Below are positions 1-64,000 of a stretch of DNA of 64,000 nt, in pieces. Each line of letters starts with the position of its first letter. Position 1 is the first letter of the stretch. Position numbers and translations under genes: made by a program. Under the pieces are notes generated by a model. It did not search any database. It saw only the letters and a program-made list of their open reading frames with translations, and was not told the origin of the DNA. The stretch is from Gracilinanus agilis (taxonomy: Eukaryota), in assembly GCF_016433145.1 (NCBI RefSeq), contig NC_058133.1, positions 189,960,306 through 190,024,305 on the forward strand, in the 5' to 3' direction.

Positions 1-96
1 TCTCTCTCTCTCTCTCTCTCTCCCTCTCCCTCTCCCTCTCCCTCTCCCTCTCCCTCCCCCCTCTCTTTCACTCTCTGTTACTCTCTTACTCTCTCT

Positions 97-136
<40 letters not shown>

Positions 137-208
137 CGCTCTTCTCGCTCTCTCGCTCTCGCTCTTCTCGCTCTCTCTCTCTCTCTCTCTCTCGCTCGCG
201 CTCTCTCA
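1..208. repeat. (CT)n microsatellite with CTCC/CTCG variants; polypyrimidine tract
   Basis: Directly visible CT-dinucleotide array running off the left edge of the window. Confidence 0.95.
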
Positions 209-333
209 ATATTTTGTTTATAATGGTAGGTAGGTGCTCTGAGCAAAGGGGCAAGGGAAGGGACCTATTCGGGAATGAAGGTAATGTAAAAAGAAAACGT
301 ATGCATTAAAAGATTAAAAAGAAAAAGAATGGG

Positions 334-495
334 GAGTAGGCAGGTGGCTCAGTAGATAGAGCCAGTGACCTCAGACCCTTCCTAGCTGTGTGTCCGTGGG
401 CAAGTCACAACCTTCATTTGGCTGCCCCTCATTACCGTTCTGCTTTGGAACTAAAAGGAATATTGCTTCTAAGTTGGAAGGTAAGGGTTGTTCTA
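334..495 (+). mobile_element. Diverged SINE1_Mdo-like SINE
   Basis: ggcaggtggctcagtagatagagcc...gggcaagtcac...gaaggtaaggg matches the opossum SINE layout repeated throughout the window. Boundaries approximate. Confidence 0.7.
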
Positions 496-689
496 AGATC
501 AGAAAAGAGTGTTGGATTTTTAGCCAGAAGAACCCGATTCGAATTGGACCCCTGCTCCGTGCTATCGCGAATAAATAACTGGACACAATCTATCTAGGGC
601 TTGGTTCTTTCTTTATAAAATGAGAGGGCTGGACTAGATGATCCCACAGTTAGAGCTGAAAGAATGCTTGCTGATAATCTAGTCTAACC

Positions 690-830
690 CCTTCATTTAC
701 TCTAGAGGAATAAACTGAGGTCGGAGAAGTCAAAGGACCACCCCAAGGTCATACAAGCTAGCCGTGGCCGAGCTAAGATTCGAACGTAGAACTCCAGCCT
801 CCGAAGCCGACGCTCTTGTAGCTGCGCCAC
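690..830 (-). mobile_element. MIR (CORE-SINE) copy, unusually CpG-rich
   Basis: gaggaataaactgaggtcggagaagtcaaaggaccaccccaaggtcatacaagctag...gattcgaac resembles the MIR core in reverse orientation. Confidence 0.65.
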
Positions 831-879
831 TCTTACTCTCCCTGATTTCTCCACAGAAATTCTGGCTGTTAGCTGACCT

Positions 880-1330
880 TCAGCATCCATCCTTTCTGGG
901 ACCTGCTACGGCTACGCTACGCAGCGGCTGAGGCTGCAGCCGTAGATCTTTTTGCTGGGGGAGGAGGATGGTTAGAGAGGAAGTTAGTTAGCCTTTTAGG
1001 GCTTGGGGTGGGGGGAGCTCAAGGGACCCAGGTGGCCAGCAGAGGCTTGGGGAAGGGGGAGGTGGGAACGGTGCGCTCAGGTGTGTGCTGCCCTCCTGCC
1101 AGGTGAGGCAGGTGTGATAGGTGTGGCCCTGGGGCGGCCTTAGGGCTCCGCTCACGCCCCCCACCCCCCTCCTCCCAACCACCCCAACTTGGGCTCCAGC
1201 TTGGGCTGCCTCTTCGCCCCGGTTACCGCTAGTGGCTGCTGTAGTTCTCCAGAGCCGAAGGCGGCTGCGGCCAGAGTGTCCACCGCTCAAGATGGCGGCT
1301 CCCATGTCTCAGTGAGTTTGTGCGGGGGTG
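880..1330 (+). promoter_or_regulatory. C17orf113: CpG-rich promoter and candidate first exon of C17orf113 (donor after 1311)
   Basis: CpG-dense segment; YY1-type motif CAAGATGGCGGC at 1288-1299; 5' splice site CA|GTGAGT at 1311/1312 followed by G-runs. Assignment to C17orf113 is inferred from position and strand. Confidence 0.6.
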
Positions 1331-3789
1331 GGGGGGAGGAGGTGCACCTGGGGAGGGGAGGGGAGGGCAGACAGGGTGGGGTGCCCTATGATCCCAGCCA
1401 CCCGTGCCAGCCCTAAAACTGGGCACCTCCCCAACTCAGACATTGGGAAGGGGCTTCCAGGGAAGGGGGAGGAACCACAGCGTGTGTATGTATATGTGCG
1501 CATGTTATGTGTCTATGTATACTTGTGTCTGGTGGGGTGATCTATTTCTCTGAATGACCAGTTTGGGGGCTGCTTTCTTGCCCGCCCCCCCCCCCCAGGA
1601 AGTTTCCAAATCTCCCTCTATCCCTCTCTGCACCCCCCGGAAATGACAGGAGTTTGGGGCACCAACTAGATCTGATTTGGGCTTTTTCACCCACATTCTA
1701 CATGTCAGGATTATAGAATAATTGGTTTTATGTTGTGGGAGGCAGAGAGAGGGGGCTTTTAGGGCCAGAGCTAGGGGCTACTGGAGTGCAGGTGCTCAAC
1801 CAGAGGAACCCCTCTCTGGGTAAGAATTAAACATTTGATGCCAATTTTAAGGGGTTAACTACCCTAATTGGGAATCTAGGGATGCCTCCCCCGTTTCACA
1901 CCCCCAAGTAGCGCTGCTTCTCCTGACGTTCATTGCCAGGTTCCCCTGTAGACAGTACTAAAGTGTCTGGGGCCAGCTCCTCCCCCTTCCCTTGCATTCA
2001 CTTGTTCCCTTTAGGATCTATTCCTATCTATTCCTGGTGGAAGCATAAAGATGGGAGTCAGTTGGCCAGCTTTTTTTTTCCTTTCTTTTTTTAAACAATA
2101 ATAAAGGTTTAAGGTTTGCTAAGTATATTATCTCATTTGCTACTCAAAATAGCCCTTTCAAGTAGGTACTATTATTATCCCCATTATACAGATGAGGAAA
2201 AGGATCACTATTTGAAATTGATTGATGACTGACTTGCTGAGTCACAAAGCTAGCTAGTAAGTGTCTAGGGCAGGATATAATAAACTCAGACCTTCCTGAA
2301 TCCAAGTTTAGTGCTCCAGTTACTGTGCTTCTTAGACCAATGAGGGAGAGAGTGTCATCTCTACGGAGAAATTAGCCTTGGAGCTACTTTGGTTATTTGA
2401 AGAACCTCTTGTGGACTAGACTTCTATATTTTTCCTTTTTTGGCCCTCTGTAAAGTGTGATGGATGAGTTCTAAGATTTGGATTTATTAATTTGCTTTTT
2501 TTTCCCCATCTCTAGGTTTGATCTTTTGAATTCAGTCAAAAGATCATAGATTCAGAACTGGAAGGGAACTCAGAGTAACCTAACCTCCTTACTTTACAGA
2601 TAAGGAAACAGAGGTTCAAAGGGTTCCCTCTTACCTTTGACCACTTAAAATCTCTGACTGTGGCTCTAGATTCTTCCTATTGGGTTTATCACATAGGGTG
2701 CCTAGCAGTCGAGGCTGAATGAACTAAATTATTTCTAGCATCATCACAAGCCCTTTTCCCTTTAGGGCTTACCCCTAAGACCCAGGTGCTTTGCAATCAT
2801 GTCAATTGTCAGTTGTCAAAAGAGGCTCCTCCTGCCTTGTGAAGAGATGGAATCATAGTCCTTAACCAAAAAGTACTTTAATATTCTGGATATGAGGACA
2901 AGGGCGTAGGATTCCCTCTAGTCTATGTCCTTTAGCTGTCTTTCAGGTCTCTCTCCTGTGAAGAGAGAACACCAAATAAAGAAATACCCTTCCCTCCACT
3001 TGACCCCATTTTCTTTTGATTCAATAAACTAGAATCCTGCTCTTCTGGGAATAATGGAAAGAACTTGGAGTCACAAGACTGGAGTTTGAATCTTGTCTCT
3101 GAAAAATACCACCTTAGTGAAAAAGAGGGCTGGTTTTGGAGTCAAAGGGCCTGGGTTTGAATCCTCACTCTGTTTTAATTACCTGTGAGATCTTGGAAAA
3201 GTCACTTCCTCTCTTTAGGACTCAGTTTCCTCATCTGTAAAATGAGAGGGTTGAACCAAATGATTTCATTCCCCCCTCCCCCCTTTCTGTTCTAGCATCA
3301 GTTCTAAGACAGAAAAGCAGCAAGGACTAGACAATAGAGGTTAAATAATTTGCCTAGGGTCACACAGCTAGAAAGTATCTGAGGTCATATTTGAACATGG
3401 GTCTTCCCAACTCCAGGCTTGGCTCTCTATTCACTGAGCCACCTATCCAGGGCCAGATGATTTCTAAGATCCCCTCTAGTTGTAGCTGTGTGACCTTAAA
3501 TACCATGGTGTAGTAGAAAGAGCCTTTGGGGTCAGAAGATGCAGGTTCATGTCTTACCTCCGAGACGTCTCTTCTTGTTCGATCACAGACAAGTTAATGA
3601 TATGGGTCCAGCTGTCAGAATTCCTCATTCTCTAAAATGAGGAAGAGATTTGTCATAGACATCTTGGGGAGGCCCAAATTTTCCACTCTAAGACTATGGT
3701 ACTTCCAAACTTTTCTGGGCCTCTTTTCTCATCTTGTGGAAATATTTACCAGATGTCTTAGGAGCTTGTCAAGGGAGGATGGGACTATT

Positions 3790-3815
3790 TGTGTTTGTGT
3801 ATATGTATGTGTATG

Positions 3816-3846
<31 letters not shown>

Positions 3847-3848
3847 GT
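3790..3848. repeat. (TG)n/(TATG)n microsatellite
   Basis: Directly visible. Confidence 0.9.
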
Positions 3849-4172
3849 TGCACATAAATGGGGTGGGCCTAGTTTACATTACATCTGCCTCCTGATTGGA
3901 CGGCAATCCCTGGATCTTTCCATGACTACCTGGTCTTCATTCTCTCTGCCCCTTTCTGGTCCTTTCCTGACCTCAGCTGGAATTTTTGTGTACAGCACAG
4001 GGGCATGAAGGAAGTAGTATTGAACCAAAATGATGGAGTCTTCTTTAACCCATAAATAGTCATCAGTCCCCAAATGCCTAAAAAGCCCAACTACACTTGG
4101 CAACACACCCCTAATTTATCTCCCCTTGTCTCTTTCATCCCCAGTCCCTGGCGGCTTTCTCGGCTAAGGTAG

Positions 4173-7867
<3,695 letters not shown>

Positions 7868-8753
7868 ATCAAATGAGAAGGCCTCATATCTTACCTGGGA
7901 TCTGCCTTGTGTGACTATGGATTCCCTGATGGGATTTTAACCCCTTTCTCTCTGCTGGGGTGAAAGACTGTCCTCTGGCTAGGGTAATCTTGTTTCATAT
8001 TCCCTTTGGTTGTTATTTTGACACTCTCCTATCCTGATTCTAATTCAGCCTAGCCCAGGATGTGGAGTGGGGAGGGATGGGGAGAGGCTTGGTGGTGTTG
8101 ATCCAGTTGAGCCTAGGTAAGGAATTGAAAGGTGGAAAGTTAGGGAACTATTGCTGTGCTCTTGTCATCTCCAAAGCTTTGTGCTTAACATGTGTGGGCA
8201 TTTTTGTCCCCCAACCCTGGGATTTGGTAAAAATTTTTATTGATGTTGTAAACATTAATAATTGGAAGTGGGAAGAAAACTTGTTCCTCCTAATGGAGGA
8301 TGGAAGGAAAAATAATCCTGTCTAGCTTTCATCACTGTCCTTTGCCCTTTGGGAGCTAGCCAGCTCAGGGTATTATGGCCAAAGGAAAGGATACAGGACT
8401 GGGAATTGAGAGACCTGAATTATTGTTCCATCTCTGTCCTTAGCTCAAACATAGGCAAGTCATAGACTCTCTCTAAGTCTTAGTTTCTTTCTTTCTCTAA
8501 AATGAATGATTTGGACAAGATGGTTTCTAAGATTGCTCCCAGCTCTGATATTTTGTTCCTCCTTTACTATAGCACAATGCCTTCTCTTTGTTGGTATTAG
8601 CCAGAAGGGGGTCTATTCAGAAGTACAGGAAAGCCAAATGACTTAGTGGGGTCCCCATCTTCACCATTCTCTCCACTCTAACCCAGAATGTCCAAGGGCA
8701 TCTGTATACAGAAAGGTGTACATAGACATATAAATATATACACAGATATATTA

Positions 8754-8759
8754 AATAAA
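8754..8759 (+). terminator. C17orf113: Candidate poly(A) signal of C17orf113
   Basis: First AATAAA I found downstream of the stop at 7867, with U-rich sequence downstream. A second AATAAA lies at 9373-9378. Confidence 0.5.
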
Positions 8760-9804
8760 TGTCTTATCTTTTATAGAATTAGAAACAATGCTCACAAAGA
8801 GGATTTTGGGTAGTTATGAGTTTTGCTATGCTAGGGTCCAAGAAAGTTCCAAGTAGAACAAATTCCTATCTCTTTTCTTCTTTCTCTTCCATAAAAGTTT
8901 GGTTGCCATCCAGGCTCCCTTCTTCCCTTATCCCTCAGCCCCTTGAGACCAAAGACAGTGCAAAATTACAATTCCTGCTTTTAATTCAACCTCACCAAGC
9001 AGACATGATGTATTTTTTTCATTTTCTTTTCTTTGACCTCTTCCCCATTCCAATGCTTCTCCATATGACCACCCACCTCCTTCCTAAAGGGCAGGTGACC
9101 GGGGGGAGGTGGGGGGAACATCCTCTCCATAGCTTGCTTGAGGGCACCCTCACCGTGGCTGACTCTCTGCTGCTTCCTCCATCTCCCTCCAAAAAAAGGC
9201 CAACAGGGTAGAGTACCCCAAGCCCCATCTGAGAGAGTCAGCTGACAGGTAGTAGTGGGGTGGGGAAACCAGACAGACTGTAGACTGTTATGCCAGTGAA
9301 TGTCTCCCTCTCCCCTGCTGCTTCCTATGTGGCCAGAAATGGGTTGGGCGTGTGTGTTTGTGGAGGGGAGTGAATAAAGATCTCCCCCCATCCCCAACCT
9401 TCCATTGAGTCCATTGCTTTGGAATACAATAAAGTAGAACCATCCCAACTCCTGACTCCCGACATTCTGCGGTTTCTGGTGATGTGTGTGCGTGTTGGAG
9501 GGATCCAGGTGTGCTGTCTCCTCTTTCTCCCACAAGGCTCTGTTTCCCAGTTGGGGGCTGTGGTTCTGCTGCTTCCCAGAGCCCAATCAGAAGCTCCTTC
9601 TCATCACCCCAAGATTCTTTTCCAGAGATGCTCTTCTGGTCGGAATAGCCCCTCAACCAGCCCAGAGTGACAGGCCTCTGTGGTAAGGAGAGATCTCCAC
9701 AGCTGAAGATGTCCCTCCAGGTTACTCTTCCCCTCTTCTCCTGGGCCCGGTACTAGGGTCTCCCATCTCCGCCAGCTTAGTAGCCCTTCCTGCTCTAATT
9801 CCCA

Positions 9805-10000
9805 TATTTTTTTTAACCCTTACTTTTTTGTCTTGGAATCAATACTATGTATTGGTTTTAAGGCAGAAGAGCAGTAAGGGCTGGGCAATGGGGGTTAAGT
9901 GACTTGCCCAGGATCACCCAGCTAGGAAATGTATGAGACTAGATTTGAACCCAGGACCTTCCTTCTCTAGGTCTGATTCTCACTCCCTTGAGGTATCTAG
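9805..10000 (-). mobile_element. SINE1_Mdo-like SINE
   Basis: ttttttttaacccttac...gaggtatctagctgcccc is the reverse complement of the SINE pattern. Confidence 0.85.
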
Positions 10001-10494
10001 CTGCCCCACCCCACCCCAAATACTTTCTATCTTCAACTTCTTCCTGTGTTTTGTTTTCTTCCTGGCTCAAGATGTGTGAGTTAAAGGCTCTGGTACCCAA
10101 TCATCTGACTCCAAAGACTTCCTTCATGGTCCCATGGGGAATGGGACAGGCCTCAGCCAATGCCAATGTCGTATTTGTCCACTTACAAGAAAATTCAGAT
10201 GTCGACCCCATAACTCATACCTTGGGGTTGCTGGTGGGGGAGGGAAGGGGAAGATCTGGAATTTCCTTGAGGTCATCTTGTCAAGAAGTGGAGGTTTGCA
10301 TCTCAGTGAACCTCCTTTTGCCCAACATTAGGGTGTTGTAACAGGGCTTAAAGAATAGGCTTTAGAGGAGAATGAAGGGATCAGAAATGTGGTCAGAGAA
10401 AGGGAATTCTGGTATCTGGCTTCTCAGCAATCCTGCATCTGATTGCTAAGGGAACCAAAGACAGAACATCCTTTTAAGATGAATCCCTGGGTAA

Positions 10495-10695
10495 GGCAGA
10501 TAGGTAACATAGTGGACAGAGAGCCAGGCCTAGAGACAAGAGGTCCTGGATTCAAATCTGATCTTAGACACTTCCTAGCTGGGTAACCCTGGCCGAGTCA
10601 CTTAACCCCCATTGCCTACCCTTACTACTCTTCTGCCTTGGAACCAATACACAATATTGATTCTAAGATGGATGGTCAGGGTTTAAAAAAAGAAA
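10495..10695 (+). mobile_element. SINE1_Mdo-like SINE
   Basis: Pattern match with A-tail. Confidence 0.85.
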
Positions 10696-11169
10696 GAAGA
10701 GTCTCTGGGTTAGGGAGAAAAATACTCTTAATAAAGGATGGATGGAATATCTCTTACACACACACTTTTTAAAAAATGGGTCAACAGTGATTCAACTCCA
10801 TCCAAGTCCTGATACTTCCTTATCCCTCCTCCTTAGATTCATTATGGATGCAACTTTCTCACTGCTGGATTAGTAGGGGATGGGGAGAGTGAAGGTGGGG
10901 AGAATGAAAGGAGATGTGACTCTTCCCACCTGGGAAAAGGTACCATCAATCAGAAGATGGGTAAACTGACTATATACTTCTTGTAATGAGCTAGCAGGTG
11001 ATTACATTCACATTTTTTTTTAAATTTTAAATTAACAAACATTTTTCTCTGCTTCCTACTCCTCCCTCTGAAGAAAACAAAGAACAACAAAACTATTGTG
11101 ACAAATACTCATAATCAAGCAAAATATATTTCCACATTGACCAAGTCCAAATATATATATCTTTCTCTC

Positions 11170-11365
11170 TCTCTCTTTTTTTAAATAACTGTTACCTTCT
11201 GTCTTAGAATCAGTACTGTGTATTGGTTCTAAGGCAGAAGAGCAGGAAGGACTAGGCAATGGGGATTAAGTGATTTGTCCAGGGTCACCCAGCTGAGAAG
11301 TGTCTGAGGTCAGAGTTGAACCCAGGACCTCCTTTTTCTAATCCACTGAGTCACCTGCCCCCTTG
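11170..11365 (-). mobile_element. SINE1_Mdo-like SINE
   Basis: Reverse-complement pattern match. Confidence 0.8.
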
Positions 11366-11893
11366 CATCTTGAATCCCGTCAACTTTCTGTCCAGAGATA
11401 AACGGCAGTGAGCATCATCAGAGTCCCCTGGAATCATGGTTCGTAGTTGGCTTAGTCAGAATTCTCAAGTCTCTTACAGTTGTTTCTCTTTACAATGACT
11501 TAACTCCTTTATAAATAGAAAGGGAAGTGAGCATTTGGGGGTAGGAAGGCCCAGCCCTGGGTCTCAGACCATCTGACTTTTCCCCCCTGAGTTCTAATCT
11601 CTCCCCCATATCACTGGCAAATGAGTTTGCCTGGGTGGCTTTAGCCTCAGTTTTTCCAACTGGCACAAAGGTATATGAAGGATCTGTCTCATGAAAATGG
11701 CATTTCTTCTTCTCACCTTCCCTCTCAAATAACATCTTATCTCTAGCTGTTAGTATTTTCACTTTTAGGAGGGGGCAGACAATACAGTCCCAGCCCCTGG
11801 CTTCCTTTTGGACTGTGAAAGTTGGCGGAGGTCCAGAACTTGCTCCTGTCAGCCTTCCATTCCATATTTTACCCCTTCTTCCTCCCCCACCAG

Positions 11894-14800
11894 GCCCTGC
11901 CTCCAGCTCCCCCAACCCTCTGCTGGCCTCGCTGCCCCTGCCTGCTCGGCCTCTGCAACCCCCACTGGACATCAAGCATTTCCTGACGTTCCACTTCAAT
12001 GGCGCAGCCCCACTCAGCCTTTTCCCCAACTTCAGCACGGTAGGTGTGGAGAGGGGGGTGGTTTAATGGGAGGAGGGAGAGTAGGGTCAAGGGCAAGTGG
12101 AGCTGAGGCTGTCAGCATACCTCAGTTCCCCTTTCTGTCCTAGGTCTGAGGGAATTCAGTTGTCTTCTTCCTCTATTTCCTACAGCCACATGCATACATG
12201 TCCTCGTTCCTACTTGAGATGAACTCTACTGTGTAGATCTAGGTCAAATGAGCTTTCCATATCCCTGCAAAGGGACAGGCTAGGCAGGGTAATGAGGGCG
12301 CCTAGGGGACAACTTGTTAAGGTGGTGAAGAGCCTGCATCTTAGTCTCCCCAATAACTGGGCCTAGAGTCTGGAGAATGAGAGAAATTCTGTGTCTGTCT
12401 GTGTGTCTATTTATGTGTATGAAAATGTCGGGTAATCATAGATTTAGAGCTAAAAAATAAAGGCTTTAGAGTCATCTAGTCTAGTACCTTCATTTTACAG
12501 ATGAGGAAACTGAGGCTGGATGTCTTGCCCAGGGGTCTGAGGGAGGATTTGAACTTGGGTCTTCCTTACTCCAAAGCCAGCACCCTGGACCACTCCAAGC
12601 CACCCTGCCCCTTCTTCCTCGTATCTGACTGCTTTCATCTTCACACCTCTCCAGAGATGTTATGTTACTGTTCGAGGAGTTCAAGCCTTTGGGGCTGCAC
12701 AAGGCTGAAAAGATAGTCACCATCCCACCACAGGCTGGATCCAAAGGCTAAATTGGGGTGGAGGGGAGGCAGCTCAGAGGGCAAAGAGACTTCATAGCTC
12801 CCCTGCTGTCTTTCTTCACCTCCTTTCTGCTTCTTTAGACCTATTCTATTTTCCAATACTTATAGGTTCTTTTGTGCGTGTATGTGTGTATGTATGTGTC
12901 TGCGAGAGCCAGAGGAAGAAGTGGAAAAGGCAGCAGGGGAGGTTACTTACTGCTGGTAATCAGGACAGTTTATTTTCCTCAATCACAGACTTCTGAAAGG
13001 TCACCCTGGTCACCTGGTTGTCATTCTCTTATTTCCACGCAGGTTAACTCCTCCACTCTATCTCAGACTAAACCAGATAGGTATCCTTCCAGGGCTTAGC
13101 TTTCCAGGAAAGAGGATGATGCCCCTGCTGCCTCCCTCTGAGCTCATCCACAGGACTTTGGAAGTTCTTCTTAGTGTCTAACCACAATGCCTTCCTACTT
13201 AACCCTCTCCCAGTGAGGGATGGGGCAGGGCTCATAATCGCTATTCTCTCTCACCCCACCTCACCTCACAGATGGACCCAGTCCAGAAAGCAGTAATCAG
13301 TCACACTTTTGGAGTCCCCTCCCCTATAAAGAAGAAGCTGTTTATCTCCTGTAACATCTGCCACTTGAGGTTCAACTCTTCGGTGAGCTAAGTGGAGGGA
13401 GAGGGAGAAGGTCTTCTGAATGGGGAGCTCTCAGTGGGAACAGCAGGAGCGTGCAGAGGAAAAATGGGAACCATACTTGATGTTATATTGGGAGGAAGGG
13501 GAAAGGTGAGGACATGGCCTAGACACTTGGAAGGAGTGCTGAACTTGAGGTCAGAAAAGGTGGGTTTGAATCTGGGCACTGCCACTTATCCTGGGCAAGT
13601 CACTTAATTTCTTTGGGTCTCAGTTTCTTTGTCTGTAAAATGAAGAGTTGGACTAGATGCCTTTAACACCTAGCTCTAAATCTGTTATCTAATGATCTTT
13701 TTTATCTGAAGGAATCTCCTGCATTCCTAAATGTTCTCTTCATTTCTCTGCCCCATCCAACCTTGCCCACGCCATTCCCTACTCCCCTAAGTTTCACTTC
13801 TGTCATCCTCCATTCCCTTATGGCCCTGCGCACCCCCTTACCTCCTAGGAAAAAGGTCTAATTCCCATCTCTTTTCCTGCTTGTGCTGCCTTGTGCTGTT
13901 TTCTTAGCCAATAAGGAATAAGCTCCAGTCAGGGGATGTTCTCTCAAGGAACTGAGCATCCTGTAGGGATTGTGGGACCTATACTAAAAGAAGCATGATA
14001 GAAGGTTGAAAGTAACAGGAACAAAGGAGAGATTCAAGCCAAGTGATTTCAGAAAATTTGAGGTGGGAGAATTGGTGAGGGTGGTGATGTGGGGGGGGGG
14101 GCAGGAAAAGCTTCTTAGAGGAGGTAGAAGCTCAGCAGTCTTTAAGAAAGATATTTTCAGTAGGCTCCATTTCAAGTCTGGAATCAATCCACAGAGATAT
14201 CAATGCACAGAGATAGGATATGGTAGGGGAATAAATAATATATAGTGGATCAAATACTAATTAGTAAGACCCAAGTTCAAATCCCACTTCTGACACTTAT
14301 ACCTTGGGCAAGTCATTTAACTTTAGATAATGCATTAGCAAAATGGGAATAAGAGTAACTAGCTTCTTGGTTGCTGGGAGGCTCAAAAGGCATCTTAGGT
14401 AAAGATCTTTGCAAATCTTAAAGCACTCTATGTGGGCAGCTGGGTAGCTCAGTGGATTGAGAACCAGGCCTAGAGACAGGAGGTCCTAGGTTCAAACCCG
14501 GCCTCAGACACTTCCCAGCTGTGTGACCCTGGGCAAGTCACTTGACCCCCATTGCCTTAAAAACAAAAACAAAAAACACTGTATGACATAATGATTTATC
14601 ATATGAAGTAATAACAATAGCTAGCATTTCATAGCAGTTTAGCATTTGCAAAGTACTTTACATATCTCATCCTAATAACTCTGTGCAATAGGTCCTATTA
14701 TTATCTCCATTTTATGGTTGGGGAAACTGAGGCAGATACCCGTTAAGTTACTTGCCCAGGGTCATTTAGCAACTGAATGTTTGAGACAACATTTTAACTC

Positions 14801-17800
14801 AGGTCTTCATGACTCTTAAGTCCAACAATCCATTTATTGAACCACCAAAATGACTCATTTTAACAATAAAGCTAGACCCTTTGACCCAGCAAAACCACTA
14901 CTAAGACTCCATCCCAAAGAGATCAAAGATAGCTTAAAGGACCTACTTGTACAAAAATATTCAGAACGACTCCATTTGTGGTGCCAAAGAACTGGACACT
15001 GAAAGAATGTCCACCAATTGGGGAGTGGCTAGAAAGATATATATTGGAGCCAGATCATAGAAGATTTTATTGAAACTTTTATGCCCTATACCACCTTATA
15101 CATAGTTGGTGCTCAATAAATGAGTGATTGGAGCAGCTAGAAGGTACAGTAGATAGAATGCCAGGCCTGGAGTCAGGAAGACTCCTCTTCCTGAGTTCAA
15201 ATCCTGCTTCAGACATTTACTAACTGTGTGATCCTGGGTAAGTCCCTTAACCCCTTTTGCCATAAATAAATAAATGAATATATGAATGTGTCCCTGAATG
15301 AACAGTACTCCTGTACCCTGCTGCTCTCCTCTAGAACCAAGCTGAAGCTCACTACAAAGGTCACAAACATGCCAGAAAGCTCAAGGCTGTAGAGGCTGCC
15401 AAGAGTAAGCAGAGGACCCATACTCCAGGCCGGGATAGAGCCACTGGTCCAGTCACTACACCTCCTGACAGCAGAGCTCCTGGAGAACCCCAGAACAAGG
15501 GTATAGTAGTGTGTGTTTATTCCTCACTCACTTTCTCCCCTCTCCACCTGAATAACAGGGGCTGGGGATCTCTTATTTTGTCATTTAATGACCACTATGG
15601 TGATAATAGAATATACAGATGAAGACCATTTGCTCTCTCTCTTCCCCCCCTTCTCTCTTAAGTGTTTTAAACTCCACCCCCCTTTCCTCTTGCTTCTCCC
15701 TCCCTCATTCCTTTTTTCTCCCCTTTCCTTCCTCTTTTAAGTGACTTAAACCTTGGCCTCCCCTTCCAGTTTATCTTGTGCTTTCCTCCCCCATCCCCTC
15801 CCTCTTTCTTCTCTCTTCAATATTTTAGAGCCCTCCTTCCCCCCTCCTGTTAAAAAAAAATGAAGACCACTGTAGACAGTCCATGAGGTGAGATGAGAAG
15901 AGAAGCAGGGTCTATGCCTCAGGCCCTTGACCTGTGGCCTCTGTTTCATCAGCTCCCTTGGCAGCCTCTCCTGGATCTCCTTTAGTTCTGCTGAAGACAT
16001 TGGACCCCACTCCCAGGGAGCCAGCTAGCCTGGACCTCTCCGATGCTGCTTCTTCTTCTTCGTCCTCTTCTCCTTCCTGTTCCCCCTCATCCCCAGGGCC
16101 AGGGGCTGAAATGCCTGGTACTAGAATGGGGGCAGGAGCAGGAAGCAGCGTGGGTTCGGACAACAGGAATGAGAAGGGCCCTCTCTACTGCCCTACCTGT
16201 AAGGTCACTGTCAACTCAGCCTCACAGCTCCAAGCCCATAATACAGGTAGGTTGGTTCTTTGGCAGGGGGGAGGGTGCCACATGGTAAGGGAAGGAAAAG
16301 GAGAGTAGAGGGTGGGATTCTTCTAAGAGAAGGAAGTAAAAAATCTATATTCTTTACCCGTTCTAGGGGCCAGGAAATGGGAAAGGTACAGCAGCTTGAT
16401 TTTGTTCTAATTGCCCAGTGCCCTTCTATAATGGGGCCAAGAGTCTTTTTGGGTGCCAAGGTGGCCCATATCTCCTAGATTTACCTACAGTCTCTGGAGG
16501 GAAGTCATCTGGGATGAGAGAAGACTGAGAAGATGGGACTGAAGGTCTCTATGACTCTAGAACTAGGGTTCTTAACCTAGGGTCCCTTGTGGTGGTGGTG
16601 GTGGGGGAGGATCTGTCAAAAGACTTCAGGAGGACTATAAATTTAGATGGAAGAAAAATGACATCTTTATTTCACTAACTTCTAATTGAAATTAAGCACT
16701 TCCTTTAATCATGAATGAAAGCCACAAACCATGATTCTGAGATGGGCTCTCAAGCCTAGACAAAGTCAGAGGACCAGAACAGGAGGACTTGCTAGAAATT
16801 AGGGGGTTATGGCCCTGGAATAAGAGAGGCTAAGAAAAGCTTCAGTCACAAGGCAGAGAATGTCTCTCCAGCTCAAGCTAAGTTTGATGAACAGGATATT
16901 CTGGAGGTTGAGGGATGACCTTTAGGTCGGAGAGACTATGTACCTTTGTCCCCGCATTCCCATCATTGGCCTCTGACAGGATCTCTCTCCCCGCAGGAGC
17001 GAAACACAAGTGGATGGTAGATGGCCATCGAGGGGCTCCTCGAAGGGGCAGGGGTCGAATTATGCCTCGGGGAGGGGCTGGGCACAAAGCCAAGCGTGTG
17101 GCAGGGGCCCCAGGTGGCAAGCCGGGGCCCAGCCCTTCTTTCCACTGTGCCCTCTGTCAGCTCCACGTCAACTCTGAAACCCAACTCAAGCAGGTGGGGA
17201 AAGGGAAGAGGTAAGGGATGGAGGGTGTTGAGTGGTCAGAGATGTGGGAAGTGGTATGAGCCATGTAGGGAAGGGGCAGGAGGGAGATTGGGCTAAGAAG
17301 GAAAGGAATGCACCTCCATGCAGAGGAGGCCTGACACTTAGAGAGGGGAGAGGGTGGTGAGAGACCAGGGAGACTTCACTTTCCTCAGTTCCTCTGCTAC
17401 CACGAATCCCAAAGGTAAGGAAGCCTGGGTTGGGGAACCTGTCTCAACCCACACCCGTTTGTGTTCGTGTCTTTTAGCACATGAGTAGCCGAAGACACAA
17501 AGACAGGCTGGCAGGGAAACCCCTGAAGGCTAAGGTCAGTCAGCATAGCAAGCTACAGAAACATGGGGCGCTGGCTGTGAGTATCCTCAAGGTACCTGTC
17601 TCTGAACATTGGAACTCCCAACTCTCAAGTCCTAGGGGCAGGAAGACTGGGTGGGCAGCCCGAGCCAGGCAAAGTCAAAAGGGATGAAGTGTTGGTGGGT
17701 TTTTTGGGGGGGTGGGGTGGGAAGAGATAGCAACAGGGGAAGACATTAGGAGGTGAGGATGAGAACTTTTGACTACTGACAGGCTTTTATGGGTGTAGCA

Positions 17801-18402
17801 GGAAGGATGTAGACCCCATTCCTGAGCCTGCCCTGCTGGGAAGGGCATGAGAAATTGTCCCTTTGTTGTCTTGGGCTGTGCCCAGGAATTTCCGGCAGGT
17901 GGGAGGGAGCACCAGCTATGAGGGCATGCAAGTGAGGGGGTTTGTGTGTGTTTGGGTGAGGGTCCCCCGGAAACAATCCCCACCACCCAGCTTCCTTTCT
18001 CACCCCTTTTCATTCCTGAGGGTTCCCATCCCCACCCCCAGACAGGAAGACAGGTGATGGAGAAGAAAGTCTGGTGCATGTGCTTATGGGAGGGGGCAGG
18101 AGGAAGGATGCGGGACAGGTGCTGGTGGGTAGTTTCTTGTAGTAATGGATTCTCTGTGTCTTTTTCTGTAGTCTAAGCTGGCCTTACAGAAGCAACTTAC
18201 CAAGACCCTGGCAGCCCGATTCCTGCCCGGTCCCCTCCCCACTGCTGCGGTATGCACCCTGCCAGGGCCCTTGGCTCTTCGGCCAGCCCCAGCTGCCGCT
18301 ACCACCCTCTTCCCAGCCCCGATGCTGGGGCCTGCCCTGTTCCGCTCACCAGCCGCAGCTGTCCGCCCAGCCACTGGGCCCATTGTCTTTGCTCCATACT
18401 AA
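11894..18402 (+). CDS. ZNF385C: Zinc finger protein 385C, 5'-partial (upstream exons lie left of the window)
   Basis: Phase-consistent GT-AG exons: 11894-12039, 13272-13382, 15335-15500, 15953-16246, 16997-17193, 17478-17591 (alternative end 17576), 18172-18402 (TAA). Three matrin/U1-like C-x2-C-x12-H-x5-H fingers ([23 protein letters not shown]; [23 protein letters not shown]; [23 protein letters not shown]), family motif [10 protein letters not shown]-terminus [11 protein letters not shown]. Confidence 0.95.
14432..14580 (+). mobile_element. Young-looking SINE1_Mdo, 3'-truncated
   Basis: gggcagctgggtagctcagtggattgagaaccaggcctagagacaggaggtcctaggttcaaacccggcctcagacacttcccagc. Confidence 0.9.
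14875..15035 (+). mobile_element. L1 ORF2 C-terminal fragment
   Basis: Degenerate translation PFDPAKPLL...TCTKIF...FVVPKNW...CPPIGEWL is typical of the L1 ORF2 C-terminus. Confidence 0.75.
15130..15265 (+). mobile_element. Mar1-like CORE-SINE
   Basis: gcagctagaaggtacagtagatagaatgccaggcctggagtcaggaagactcctcttcctgagttcaaatcc. Confidence 0.7.
16563..16800. mobile_element. Old non-autonomous hAT/Charlie-like DNA transposon fossil
   Basis: Starts ctagggttcttaacctagggtcc (resembles the CAGGGGTTCTTAACCT TIR), preceded by ctctagaa (NTCTAGAN target preference). The right end is not cleanly identifiable. Confidence 0.4.
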
Positions 18403-19789
18403 TCCTCCCTGGGGGAGGCCAAAGCTGACTCCCCAGCAGTCCCGCTTCCTGGCTCCTGTCCAGCTCGCCCTTGCCATGGAGCAATGTCTCTTTACAACTG
18501 GTAGTCTGGGATGGGGGAGAAGACGAAGCCCATGTCTAGGGTTAGCATCATCTTCTCTCTCGAAAGGAGCCGGACTAGGTGGCCTCTAAGGTCTCTTCCA
18601 AGTCTAATCTGACCTTATGCAGAATACTTCCAGTTCACACAAGGTAACCAGCCCCTGCTGTGGTTGGGGTGAGGAACCAGGTGTCTCTATCAATCATCCA
18701 TTCCCTAACCATCTGGTGCCATCCCTGGAGCCTGAAATTAAGGCGGCCCTATAAGTCTACAGCCAAGGTCTCCCCAGCCCCAGGGACTAACAGACTCCCA
18801 ACAATCTATGCAAAATCCCCAAAGCCAGCTCCAAGTAGTCTCACTTTTCAAGGGAAATAGGAGGAAAGCAAATCTGGTTACTACTCATCCCAGTCCCTGC
18901 CATGTGGGTGACTGGAGGGCTCCCCACCCCTCAGTTCTCATGTTTCTCCAGGGCCCAAGGGGAAGGGACAAGTTTACGACCATTAGCCCCTTATTTTGGG
19001 GGTATCTTCCACTAAAGGGGCCTCCCCTCCCCAGGCATATAATTCTTTGGGGGACCACAGAAAGGGCATGTTGGGGGTGTGGGAAGGGAATAAGATGGTG
19101 CCGGGTTAGTGTTCACCTTAGGGTAATGTTGCTGTGGAAGAGTACTATCATTAGGAAAAAGGAGAGGGACATTTCCAAGTCTGGGCAGTGCCGAGTTGAG
19201 ACTGCTTCAGTCTCGGAAGGATGTTCATGAGATGAGGGTGATGAGGGTGATGAGGAGGAGTGGGCTATTGGTGGGAATGGTGGTCCATTCCAGAGATTTG
19301 CTATGAGAAAAATTCAGTCTGTGGCAGCCAGGCAAGTTCCAATCCCAGACTTAGCCCTTTGCCAGAGCCCTACTCTGCTGTCTTCCAGAATGCATGCCTG
19401 GCCCATGTCTGAGCCTCCTTAACACCTTTTGCCCTGCCCGAATCTTTTAAACCTTATGGAAAATAACAGGCATTCTCCCCTTCTTCTCCCCCCACCCCAT
19501 TCTATTCCAGTGCACTTTAGCTCCCTCCCCTCCCCGAAAAGTCATTCCTTTTCCTTCACATCCCAGACCCCAGCACTTTCCAAACCTACGTAGACAGTAA
19601 AATTGGAGTAGTGGGACCCAGTCTGATCCCAAATTTCTAAGAATTGTTTTCAAAATAACCCCCGAGCCACCTCCTAAGACTTGGCCAATATCCTCCACCT
19701 ATCTTTTTTTTTTTTTTCTTCAGATGTTTCCAGTGGGAGAGAACAAGAAAAGGGGAGGGGGGATTTTTTTTATAATAAGCTATTGTGGC

Positions 19790-19795
19790 TTTATT
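19790..19795 (-). terminator. NKIRAS2: Candidate poly(A) signal of NKIRAS2 (AATAAA on - strand)
   Basis: TTTATT on +; first canonical signal I found downstream of the NKIRAS2 stop at 21080. Confidence 0.65.
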
Positions 19796-19809
19796 ATGTC
19801 CAACTCATC

Positions 19810-19815
19810 AATAAA
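19810..19815 (+). terminator. ZNF385C: Candidate poly(A) signal of ZNF385C
   Basis: First canonical AATAAA I found downstream of the stop at 18402; GT-rich sequence follows (gtgtatttgtgtt). Confidence 0.65.
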
Positions 19816-21079
19816 AGAGTCTGGAGCTTCGCAGTGTATTTGTGTTAACCTCTACCCCACAAAACCCCCAGCGCTGCCTTCTGGTACATGTCTTCATGTG
19901 CGGCACGGGTGCCTGATGTTGCTGGCAGGAAGACACGGTAACAGTATAGAGTATCGCATGCATTCACCAACACATACCAAATGGATGATTAGCCAATGAA
20001 AGGCTTCTACTGACCTGCTTTGTACTACTAGGACCCATGGCAGAAGAAGGAGTGCCCTATATAGTCTTCATTATGGTGGCCCAATAGTCTACAGCCAAGG
20101 TCGCCCCAGCCCCAACAACCTATGCAAAATCCCCAAAGCCAACTGGCTATTTATAAATATAGTAGAGGGTTGGAAAACATTGGCCCCCTTGGGCATCAGT
20201 CTGATTTACTGGACAAGCACCCCTCCCTACCATAACAGATGTCTAAATAGTCAACAGGGATGGTGTGCTCCTGCCCCCTGGTGGCCACAGACATCTCTCA
20301 CAGTTCTACCTTCTCTACGTTGGCCCAGCACTGGGCCACATTTAAGGGATGAAGAAAATTAAGAGGCCTGGAAAGGCAAGGAGTCTAGTTTTGACTCTCA
20401 TCTCTACAGAAAAGGAGGCTGAGGCGCAGAAAGGAAATGTCACCTAGCTAGTAAGTGAAGAGTTGAGACTGGCCTCCTGGACTCCAACCAGGAGATCCCT
20501 TACACTGTATCATGACCAGACTCCCAGGGAAGAAGGAAGAGAACAAGCAGGAGAGAACTTAATGAGAAGTTTCTGTCTCCCCAGTGGCTCGAGCTCTTCT
20601 TATTAGGGAAAGGACACAAGTGAGCTGGAGACATCTCCTGAGATAGGGAGGAAATGATTTCCTACCAATATATACCAAAATACCAATATATTCCTGCTTG
20701 ATTATCCTTTTCCAAGGACCATGACTTGGAGCTCCTGGGAGCCTTTTACAGGGGACCCTAGTCAACCGCTATCACCAACTCTCAAACTGGATTTCATGCT
20801 GATAGCAAGAGCAGGGGTGTGTGTGTGAGTGATGGCTGTGGAGTAACTTACACTATTTGGACCCTTCTCCAAGGAAGGAGAAACAATGGAGTGAGATGAG
20901 ACTCTGGGTGTTTCCCAATGGCTTACCATTGTGGTCCTCTGCCAGACTGACTTCAGGAAGCCCATCTTACCCTGTCCCTTCATTTTCCCAATGACTTGAA
21001 ACCCCAAGGAGTTGGGAGGTGAGGCAAGGTTGGGATAGGGTTAGGGCTGGGGGGTGTTGGAAAGAGAGAAGGGAAATTC

Positions 21080-24000
21080 TTAGCCATCCAAGGAGCCACT
21101 GCCCTTGTTTTTACGGCTGAGTGGAAAGGCCGACTTGCTCTGGGGCTGAGTCATCTTGCTGGCCAAGTAGATGAAGGGCTCAAGGAGAGAGCGGCGGTCG
21201 GCCACAGACACCTCCCATAGTTTCACCTTCTCCACCTTGGCCCAGTGCTGGGCCACATCAGGATCCACTCGACGCTGCTCCTGAAGGTCACATTTGTTGC
21301 CAAGGACCACGATGGTGACCTGGGAAAGGATTGAGGAGATGGGCAGAGTAAAGACTGTGCTCATGTAGGGGAGTATATAGCACCTGGAGTCGGGAGGAAC
21401 TGGGTTCAAATTTTCCTTCAAATGCTTCACTAACTGTGGAATCATAGCTAAGCCATTTAACTTCTCTCCATCTCAGTTTCCTAATCCATAAAATGGGAAT
21501 AATAATTCTACTTTAAAGGCTGTGATAGTACATGTAAAACCTTTTGCAAACCTTAAAGCACTTTACATGACTGACTATACAAACGTTAGCCATATTACCA
21601 TTAAGGGATCTTATTCTAAGCAAATGTTCCAGTGAACTATGATCTCATCTCTCCCTGCATTTGCAGTCTAGATGGTCAAAATGTTTATACTAGTATTTGG
21701 AGGGAGAAGGGTGGGGAGCAAAGGACTGGAAACAAAGTAGATGTCCATCAATTGGAGAAAACATGATGATTACAGAGAAGCCTAGAAAGACTTATAGGAA
21801 CTGATACAAAGAGAAGTAAGCAGAGTCAGGAAAGCCATATATACAGTGAGTACAATAATGTAAATGGCAAGAACGATAAAAATAAATGTTACAAAATTAT
21901 AAAGAACAACCTTGGCAGGGCAGCTGGGTGGCTCAGTGGATTGAGAGCCAAGCCTGGAGACAGGAGATTCTGGGCTCAAATCTGGCCTCAGATGCTTCCC
22001 AGCTGTGTGACCCTAGGCAAGTCATTTACCCCCATTGCCTAGACCTTATCACTCTTCTGCCTTGGAACCAATACTCAGTATCCATTCTGAGACAGAAGGT
22101 AAGGATTAAAAAAAATAATAATAATGAGGGGAAGGGATACAAAGGGACATCTAGGGGATATACAAACAAAACATGGCAATAAAAACCAATTTCCAAAGAA
22201 AGTCTCAGTAATGAATTTGGGCTATCATTTCTTTTTCCATCTTTATCTTCACTCTAAACCTTGAGCGGCCTCAAGCAGTCCCATGTCATGTTCTACAGTC
22301 CTATTTGTCTGAGCATTTGAGACAGTTCTGAGTAACTGTTTATGGTGCCTTCCCACTGACCTTATGCTTCCCTTCCTAGTATTCCATTCTTGTTCTCTCT
22401 CCTGACTGTCAGCTAATCCCTGATAAGGTAATTATTAAGGTCCTTCATGAGGACAGCTAGAAGTTGTAGATAGAGTACTAGACCCAAGTCAGGAAGGCCT
22501 GAGTTCAAATATGGGCTCAAGCACTAGTTATGTGGCTGTGGGCAAGTCATTTAACCCTGTATGCCTTAATTTCTTCATCTGTAAAATGAGCTGGAGAAGG
22601 AAATAGCAAACCACTCTAGTATCTTTGCCATGAAAACCCTACATGGGATCACAAAGGGTTGGACACACACACACAAAAAAACAACAACAAAAGTCTCTGA
22701 TATTCTCTGTTCCAGCTTAAAAATACTTATTATAGTTTTATATTTATATTTTATTTTTTTAATATTTTCAGAAAAGAATTTCAGGGAGTAGCTGGGTAGC
22801 TCGGCAGATTGAGAGTCAGGCCTAGAGATGGGAGGTCCTAGGTTCAAATCTGGCCTCAGACTTCCCAGCTGTGTGGGGGGAAAAAAAAATATATATATAT
22901 ATATATATACACACACATATGATATTCCCCTAGGAGCTTTTAAATCTTTAGTTTTATTTTTTTCCATATTGTTCATTTCTGTGAGTAATCTTACAAAACC
23001 AAAACCCTAAAACATAAACCCAAACAAACAAGTGATAAATCATATGCTTCCATCTGTTTTCTTATTCCCAATGTTTCTCTGGAGGTGGAGAATATTCTTT
23101 GTCCTAGGTCCTTCAGAATTGTCCTAGATCATCGTGTTGCTGATAGTAGCTAAGTCTATCATAGTTGACTGTTCCACAATATTGCTGTTACTGTGTACAG
23201 TGTTCTCCTGGTTCTGCTTATTTCATTCAACATCAGTCCATGAAGGTCTTTCCAGCAGGAGTTTTTAAATCTTAAAGAGGAGGGGCAGCTAAGTAGCCTA
23301 GTAGATAGATCTTTAGACCCAGAGACAGGAAATCCTGGCCTCAAATTGGGCCGGAGACAGTTCCTAGTTCTGGGACCCTGAGCAATCCCTTAACCCCAAC
23401 TGCCTCACCCTCACCGCTTTTCTGTCTTGGAACTAATACTCAGTATCAATTCTGAGACCGAAGGTAAGGGCTTAAAAAAAAAAAAATCCTAAAGAGAAAC
23501 CTGAAGAGGGAAAATCCCTAAAACAAAGCAATGAAGGCCACATGTGAAATGGCAGTCAGGTTAATGCTTTGAAGTAAGGTTTCTCCCCTCCACCCAGTGG
23601 CAAGGGGCTTTCCTTCTCCTACTCATTTTACAGATGAGGAAACTGAAACAGGGTTAAATGACTTGTCCAAGGTCATACAGCTATTAAGTGTCTGAGATAG
23701 GATTTGAACTCATGAAGCTGAGTCTTCCTGACCTTTAGCCAGGCACTCTAACGGTGCCACCTATCTGCCCTCAACAATAATAACAAAAAGTGACAAGGAG
23801 ATTAATAGAGAGAACTTTGCTTGGGAAGCCTGTCCCCACTCTTCCTCCCTACAGAAGACTTGAGGGAGCGATACCCTAGGTACCTCTGCTGACCAGGTGT
23901 TGAAATTCTTTTTTTTTTTTTTTAAACCCTTACCTTCTGTCTCGGAATCAATACTGTGTATCGGTTCCAAGGCAGAAAAGTGGCAAGGGCTAGGCAATGG

Positions 24001-25404
24001 GGGTTAGGTGACTTGCCCAGGGTCACACAGCTGGGAAGTGTCTGAGGCCACATTTGAACCCAGGACCTCCCATCTCTAGGCCTGACTCTCAATCCACCAA
24101 GCTACCCAGCTACTCCCTGAAATTCTTTTCTGAAAACATTCAAAAAAATAAGTTTTGGCCTGTCCCTGATGAAATGGTGCTGGCCTCCTGGTGTGGGTAG
24201 CTGTTACAGAATTCCACCAATGATCACATCTCCCCCACTAATCTCTCAGAGCGTTCCCACATCAGCTCTGCCCTGCCATACCTCCTTCTTATCCTTTGAT
24301 TTATCAATCTCCTTCTTCAGTAGTTCGACTCTTTGGAAGGACTCTCGGCTGTTAGTGCTATAGACGAGAACGTATCCATCGGTACAGGAGAAACAGTGCC
24401 TGGGGAGTTCTGCCCCGTCTCGTAGGCCCCGGGTATCATAGAATCGCACTTGCTCCCGAACACCTCGATCGGTCTCAATTGAACCCACATAGATATCTTC
24501 CTGGGTTTCAATCATCTCAGAACCTGGAAGGGGACAAGTTTATTATTTTTTTCTTAAGGATGATGGTTAGGAATGTTTAAAACTGTTATTTCCAGAGGGT
24601 CCAACCAGGGTCTTTCCTCAGTGTATAGAGGTGTATAGAGGAGTGAAAAAGTTGAAAAATCAGGAGTTGGGGGGCTGCTGAAGAGACTGGGGCAAGGATA
24701 AAAGGAACACTAAAATAATTTTAGTGTACTCTTAACATTAAATTAGCATGATTTCATTGGAATAGTGAACTCCCAGGTAAGGAAACTCACTCTATCAATG
24801 TACCTTCTCTACAACTCAAGATACTTGGAGGGGACAACTTGGTGGCTCAGTAGATAGAGAGCCAGGCTTGGAGACAGGAGATCCTGGATTCAAATCTGGT
24901 CTTAGACACGTCCTTAGCTGTGTGACCCTGGGCAAGTCACTTAACCTCCATTGCCTAGCCCTTACTGCTCTTCTGTCTTAGAACCATACATAATATTAAG
25001 TCTAAGATGAAAGATAAGGGTTTTCTTTTTTCTTTTTTAAGTTTTAGAGAGTTGCCCAGGCAAATGCCTTGCTAATTAAAACGTTCCTTTCTACATCATT
25101 TCTTGGACCCTGGACTCCACAGTGAGGGCTCTTCCTAATCCTGGAGGGTCAAATCCAAATGGGATGACATAGGCTAGTCTTATGTACTGACTCCGTGCAG
25201 CCACCTAGATGCAAGGAGCTGGCCTCCAGGCTTTTTATGTGTGGGGATTAGAAATATGCCTTCCCCTTCCCACTCCCATTGTTCTCTCCTTTCCAAATCC
25301 CAGCACTCACCTACTACATGGTTCCCATACAACAGCTGTTCTAGGATAGAGGTCTTTCCCACTGATGCCTGGCCACACACGACCACTTTGCAGCTCTTCC
25401 CCAT
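21080..25404 (-). CDS. NKIRAS2: NF-kappa-B inhibitor-interacting Ras-like protein 2 (kappaB-Ras2), 191 aa
   Basis: Coding exons on -: 25404-25311 (exon acceptor at 25420/25419), 24523-24282, 21319-21080 (TAA), all GT-AG and phase-consistent. [19 protein letters not shown]-loop, YDTRG, NKCD, C-terminus [10 protein letters not shown], no CAAX. Confidence 0.97.
21660..21910 (+). mobile_element. L1 ORF2 3'-end fragment
   Basis: aaaggactggaaacaaagtagatgtccatcaattggagaa...gaactgatacaaagagaagtaagcagagtcagg resembles the marsupial L1 3' end. Confidence 0.6.
21915..22115 (+). mobile_element. SINE1_Mdo-like SINE
   Basis: Pattern match with A-tail. Confidence 0.85.
23280..23490 (+). mobile_element. 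SINE1_Mdo-like SINE
   Basis: Pattern match with A-tail. Confidence 0.8.
23910..24115 (-). mobile_element. SINE1_Mdo SINE
   Basis: T-run then aaacccttaccttctgtctcggaatc...aagctacccagctactcc. Confidence 0.9.
24830..25040 (+). mobile_element. SINE1_Mdo-like SINE
   Basis: Pattern match. Confidence 0.85.
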
Positions 25405-26234
25405 GGACAGACCTCGATTCTGGAGAGGAGACAGGTTATACCGAGGTGGAGAATAGGGGAGAGAGGAGATACAAAAAGAAGGGACAACCAAAAGAGGATG
25501 TCTTTGAAACCCAAGTTCTGAATTTGACACTAATCGCTGGGGATTAGGACTCTGTAAATCATTAGGACGGTGGTTTTGTGGCCAGGATGGGGGTAGGGAG
25601 AGGAGGAGGATTTGCTGGAGATTCAGTGTGTGTGTTCAGTTTTCAAATCTCCATGACCCCATTTGGAGTTTTCTTGGCAAATGTACTGGAGTGGTTCACC
25701 ACTTTCTTCTGGAGTTCATTTTACAGATAAGGGACTGAGTTAAGTGACTAGTAAAGTGACTTGCCCAGAGTCACACAGCTAAGAAATGTATAAGGCTGGG
25801 CTTATCTCAGGAAACAGTCCAGATCCTAAGCCCAGCCCTCTATTCACTATATCATTTAGCTGCTGGGGATTAGCATTCTTCAAACCATTGGGTTGATAGG
25901 TTTGTAACAGGAGTATTACAAAGACTCCCTCCTCCCCCCAAGAGATAGGTATCTCTAGGTACTAGGATATAAAAGGGATCCCCTACTAAGGCCTCGAGAG
26001 CTAAATAATTCAGCCCTCAACTTCCTTCTGACACAAGAAGAAAATGATTCCAAACTCAATTGTCTGCCTAGGTTGGGCAGATTGAGCCTATTGCCTCACA
26101 TTGACTGAAGTTAAGTTTAGCCCAAGAAAGGAATGCTTTTCTTGAGAACCATTCCACCTTGCACCTCAAACCCAGCCAAACCAGTAATATAGGGCAAGAG
26201 CATTGAGAGAGGTGGGTCAATATTAGAAGCCTGG

Positions 26235-26637
26235 GGCAGCTAGGTGGCTCAGTGGATTGAGAGCCAGGCCTAGAGCTGGAAGATCCTGGGTTCAAATCTG
26301 GCCTCAGATGATTTCTAGCTGTGTGTCCCTGGGCGAGTTACTTAACCCCCATTGCTTAGCCCTTACCACTCTTCTGCCTTAGAACCAATACACAGGATTG
26401 GCTCTAAGGTGGAAGGGAAAGGTTTTTAAAAAAGTATGTATGGGGATGGAACAGCTGGGTAGCTCAGTGGACTGAGAGTCAGACCTAGAAGCAGGAGGAC
26501 CTGGGTTCAAATTTGGCCTCAGATACTTCCTAGTTGTGTGACTCTGGGCAAGTCATTTAACCCCCACTAATGACATAATGGAATCAGACACAGACAGTAT
26601 TGATTCTAAGAGGGAAGGTAAGGGTTTAAAAAAAAAA
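26235..26637 (+). mobile_element. Two adjacent SINE1_Mdo copies (about 26235-26435 and 26445-26637)
   Basis: Two consecutive pattern matches; the second has an internal deletion with filler DNA. Confidence 0.85.
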
Positions 26638-26840
26638 GATTAAAGAAGATATCGACGAGGAATCTAGAGACCCCAAACTTGTGGCTTGGTGAGATCTGAT
26701 GAACCCCAAGTTTTAGAAATAGCTTGTAGGTGGGGTTTAAAAAAAAGATTAAAGAAGATGTCGACGTGGAATCTAGAGACCCCAAACTTGTGGCTTGGTG
26801 AGATCTGATGAACCCCAAGTTTTAGAAATAGCTTGTAGGT
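26622..26840. repeat. About 110-bp tandem duplication (2 copies) across the SINE tail / LTR 5' junction
   Basis: Copies 26622-26731 and 26733-26840 differ by two substitutions and A-run length (10 vs 8). Confidence 0.92.
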
Positions 26841-27341
26841 TGGAGACCCCCAAAGCTTGTGCTTGTTCCCTGTTCCTGTGAGAATCCACCCAGAAGGGAA
26901 TCTCAGGCTAGCAGTTGCAGACAGAATAATGGACCGTAGGGTAATGCTAAATACCCTTTTGTCTTAGGTAGTCTTGCCCACAGTATCAAAGACCCTGTCC
27001 CAGGAAGACACACCTGAGCAGGGACCATCCTTTAGTATCCATTATGTAAGAAGCCCCTTCCCTTACACCCTAGCCTCCGGCTATGATTCCTTTCCCAAGC
27101 TTGATTGTAGCTCCTAGATCTTCCCAAATGGTATATAAGTTCCCCAATTTCCTTTGTTCTTTGGAGTCATCTAGTGTCACTCCCAGGGGGTCAGGGATCA
27201 GAGCGAAGCCCTGTTCAATCCTGGACTCTGCACAAGGCGCACCTTCTGCATAAGAGGCCAAGTATCCCAGTTCCCCCTTTCCCTTGATTAAAGAGTGGCT
27301 TTATGACTATTTAATAGTTCTGTGTTTTTTCTAAGTTAACA
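26759..27341 (+). mobile_element. Solo ERV LTR (583 bp, probably ERV1 class)
   Basis: TGT...ACA termini, 4-bp TSD AAGA (26755-26758 and 27342-27345), TATATAA at 27132, ATTAAA at 27287. Confidence 0.8.
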
Positions 27342-29549
27342 AAGACAAAGCTGAAAGGATTGGAAGGGGCTTTGAGTGTGCTGGAAGATTAGGGGGAAGG
27401 CTGGTGGTAGTATGAGTCATTTAGCTGATGAAATAAAACACAAAGGCTTAGACTTAAGAGATACCTCCAAGAAGGGAACTCTCACACTTAGCATGGAGTC
27501 CATTGACACTGAAAGAGATGAACCAGAGACAGTCCCCTCACTAAACAGAGTCCCTTAGAGAGGGCTTTAGACTGAGAGATCCTTAGAAAGGGCCTCAGAT
27601 CCAGAAATAACAACTCTACTCTCTACTCCTAGAAGATTCTCAATCTAGAGAGGAAGCCTTCCCTGGCAGGGTTTTTGGACAGGGACAGAGATAGAAGGCC
27701 ACCCAACCCCTCTCCACCTCCCCACATACACAGAGGAAATCCTGGACCCAGAAAAACCCCATGGAAGGAAACCTGGAACTTGGAGCAAAGAATATAACCT
27801 CCACTGAGTTTTCAAGTTCTTCACCTTAACATGAAGGGGGACTTCTAAGGTATTTTCCAGATCTAAGTAGACATAATGGAATCTTGGAACCAAAAAGACC
27901 CTTTAAAGAGGAAAACCTGGACAAAGAGACCACCTTTCCTTCTCCCCCCACCCCACCCCGCCAAAGAGGAAAACCTGGGAAAGGGAATCCCAGGGCTCCT
28001 AGGTGGCAGAATCATGAGTTTATTTGGGGACTATCTTCTTACAGCTAAACTTCGGCAGGCCACGGTCACAGAAAGGAAACCCAACTGACCCAAGGGGTGG
28101 GGGGCTTTGTCCTATTCTGAGCCTCCTATTATTGCCCAGTTGGGACAGGGGGTATAAAGGAATGGTTGATGCTATCTTTGGCCCCTTTGCTCCTGTGATC
28201 TGTGGTACTTGGATGCTGTACCCACCCTTCCACTTAGGATGCCCAGTGTACCCTGGAGCAAGCTGAGGCTACCTACTTACCGGGGTCTTCTCCTATGATC
28301 AAAATCTCTAAGTGCAGGGAGCAGCTGATGCTGACAGAGGTAACCTCCTACTTCCTTCCTTGACCTCCCAGTTATCCCCGCCCTCCTGTATCCGGTCTAC
28401 TGGCAAGAAGAGCCCAGTTGAGAAAAAGGGATGCCAAGGAAGTAACACAGCTCCCTCTAGAGCCATGGGGCCAGAAATGAAGTAGGAGTTATCCAGACCA
28501 AGCTCCGATTGGGCTGCCAGCCCAAAGGTCTTTTCCCATTAGACCTGATGCTGATAATTTTTATTTTTCTAAAAGGGAAGGGAAAGGATGATCAACACAT
28601 TTCTGGGACTTCTAAGGCAAAAAGGTTGAGAGTGAGAGCCTGGCAGTCTCAAGGTCAAGATATGGGGTGGAAGGTGCTGCCATTCCCTCCTAATTTAAGG
28701 CACTGTACAAGTCAATAGGATTCATTCATCCATTCGACAAAACATTTATTAAATACCTCACATATATACAAGGCATTATGCCCTGAAGAAGCTTATTATA
28801 GTCAACAGAGGGGTGGAGAACAATCTATATACACAGTATATACAAAGTAATTTCTAAGTGGAGAGTACTAGTAACTGGTGGGGATGGGGAATCAAGATAG
28901 GCTTCTTCTAGGAGGTAATGTGAGTTGAAATTTAAATCACATATTCTATGAGGATCCTGGATTTGGGAGCTAGAAGAGACACTGGATGAAAAGATCACTT
29001 AGGTCAACTTTGTCCTTTTGCCACAGAAGAAATTAAGATGCAGAAAGGAGCAGTGATTTAGCCAAGGTCACATAAGGGAATTATCCAAAGTTAATATACA
29101 ATACTCATCTTTTCAAAGTATTATCAGCCATATAAATGTGGTTCATTGAACACTGAACAACTGAACTCACTCAATTAGATGTTGGACACTCCTTACTGGT
29201 TTTTTAAAAGGCCTACTATGTTTCAGGCCCTGTGATAAGTACTAGGGATCTACAGAAATGGAAAACAATTCCTGCTCTCAAGAAGCTCATAGTCTGTCCT
29301 CAAGTAACTTAAGAGTTTAGAGGCCATGGTCAGTACAAGTAGGGCACATGGCTTCATAGCTTTGCCAAGGAGAGGAGCATTTTTGTTCACTTAAATCTTG
29401 ACACCACGGATGACTATTCAATGTCAGGTTGGTGTAGGTTGGGTGGGAGCAGTCGCTGGGATGGAAATTTATAGGGGGGCAAGGGTGTGAGGGCTTGGTG
29501 CTGGCTCTGTCAGCCTGACAAGTCCCCCATAAACCAAAGGTGGCACCCT

Positions 29550-30700
29550 CAGGTTAGTGCTGAGGTGGCACTCTCGGGCTGCCCACATGAAGGTTGCCTA
29601 TAAAACAGGTCCGAGCATCATGAGGGGGAGGCCACCGCTGCGTTTGGGGATCCCGGGGTGGGGATGAAAGGTGCGAGCCGCGTTCCCCCAGCTTGGCTGG
29701 GCAGGGCTCCGAGGACCTCCCTCTCCCAGCACGCCGGCGGCCCGTCGGACTCCCCAGGCCGCTCCAGTTCCCCTTGTCTTCTGTCCCACGGGAGAAGGAC
29801 GCGAGGGCGTAGCCATGGCGACGGGCCCCCCGGAACCCTGAGAACAAGCTGGGTTTCCAGGGCCAGCGCGCGGCCGCGCGGGCGACAGGCACGGAGCCTT
29901 ACTCCGCGCCCTCACACACTAGTCCAAGCTGGCTCCTCCGATGAGCCGGGGCCGCCTGTGGGCCCGCACTCTAGCCACAGCAGCCAGGAGGGGACCAGCG
30001 CCGCTCTGGCAGCCAGCGCGTCCTCCCTCTGGCAGGCGAGTCCGAGAGAGCCCCTCTGGGCTCGCCTGGGCAGCTGAGGCGGCGCCGCTCGTTGCTCCGG
30101 AGCCCGGAAGTGCTCTCTACTGCCCGCCCCCCACCCGGCTCCCTGGCTCTGGCGGTAAGATGGCGGCGGCCGCGGAGTGCGATGTGGTAATGGCGGCGGC
30201 GGCGGGGACAGATCCCGAGCCAGAACTGACTGAAGATGAGGAGACCAGGAGGTAAATGGGGGTGCCGGTGGGCCCGGGGGAGGGGACGGCGGGTGGCCCC
30301 GGCTCCTGAGGGGAGGAGGCGCCGTTTCCCCCCACCCCCACCCCCCACCTCTAGGCTCGGCTGGGCCCTGTACCTACGCAGGGCTGGAGCCCCCTGGGCT
30401 GAGGGGGCGGACAGGGGATGATGATCGCAGGCGCCGTGACTGCACCGTCGCTGCTGTCCCCCAACTAGACACACCTCAGGTCTGTGTCCAGGCTCGAGGT
30501 GTTAGGAAGGAGAGGAGGAGCTGGGACTTAGAGCCCGAGCTCGGACCCACAGTCACAGCAGGGCCCCGCTGCTTTTGCTGTGTGACCTTGGGAGGGTCCC
30601 TCTGGGTTTTGGCTTCTTCTGTTAGAGGAGCAGACTCACCCACCCCACCCCCACCCACACCCCATCCCCCCACACCCAGTGCCCGTCCCCTTGCCTAACC
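29550..30700. promoter_or_regulatory. CpG island; bidirectional NKIRAS2/DNAJC7 promoter
   Basis: High GC/CpG; RFX X-box-like GTAGCCATGGCGAC 29809-29822; ETS CCGGAAGT 30104-30111; YY1 AAGATGGCGGC 30157-30167 over the DNAJC7 ATG. Confidence 0.85.
29903..30050 (-). other. NKIRAS2: Candidate non-coding first exon of NKIRAS2
   Basis: Only GTRAG-type minus-strand donor I found in the island (GGA|GTAAGG at 29903/29902). The 5' end is a guess. Confidence 0.4.
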
Positions 30701-33700
30701 CTCTAGCGATCCTGTGCTTCCTACACTTTCCTTCCATCCCAGCCTTGCTCATCGATATTAGATTATGCCATCTACATCCGGCCCTCTCCCCTCAGCTCCA
30801 TGATTTTTTTTTTTTTTTTTTTTTTTATGGGGGGGGACTTTGATTGTTGGGGAGAATCCCTCGCTTGTCCCCACAAGGGTCCTGGGAAGATTCCTGCTGG
30901 AGGAAGCCTAGAGATCGTCCTGTTTGGGGCCCAGTTATCCCTGTAGGATCAGGCAGCTGCAGTGTGGCCTGAGGTGGCCAAGAAGGACTAGCCCAAACCA
31001 CTGCAGTCAAGTAGGAGATTTTTCTGAAAAGGCCTAGATTCTTCAAACATTATATTATGGCTGCTCATTTTAGCTGCCTTTCTCCTTCTAAGGCTCCTAG
31101 GGATCTCCCCATTTTGGATGCTTCTAGGTTGTGTGGTGGAGATAAAGGATTATGGGACTCAGGTGACTCCAGCTCTGAATCCAGCCACTAGCCATAAGTA
31201 TTCCCTCAATGTGACCAGTTTTAAGATTTACCCCTTCCTAAATTTTCACTCAGATCAAAGGACATTTCCAAAGTTCATATCCTGAGATTTTGTTGTGGTG
31301 GGAGACACAAGCATCTGCAAAGCAGTGTACTTCCCTCTGGGCTCAGATACCATAGTAGAAAAGGAGCCATAAAACTAGGCCTCAGTTTTTTGGTGTTGAT
31401 GTAAACATTGTTGTTCTAAACTGCTGATGCGATAGAGCAAATTAAAGCCCTTCTTCAACTAAGGAATTGCAAAGTGGGAAGCAGTAGTCCTTCCTTCTAG
31501 CCATAGAGGACAGCCCAACCTTTCTTGATTAAGTATAACCAGGTTAGAGTAGGAGAGCTTGTGTTTGGAGACTTAGTGCTGAAAATGAACTGGCAATAGA
31601 GTTCCACATTTTAGGAGGTTGGCTTTGTAATCATATGAGTTGCCTCCTCTCTCAACTCACCTGTATCTCATGTATGCAGTGACTGGGGACAGCCTTTAGA
31701 AATTCCCTTTTCTTCAGTGACATGGTTAGTCAGATTCTTGGCCTTTCAGTTCTGGGTCCAGTATTAGTTCACCTGGAAACAAAATATGAAACATCCCTTG
31801 GGCTGGTTTTGTGAGACTGTGTTTGTGTACATGGATGTGCTCTGTGTATACACTGGGGACAGGTACTCCTTTGGCTCAAGGAAAAGATTTATCTTTTTCA
31901 TCTTTGCCACCTGCCCCTGCTGAACTGTCACTGTCCCAGCAGGGGGCAAAAGTAAGAATTTTCTAGAGCTCTCTAGTGTCTAGGCATTGGTAGTTCTGAT
32001 AGTTTTCATTTTCTTGGCCCTGTGTCTCCAAGGGAAGTTGTTTTGTGGTCTATACCTCTGGCAGTGTTCTTTTTTCCCCTGAAGAAGCTGAAATGAAAGT
32101 TTATTAGTCCAAAAGGCCAACATCCACTTCAGGATGGACCAAGATTTTATGCAGAGAAATTCTTGGTTCCTCTTACCCTAGAAGAGCTTCATCCCTATTA
32201 GGAAAGGAATCAAAGAGCTGATGCATATCTTTAAATTCAGGTGGTTCTTGTTCTCAGATTTACATTTTCCTATAGAATCCAGGTACTGTCTGAGTGATAG
32301 TACTATTTGAGTGGGCTACCAGCGAGAATTGACATCCAGTGTACCCTGAGGGTGCTCTGCTAAAGCCATATAGCTGTTGTTGGTATCTCCAGGGCTATAT
32401 AGCAGATCAACCTTTATTGATCCAAGGTATTATAAGGGTAAGTTTGGGCTTTGAATTGTTCTTTATCCTTATTAGACAACAGACTTTTGTTTACATATAT
32501 CTGAAAAGCAAGTGGTCATTGAAACAGCTTCCTTAACTGTAAAATGATGGGGTTGTACCTATAGGGCCTTTAAAGATCCTAATCTATTATGCTGTCTATG
32601 ATCCTAAGTCAGTGAGAATTGGATTTGATTCACTAAACCAGTCACCATACTGGTGACTTCCTCTTACTTTGAACAAATAAATTGTTTAACTTCCTCAAAA
32701 GCAGGCATAAGACACTTTCATTTACCCCACAGCAAAAAAAAAATTGAACAGAAGCAGTTTCTAATATGTATACACACATATCTAAATATGTATACACATA
32801 CATATTTGCATGTATTACCTGTATGTGGTACATACACACAAACACATGTGTGAGCATACATATATGTATACATACATACACCACTGTTGTCCAATTTATT
32901 GCTGTGGGATAAATAAAAGTTTCTCCTGCCCCTTTCCTAAAGGATATGTGCATTGTGTATAACTCTCCCTCAAGAATATTTATTTACAAAGAGTGTTCCC
33001 AGACTCCTGTCTATCTATATAGTAAGACTGGAATTAAAGATAAGTGAATAAGAGTAAAAGGGAACATCAGTGTTGTTTGTGGGAGGGATAGAGCTAGGAG
33101 TCCTAAATCCTGAATAGCAACAAATTATCTAAACATACCTACTTTCAAGTTCCAGAATTGCTGAAAATGATTAGAATGAAAATAGAACACAAACTGAAGG
33201 TCTTCCCCCTCTCCCTCGCCACCTCAGTTAATAGACCCATATATAGGATAAACAAGTAATTTTTGATGAATGTTGGGCCAGTTGACTGGCAGTTGCTCAG
33301 GTCCATTCCCAACCACCAGCACTCCGATTGGCTTAAAGCCCAACCCCATTGTGTGTTCTGGCCAATCAGAAACCAGTTTATTCATAGAAGGGACCGTTTT
33401 TTTAAAAGTAGATCTGAGTACTGGGCACTTGGAGAGCCAGCTAGTTTTCCTGTTCCTGGACTTTGGATTGGAGAATAATGGTCAGCTGCCCAGTGTCCCT
33501 GTTGCTTGGTGCAGGGTATCCCTGAGAGCATATTTCTCCTTTGTCCTTCTAATGTTTGGCCCCCCTCTCCAGTGCTGAATGATGTGGAAGTTACTTAGAG
33601 GTCATTCCAGGTATTCTTTTAAATTATAAGAGTCTAAACAAAAAGAGGCAGGTTCAGAGACTATAGACCTATGTAGTTTTTCCACTGGCCTTGTCATTTT

Positions 33701-36700
33701 CTGGATGATATCTTTTCTACCCTAACAAGGTCAAAAAAATTTTCTCTTAGCTCACAACTCTATATAGTGAGATGTCTAGCTGGCTTGCAAGGAGTAATGA
33801 ATTGATATGGGATATTTGGTTTTGGTGATCTGATTCTAAAAGTTCTGGGAGTTGATTATTTCCATCTGGATGTATTACTTCTGTAACTGACAGTTTCAGT
33901 CTTAACTGTCAAAGGAGATAACTGGCCCTCCTGACCCTCAGAAAGAACATAGGGTTAAATATGTGAGGATAAAGTGAGAGACAGAGAAGACTAACTTGAA
34001 GTCTTGGGTCCATGTGCCAGCTCTGGCAGTCATCAGTTCTGACAGGTTCAGTCTTTACTGTTTCTGTCTTTCATGTCTTCCTCTTTCTCAGAAAGCGATA
34101 AACTTATATTGGATTCTGGGTGAGAGTGAGGCAGGATGTGTTTTTTTGGAATACCAGTTAATGCCTCTGGCCTATTTGGAAAGCCAGTGGTTTTTTTTTG
34201 TTTGTTTTTTGTTTTTTGTTTTTGTTTTTAGGAAAATCACTCAGAAGCAGTGGGTTTTTGCCTTCAGGTTGGCGCTAGAAAGATTTGTGGAATTCATCAA
34301 AAGATGTCTTCCCATGAATGCCATGCAGGACCATTGTACTCTGTTCTGAATCTGTGGCCTTCCTCACCTTTTCAGGATGTTCTCTTCTAATTAAAAAGGT
34401 TTAGAACGCTCATAGTTGAAGTACACCTGTCTACATACACAGAAGCACAGGGTTCTTCAGAAACTGGGGGAAGAAGCCAGTTTGCTTTTTATTGAATCAG
34501 CTGAGCTGTAGCTGTTTCCAGCAACTTGCTCTGGTTGCTTCTCCTTGCCTCAAACAGTAGAGAGTGCTGCTGCCCAGGGTGATCTGTCTGTAGCTTCTCT
34601 TGTTGCAACACCAGTTCCTTTTTCTTATGAGCCCTACTAGACTACTGCCTGAGAAAAACGACAATCACTTGATTAATTTTAGTTAGAGGTTGCTCAATGA
34701 CCACTTCTTCCAAATATAAATACCATTTCTTATTGTGACTGGTCTCAAAGCACTAGGATAGTTTTCCTTTCCCTCCCCTTCCCTTTCCTCATCTCCCCAA
34801 ACTCCTGTCCAGCCTGGAATTTTTGTATCATTATATATGTATATATTCAGAAATCCTCAAGGACCCAAGTCATTTAGAATCTCCAGTGACTCTTAGCACC
34901 TCCGGGTTCCCTGATTTGACTCCTAGATTTATGGAAGACCAAGAAGTTGTGTGACTTAATGGTAAAATGTAAATCCATGATATTGCCTTAGTGTAGAATC
35001 TGGATTTCTAGTCTGAACTCTACCCTCTTGTGAGGAATAGAGGTAGTGGAACATGGAACAACCTCTCCATAAAGCCTTTAGGGACAGAAGAATATGGAAG
35101 GTCATGGAATAGGAATTTTTACTTTGATATTTTAAGATCTCATAAATTTTGAAGATTTTTGTTGATCAGTAGTAGAAGTAACAGTAAATATAACTGAAAA
35201 AAAGGAACATTTAAGGTTATAAAATGATGCAGTTCCTTGAAAGAGCTGTTTATAAGAATTAGGAGTGTTTAAAACATCCCTGTTAGCAGCTAGGTGACAC
35301 ATTGACACTGGCCTTGGAATCAGGAATACATCTTCATGAGTTCAGATCTGGCCTTATTAGATGTGTGATCCAGAGCACTTCCCCATTTGCCTCAGTTCCT
35401 CATTTCCCAAACAAGCTGGAGAAGAAAATGGGAAGCCATTATCTTTGCCCAAAAATGAAACAAAACAAAACAAAAAACAACCCAAATAGGGTCATGAAGA
35501 GTCAGACATGACTGAAACAACTCAACAACAGTGAAATGTAACGATCCTGAGAAGCTGAGTGAAGCCTGATCTATCCCCATTCCCCTTTTTTTAGGAAGCA
35601 GCCAAGTGGCTCAGTGGATAGATGGCTAGGTCTGGAATTAGGAAGATCTGAATTTAAATATGACCTCAAGACACATCCTAGCTGTGTGAACCTGGGCAAG
35701 TCACTTAACTTCTGATTACTTGACCAAAGGATCTACTCACTAGATGCACTGGAGAAGAAAATTGCAAACTGTTCCAGTATCTGTGCCAAAACCCTCCCCA
35801 AAGGATAGCTATGTGACCATGGGGTCACAGAAGACTTGGATACAACTGAACTACTACAACAAAACACCTGTCTTTCATTATTGCCTCTCCTTTATTTGAT
35901 ACTATCCCTATTAAAAGACACTGATAGGGCATTTAGGTAGCCCAGTGGATAGAGAGCTGGTCCTAGAGTGGGAAGTCCTGATTTCCAATGTGGCCTCAGA
36001 CACTTCCCAACTGTGTGACCATGGGCAAGTCAGTTAATTCTCATTGCCTAGCCCTTACCATTCTTCTGCCTTGGAATAGATACTTAGTATCAATTCTGAG
36101 ACTGAAAGTAAAGGGTTTTTTGTTTGTTTGTTTGTTTTTTAAACTGGTTGAGTAAAGATGCATTTTATTCACTTTCTTGCTACAATTAAAAAAAAAACCT
36201 TGCCCAAGGTCACCAGATAGGAAGTGTATGAGGTTGGATTTGAACCCAGCACCTCCTACAGGCCACCTGAACCACCTACCTTCTGCCCTTGCTATGATTC
36301 TAATATTCCCTGAAAATTAAACAGCAAAAACCAAAAAGACTCAAAACCCCATGCTCTTCCTAAAGTACACTTAGGGATAAATTTTTTTCAGGCAAGCATT
36401 TTTTTCTTTGCCTCTCAAGTAGCAGCAAGGAAGATATATCAGTGATAAAGTATAAAATGACCTCAATCAGGCCTCCACATTTATTCTAATTGTAACAATT
36501 ACCAATTATATCAGAAGAAATGAACTTCCTAATATATTAAAACTAATGTTTTGGAATAAAGAGGAGTATTGTCTTTCTTCTAAATATCCCAAAGAAAAAG
36601 TCAGCATATCATGGTTCCAAAAAACCCCTGAAATTGTCTGGTTATTTTTAGGGTATACCAGAGTAGAGTAAAATCTTAAATTGGAAGAGCACAAAAAGTA

Positions 36701-39700
36701 GAATGATGATGACTTTGGATTCTGATTCTTTTATTTATTAGCTGTGTGAACTTGGGCTCTCTGAGCCTCAGTTTCTCATCTCCAAAATGGAGATTATGAA
36801 GGTAAACATTAAGTGCCCACAATTTGCCAGGCTTTGAGCTGATTGTTTGGGATAAAAGATCAGGAAGAAGACAGCCCCTGCTCTCAAGGAGCGCAGTCTG
36901 ATAGGGGAGACCACAAGCAAATATATATAAACCAGCTATATCTAGGATAAATAGGATATAATTAGGAAAAGGAAGATTTATTATTCTTTCTTGTAATAAC
37001 CTCACAGAGTTATTGTGGGGAAAAAACATTGTAAAATATGAATGTAACTGTTGTGTTCAGTATCATTTCAGAGAGACTCCCCAGCAGTGTCAAGAATCCT
37101 ACCAAATAAAGACTCCTGCATTAATGATAACTGATTGAAATAGCCAGATACTTCTTTAAATGGTAATAGATAAGAATAGTTGATCTATGGATTTTTTGAA
37201 ATTTTTAAATTTGGAGGTATTTAAAAATATTTTGTAGAGCGTGTAATGTGAAACATGTATTTTGTGAAACAAATTAGCTTATGAATATAAATCCTATTTT
37301 GGATTTCAGCATTCGATGCTGACTTAGTTTAGGAGTTTGGGGGAAGAGACAAGAAGTTAAGACTTTCCTGACTACTTTTCCCACAGTTCAGTAGCAATTG
37401 CTCTCAAAATGTGATTCTTTGGTAAGCCTACCCTTGCCTACCAAATGTGTATTCTAGTGCAGATATTCTTTCCAGACAGCTGCTAATGGCCAGATCACCA
37501 AGGTTCTGGCTTTCTAGCTACTTCTAAGTATGGTTGTCTCTGTCTTTAGGTGTGTGTAGATGGGCTATTTTTATAATTGACTATTTCTTAGGATATAGTA
37601 GTACAAAGGACATTTCTCCAATTTCCCTTTTCAATGCATAATAAGCCCCATTTCTAACTAGCATTTAGTAATATCCCCTCAATTTCCTGGTTTTCCAGGA
37701 TCCTGTGGCAGTGATTGGCTAAGCCAGGATAGTGGTGCATTGGATTGGAATGCATACTCCCATATCTCCGTTCAGAGCCTCTTCTCAAAGGAATGTGAAA
37801 AAATGTAAAAAGTGGTTATACAGACCTTAGGAACCAAGATTTGGTAAAAGATTCCTTTATTTCAGCTTACCAGTAAGCATTATTTATAAAGTCCCCATAG
37901 ATAGAGACAGGAAGAAAGGAACATAAATAAAAAACAGTAGGATGTAACTATATAAATATGCAGGGGGAAACAATCAATCAATAGAAACCTGCTTATCCTA
38001 ACTTGAATCTAGCTAAGCTTTTGTGTCTCTAGTAACCTCACTCTAGATGACCAACCACTGTTAGGGAAAGAATATGAAAGCCTTTGGTTTAGAGGACTGC
38101 AGCTTCCCTTGAGATTTGGCACATCAATCAGGCTTTGATTTTAGGGAGAGGAATTTCAGCAGCCAAAGTTGTTAGAGAGAAAACTAATAATTTGTAAAAT
38201 CTAATGTAAGGTGTGTTGTATGGCTGCATGGTTTCATAGTTTTGGTTTGTGTATATTTTCTAAGAGTAACAGTATTTGTTCACATTCACAAAGAAAGTAC
38301 ATGTAATAAAAATCCTAAACGACAAACCTGCGTGTGTTTGGGAACATGTGTTCTTATAGCTGCCACAAATCAAACATGAGATAAGTTGTGGCAGTCACAA
38401 AGTATCTATCAAAACATGCTCCTATTATAGATGCTGAACCCTGCTTAAGACTTAGTGATACTAAATGATAACTTTGGCAGCCTTTGTATAAGTGTTAGCA
38501 ATAGGTGAATAATTATTAATATGGGAAAGGAAACTTAGCAAAGTAAATTAGAAAACCCCATATTTTCACCACATTAAATAAAAGTGTTTTTCTAGCAAGT
38601 TGACCTTCCTTACTGCATAGATAATTTATATATAATATCTATGCATATAGTAACTGCATCAATGGTATTTGAAAGAACTTGGGACAAATCATTTAACCTC
38701 TAGGTCTCAGCTTCTTCAGTAAAATGATGGAATTGGACTAGATAATTTCAGAGGCCCCTTCCAGTTCTGAACCCCATGATCCAGTGAAATAAAACCGCCT
38801 GGGGTGAGGTATGGTTTCTTTTAAAAACAAAAAACCCAAATCAAAAACATGTTATATTGATGCCTTTGTCTTTACATCATAGGCATTTTCCATCTTACCC
38901 CCTCCAGATTGAATCTTTCCTCATGACAAAGAAAAAGAGTTAAGCAAAAACATTTAATCCAGAGATCACACCAGACAGTGTTTATGACATTCCACCCAGA
39001 GATTCCTGTTCCTCTGCCATGAAAGAGGAACTATGCTTCATTATCTTCTCCAACCACTGATTTTTCCATTGCTGAGTTCAGCTTTTAGTTATATTCATTT
39101 ACATTGTTGTCATTGTTTTACTTTTTCTCTTGGTTCTGCTTATTTCACTCTTATCGGTTCATACAAGTCTTCCCCATATTTCTTTGAATTCCTCATCTAT
39201 GTTGACATTGCATTTTCTTCATTGTATCATAAGAGATGAATATCAGTTTTTCATCCATCCCACAGCTTCTATTTTGTTTCCAATTTTTATTTTCACAGCA
39301 TGGGTCTATAAATATTTTCATGCATATTAGTCCTTTGTTTCTGTCTTTTAATTCTTGTAGTAGAAATGCTAGTAGGTCAAAAGGCATAAGCGAGTGAGTT
39401 ACTTTTAAAAAAAAAATAATTCCAAATTGAAATCCAGAACTGTTAGACCTCTTCAGAATTCCCACCAACAAGAATTCATCCATTGGTGTGCTTTTCTTCA
39501 CATTCAGCCCAACCAGCATTGACTATTCCCATCTTGGTGTTTTTGCCAGTGTTCGTGGTATGAGGTGAAACCTCAGAGTTGTTTTAATTTTCATTTATAG
39601 TTGGTGTTTTGGAAAATATTTTCATGTAGTCATCTACAGTCATTTAAAAAATTTGTTCATGTCTTTTGATTTATCATTAGGGAATAGCTCCTGAGATTAT

Positions 39701-42700
39701 ACATTTGTGTCAAAGCTCTATAGTTTGGTAATCATAAGGATATTTAATGCAAAAACTTTTTGTTTTTTTGTTATTTTATGTAGTCTAAATTGTGGGGTAT
39801 GATCTTTTGCTCTTCATTGGCTAAGAGGTGTCAAGGCCCCAGAAGAACCTCTCTAATGGTGCCTACCAATGTCTCCCAGTGCAAACTGATCGTCTTAGTC
39901 ACAAACAGGATAGAAGCTCTGAATTAAATTATTCACTGTTGGATATTAGATTGGGAGCTGGAGGTAGATTTATTCTCAGTGTATTTTGATAATTTAAGCT
40001 TGAAGCTCAGTTTCTCTATTGTTAATCCTAGAGTAAGCACTATAACCTTGTTTCATTTTCTAACAGAAGTAATTTTATATAGTTGGGTAGGATTTTTTTT
40101 TTTAATCCCTTACCTTCTGTCCTGAAGAGTGGCAAGGGCTAGGCAATTGGGAATAGACTTGCCCAGGGTCACATAGCTAGGAAATATCTGAGGCCCTATT
40201 TGGACCCAGATCAGCCCAACTCCAGATCTGGGTGCTCTGTCCACTGTGTTAACCTAGCTGCCTCTGGGAAGATTTAAGATATAGGATGCAGGGGATAAGT
40301 AGGTGGTTCAGTAGATTGAGAGCCAAGCCCATAGTCCTGGGTTCAAATGTGGCCGCCGACACTCCTGGCTCTGTGACCCTGGGCAAGTCACAATACCCAT
40401 TGCCTACTACTACTCTTCTGCCTTAGAATCAAGACAGAAGGTAAGGGTTTAAAAAAAAAAGATTTAGGATCCAGTGAAAAGAACACAGAACTGGAAATCA
40501 GCAGACCTGGCTCTGTTGCTATCTAGCTATGTAACTTTGAGGAAATCCCTGTTCCTCAGTTATCTCTTCTTTCAAATGGTATAAGGTTACCAAATACCTC
40601 CCAGAAATATTGTGCCAAATTTGCTGTCACATCCATCCAGCATTTGAAATAAGCTCTCTGATGTGGGCAAGTTACCTTTCTGAGCTTCAGTTTCTTCATC
40701 TGTAAAATGTATAAAATACTTATACCACCTTTCTTCATAGGGTTGTTGTGGGGCAAGTACATTGTAAATAAACCTTAGTGCCTAGATAAAAGTGAACTAC
40801 TATGATAATCAGAGGAAATAAGAGATATGAAATCTTTTAGATTGGAAATATGGCAAACTGTAGAACATTGTTCCATGTATAGTCAAAGTGTGAACATAAA
40901 GTCAAGTTCACATAATATGTGTGTGACCATATATAGTCAAGTGCGATCAATTTTATTTAACTGTTTTTCTTTGTTGAAAGGTTCACTGGATGAAGGGAGG
41001 AGTATATCTGAAAATGATATAAAAACAGAAGACATTAATAAAACTTTAAAAATAGAATGGTTGCAAAAATTAAAGCCACTTTGAATTGGTCTGATCATTT
41101 TGAACATCAGTTTTGAACTCTGACCACATACTCTAAACCATGAAGACTCTTTAACCCAGGGATATCATTATTAGGCCCCAAAGAAATCAAAGAAGAAGGA
41201 AAATATTTATAGGAGCACTTTTTTGTTGTAACAAAGAATGGGAAACAAAGAGAGTGTTTGTTGATTGGGGAATGGCTGAAAAAATGATGATAAACAAATA
41301 AAATCAATATTATTACATCATAAGAAATGTTGAAAGACATGTTTTTAGAGAAACCTGGGAGATTTATATGAATTGATGTCAAGTGAAGCAAATAAAACCA
41401 AGAGAACAGTTTATACAGTTAACATTGTAAAGAAAAAACAACCTTTAAAGACTTGAAAAGACTTATCAATATCAACTCTAAAGGTCTGTTGAGAAAGGGT
41501 GCTGCCTATCTCCTGACAAATGGTGATTGACTCATTGCACAGAATTAGGCACATGTTTTCAGACACGTAGCAGTTGTATGAATTCATGTTGCTCGATTGT
41601 GCTTACTTGTAAGAATTATGTTTTTCATTTTTATTTGGTGGGAGAGGGTAATTCAAGGTGTAGAGAAAGTATATAGCAATAGAGTTGACCAAAAAAGGTC
41701 ATTGAAACTTTTTTTTTTTAATGCACAGAAGAGAACCAAAGGAAGTACAGAAGGAACACAGATGAGGATAGCTTTGAGAGTAACATGTTGAGTTTTTACC
41801 TTTTTTCTTTTTTAATCAAGCCTGTAATAGAACATTTTCACAGAACTCTATTTCTGTTCTACTTAGTATATGGAACTTTTCTTTAGTTTTTGGTTTCCAC
41901 TAAATTTAGAATTAAAAAAAGAAATACTTTCCTGGTCTCTTAAGTCATGACTTGAATGGATCTGGCCTTTGGGTAGTTCCCAGCTAGCATTGTACAGATC
42001 TTGTTACTGCTGCCATGCTGGGTTCAAAAGATGTATTCTTTTCTTGTGATGCTGGGTCAAGTTAAAGATGAATGTACATTTGGTGGGAAAATTAAAAATA
42101 AAAGTCAGACTATTTGGGGAACAACATGGAGGCCAAAAAAATAAGCACTTGGTATAAAAGTACCAAGTGCCTGTTGTATGGGCAGCTGTTAATCAACAAG
42201 GTTTCAGTGAAAACAATTCTTTTTGATGAGGCAAATGTGTGGGAATAGCTAATTATGGTCCAACTGTTGAGAGTGGGGTTAAAAACATGTTAACTTGTCA
42301 CAACAGAATTCCTCTTGTTCTTTCTGCTGTGGGCTGACTCCACATTACTCGCTTTGTTCTAGAATGGAATCTACTCACCATTTACTAAAATGACATGCAT
42401 TTCCCCGGGGGAGGTAAGACCAGTTCACTAGATCTTACATTTTAAAGAGGAAGGACCAGATTAGTATAGAGCATTCCCAACATAGGCTCTGCTTACTTCT
42501 CATGGGGACACCATCAGGTTTAGATTTGAGTCTTTTGCCTTATTTATCCAAGTTCTGTTTTTATGGAAACGGTATCTGGTTTAGCCAGTCTGAAGCCTTG
42601 GACAAATTGATGAACTGTTCTGAGTTCTTTCTTTGTAAAATGAGTACAACCTCACAGGATTGTTATGAAGATCAAATGAGATAATGGGTGGAAGTGTCTG

Positions 42701-45700
42701 GGTTTGGAACTTTAATTGTTGTCATTTGTCTCAGTTTGATACACAGTTTTGTGTTCTAGAGTCGATTCCTTCTCACCTGACTCTCCACACTACCTCACCC
42801 ATAGTAGTAATCTGTGTTCTGCCTTTTATTAGACATAATGGCATTTGGACTGTATTGTTCAGTCATGTCTGACTCTTCAAAACCCCATTTGGGGTTTCCT
42901 TGACCAAGATACCTGAGTTGCCATTTCCTTCCTCTACCCTATTTGACAAATGAGGAAACTGAGGCAAACAAGGGGTAATAGACTGTTTCTAATACATTAG
43001 AAACAGTCCAATCAGGCCAAGTAATTAAAAAGAAATTTGTAGCACTAGGTAATCTGATTTCTAATTGGATGAAAGATTAGGAACTTTCCAAATTGGCAGA
43101 GGAAGAGTATATAAGTGATCCTTGAATTCAGAGTCTCCTCCTCCCTAGGTATTTGTAAACAATCAAAGGAACTTGGAAACAATAAGTGATTGATCAATAT
43201 GGAGCCAACTTTCAAATAAGACTTCTGGATTGTTGGAGATATACAATTAGGAGAAAACTCCTTGCATTAATCTTAGGTTCTGACTGCTTTTCTGGCCCTT
43301 CGTTAAGGGTCTTTAAACAGCAGGTACAGGTAATCCAGTTTCACAGCCACATAGAGCTGGGTTCAAACAGTGCAATACACTTTTCTCCAGTTCCCACAAT
43401 TGAACTTTTCTCACAGAATTTGAACCAGACTCATAATTGAATAGAAAGGGAACAGAGCTCCTGAATTGAGTCATAAGAAGAGTCAGTGTGGTTCACTCAA
43501 TTCCTTCAATTAACCACTTGCTGTAATTAATTCCCTCAATTCCTTCAAGTGTCTGCTCCTAGTTGGGACCCTCGTTCATTTGCATATTGTGATGTTGGAT
43601 ACAATATCACCTACTGTACGAAGATTTAGACATGGGCCTGAATTCAGGCTTCCCTTTTCTATCACTTTTTTCATGTTAGGGTCCTTGCTACCAGAGTAAA
43701 AATGGGTAGAGGGTGATGACTTGCCAGTTGATGCCTCTAATTTCCCCTCTTCCCCCAAAAACCTTATAGCTCCAATTTCTCTTTTTTGACTTTAATCTTT
43801 TGTACAACTTAGTGTTTCTGCTTAACATACGCAAATATGTATGTACTCTAGTTTGTATAGAAAATTATAAACTGTCACATAAGCTATGCAGAACACCTGA
43901 ACACATAGCCCTCTCCCTCCACCTCCCACCCACCTCATTCTCTTATACTTGGTTTCCAACTTCATCACTCCACTGAAATTATTCTCTTCATATTCTATTG
44001 TAATTAGAAACAAGATAGTTAACACCAAAATAAGCCCACAGGATGGGGGAGATAGACTAGTACCCTGTGGGATTAAGCTATTCCAGTAGCTCAGGGTCCT
44101 TTGAAGGAATTATGGGAATAGTTTAGTATGAAGAAGGGATGTTTCTGATGAAGCTTTTGTGTGCTTAATTAACCAATTAAACTAACTTAAAGGACCAGAC
44201 TGTTTTAGCTTTGTACATAATCCTGCCTTCCCCTTTGCCCAGAGTAGATGCCACACACAGAGTAGATGTTTAATAAGTGTTTATTGTTTCCTCAGCTCCA
44301 TTTGTACTTTTACTGATACATAACCTAATTTTATACTGTATTTGATCAAGAGGAAATTCCCTAATAGTTTTTTTTTACTGCTGACTTTCCAATCAAAGAG
44401 TGAAATTAAAAGAATTTACTAAATACCAAGTACACAAACATTTCTTTCCTTTTCATACTGCAAAATCAGTAGGCCTAACTTTGAATTTAGGAATCAACTA
44501 ATTGATTTTTAAAAGCATCTTAAAGGGATTACAGTTGTGACTCATTGGTTACAGACAGGCAAAATTCCAACATTCTCTTGCTATAGAGGAATTTCTAAAT
44601 TTGTCTCACCCAAGGGAGAATGACTGAAGTTCCAGCATGAGAGAGTGAAGGATTACTTAAATTAGCTTGAATGTAGTTAAATGACAAAAAAATAATGCCC
44701 AGGTATATTAGAGTATCTCAGTAGAAGTTCCTTCAATTGGTACCAATTTTCCATTTTGTGTGCTGCAGGGACTATATTATTATTGTTTTTTAAACCCTTA
44801 CCTTCTGTCTTAGTATCAGTTCTAAGACAGAAGAGAGGCAAGGGCTAGGCAATTGGGGTTAAGTGACATGCCCAGAGTCACACAGTTAAGAATTATCTGT
44901 GGTCAAATTTTGAACCCAGGTCCTCTAGACTCAAGGCCTTGCACTCTAACCACTATGCTACCTAGCTATCCCTGAGGCCCTATATTATTACATCCTTTCT
45001 AAATTACAAAGATCAGTCACTTGGTATGATTCTTATTCTCTATCTTTTTCTCTCTTCTCTCCTTTTCCATTTCAGGGAAGCAGAATCTTTCAAGGAACAA
45101 GGAAATGCATACTATGCCAAGAAAGATTACAATGAAGCATATAACTATTATACAAAAGCCATAGGTGAGAAAGACTATACTTGGTATCTATATATCCCAA
45201 AATGAAAAAAAAATTTTTTTAATTGAATTTAAAATTATTATTAAAATTAACCAAGATATTATTGAAAGTATCTCAGTAATGTAGCTGTGTCATTTGCTTT
45301 GTGCATTGATCATGTTATTTTGTGAGATCCTTGCAGTTGAGAGTCCAGAAGAAATTAATAACCAGGCATCTGGTTTCTTGATCTTGGCAAATGACTGACA
45401 ACTTCACAAGCCTGTGTTACTGGGTGGGGATAGTGATGGAGAGCAGTCTTCCTAAATGCATTTCTGAAAAATGCCAGTTTATTTCTAGCCTTAGAAAGTA
45501 TTTATTTTTAATATTGTCGGCTCCCAGTTATCCATGTGTAGGCTTATTACCAGCAAATTTTCAATCTCATATTGGCACTTCTTTCTTATTAAGCATGTTG
45601 CTGAGGCTCCTTCCCTCAGAACCATTTGGTGTGTACACATTGAATATAAATTCATTTTAATATTCACTTAAGCAATAATTAAGCAGTTTCTCCCCGACCT

Positions 45701-48700
45701 CCCCCGCCACTCTCCAGTTCAGGTACTCATGTCATGTATCAAGATTTTTTAATTACCTACCTTCTTTTTTGGACTATTTGTGTCATGACTTCTGGCCATT
45801 GACATGGATGGTCAAGAATGTGATCTTTAAAGAGATTCTGTCAACTTCCATTTTTTGGTTTGACAGGATGCAAAAAACAGTACTGAGTGGGGGAGCCTCC
45901 TAAGCTTCAGAAACAATGACCCATGCTATACTTTGTTTTATATCCCACCCCCCCCTTAGACATGTGCCCTAAAAATGCTAGCTATTACGGTAACCGAGCT
46001 GCCACATTGATGATGCTGGGGAGGTTCCGGGAAGCACTGGGAGATGCCCAGCAGTCAGTGAGGCTGGATGACTCTTTTGTCCGGGTATGTGATGGGACCA
46101 TTTGGGGAAGGCTGGGTTGCTTGGGTTGAGTACATTTTGCCTTTGTCTTCTGTTGTCTTTTTTAATTTGTCTGCCTGCTCTATATTCTGCCCCTTTCTCT
46201 CTTCCCAATTACCTCTCTTCTTTCTCTAGGGTCATCTACGAGAAGGCAAATGTCACCTTTCTTTGGGGAATGCTATGGCTGCCTGTCGCTGCTTCCAAAA
46301 GGCTCTAGAACTGGATCACAGAAATACTCAGGCACAACAAGAGGTATGGTCAGAAGAGATAGAATAGTGGCAAATTGAAGGAATCTTAGACTGGGTCTAT
46401 TCCTGGCTCTGACCATGTGATCTTAGGCAAATCAGTTCAGTTTTCTGGACCTCAGTTTCCTCATTTGTAACATGAGGGAGTTGGCTTCTAGCTAAGGTCC
46501 AATATTATAGTGGTCTAGAGGTTCAATAGTCAATGAGAACAAAAGGATATTTTTGTTTTGTGAAAAACTGAGACAAGGGGCTGCTGGGTGTCTTAGCGAA
46601 TAGAGAGCCAGGCGTAAAGATAGGAAGTCCTAGGTTCAAATCTATCCTCAAACACTTCCTAGCTGTGTGACCCTTTCACTTAACCCCCATTGCCTAGCCC
46701 TTGCCACTCTTCTGCCTTAGAACCAATACTTAAGATTGATTCTAAGAAAGAAGGCAAGGACTTTAATAAAAACTAAAAACAAACAAAACTGAGGTAAGAA
46801 GATTGCTATGGAGTTTCAAGAAGGTGGAGATGATATTTTATTTAAGTTGTATTTTAAGCTACAACTTAAAATCCAGTTCAGATTGGTGATGACTGAAAGT
46901 TGTTCCCTATCTGTTTAGACTGTATTTAATTTGAGAGGATCTGGAAACTTTCACTCAGACTATGTAAAAGCATAGTCTGATGCTGTATATCAAACTAGTG
47001 ACTGACATAGTTTGAAACAGAGGGTGGAGTTTGGCCCCTGGTTGTCCTGTTAAAGACCCTCTGTTGTACCTTCATGATCATGAAGCTTCAAAGGGTATCA
47101 TAAGTTGCAGAAAGATTATAGTGATTAGCTTGGGGAGGAAGGGATTTATTTTGTTCTTGTTTTGCAGTTGTTTAATTGTATGTCATCATGAAAACTTAAT
47201 CCTTTTCGGGTTTCATTGTAGTTCAAGAATGCCAATGCTGTCCTAGAATATGAGAAAATAGCTGAAATGGATTTTGAGAAACGAGATTTTCGTAAGGTAA
47301 AATATAAAAATACAATATAAGATCTAATCTTGCCCTTTCTCTCCAGGAGGTATCCAACTAGTTCCCTATTATTCATGCTGGTTGAAAGGAATAGTGATGT
47401 AGACAATTCAGAAATCATTTTTTATATGACTTTGGGTAAAAGCAGGCTATTCTTTTTAGTATGTTTACCTTCTTAATTAAAATCTTAATTATATTTTGTT
47501 TAGTTTACTCATTAAAGGAGTTTTATATTACCTGAATGTACTCAGCTACTGATAGGGCAAGATGTCCTATGGGTATAGGGCTGTGGTGTCCAACCTGTGG
47601 CATGCAGAGGCCTCTCCGTGGGCATCGAGCATAGTAGGCCCCTGGTTTGGCCTGCTGGGAGGCTGGCCCCTTCCCCAAATGTAGGGGATGGGGCATTCTA
47701 GCCTCTCTCTATTGTTGCTGGGGGGCGGGGCTTGAGCTTAGCTGGGTCTTGGAGGCTTCTCCCCTCCTCCCTTCTTGAGCTGAGCAGCTGTGGTGGCCAC
47801 ACCCTATGCCCCCCTCCAGCCAAGATTGATGATGGATTCTAACCACCTATCACTCTGAAAAAGGTACAAAATCCTTTTAGTCTTTGTGGACCCTTACTGG
47901 GTGAATAGTACTGGTAACCATCCTGCTTTTGTAAGCAAAAAATTGATTGGATCCAGGCCCTCCTGATTGCACTGACCCTAATTAAAATAATGGATGAGCC
48001 CCTTTCACCAAGCCCTAAGAGAATATACTAATCAGATCTTCCCTAATCCTTCAAAGGAGGTTGGAGGTGAAATCACACACCCAGCCCAAATGGAGGGATC
48101 TAACCATATAACCCTTGACGGGAAGGTCCCCATCCAGCCATCCTATCCACCCCCAGTGCTGTAAAACTGGAAGGGCAGAATACATGGACTCACATCTCTC
48201 GAATTAAAACCCTTTATCCCCACAGAAATAGGTAGCTGTCTTTCCTGGGTTTTGAACTATGTACACTCAGCTACCTGGGCAGATAATTCCTTAATTCATT
48301 TGGTGGAAGCTGCAGCTAAAGCTGGTTCCTCAGGACTGTTGGGTTTGGAAGAAATACCCCCAAAGTGAAGAAAATCCCTGGTGGCCCCTAGCTGGTGGTC
48401 TCCATGCCTACCAAATGCCTGAGGCTTCCAGGAAATTTGCATCCACTCCATTCTAGCTCTAGCCTTTCACTTTGAATATCCCCAGGCCCAGCATTGGGGG
48501 ATGATGCTCATTCAGGATGGATGGGTTAATCAAGACCCTTTCCAGTATAAGTGCTTTGGTAAGGGTTGGGTCACTGACCTTTTCCCTTTTAATATGACTC
48601 ATACACTGTGTAGAAATTGCACTGGGAACCCTGTTCACCTCCAGGAAGGGAAGGATGATGTATTCCTCTAATTGTACATACTGGTATCCTAATATAACAT

Positions 48701-51700
48701 CTGCAGTCATGAGCCTGCATGCAGTTGGGGTTGGAGTGGGGCATGGCACAGAGGCCCTAAAAAGTTCCTGTCACTGGTATAGGGGAAATCAGACTAGGAT
48801 TAAAAAAAATGTGCTTTAGATAATCCTCATTTTGTAAGTAAAAGTTGCTATCCAGAAGTTGGGAGGAACTTCTTATCTTAGATGTATGGCCTATGATAAT
48901 TTATTTGGTTCTTAGGCCTTATTCACAGAAGCATGTTTCTGTCCATTTATGGAGCCCACCATGTGTTGGTTCTCGTAGTGAAACAAACCAGAGGATATGG
49001 CAGTAATGACAGTCCTGTTGCCATTCAATCTAAGAAGAGGGACTGGGTTTGAATTAATTATTATTAAGAGGGTATAAAATGTTTTCAAGTTGAATGAGAG
49101 AATGTTACCAAGTGTTTATCTCAGAAAAATAACCATTTCCTCTTGTTTCCCTCAAACCTAAAAAGCCATGTTGGAGTTTGTACCATGCTCATACATAGAA
49201 TCTAGCTACTGGTGTTGGTCCTGACTATCATTTAATACCAAGAGCATGTCTTTGGAGCAAAAACATCTGGTTACTGTATGCAGGACTTAAGCATCAGTTC
49301 ACTAGAACCTCTTCTCTGCTTGTTGATTTAAAGAGCTACTCTCTCTCTCTTTGGTATGACTCATCAGTTATTTGGATTCAACCTCTTATCAGTGCTTTCT
49401 GAGATTTTCCCCATTCTCCAGCAGAGCAGATACAAGAGCTTTGTCTCTGAAGGGGGCTTGCTTGGGTGTCTGCTTGTTCTTGCCCACCCTGGAGCCAGAA
49501 TCCCCTGTTTGTGACATCCCAGCCCTCCCCACTGTATCTCATGGTGATGTCACAAATGAGGAATTATGATCCTGGCAGGGGGAACAGATGACCTTGAAAG
49601 AAACAAAGATCTTCTTTGCCTGCAGCTGTCTCTGGTCATGGGGGGTGGGAAGAGAAATGCAAAGCTTCTGACTGATACTCCCCAGCCACCACTGTTAGCG
49701 GAATTGTTTCTTACCTTGGGGTCCTCCTGACTTCTCTTGAAGGTATTAATTATAATTAGCATGGCTGTTGATTGAAAATTGAGCAACTTTTTTTCCTTTG
49801 TTGCTATATTCTTTTCCCATTTGAGGAGAAAGATGTGACATCATGACTCTTTGTATGGCCAAAAATCTGAAATAGAAGCTTGCCCTTAGGATGATGATTT
49901 AAGACTTCTTAAAATGTGATATTTGTTACTTATTGGTTGACCTTGTTGAGCAAGGCCTTGTTTTTAGTTATCAACTTTTTCTGAACAGGGAAGAATGAAG
50001 TTTCCAGGCCCTAAAACTTAAGCTCTATACTCTCTCTCTCTGTGGTCCCTATAACTAGATACTTACAGAGAATCAGAATTTTTCTCTAAATTTTGTCAGT
50101 GTCAAAATTATCCTTGGGAAGAAAACTATTTTCCAAGCAAATTTCTTTAAATGCCTGCATTCTAGAGCTAAATGCCTTGCAACAGATTAGGATTGTGACC
50201 ATGACCTGCCAAAAAATAAAAGTAGAAGGGAATGTTTATAACAGATTTCTAGGGAAAAAAAACTTCAAATATATATATATATATATACTCCCTTCTAATG
50301 ATGATATTGGGAAATAAGACTGGCAGCCATCTTATCCAGCCCTAGTTTTTATCCTGAACTCCAGGCTTGCATCACCAACTGCCTGATACCCTAAGATGTT
50401 CTTCACTCTTCCTCATCTTGTATTAATCAAGTTGTCAATTACCTCCACATCTTCCTTCTGTCTCCCTCCTCTACTCACTTGGCTCTCATCACACCTCACC
50501 TGGACTAGTGCAGCAGCATTCTAATTGGTCTCCCTGCTTCAGTCTCTCCCTTATTTAATCTGGCCCTCACACCATTGTCAGAGAGATATATAGTTATTAA
50601 ATGTTACTACTTTTTTTAGAAGGCTCCATTGGATCCCTCTTGTCTCACAAATCAAATACAAACTTCTCTATTGGCCATTTAGAGCCCTTTACAATCTGAC
50701 TTTAGCTCACTTTTCCAGGCTTATTTCACATTATCATTCCTTTTCCTATCCCCTGTGGGTCAGACAAACTGACTCCCTTGTTGTTTCCTGTTTGTGACAT
50801 TCCATCTCCCATCTCTGTTACTTTGCACAGATTGGAAAGCACTCAGCCAAACTAGCTAACTGAGTACCTTCTATGTGACTCTCACTCCCCCACATTATTT
50901 TGTGTTACCTAACTGTGTATATGTTGTTTTTCTTAGTGATTACTAGTTCCTTGAGGGCAAAGACTACTTGGCTTTTGTCTTTGTATAATCAGAGCTTAGC
51001 ACAGTGCTGGGCACAAAATAGGTACTTATAAATGCTGCTTGTAGGGGCAGCTAGGTGGTTCAGTGAATAGAGAGCCAAGCCTAGAGATGGGAGGGTCTGG
51101 GTTCCAATCTGGCCTCAGGCATTTCCTAGCTCTTGACACTGGGCAAGTAAGTCACTTAACCTATTGCCTAGCCTTTACCTCCTCATTTGCCTTAGAACCA
51201 ATACACAGAATTGATTCTAAGACAGAAGGTAAAGGTTTAAAAAAATGTTTTTAATAAATGCTTGTTGATCAATTGGTGTTATAGGCTAATTTGTTATATG
51301 AAGTTTCATCCTATTATAAGTAGTTGCATTTTGGAAATGTGATCTCATACAGCTTGTTTAAATCCATGTCAAAATGAGCTGAGAGTGATTTGATTGGTGA
51401 TTAGGAGTCCTGAATTGTGAGTGTGTCTGTGAAGTAGAATTGAAAGTATCTCCTTGGGGTGGGATCCTTTTAGAATTGTAAAGAAAGAAGCAAGTTAACC
51501 CTGGCACCTGAGGTAAGAGATGTATCCCACCCATATTGCATTTCTGTGCATAGAATTTAATTATTTGCTCTCTGATAAATAGGCTAAAGAAACCCATTTT
51601 GGTGGTTTCTTCTACCTTTTGGCTTTTAACCAACTAATCCAATATCTGGGAAGATGCTGAAGTAGAATTGTCTCAGAAGCCTGAGCTGAAGACTTCATCT

Positions 51701-52056
51701 TCCTTCTTCCTCTTTACAGGTTGTTTTTTGCATGGACAGGGCCCTGGAATTTGCCCCTGCTTGTCATCGATTCAAAATCCTCAAAGCAGAGTGTTTAGCA
51801 TTGTTGGGTCGATATCCAGAAGCACAATCTGTAGCCAGGTATAATATCAAGCAGGATTTTACCCTGGAATAAGGTGACCCATGGGTTGGTTTTAAACACT
51901 TGGCTCCCTGGAAGTGCATACTGATAATATGGTTCTGGCTGGCTGGGGACAGACTAATCACGTCTGATTTGGGGCTTATTGTCACTTAAGGGAAATATTT
52001 GTCAAGTCAGTATTTGAGCATAGATAGAGGTATGTGTGTGCCTGCGTGGGTGGGAA

Positions 52057-52119
<63 letters not shown>

Positions 52120-55100
52120 GAACAGACAGAGAGGAGAGGCTATAGGGGCAGTGAGACTAATAAAACACATATGTAATATAGTCTTTACTTCAGTGCACTG
52201 ATTAAAGTGAGTTAAGAAGTTAAGTTATGCTGGCACGATTGTAGACTGTGGGGAGGAAGTTTGGAGTTTTTTAGTGATGATAGTTCTTGGGAATCCTACT
52301 GGAGCTGCTGCCTATCCTCTCTTGAGCATTTTCAGTACTGAGTGTGAGTTCCTTGAAAAAGTTGGCTGTAGATGAGTCAAGTCCAGCTTTAATGGAGGTT
52401 CTAGCTGAAATCTGTAGCAGAAGTAGTCACATTAAACCAAATCTGAATTTGCCCCTTTTTGGCCATTACAGTGACATTTTACGGATGGATTCCACCAATG
52501 CAGATGCACTGTACGTGCGAGGCTTGTGCCTTTATTATGAAGACTGTATCGAGAAAGCAGTTCAGTTTTTTGTACAGGCCCTCAGGATGGCCCCAGACCA
52601 TGAGAAGGCTTGTCTTGCCTGCAGAGTAAGTCCTAGGCACTTAGTTTAAAGTGGGAAAGGTAGCTTCTCTGATAACCAAGCTAGTCAGAGTGGGAGGCCC
52701 TTGGATTAAGGGGACAGTGTAGAACTTCAGGGGAATATATTGGCCCTTTACCTTACTCTGTTGAGGGATATAGTCTTTTGGTTACAATAGTTCAGGCATT
52801 TTTTGGCTCGCCTAGAAACAGTTGGGCAGCTAGGTGGCCCAATAGAGTGCTCAGCCTGGAGGCAGGAAAACTCTTCCTGGGTTCAAATCTGGCTTCAGAC
52901 ACTTATTAGCTCAGTGACCCTGGGAAAGTCACTTTTAGCACCTTTTGCCTCAATTTCCTCATCTGTAAAATGAACTGGAGAAAGAAATGGCAAACCACTC
53001 CAGTATCTTTGCCAAGAAAACCCCCTGAGGGAGGTGGGGAATAAGCTGGGTAAATTCAGTGGATTGATAGCCAGGCCTAAAGGTGGGAAGTCCTAGGTTC
53101 AAATATGGCCTCAGACACTGCCCAGCTGTGTGACCCTGGGCAAGTCACTTAACCCCCATTACCTAGCCCTTACCACTCTTCTATCTTGAAACCAATACAT
53201 GGTATTGATTCTAAGGCAGAAGGTAAAAATAAAAAAAAGGAAAAAAAATCCAAATGGGGCCGTAAAGAATTGGACATGACTAGAAAATGACCAAACAACA
53301 AAAACAATTAGAAATTTGCTAGGACCTGAATGCTATCTGGGTCCCTAAAACATGGAAAAAGAAACCTTTAACCTAATACATCTACTTGATGGAGTTGAGG
53401 GAGGAGGGAACATAATGGAGAATTGAAATCCACAATTAGCCCCAACGCTTCATTTTTTTAGCCTTCTCTTCTGCAATGCAGGACAAGTAGTTAGATGAAT
53501 ATGGATTTGTACCTTTTTTTTCCCTACCTCCCAAACTCATGCAGGAATTCTAGTAAAAAATGTGATAATTTAAAGAGGAGAAATGATTGGAGGATTAAAA
53601 AAGAGGGAGGGAACCCCACAGTTGTTGGACTTGGAACTGTATTTTTTTTTTTTAGTTCAACAAAAACTTATTAATCACCCATTATATTTAAGGTGCTGTG
53701 CTAGGCACTAGATATGAATTAAATGTAAATAAAAAATTATAGCTCTTGACTTTAAGAATCTTGTCATCTAACTTTTAATCAAATTGTAATAACTGGGGGC
53801 AGCTAGGTAGCTCAGTGGATTGAGAGCCAGGCCTAGAGTCTGGAGGTCTTAGGTTCAAATCTGGCCTTAGACACTTCCTAGGTAGGTGACCCCGGGCAGG
53901 TCACTTCACCCCCATTGCCTGGCTCTTACCACTCTTATGCCTTGGAACCAATACACAGTATTGTCTCTAAGATGGAAAGTGAAAGTTAAAAGAAAAAAAA
54001 AATGTTAAAGGTGATAGAAGGTGCCAGAAAAGTGCTAAGCTAATTTGTTATCTCTTTCATCTGGAGATTGGTGGGATATTTCCTGCAGGAAGTCTCATGT
54101 GAGTTGGGATGAAGTAAGGAAAGGATTCAACAGAGATGGAAGGGGGGAGAGTCCATTTCAGGCATGGGAGGTGTCAGAAACAAAGCTAGAAGATGATGGC
54201 AGACAGGACCAAAAAGTGGCCAGAGATCAGTCCAATCTGGCTGAAACAGTGTTCCAATAAAAATGATAAGAAATAAATAGCTGGCCCCCACAGTGTATAG
54301 AGAGTCTCAGATACTGCTAGGGGCAGGTGGCATCCTCTCATCTATAGCCCCCACTGGTGCAACTGACTCATCCCTTGCTTTTTCACTTAGAATGCCAAAG
54401 CACTCAAAGCGAAAAAAGAAGATGGCAACAAAGCATTTAAAGAAGGGAATTACAAATTAGCATATGAACTGTACACAGAAGCCCTGGGGATCGATCCTAA
54501 CAATATAAAAACAAATGCCAAACTCTACTGTAATCGAGGGACCGTGAATGCCAAGGTAAGCACTTAACTTAAGCTGTGGGATCAGAGAGATATGTAGTGG
54601 GCTGGGGGTCCTCGGAAGAATGTGTGGGCACCAGCTCTCCTGCCCATATGGGAGGAAAGACAGCCATCTTGGAGAGGTGCTAATGTGCTTTGATGAGGGT
54701 TCCTATGGTCAGGAGGTTACTGTATTTGCTTTGCTTCCCACATTTTGGTAGGTAGGAGACCCTTGAGGAACAGTTTGAAAAAAATAGCTAAATCTCTTAG
54801 AGGGAGATACTTCCCAGTTGGTCCATCTCAGGGACTTGCTTTGAACATTTGAAAGAATGGTTGAAGGTTTTTAAAAATGACATTTAGGTGACACAGTAGA
54901 TAGAGCACCAGACCTAGAGACAGGAGGTGTCCTGGATTAAAAGGTGGACTCAGATATTTCCTAACTGGGTGACCTTGGGCAAGTCACTTAACTCCCATTG
55001 CCTAGCTTTTATTGCTCTTCTGCGTTGGAACCAATATACAGTATTGTTATTATGGAAGTAAGGATTTTTAAAAATGCTAAATTAGGCAAAAAATTAAAAT

Positions 55101-58100
55101 TACATTTATTGCTATTTTGTGTCTCTTTGACAGAGGACTTATAGCATAGAGAAAAGAGTTAGGAAACCTGAGTTCATACATTAGTTGTAGCACTCGTTAG
55201 CTGGCTGGGTTGCCATAAGCTCCTTCAGCAATTTGCTTCTTAGACTTCTTGTCTCTATTATGATTTGGGTGATAATCCTTGCACTATTGACATCCCAGAT
55301 CTTTTGATAAACAGATTGCTTTGTAAATCTTCAGTGCTAACATCATTGTGAATGGTGGTTGTCTCCTTTCTAGATCTGGGGGAATTGGAGCTTTGGTTAT
55401 CCTCTTACATATTATAACCACAGTGCTAGGTGTTTATATTTGATTCAGTGTCTACTATGCCCTATGCACCACAGGAAACAAATGAGAAAATACAGTCCTT
55501 TTCATCTGGGAAGTTACACTGTCCCAAGAGCACATGCTTCTAGATCTTTGTTCTTCTAGAAGAATGTGGTTTAGGGGTAGTTTTAATAGGCCCAATGTTT
55601 TTCCTTATCTAGGCATTGGTATTAATATAGAATAGGAGAGACAGGGCCACACAAGTTTTTCAGGACAATTTGATTACATGATGAATTGCATACAATTTTA
55701 ATTACAATTATTAATCATCCAGACTTGCTAGCACGATCTCTGGCCGAGAGTTAAAAATGGACAGGAGGATAGGTTAATTTAAGTATGTTAACTTTTTAGG
55801 TAAAAGAATGTCATCTAAAAGTTTCAGACAGGTTATACCCTACCTAGGGTTATAGTGGCTAAAATTGGCCCATGGGTTCTATATTGGATTGCCTAGGGTC
55901 TGGTCCTTAGTTGGGTTCAGATTAATCCTGGGGCCTGAGGGGAAGTGTTCTGTTGGTTTTTCTAATGCTTGAAAGCAACTGTGATAATTAGATAGAGGCT
56001 GAGAGTGCCTCTGTTCCTCTTATCTAGTATTATGATATCATGTTTATAGCCTCAACTGACCAAGAAAGTGAGATGTGACTGCTGTCTTTTTCCTGAAGCT
56101 TAGGAAACTAGATGATGCAATAGAAGACTGTACAAATGCTGTAAAATTGGATGACACATACATCAAGGCTTACCTGAGAAGAGCACAATGGTGAGCAAAG
56201 AGCCTTTTCTCCCTGTAGGGCAAGAACTCTTGGAGGGATCTCCAGCAGCCCCTCCCCTGGTGAATTGCATTGTATTGTTGGTGTAGTTTGGGTTGTTATT
56301 TTTAAATCTTTATAATACATTTTGGCTTTACATTGTACTTATTTGCTGAATAAATGCCTCTTCTCCCCACCTAGCAATAGATGTCCTTTAGAAGAAAGAG
56401 GAAAAGAAAGCGTTTGAGTTTTCTAACCAAGGCATCAGCCAAATCTGATAGTGTAGATTCCACATTCATATTCTGCACCTCTACAAAACAGGAGGATTAG
56501 AGGGTACATTTTCTTCTTCTTTAAGGAGCTAGGCTTCCTTAGAGTTTTCAGTTTCACGACAGTTGCATTTTGAGTGATAAATTAGACCTTATTAAGTTTA
56601 TGTGGTTTCTCCTCTGCCTGTAGTTGAGTTTGTTAAGTACTACAGTATATTTATAGACTTTTTAGTAGAGGAGAACACACAGGTTGCTTAGTTCTTCTGT
56701 GCCTCTTACCTTAAGCCAACTGTCATCATCAATGATGATACTACCATCATTCCTAGCCCTCAGCAGAGACCTTTTCTCATATTTCAGTGAACAAATTGAA
56801 GTCATCCTTTAAGAGCACCTTTTCTGTAATACCTTCAGATTACCTCAACATCATTACCCAGATACTCACTTGCTCCAATTTTGGAGGGTCTGTCCAGTCT
56901 CGAGTGCACAGTTCAACAAGACTACTTGTTCCCTTGATCCATATCTTCCATGAACTTTCTCCTTTGATCATCCCTCCCTAATTTTCAATCTCTTCTTAAA
57001 CATAGTTCTCTCCAACTGCTTAAAAACATATATAACCCTTCCCCATACTCAAAATCTTCAGTTGACCTTACCATTCCATTAGCTATTATCCTATATCCTA
57101 TTTTCTGTTATCATCAAACTCTTAGAAAAAATTAGCTGGAATCATTGCTTCTGCTTTCTCATTTCATAATCATATCTCCTTCCTTTATAGCCTGGTCTCC
57201 AACCTCACCACTCAACTGAATCTCTTCTCCCCAGAATTACCAAAGAATTTATTGATTACCAGATCCAACAGTCTTTTCTCACTTCTTCTCCTTGATATTT
57301 TTCCAGCATTTGACACTGACTAACTCAGACACTCTTTTCCCAGGATCTTTATTCCATTCTTCTATCCTGGTTTTTCAACTACCTGCCTGCTTGCTTCTCA
57401 GTTTCCTTTGCTTGGATCATCCATGCCCTCCTCCCTCTGTGTGAGTATACTCCCAGAGATCTGTCCATCCGTCTCTCTGCCTCTCTCTGTCTTTGTCTCT
57501 GTCTCTTCCCTTCCCCCCTCACCCCCCTTTTGCTTAGCTGTCATGGAGTCAATGATCACTTTTTTACAAATGACTTTCAGATTTATGTATCCAGTTTTAA
57601 TCTCCCCTAAAGATCAATTCTGTATCACCAACTTCCTGTTGTACATCTCCAACTGGATGATCCAAAGAGCATCTCAAACTAACATATCCAAAACAGAACC
57701 CACTATCTTTTTCACCAGACCTTTATCTTCTTCCTAACCTCTCATTTCTGATGAGGGCCCCACCAACTTTCCAGTCACTCAGGTTCACAAGCTTGGAGTC
57801 CTCTTCTCTTCCTTTTTATCTCTTATATCCATTCCTTTGCCAAGTCCTCTACAATATCTACCTTCACAGTATCTTTCATAGCTCTCTGCTGACAGTTACC
57901 ATCTACAGACTCTCTTTGAACTCCTTATCTTCAGGCTCTTCTCTGTCCAATCCATCTTCCATATAGTTGCCAATTCATAGAGCACAGAAGTAACCATCAC
58001 ATTCCCCTGCCCAAGAAGCTTCAGTAGTTTTCCATTCCTTCTAAGATAAAATACTAATTTCTCTGGCTTTTAAAACCCTAACCAATCTGGCTCCACCCTA

Positions 58101-61100
58101 CCTTTCTGGGCTTATTACACATTACTCCCTTTTCACGCACTCTATGGTCTAACCAAGCTAGCATTCTTATTCCTTACACATAACATTTCTTCTCTCTTCT
58201 TTTCCTTTGCATAGGCTGTCCCCCATGCCTGGAATGTATTCCTTCACCTCCACTGCATACAATCCCCGGCTTCCTTCAAAGGTCAGCTCAAGTGACACCT
58301 CCTACAAGCCCATTCTGATTCCCTTAATTGCTAGTGCACTCCCCTTGGAAAAGATTTTCTGTTTATTTTGCATCTTGTACATGTGGCCCTACCCCAGCCC
58401 TTGTACACTGTAAACTCCTTGAGAGCAGGGCTGGTTTGTTTTTGGCTTCATATTTCCACTGCATAGGGCTTAATAAATATTTGTTTAATGTAAAAATTAA
58501 GTTAGTAACTTTAAAATATTTATTTTTGTGTTTTTAACAATTACATGTAATAACAAATTTCCACTTAAGTTTTCCAAAGTTATATGATCCAAATTGTCTC
58601 CCTTCCTCTTTCCCTTCTCCTTCCCGGAGCTGGCAAGCAATTCATCTGGGTAATAGACATATTATCACACAAAACATATTTCCATATTATTCATTTTTGT
58701 AAGTGAATGATTTTATAAAACTAAAACCCCAAAGCATAAACCCAAATAAAAATAAACAAGTGAAAGATCATACACTTTCATCGAAGTCAGTAATTTAAAA
58801 TGTCTTCATAGTAACTCTCCTTTGATACCTGATTCAAATCCCTTTCGTGGCATCTAAAACAATTTCCTTTGGATATTTTGCTTGTCTTCTCTCTACCCTG
58901 ATGATCACTTTGAGGGAGCTAGGGGACGCGGTGGAAAAAGCATTAGGCCAAGATTCAGGAAGACTTGAGTTTGAATCTATCCTCAGATTTCGCTCTTTAC
59001 TAGTTGTGTGATCCTGAGCAAGTCACTTAACCTATTTGCCACAATCTCCTAAACTGTAAAATGGGAATAATAATAATAGGACCTAACCTCTCAGGGTTGT
59101 TGTTAGAATTAAATGAGATAATATTTGTAAAATGCTTAGCAGAGTACCTGGTATGTAGTAGTCATTTAATAAATGCTTATTTCCTTCCTTTTTTCCTTCC
59201 CCTCTTTCCATCCCTTCTTTCCCTTCCTCCCTTTCCTTCTTTCTTTCTTCCTTCTTTCCCTTTTTTCTTTCCATCCTTTCTTCCCTTCCTCTTCTTCTTT
59301 CCTTTCCCCTCTTTTCCTTCCTCCTTCTTCCTTCCCAGAAACTGGAGATAAATGAGTGCTATGCTGATATATCTAGTCTGTCTTGGGTGAGAAAAACAAA
59401 GTAGTTCTTTTTGATTTCAGAGGTGATGTTTACCCCTGAACTTAAAGCAACCTTTTTTCTCAAATCAAAAGAATAAAATTCTAAGGACTTGGGAATCTCT
59501 CTTGTTCATCCTCCTTCCCTTCTAGACAAGATCACACCCAATTCTTCCTAGTAGAGAACCTCTTTATTTTTCAGTATTCCAGAAGGAGACATTTCTACAT
59601 TACCTTTAAGTAATTTGATTCAGTCTTATCTTGATGCAGAGCAAAGGGTGTAGTGGTGGTGATGGTGGCAGCATTGGTAGTGATAGTGGTGGTGGTAATG
59701 GTGGTAATGGCTTCTTACATGCAATAGTGATTCTTTTCTTTCCTAGCAAGAGGAAAAGGATGATTTATCAATACTATTACATATAAGTGTGTGCATTATA
59801 TAGTGAATCTTAAACTTCATTGTTTCATGAAATTCTTCATTGAGGCATAAGACTTAGTGGACCATCTGTCGTTTTTTTTGCTTGCACACATACACACACC
59901 CTCATTAGAATTACTGAGGATAGTGATGATTTTAACAATGAGGTAGATATTTGCTTAGCCATTCAATCAAGCATTTATTAAGCACCTACTATGTACTAGG
60001 CACTCTGTTAAGTCCTGACATTACAAAGACAAAAATGAAACAGTCCCTACCTTCATCCTGTCAGAGAAAACAGACATGCACATCTAAAGGCATATGCAAA
60101 ATAAATATAAAGTGATTATGGCAGGAAGAAGGCACCAGCAGCTGGGGAATCCAGAAAGGATTCTATAGGTGATACTTGAGATGAATATCGAAAAAAACTA
60201 GGAATTCTAACTAAAGTGGGTAAAGAGGAGAAGTACATTCAAGGCATAGGGATAGGAAATGGAGTGCCCACTAAGAGGAACAGTTAAGAAGGCCAATTTT
60301 GCCAAACAAGGAGGTTCCATTTGGTTTATTTTAAATTAAATTCCCAAAACATAATCATGTAAACAAATAATGATCTCAAGGACTATTAAAGATCATCAGA
60401 TCATTTATGTATGTATATCAGTTCAAGGAATCCTTGAGAACATTGCTTTTGTTATAAATAATTGATTGTCTTTGAGGTAGGCGCAAAATCATCTTGCTCT
60501 CATAGCTTTGGTTTTTAGATCCATCCAAGAAAGCCTCATTGACACAATCAGCTGAGTTATCCATTTTTTGGCCTGGAGATCTGTTTCCTGTCCCTAACAG
60601 GAAAACTGTGATAGTATATTAAAATTATCTCCCCTGCTTGGAAAGACTTTGGATCTCCGTGCTTGCTTGTTACCTGCACTGTTGTTCACCTGACTTTAGT
60701 TTCACATAATTCTCCATATCTATTTATGCTCCTGGCTGCTCTCAATTCAAGAGTTGTATTTCATGTCTTTATTGTTGCTCTGTCACTTTCATACTAGTTT
60801 CTTGTACTGTTTGGTTACTACTTAATAAAAATAGTGGTATTTAAAACTCCAGTCTTCTTTTTTGCCAGTTAGTTTGGAGGGACAGTTTGAGCCTTCCTTA
60901 AAAGGCTAAGATTTAAATGATAGTATTCTGAGCCAAATCACAGTAGGAGCGAAGAGCCTTGCTGCTTGTCTGTAAATACTTTCTATGCTCCAATTCATGA
61001 CTGGCACATTCTACTCCATTGATAATGCCTTTTATTTGCCAGCAGTCTTATCAGGACATGGAAGATGATCCCATCCACCTTTGTCTGCCTTTCACATGTA

Positions 61101-63681
61101 CCCATGAGAGAGGAAGAGGACCTTAGCTTTGATGCCACTCCTTTGTACTTGGGAGAAAAGAACCAGAATGAGTCAATTTTCCTCATCCTCTATATTCTCC
61201 ATGTGTGTCTCAGCACATTTGTCTTTCAGGGTTGGCTTGTCCAATGGCAAGTATGTGCCAGCCACTAAATTGGCTTGTTGAATTTATTTTTCTTTTTGTT
61301 AACTGGCCCTAATTTTGGCTTAACATTCATGCCATGGTTCCCTGAGATCAGAATCTTCTGGCCTCCTGGGGGTTGCCTGGCTCTTTAAAACTTGAGCCAA
61401 ACCTAGAAGTCCAGACAGAAAGGACTCTAGGGTTATTTGATCCATCTCTCTCTCATTATACAGGAGCATTTGTGCTGCTCTTCCCAAGTTAGCCCTTGCA
61501 GCCACCTCTTTGGAGGCTCTATGCCTCCAGTAAAGGAGCTTCCCTTCCTTTCCCTTCCCCAGGAACAGGCATCTCCTTGCTTGTGGGTCTTGGCCTGGGG
61601 AGCCCAGGTGCCTTGAGACCTGTCTGACTTGTGCTCCAGGAGAATGGCAGGTAATTCTGTCCCTGGGGAATGGATTTTTGGGTTTCTATTTTAAATATAA
61701 AACAAATATAAAACTTTCTACCTAAGTATGTGCCCTAGACCACACCAGATTTTTCCCCTAAGTTTCCTGCCAGTCGTAGCTGGTGTTGAATACTCATTCA
61801 ACTGCCTTGTGTCTATAGCACTGTAGTGACCTGTGTTTCCTTCTCAGTTACATGGATACAGAGCAATTCGAGGAAGCAGTTCGGGACTATGAAAAAGTTT
61901 ATCAGACAGAGAAAACGAAAGGTAAAGGAATTTGAGGTGGTTGCTTGTGGGGAGGGGAGGAGGAAGGGAATGGTTATGTGCCCTCCATCATTGTCTAGAC
62001 ATGGTTTCAGGGCTTGGTTTCAAGGTCAGTGATGGCTCATGTGAGTGCCAGCCAGCTGAAGTAGTAGACTGGGAGGCAGGGCACCTGTATCGTAATACTG
62101 GCTCCACTCCAACTCAGAAGGCATCTTCTCTCTGGGCCTCAGCTTCTGTATATGCACAATGGAAAAGCTAATGTCAACCCCTCTCTTTCCAGGGATGGCA
62201 TGTGGACAGATGTAATAGGTATGAATATGCTTTGGGAGTTGCATAAAATCCCTTGGCATAGTTATGGAAGTGATTCCAGGCAAGCTGGGCAGGGTTCTAG
62301 TGACAATAACCATAGTCAGAGTTATCCAATGAGCCTCTTGTCTCCTTCCAGAACACAAGCAACTCTTGAAAAATGCTCAGCTGGAACTAAAGAAGAGCAA
62401 GAGGAAAGATTACTACAAAATTCTAGGTGTGGACAAGAATGCCTCCGAGGATGAAATTAAAAAAGCCTATAGGAAGAGGGCATTAATGCACCATCCAGGT
62501 AGGAAGAGAGAAGGGCCAGACAGGTGCCTCTGTAGAGCCAAAGGAAAGCAATTCTCCTGTGACTTTTACATGATCACAATGTGTCCTTCATATTTGGTCA
62601 AACTTCATATTATAAAGTCAGGGGAGAGGCAGCTGGGTGGCTCAGTGGATTGAGAGCCAGGCTTGGAGACAGGAGATCCTGGGTTCAACTGTGGCCTTAG
62701 ACACTTCCTAGCTGTATGACCCTGGGCAAGTCACTTAACCCCCATTGCTTAGCCCTTACTGCTCTTCTGCCTTGGAACTGATACTTAGTATTGATTCTAA
62801 GACAGATGGTGAGGGTTTCAAAAAAAAAAAAAATCAGAAAAATCAGGTGTGTTTTCTCAAGCCTAATCCCAATAAGGCTCTTATTCCCTCACCCATCTGC
62901 TCCCCACCTTAGATCGACACAGTGGAGCCAGTGCTGAAGTCCAAAAGGAGGAAGAGAAGAAGTTCAAAGAAGTTGGTGAAGCCTTCACTATCCTCTCTGA
63001 CCCTAAGAAAAAGACTCGTTATGACAGTGGGCAAGACTTGGATGAGGAGGGCATGAATATGGGCGGTAAGTCTTTTGTGAGTGTTTTGTGTTTTGCCAAG
63101 CAGCCAGACTCACTGAAATCAAACCCTTTGTTAGGTTATTAAGGTGTGTGTGGAGTGAGCTTGTGTATCATACTCACACACCTGTTCTTAGAATAAGAGA
63201 GCAAAAGAAATTAGAGGAGTCAGTTCCTGGGGTTTGTAGTGAGATGAAGCACATATAGGGAAGGCCTTCAGTGAGTGAATATATGAGAGAGGGTTGGGGG
63301 AAGGAGAAAGAGGGAGGGGAGTGGTGGAAAGAGACAGAAAATAGTGAGAGAGGAAGGGAGGGAGAGAGAGGAGAAAAGACAGAGAGGGGGGTGGGGCTCA
63401 GAATCAGGTTTGGAAATAAAATGGAAGAAAGCAGCAGAGGCAGGACGAAGTTTTATGTGGGGGATGGGTTGGGTGATGGCAATTTAGCATCTATATCTTG
63501 AGTCTCCTACTTCAGAGCATTGTGCTGGGTTTGGGAGAGTGAAGAGGGAGATGGCATAGAGAACCCTCTCAAGTTCTTTTGACTCTTTCTTGCCTTCCTA
63601 ATTTGTTCTGTCTTCCAGATTTTGATGCCAACAACATCTTCAAGGCATTCTTTGGTGGTCCAGGGGGTTTCAGCTTTGAAG
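30160..63681 (+). CDS. DNAJC7: DnaJ homolog subfamily C member 7 (TPR2; TPR repeats plus J domain), 3'-partial (last exon beyond the window)
   Basis: Exons 30160-30251, 45076-45164, 45960-46084, 46230-46343, 47222-47296, 51720-51838, 52472-52625, 54391-54555, 56099-56190, 61848-61921, 62352-62498, 62913-63065, 63619-63681; all GT-AG and phase-consistent (487 codons +1 nt). [10 protein letters not shown] start, TPR helices, J domain KDYYKILGV...HPD. Confidence 0.97.
35930..36140 (+). mobile_element. SINE1_Mdo-like SINE
   Basis: Pattern match. Confidence 0.8.
38900..39800 (-). mobile_element. Old L1 3' region fragment
   Basis: AT-rich sequence resembling a marsupial L1 ORF2 end/3'UTR in reverse. 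Boundaries approximate. Confidence 0.5.
39829..40065. mobile_element. Possible degenerate LTR fragment inserted in the L1
   Basis: TG...CA ends with an imperfect 4-bp flank (GAGG/GAAG). Weak support. Confidence 0.3.
40095..40460. mobile_element. Head-to-head pair of SINE1_Mdo-like SINEs (40095-40265 -, 40290-40460 +)
   Basis: Two opposite-orientation pattern matches about 25 bp apart. Confidence 0.8.
41110..41720 (+). mobile_element. L1 ORF2 end and 3'UTR fragment
   Basis: gcacttttttgttgtaacaaagaatgggaaacaaagag...gattggggaatggctgaa...gaaacctgggagatttatatgaattgatg. Confidence 0.65.
44785..44975 (-). mobile_element. SINE1_Mdo-like SINE
   Basis: Reverse-complement pattern match about 100 bp upstream of DNAJC7 exon 2. 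Confidence 0.85.
46580..46790 (+). mobile_element. SINE1_Mdo-like SINE
   Basis: Pattern match about 240 bp downstream of DNAJC7 exon 4. Confidence 0.85.
47581..48776 (+). mobile_element. Non-autonomous hAT (Buster/Charlie-type) DNA transposon, 1196 bp, with internal retroviral cargo
   Basis: Perfect 8-bp TSD GTATAGGG (47573-47580 and 48777-48784) with central TA; degenerate TIRs CTGTGGTGTCCAACC / agttcctgtcactg; subterminal tggca..cagaggcc motif at both ends. Confidence 0.85.
47822..48400 (+). pseudogene. Decayed gamma-like (ERV1) integrase and env SU fragment
   Basis: [19 protein letters not shown] (47832-47891), [43 protein letters not shown] (48119-48208), then [17 protein letters not shown] / DCWVW (48334-48348) / PWWPL. 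Confidence 0.8.
50320..51020 (-). mobile_element. L2 LINE fragment
   Basis: ctcatcacacctcacctggactag...aatcaaatacaaacttctctattggccatttagagccctttacaatctg...ends aaataggtacttataaatgct. Confidence 0.7.
51045..51250 (+). mobile_element. SINE1_Mdo-like SINE
   Basis: Pattern match. Confidence 0.85.
52060..52115. repeat. (GA)n microsatellite
   Basis: Directly visible. Confidence 0.95.
52825..53310 (+). mobile_element. Mar1-like SINE interrupted by a SINE1_Mdo copy (about 53040-53245)
   Basis: Mar1 tail (aaaacccc...aatggggccgtaaagaattggacatgactagaaaatgac) is split by a full SINE1 pattern. Confidence 0.7.
53795..54000 (+). mobile_element. SINE1_Mdo SINE
   Basis: Pattern match with A-tail. Confidence 0.88.
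56780..58490 (-). mobile_element. Long L2 LINE fragment
   Basis: Pyrimidine-rich L2 ORF2/3'-end-like sequence ending ...gtaaactccttgagagcagggc...gggcttaataaatatttgtt. Confidence 0.7.
59170..59340. repeat. Low-complexity (CTT/CCTT)-rich polypyrimidine tract
   Basis: Directly visible. Confidence 0.9.
62625..62832 (+). mobile_element. SINE1_Mdo SINE
   Basis: Pattern match with A-tail. Confidence 0.9.
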
Positions 63682-64000
63682 GTAAGCTTGATTGCTGCTT
63701 CTGGGGAAGTCGGGGGGGGGGGGGGGGATGAAGGACTACTGTCTTCTCCCCTGATGCAGTAACTTCAATGCCTCCCACTTTGTGGGTATGATGCAGTGGA
63801 TGTGGGGCAAATAGAACAAAAAATCTCAAGTCTTGGGGCTACTGGCAGCACCTCTGCCTGCCCCAGTATTGGGAGGATTTATTTGAGAACACTTCTAGGG
63901 AAGGAGATTCTCCTTCCTGGGTCCACAGGACCCTGCAGGTGGCAGTTGTCCCCAATGTTTTTTGTTTTTTTTTGTTGTTTTTTTTTTTAAACCCTTACCT

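Follow-up and report, generated by a model that had tools for sequence, protein, structure and literature searches.

A marsupial family of non-autonomous hAT-type transposons enclosing a deleted retroviral pol-env fragment

The 64,000-nucleotide stretch of Gracilinanus agilis DNA analysed here (the window) raises the question of whether a cut-and-paste transposon captured retroviral coding DNA and spread it. An earlier note on this DNA had described a 1196-bp element with a perfect 8-bp target site duplication (TSD). Direct reading of the sequence confirmed that the element occupies positions 47581-48776 exactly, between identical copies of GTATAGGG at 47573..47580 and 48777..48784. The hAT-like terminal inverted repeats (TIRs) claimed for it held for the family described below, whose ends are ~16 bp long; in the window copy itself the TIRs have decayed heavily (~8/16 bases complementary) and are identifiable mainly via comparison with that family. 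A 22-nt degenerate end motif built from family copies fitted the left TIR (47581..47596, forward strand) with 4 mismatches; the next-best fit had 8. This TIR opens a GC-rich left arm (47581..47822, forward strand) that, by arm alignments, derives from a cargo-free hAT MITE and is partly deleted here. Family comparison showed that the right arm (48701..48776, forward strand), which ends in the right TIR (48761-48776), is also MITE-derived and is shortened in this copy.

Taken alone, such poor TIRs might indicate a one-off accident, in which an endogenous retrovirus (ERV) fragment came to lie between MITE ends of separate origin, or else an artefact of assembly. We consider this scarcely credible. 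The same architecture at 45 loci refutes an accident, and read-derived contigs from a public run bridged both element-flank junctions with 0 differences, which argues against an artefact, although the run may be the source sample and hence not independent.

We compared the interior of the element with L150, a provirus of a gamma-like (ERV1) family in the same genome that carries Gag_p30, RVT_1, rve, MLVIN_C and TLV_coat domains. The cargo followed the order of L150 between 3317 and 5231, from integrase to the env surface subunit (SU), and the motifs named in the earlier note were present in the three forward frames, in agreement with its claim of collinear, internally deleted ERV1 integrase and env SU remnants. 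The integrase core (47823..48090, forward strand) survives as four short collinear pieces, interrupted by stops and frameshifts, that match L150 at 3310-3386, 3482-3521 (weakly), 3660-3745 and 3840 onward, where the provirus has its rve domain; deletions between the pieces removed ~260 bp of core sequence and, farther along, ~90 bp. A remnant of the integrase C-terminal domain, MLVIN_C (48113..48211, forward strand; Pfam PF18697), scored E=0.0025 in the window copy, which is below the curated cut-off. In other copies this domain scored E<=0.1 in 11/15, E<1e-3 in 7/15 and above the curated cut-off in 1/15.

The N-terminal part of the env SU (48243..48700, forward strand) matched L150 at 4529-4741 and 5008-5231 with 69-75% identity. 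It lies upstream of TLV_coat (L150 about 5810-6150) and stops before the cleavage site and TM. Pfam env family profiles gave no score on any copy tested, and the env identity of the cargo follows from its collinearity with a provirus bearing rve, MLVIN_C and TLV_coat. The source of the cargo thus had pol followed by env, with gamma-type domains. In agreement with the earlier note, no LTR remnant was found around the cargo in the window copy. The donor family's LTR (L108, ~490 bp, TG...CA), used as probe, and pieces of gag/RT and SU-end/TM had no match in 45/45 copies with both ends. The cargo is therefore not organised as an ERV1 provirus, with LTRs at both ends and a primer-binding site.

A first DNA search returned 336 candidates, and the best 40, which were scored, lay on all 7 large contigs. 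Two DNA searches combined gave ~136 loci, a few of which are plain proviruses. We examined 68 distinct places, of which 45 had both ends, 17 had one, 5 had none and 1 was unclassed; these were the top matches, so the sample is skewed to well-preserved copies. Among the two-ended copies, the TSDs had <=1 mismatch in 20/45 and <=2 in 35/45, compared to 1.4% and 9.3% of 1980 cross-locus control pairs; the other 10/45 had >=3 mismatches. The 35 TSDs with <=2 mismatches all differed from one another, and their positions 3-6 favoured C (28), T (31), A (34) and G (28), giving the preference NNCTAGNN. Chimeras and cargo-free MITEs have this preference in common, and the window TSD agrees with it at the fifth (A) and sixth (G) positions. 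A preference with central TA is typical of the Charlie/Buster group. The 8-bp TSD, the central-TA target and the short imperfect TIRs (~16 bp, C first, G last) are those of hAT elements.

The sister of the window copy (87% identical, support 100/99) sits on the same contig at a distance of 3.2 Mb and has a different TSD, the pattern expected of a local hop. Contigs from a second organism piled up across the same interior, with the same joints. Two runs from a third organism gave no coverage of the element, but its flanks were hardly covered either; no empty orthologous site was seen. The check proposed in the earlier note, whether the hAT-ERV junctions recur with different TSDs, gave a clear answer: many loci share the junctions, each with its own 8-bp TSD. 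Because the junctions are shared, the TSDs differ and LTR remnants are absent, these data show that a hAT element mobilised retroviral coding DNA, which upholds the note's claim that a cut-and-paste element captured such DNA and may have moved it.

Spread as retrotransposed RNA (L1/RTE-driven or ERV-packaged) or by segmental duplication, with the hAT ends as passengers, is highly improbable. The cargo is retroviral, and two locus pairs (L102/L141 and L086/L092) do resemble local segmental duplicates rather than jumps. However, a constant 8-bp TSD adjoining both TIRs largely refutes this explanation. The TSDs show the NNCTAGNN preference of the cargo-free MITE, the ends are precise at both TIRs, there is no poly(A) tail or LTR, and the flanks are unrelated (only scattered repeat matches in common among 18 copies).

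Both arms of the chimera are supplied by a cargo-free MITE of 320-610 bp. The arms aligned over ~290 bp with cargo-free elements (L239-L258), and at least 9 cargo-free elements with both ends have both chimera arms plus a centre that is missing from the chimeras; the first 65-73 bp of the left arm are common to a wider MITE group. The retroviral DNA thus lies between both TIRs of a single element. Searches with PF05699 and PF18658 (150 candidates scored in each) returned no autonomous partner with the same ends. Among 11 stretches checked, a 2.7-kb hAT had ends that were related yet different, and neither it nor a 4.5-kb OC1-like hAT shared the arms. No transposase was found in six stretches behind unpaired left ends. 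The hATs recovered with a transposase end differently, so the transposase that drove the family is inferred.

The closest provirus recovered was 73-75% identical to the cargo, compared to 82% identity between copies, and the exact donor was not found among the ERV loci recovered. The integrase tree separated 19 cargo rows from 12 ERV rows (support 99.7/100); the same split was weak in the env tree (support 5.1/77). When the start of the L150 env was used in a protein search, none of 156 candidates matched at E<=0.001, which is weak evidence. A non-autonomous ERV subfamily (L107-L111) has an integrase deletion of similar size, but the breakpoints differ and the subfamily lacks env SU, so we rejected it as donor.

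Two internal deletion junctions, found in 32 and 37 of the 45 copies and represented in each subfamily, occurred in 0/18 ERV loci, pointing to a single capture of the cargo. Subfamily A, which includes the window copy, retains the start of the integrase core and has lost the integrase-env linker; subfamily B retains the linker. One derivative (L167, 472 bp) has only ~90 bp of cargo left. The copy tree was star-like, with a K2P distance of 0.26, or 0.21 excluding CpG-prone columns (37/45 copies), and a per-copy divergence of ~10.7%. From pairwise divergence, we estimate the age of the family at roughly 33-40 Myr.

How the cargo entered the MITE is less certain. A 14-of-15-bp repeat flanks the cargo and was considered as a duplication made at capture, but its motif is a repeat unit of the cargo-free MITE. 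Because the repeat belongs to the parent, the only positive sign of template switching is a set of 2-bp overlaps, read by eye. The earlier note's alternative, a nested ERV later trimmed by deletions, is compatible with mobility; it competes only over the capture step, as another way of arriving at this chimera. A whole provirus would have entered the MITE, and large deletions would have stripped it of its two LTRs, of gag-pro-RT and of the end of env ahead of amplification. The family does show many internal deletions, the 472-bp derivative among them, and Ricksha, discussed below, retained an ERV LTR, so LTR-bearing pieces can be carried. Both cargo junctions fall within coding sequence, however, so this route needs two independent multi-kb deletions without survivors; we saw no longer intermediate, and traces of LTR, gag, RT and TM are absent from all two-ended copies. 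We rate the nested route as a serious contender, but appreciably below an even chance, and as holding the smaller share within our preferred explanation.

That explanation is that the window copy is very probably a decayed member of a non-autonomous hAT-type family enclosing a deleted gamma-like ERV piece and that, after one inferred capture, the family was likely multiplied by transposase provided in trans. A GC-rich MITE would have acquired ~1.5 kb of proviral DNA within the repeat array in its interior, and the most likely mechanism, which we favour modestly, is template switching during excision-gap repair. A hAT transposase acting in trans likely spread the chimera to more than 100 sites. 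Repeated jumping and error-prone gap repair would then have produced lineages A and B in a burst about 33-40 Myr ago.

It is improbable that the cargo was retained as a useful domesticated env/integrase piece or regulatory element. It is carried by more than 100 copies, and the window copy is intronic, in the same sense as a host gene (no PDB match was found for the neighbouring exon). Against this, every copy is broken, the longest stop-free stretch in the forward frames spanning 57-123 codons in 37/37 copies, and cargo was lost piecemeal across lineages. The family shows no sign of function; it is now inert, and its cargo is a passenger.

These data describe large-scale capture and amplification of retroviral coding DNA by a marsupial hAT wave. 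With their complementary losses, the deletion lineages open the capture-and-trim mechanism to testing in related species. Retroviral surveys would miscount the more than 100 copies as integrations of ERVs, which would distort ERV copy number and dates. A more specific reading is tentative and falls a little short of even odds: an undescribed marsupial hAT family acquired LTR-free retroviral pol-env coding DNA in one template-switching event and carried it to about 130-150 sites. It would then be the largest family of the Pack-TIR kind known to hold retroviral DNA in a mammal, with a dated record of stepwise trimming.

We found no description of the chimera family in the full-text literature searched; the supplements of Gilbert 2010, Gentles 2007 and Ray 2008, or Repbase/Dfam, may contain one. 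Multicopy capture by cut-and-paste elements is common in plants and rarely reported in animals. Tan et al. 2021 report four multicopy Pack-TIR cases in a 100-genome screen, in frog and alligator and none in mammals, including hAT-N8_XT from frog with 3 copies (PMC8277862). As in those cases, foreign DNA lies inside the TIRs of one element and was amplified by transposition with distinct TSDs; unlike them, the present family has more than 100 copies, is mammalian and carries retroviral DNA rather than a host gene. The Pack-TIR definition, as given there, specifies a unique parental copy with >=90% identity, so the screen could not have found a family whose donor identity is ~75%. Bat Helitrons with host and retro-element fragments are likewise mammalian DNA transposons that amplified captured retro-derived DNA, but are described as rolling-circle elements without TIRs or TSDs (PMC4224331). 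The reported per-copy divergence of opossum OC1 (10.5%; PMC3621081) is close to that found here. The horizontally transferred opossum hATs (OC1, SPIN, hAT1) and their MITEs share the 8-bp TSD and central TA, whereas the OC1-like and other autonomous hATs recovered here differ from the chimera family in their ends. The termini of the element may resemble those of Myotis_hAT1/nhAT1, reported as horizontally transferred into opossum, as the earlier note proposed.

Ricksha is an early eutherian repeat, and RICKSHA_0 is its cargo-free form. Ricksha is described as a human MuDR-class non-autonomous DNA transposon with an ERVL 3' end (PMC3531169), and both forms are listed under MuDR (PMC5753468). 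This precedent qualifies the earlier note's view that such capture is rarely described in mammals, and the concept of a DNA transposon carrying an ERV piece is not new. In both systems, as far as these descriptions go, a non-autonomous DNA transposon gained and spread part of an ERV, and a cargo-free parent exists. In contrast to Ricksha, the present family has hAT-type ends with short TIRs and an 8-bp TSD rather than those of MuDR, and a gamma-like ERV1 integrase-env coding cargo without LTR rather than an ERVL 3' end with LTR. It is also marsupial and much younger, with a visible series of deletion subfamilies. Relative to what is described for Ricksha, the combination of a hAT element, an ERV1 source, a coding-only cargo and a marsupial host is new.

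The chimeric element at 47581-48776 is real and is one copy of a multicopy hAT-ERV1 chimera. We observed two perfect GTATAGGG repeats enclosing its 1196 bp, which confirms the length and perfect 8-bp TSD proposed in the earlier note. The TIRs are decayed (~8/16 bases complementary). The integrase and env-like motifs read earlier are present in the plus frames (stops read as X), and a Pfam MLVIN_C remnant lies at 48113-48211 (E = 0.0025, under the curated cut-off). Contigs from a public run, possibly the source sample, spanned both element-flank junctions with 0 differences, and an artefactual chimera fits poorly. We also observed an AG/GT-bordered exon of 75 bp (47222-47296, +); it precedes the element by 276 bp and had no PDB match. 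We take its peptide to be DNAJC7, which would place the element in an intron with its cargo in sense. Elsewhere in the window, Pfam identified a Ras-family exon at 21083-21472 (-) and a C17orf113 zinc finger at 4173-4901 (+); a 512-codon frame occupies 6329-7864 (+), and a CpG island lies at 29501-30500. This layout presumably matches the NKIRAS2/DNAJC7/C17orf113 region.

A DNA search of the same genome gave 336 candidates (best 40 scored), and an env-derived frame used as protein query gave 143 matches at 130 loci. Together, the searches yielded 136 loci, a few of them plain proviruses (at least 7 seen); a rough capture-recapture estimate was 153. The 90 loci retrieved represented 68 distinct places and, because they were chosen as top matches, are biased toward well-preserved copies. 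Both ends were present at 45 places, one end at 17 and none at 5 (1 unclassed). The flanking 8 bp of the two-ended copies had 0-1 mismatches in 20/45 and 0-2 in 35/45, compared to 1.4% and 9.3% of 1980 cross-locus control pairs; 10/45 had at least 3 mismatches. All 35 target sites with ≤2 mismatches differed from one another, with the preference NNCTAGNN. The junction check proposed earlier thus returned many loci with a common hAT-ERV structure and TSDs of their own. Retrotransposition and segmental duplication both fit this spread poorly, and two pairs (L102/L141 and L086/L092) look like segmental duplicates. A local hop fits the sister of the window copy, L002 (87% identical, support 100/99), which has a different TSD and is located on the same contig at a distance of 3.2 Mb. 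At L146 (G000:C1:72.38 Mb), a chimeric copy is split into pieces ~2 kb apart that differ in orientation; together with a matching flank motif, this suggests an inversion or double insertion. Summed contig depth, interior versus flank, was 30-150x in two organisms (two studies), a ratio that is not a copy number. Interior joints were common to contigs of both organisms, which shows that the family is present in a second species (flank ~93% identical).

The 23-nt left end had 605 exact genomic matches. Cargo was present in 0/30 inspected left-end sites; most were 170-500 bp MITEs with the target preference of the chimeras. A closer group, also free of cargo, was represented by 9 clear two-ended elements of 320-614 bp among 20 loci. 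This group had the entire left and right arms in common with the chimeras and a centre that the chimeras lack; retroviral DNA therefore took the place of part of the MITE interior. The separate hAT-type TSDs of the dispersed copies uphold the mobilisation part of the earlier capture-and-mobilisation reading. A 14-of-15-bp repeat on both sides of the cargo was rejected as a capture-made duplication; it is a repeat unit of the cargo-free MITE. The ends may relate to Myotis_hAT1, a label we keep as a lead. A hAT transposase acting in trans would have mobilised the chimeras. Neither of the autonomous hATs found in the genome (2.7-kb with related ends; 4.5-kb OC1-like) had the chimera arms.

In the 2.7-kb family (L228 2527-5134 at G000:C4:108.875 Mb, L229, L231, L235, L238; 87-90% identical), two copies retain transposase frames of 618-622 codons that contain zf-C2H2_12 and hAT dimerisation domains, and a MITE with the same ends lies directly behind L228. 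The OC1-like family (L233 684-5200 at G000:C1:46.57 Mb, L234, L236, L237; 92-94% identical) is unusually long for this hAT group; L233 is flanked by a perfect 8-bp TSD and contains a frame of 685 codons. An AT-rich 335-bp MITE (L154 256-590; 4188 first-look candidates) has a left end nearly as in the chimeras. Its top matches are ~10% apart, and one copy is nested in the chimeric element L076. L244 and L245 (G000:C3:490.47 Mb), separated by 2.8 kb, are identical 508-bp elements with the left part from a different MITE; they represent either an assembly repeat or a hybrid that was recently duplicated in tandem.

MLVIN_C was detected at E ≤ 0.1 in 11/15 copies, and no env profile scored on any copy. 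The integrase-piece query also retrieved proviruses without hAT ends. Of these, L150 was the most informative; it has Gag_p30, RVT_1, rve, MLVIN_C and TLV_coat domains and is therefore gamma-like (ERV1). We found the 45 two-ended copies collinear with L150 3317-5231 (mean identity 75%), from the integrase core start (3317) to a point inside SU, before TM (5231); two of the gaps in this map are later insertions within L150 itself. The donor-family LTR, found in L108 (~490 bp, TG...CA), gag/RT and SU end/TM had no match in any of the 45 two-ended copies, in agreement with the earlier remark that no LTRs surround the cargo. For the capture step, we lean towards template switching in gap repair; a nested provirus, trimmed by deletions, is a quite conceivable alternative. 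After capture, imperfect gap repair may have trimmed the cargo further. The true donor provirus was not found among the ERV loci compared. The longest stop-free stretch was 57-123 codons in 37/37 copies, every copy being broken; cargo domestication fits poorly, and the chimera is probably inert.

Among related ERVs, L107-L111 form a non-autonomous subfamily with gag and protease fused to the integrase end, without RT and env SU; in L111, a frame of 1132 codons contains Gag_MA, Gag_p30, zf-CCHC, RVP and MLVIN_C. Fragments with env but no pol (L144, L145, L148, L153), from the same ERV group, form a local cluster at G000:C3:491.9-492.6 Mb plus one small contig; they are repeated in tandem in L145 and are possibly a duplicated host locus.

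Subfamily A (25/45 copies, including the window copy) keeps the integrase core start but not the linker between integrase and env; in subfamily B (15/45), the linker is kept and the core start is missing. Because A and B lack opposite segments, the ancestor was longer than either. Both segments occur in 2/45 copies, and 3/45 had no subfamily assignment. Two internal junctions were present in 32/45 and 37/45 copies, across A and B alike, and in 0/18 ERV loci (reversed-probe control, 0/45 copies), which points to a single origin of the cargo, with several lineages of deletion. Trees were built from 24/45 copies, dropping rows with <50% coverage. The integrase tree set 19 cargo rows apart from 12 ERV rows (support 99.7/100); the split of 24 cargo versus 6 ERV rows in the env tree was weak (5.1/77). 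Some derivatives are shorter, for example L167 (472 bp, ~90 bp cargo, own TSD). The copy tree was star-like, and mean pairwise K2P was 0.257 (0.214 excluding CpG-prone columns) in 37/45 copies, after 8 with later insertions were dropped. At the marsupial rate of 3.21e-9 given in the excerpt of PMC3621081, this corresponds to 40 and 33 Myr, respectively.

We found no published description of this family among the full-text papers searched. The hAT-ERV1 chimera is a new form of a kind of system already known. In the excerpted text of Tan et al. (PMC8277862), four multicopy Pack-TIRs are described from frog and alligator, with 90% identity to a unique parent required; unlike these, the hAT-ERV1 family would fail that filter. 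Bat Helitrons, in the excerpt of PMC4224331, likewise carry pieces of retro-elements, but by a mechanism different from that of the hAT-ERV1 family.
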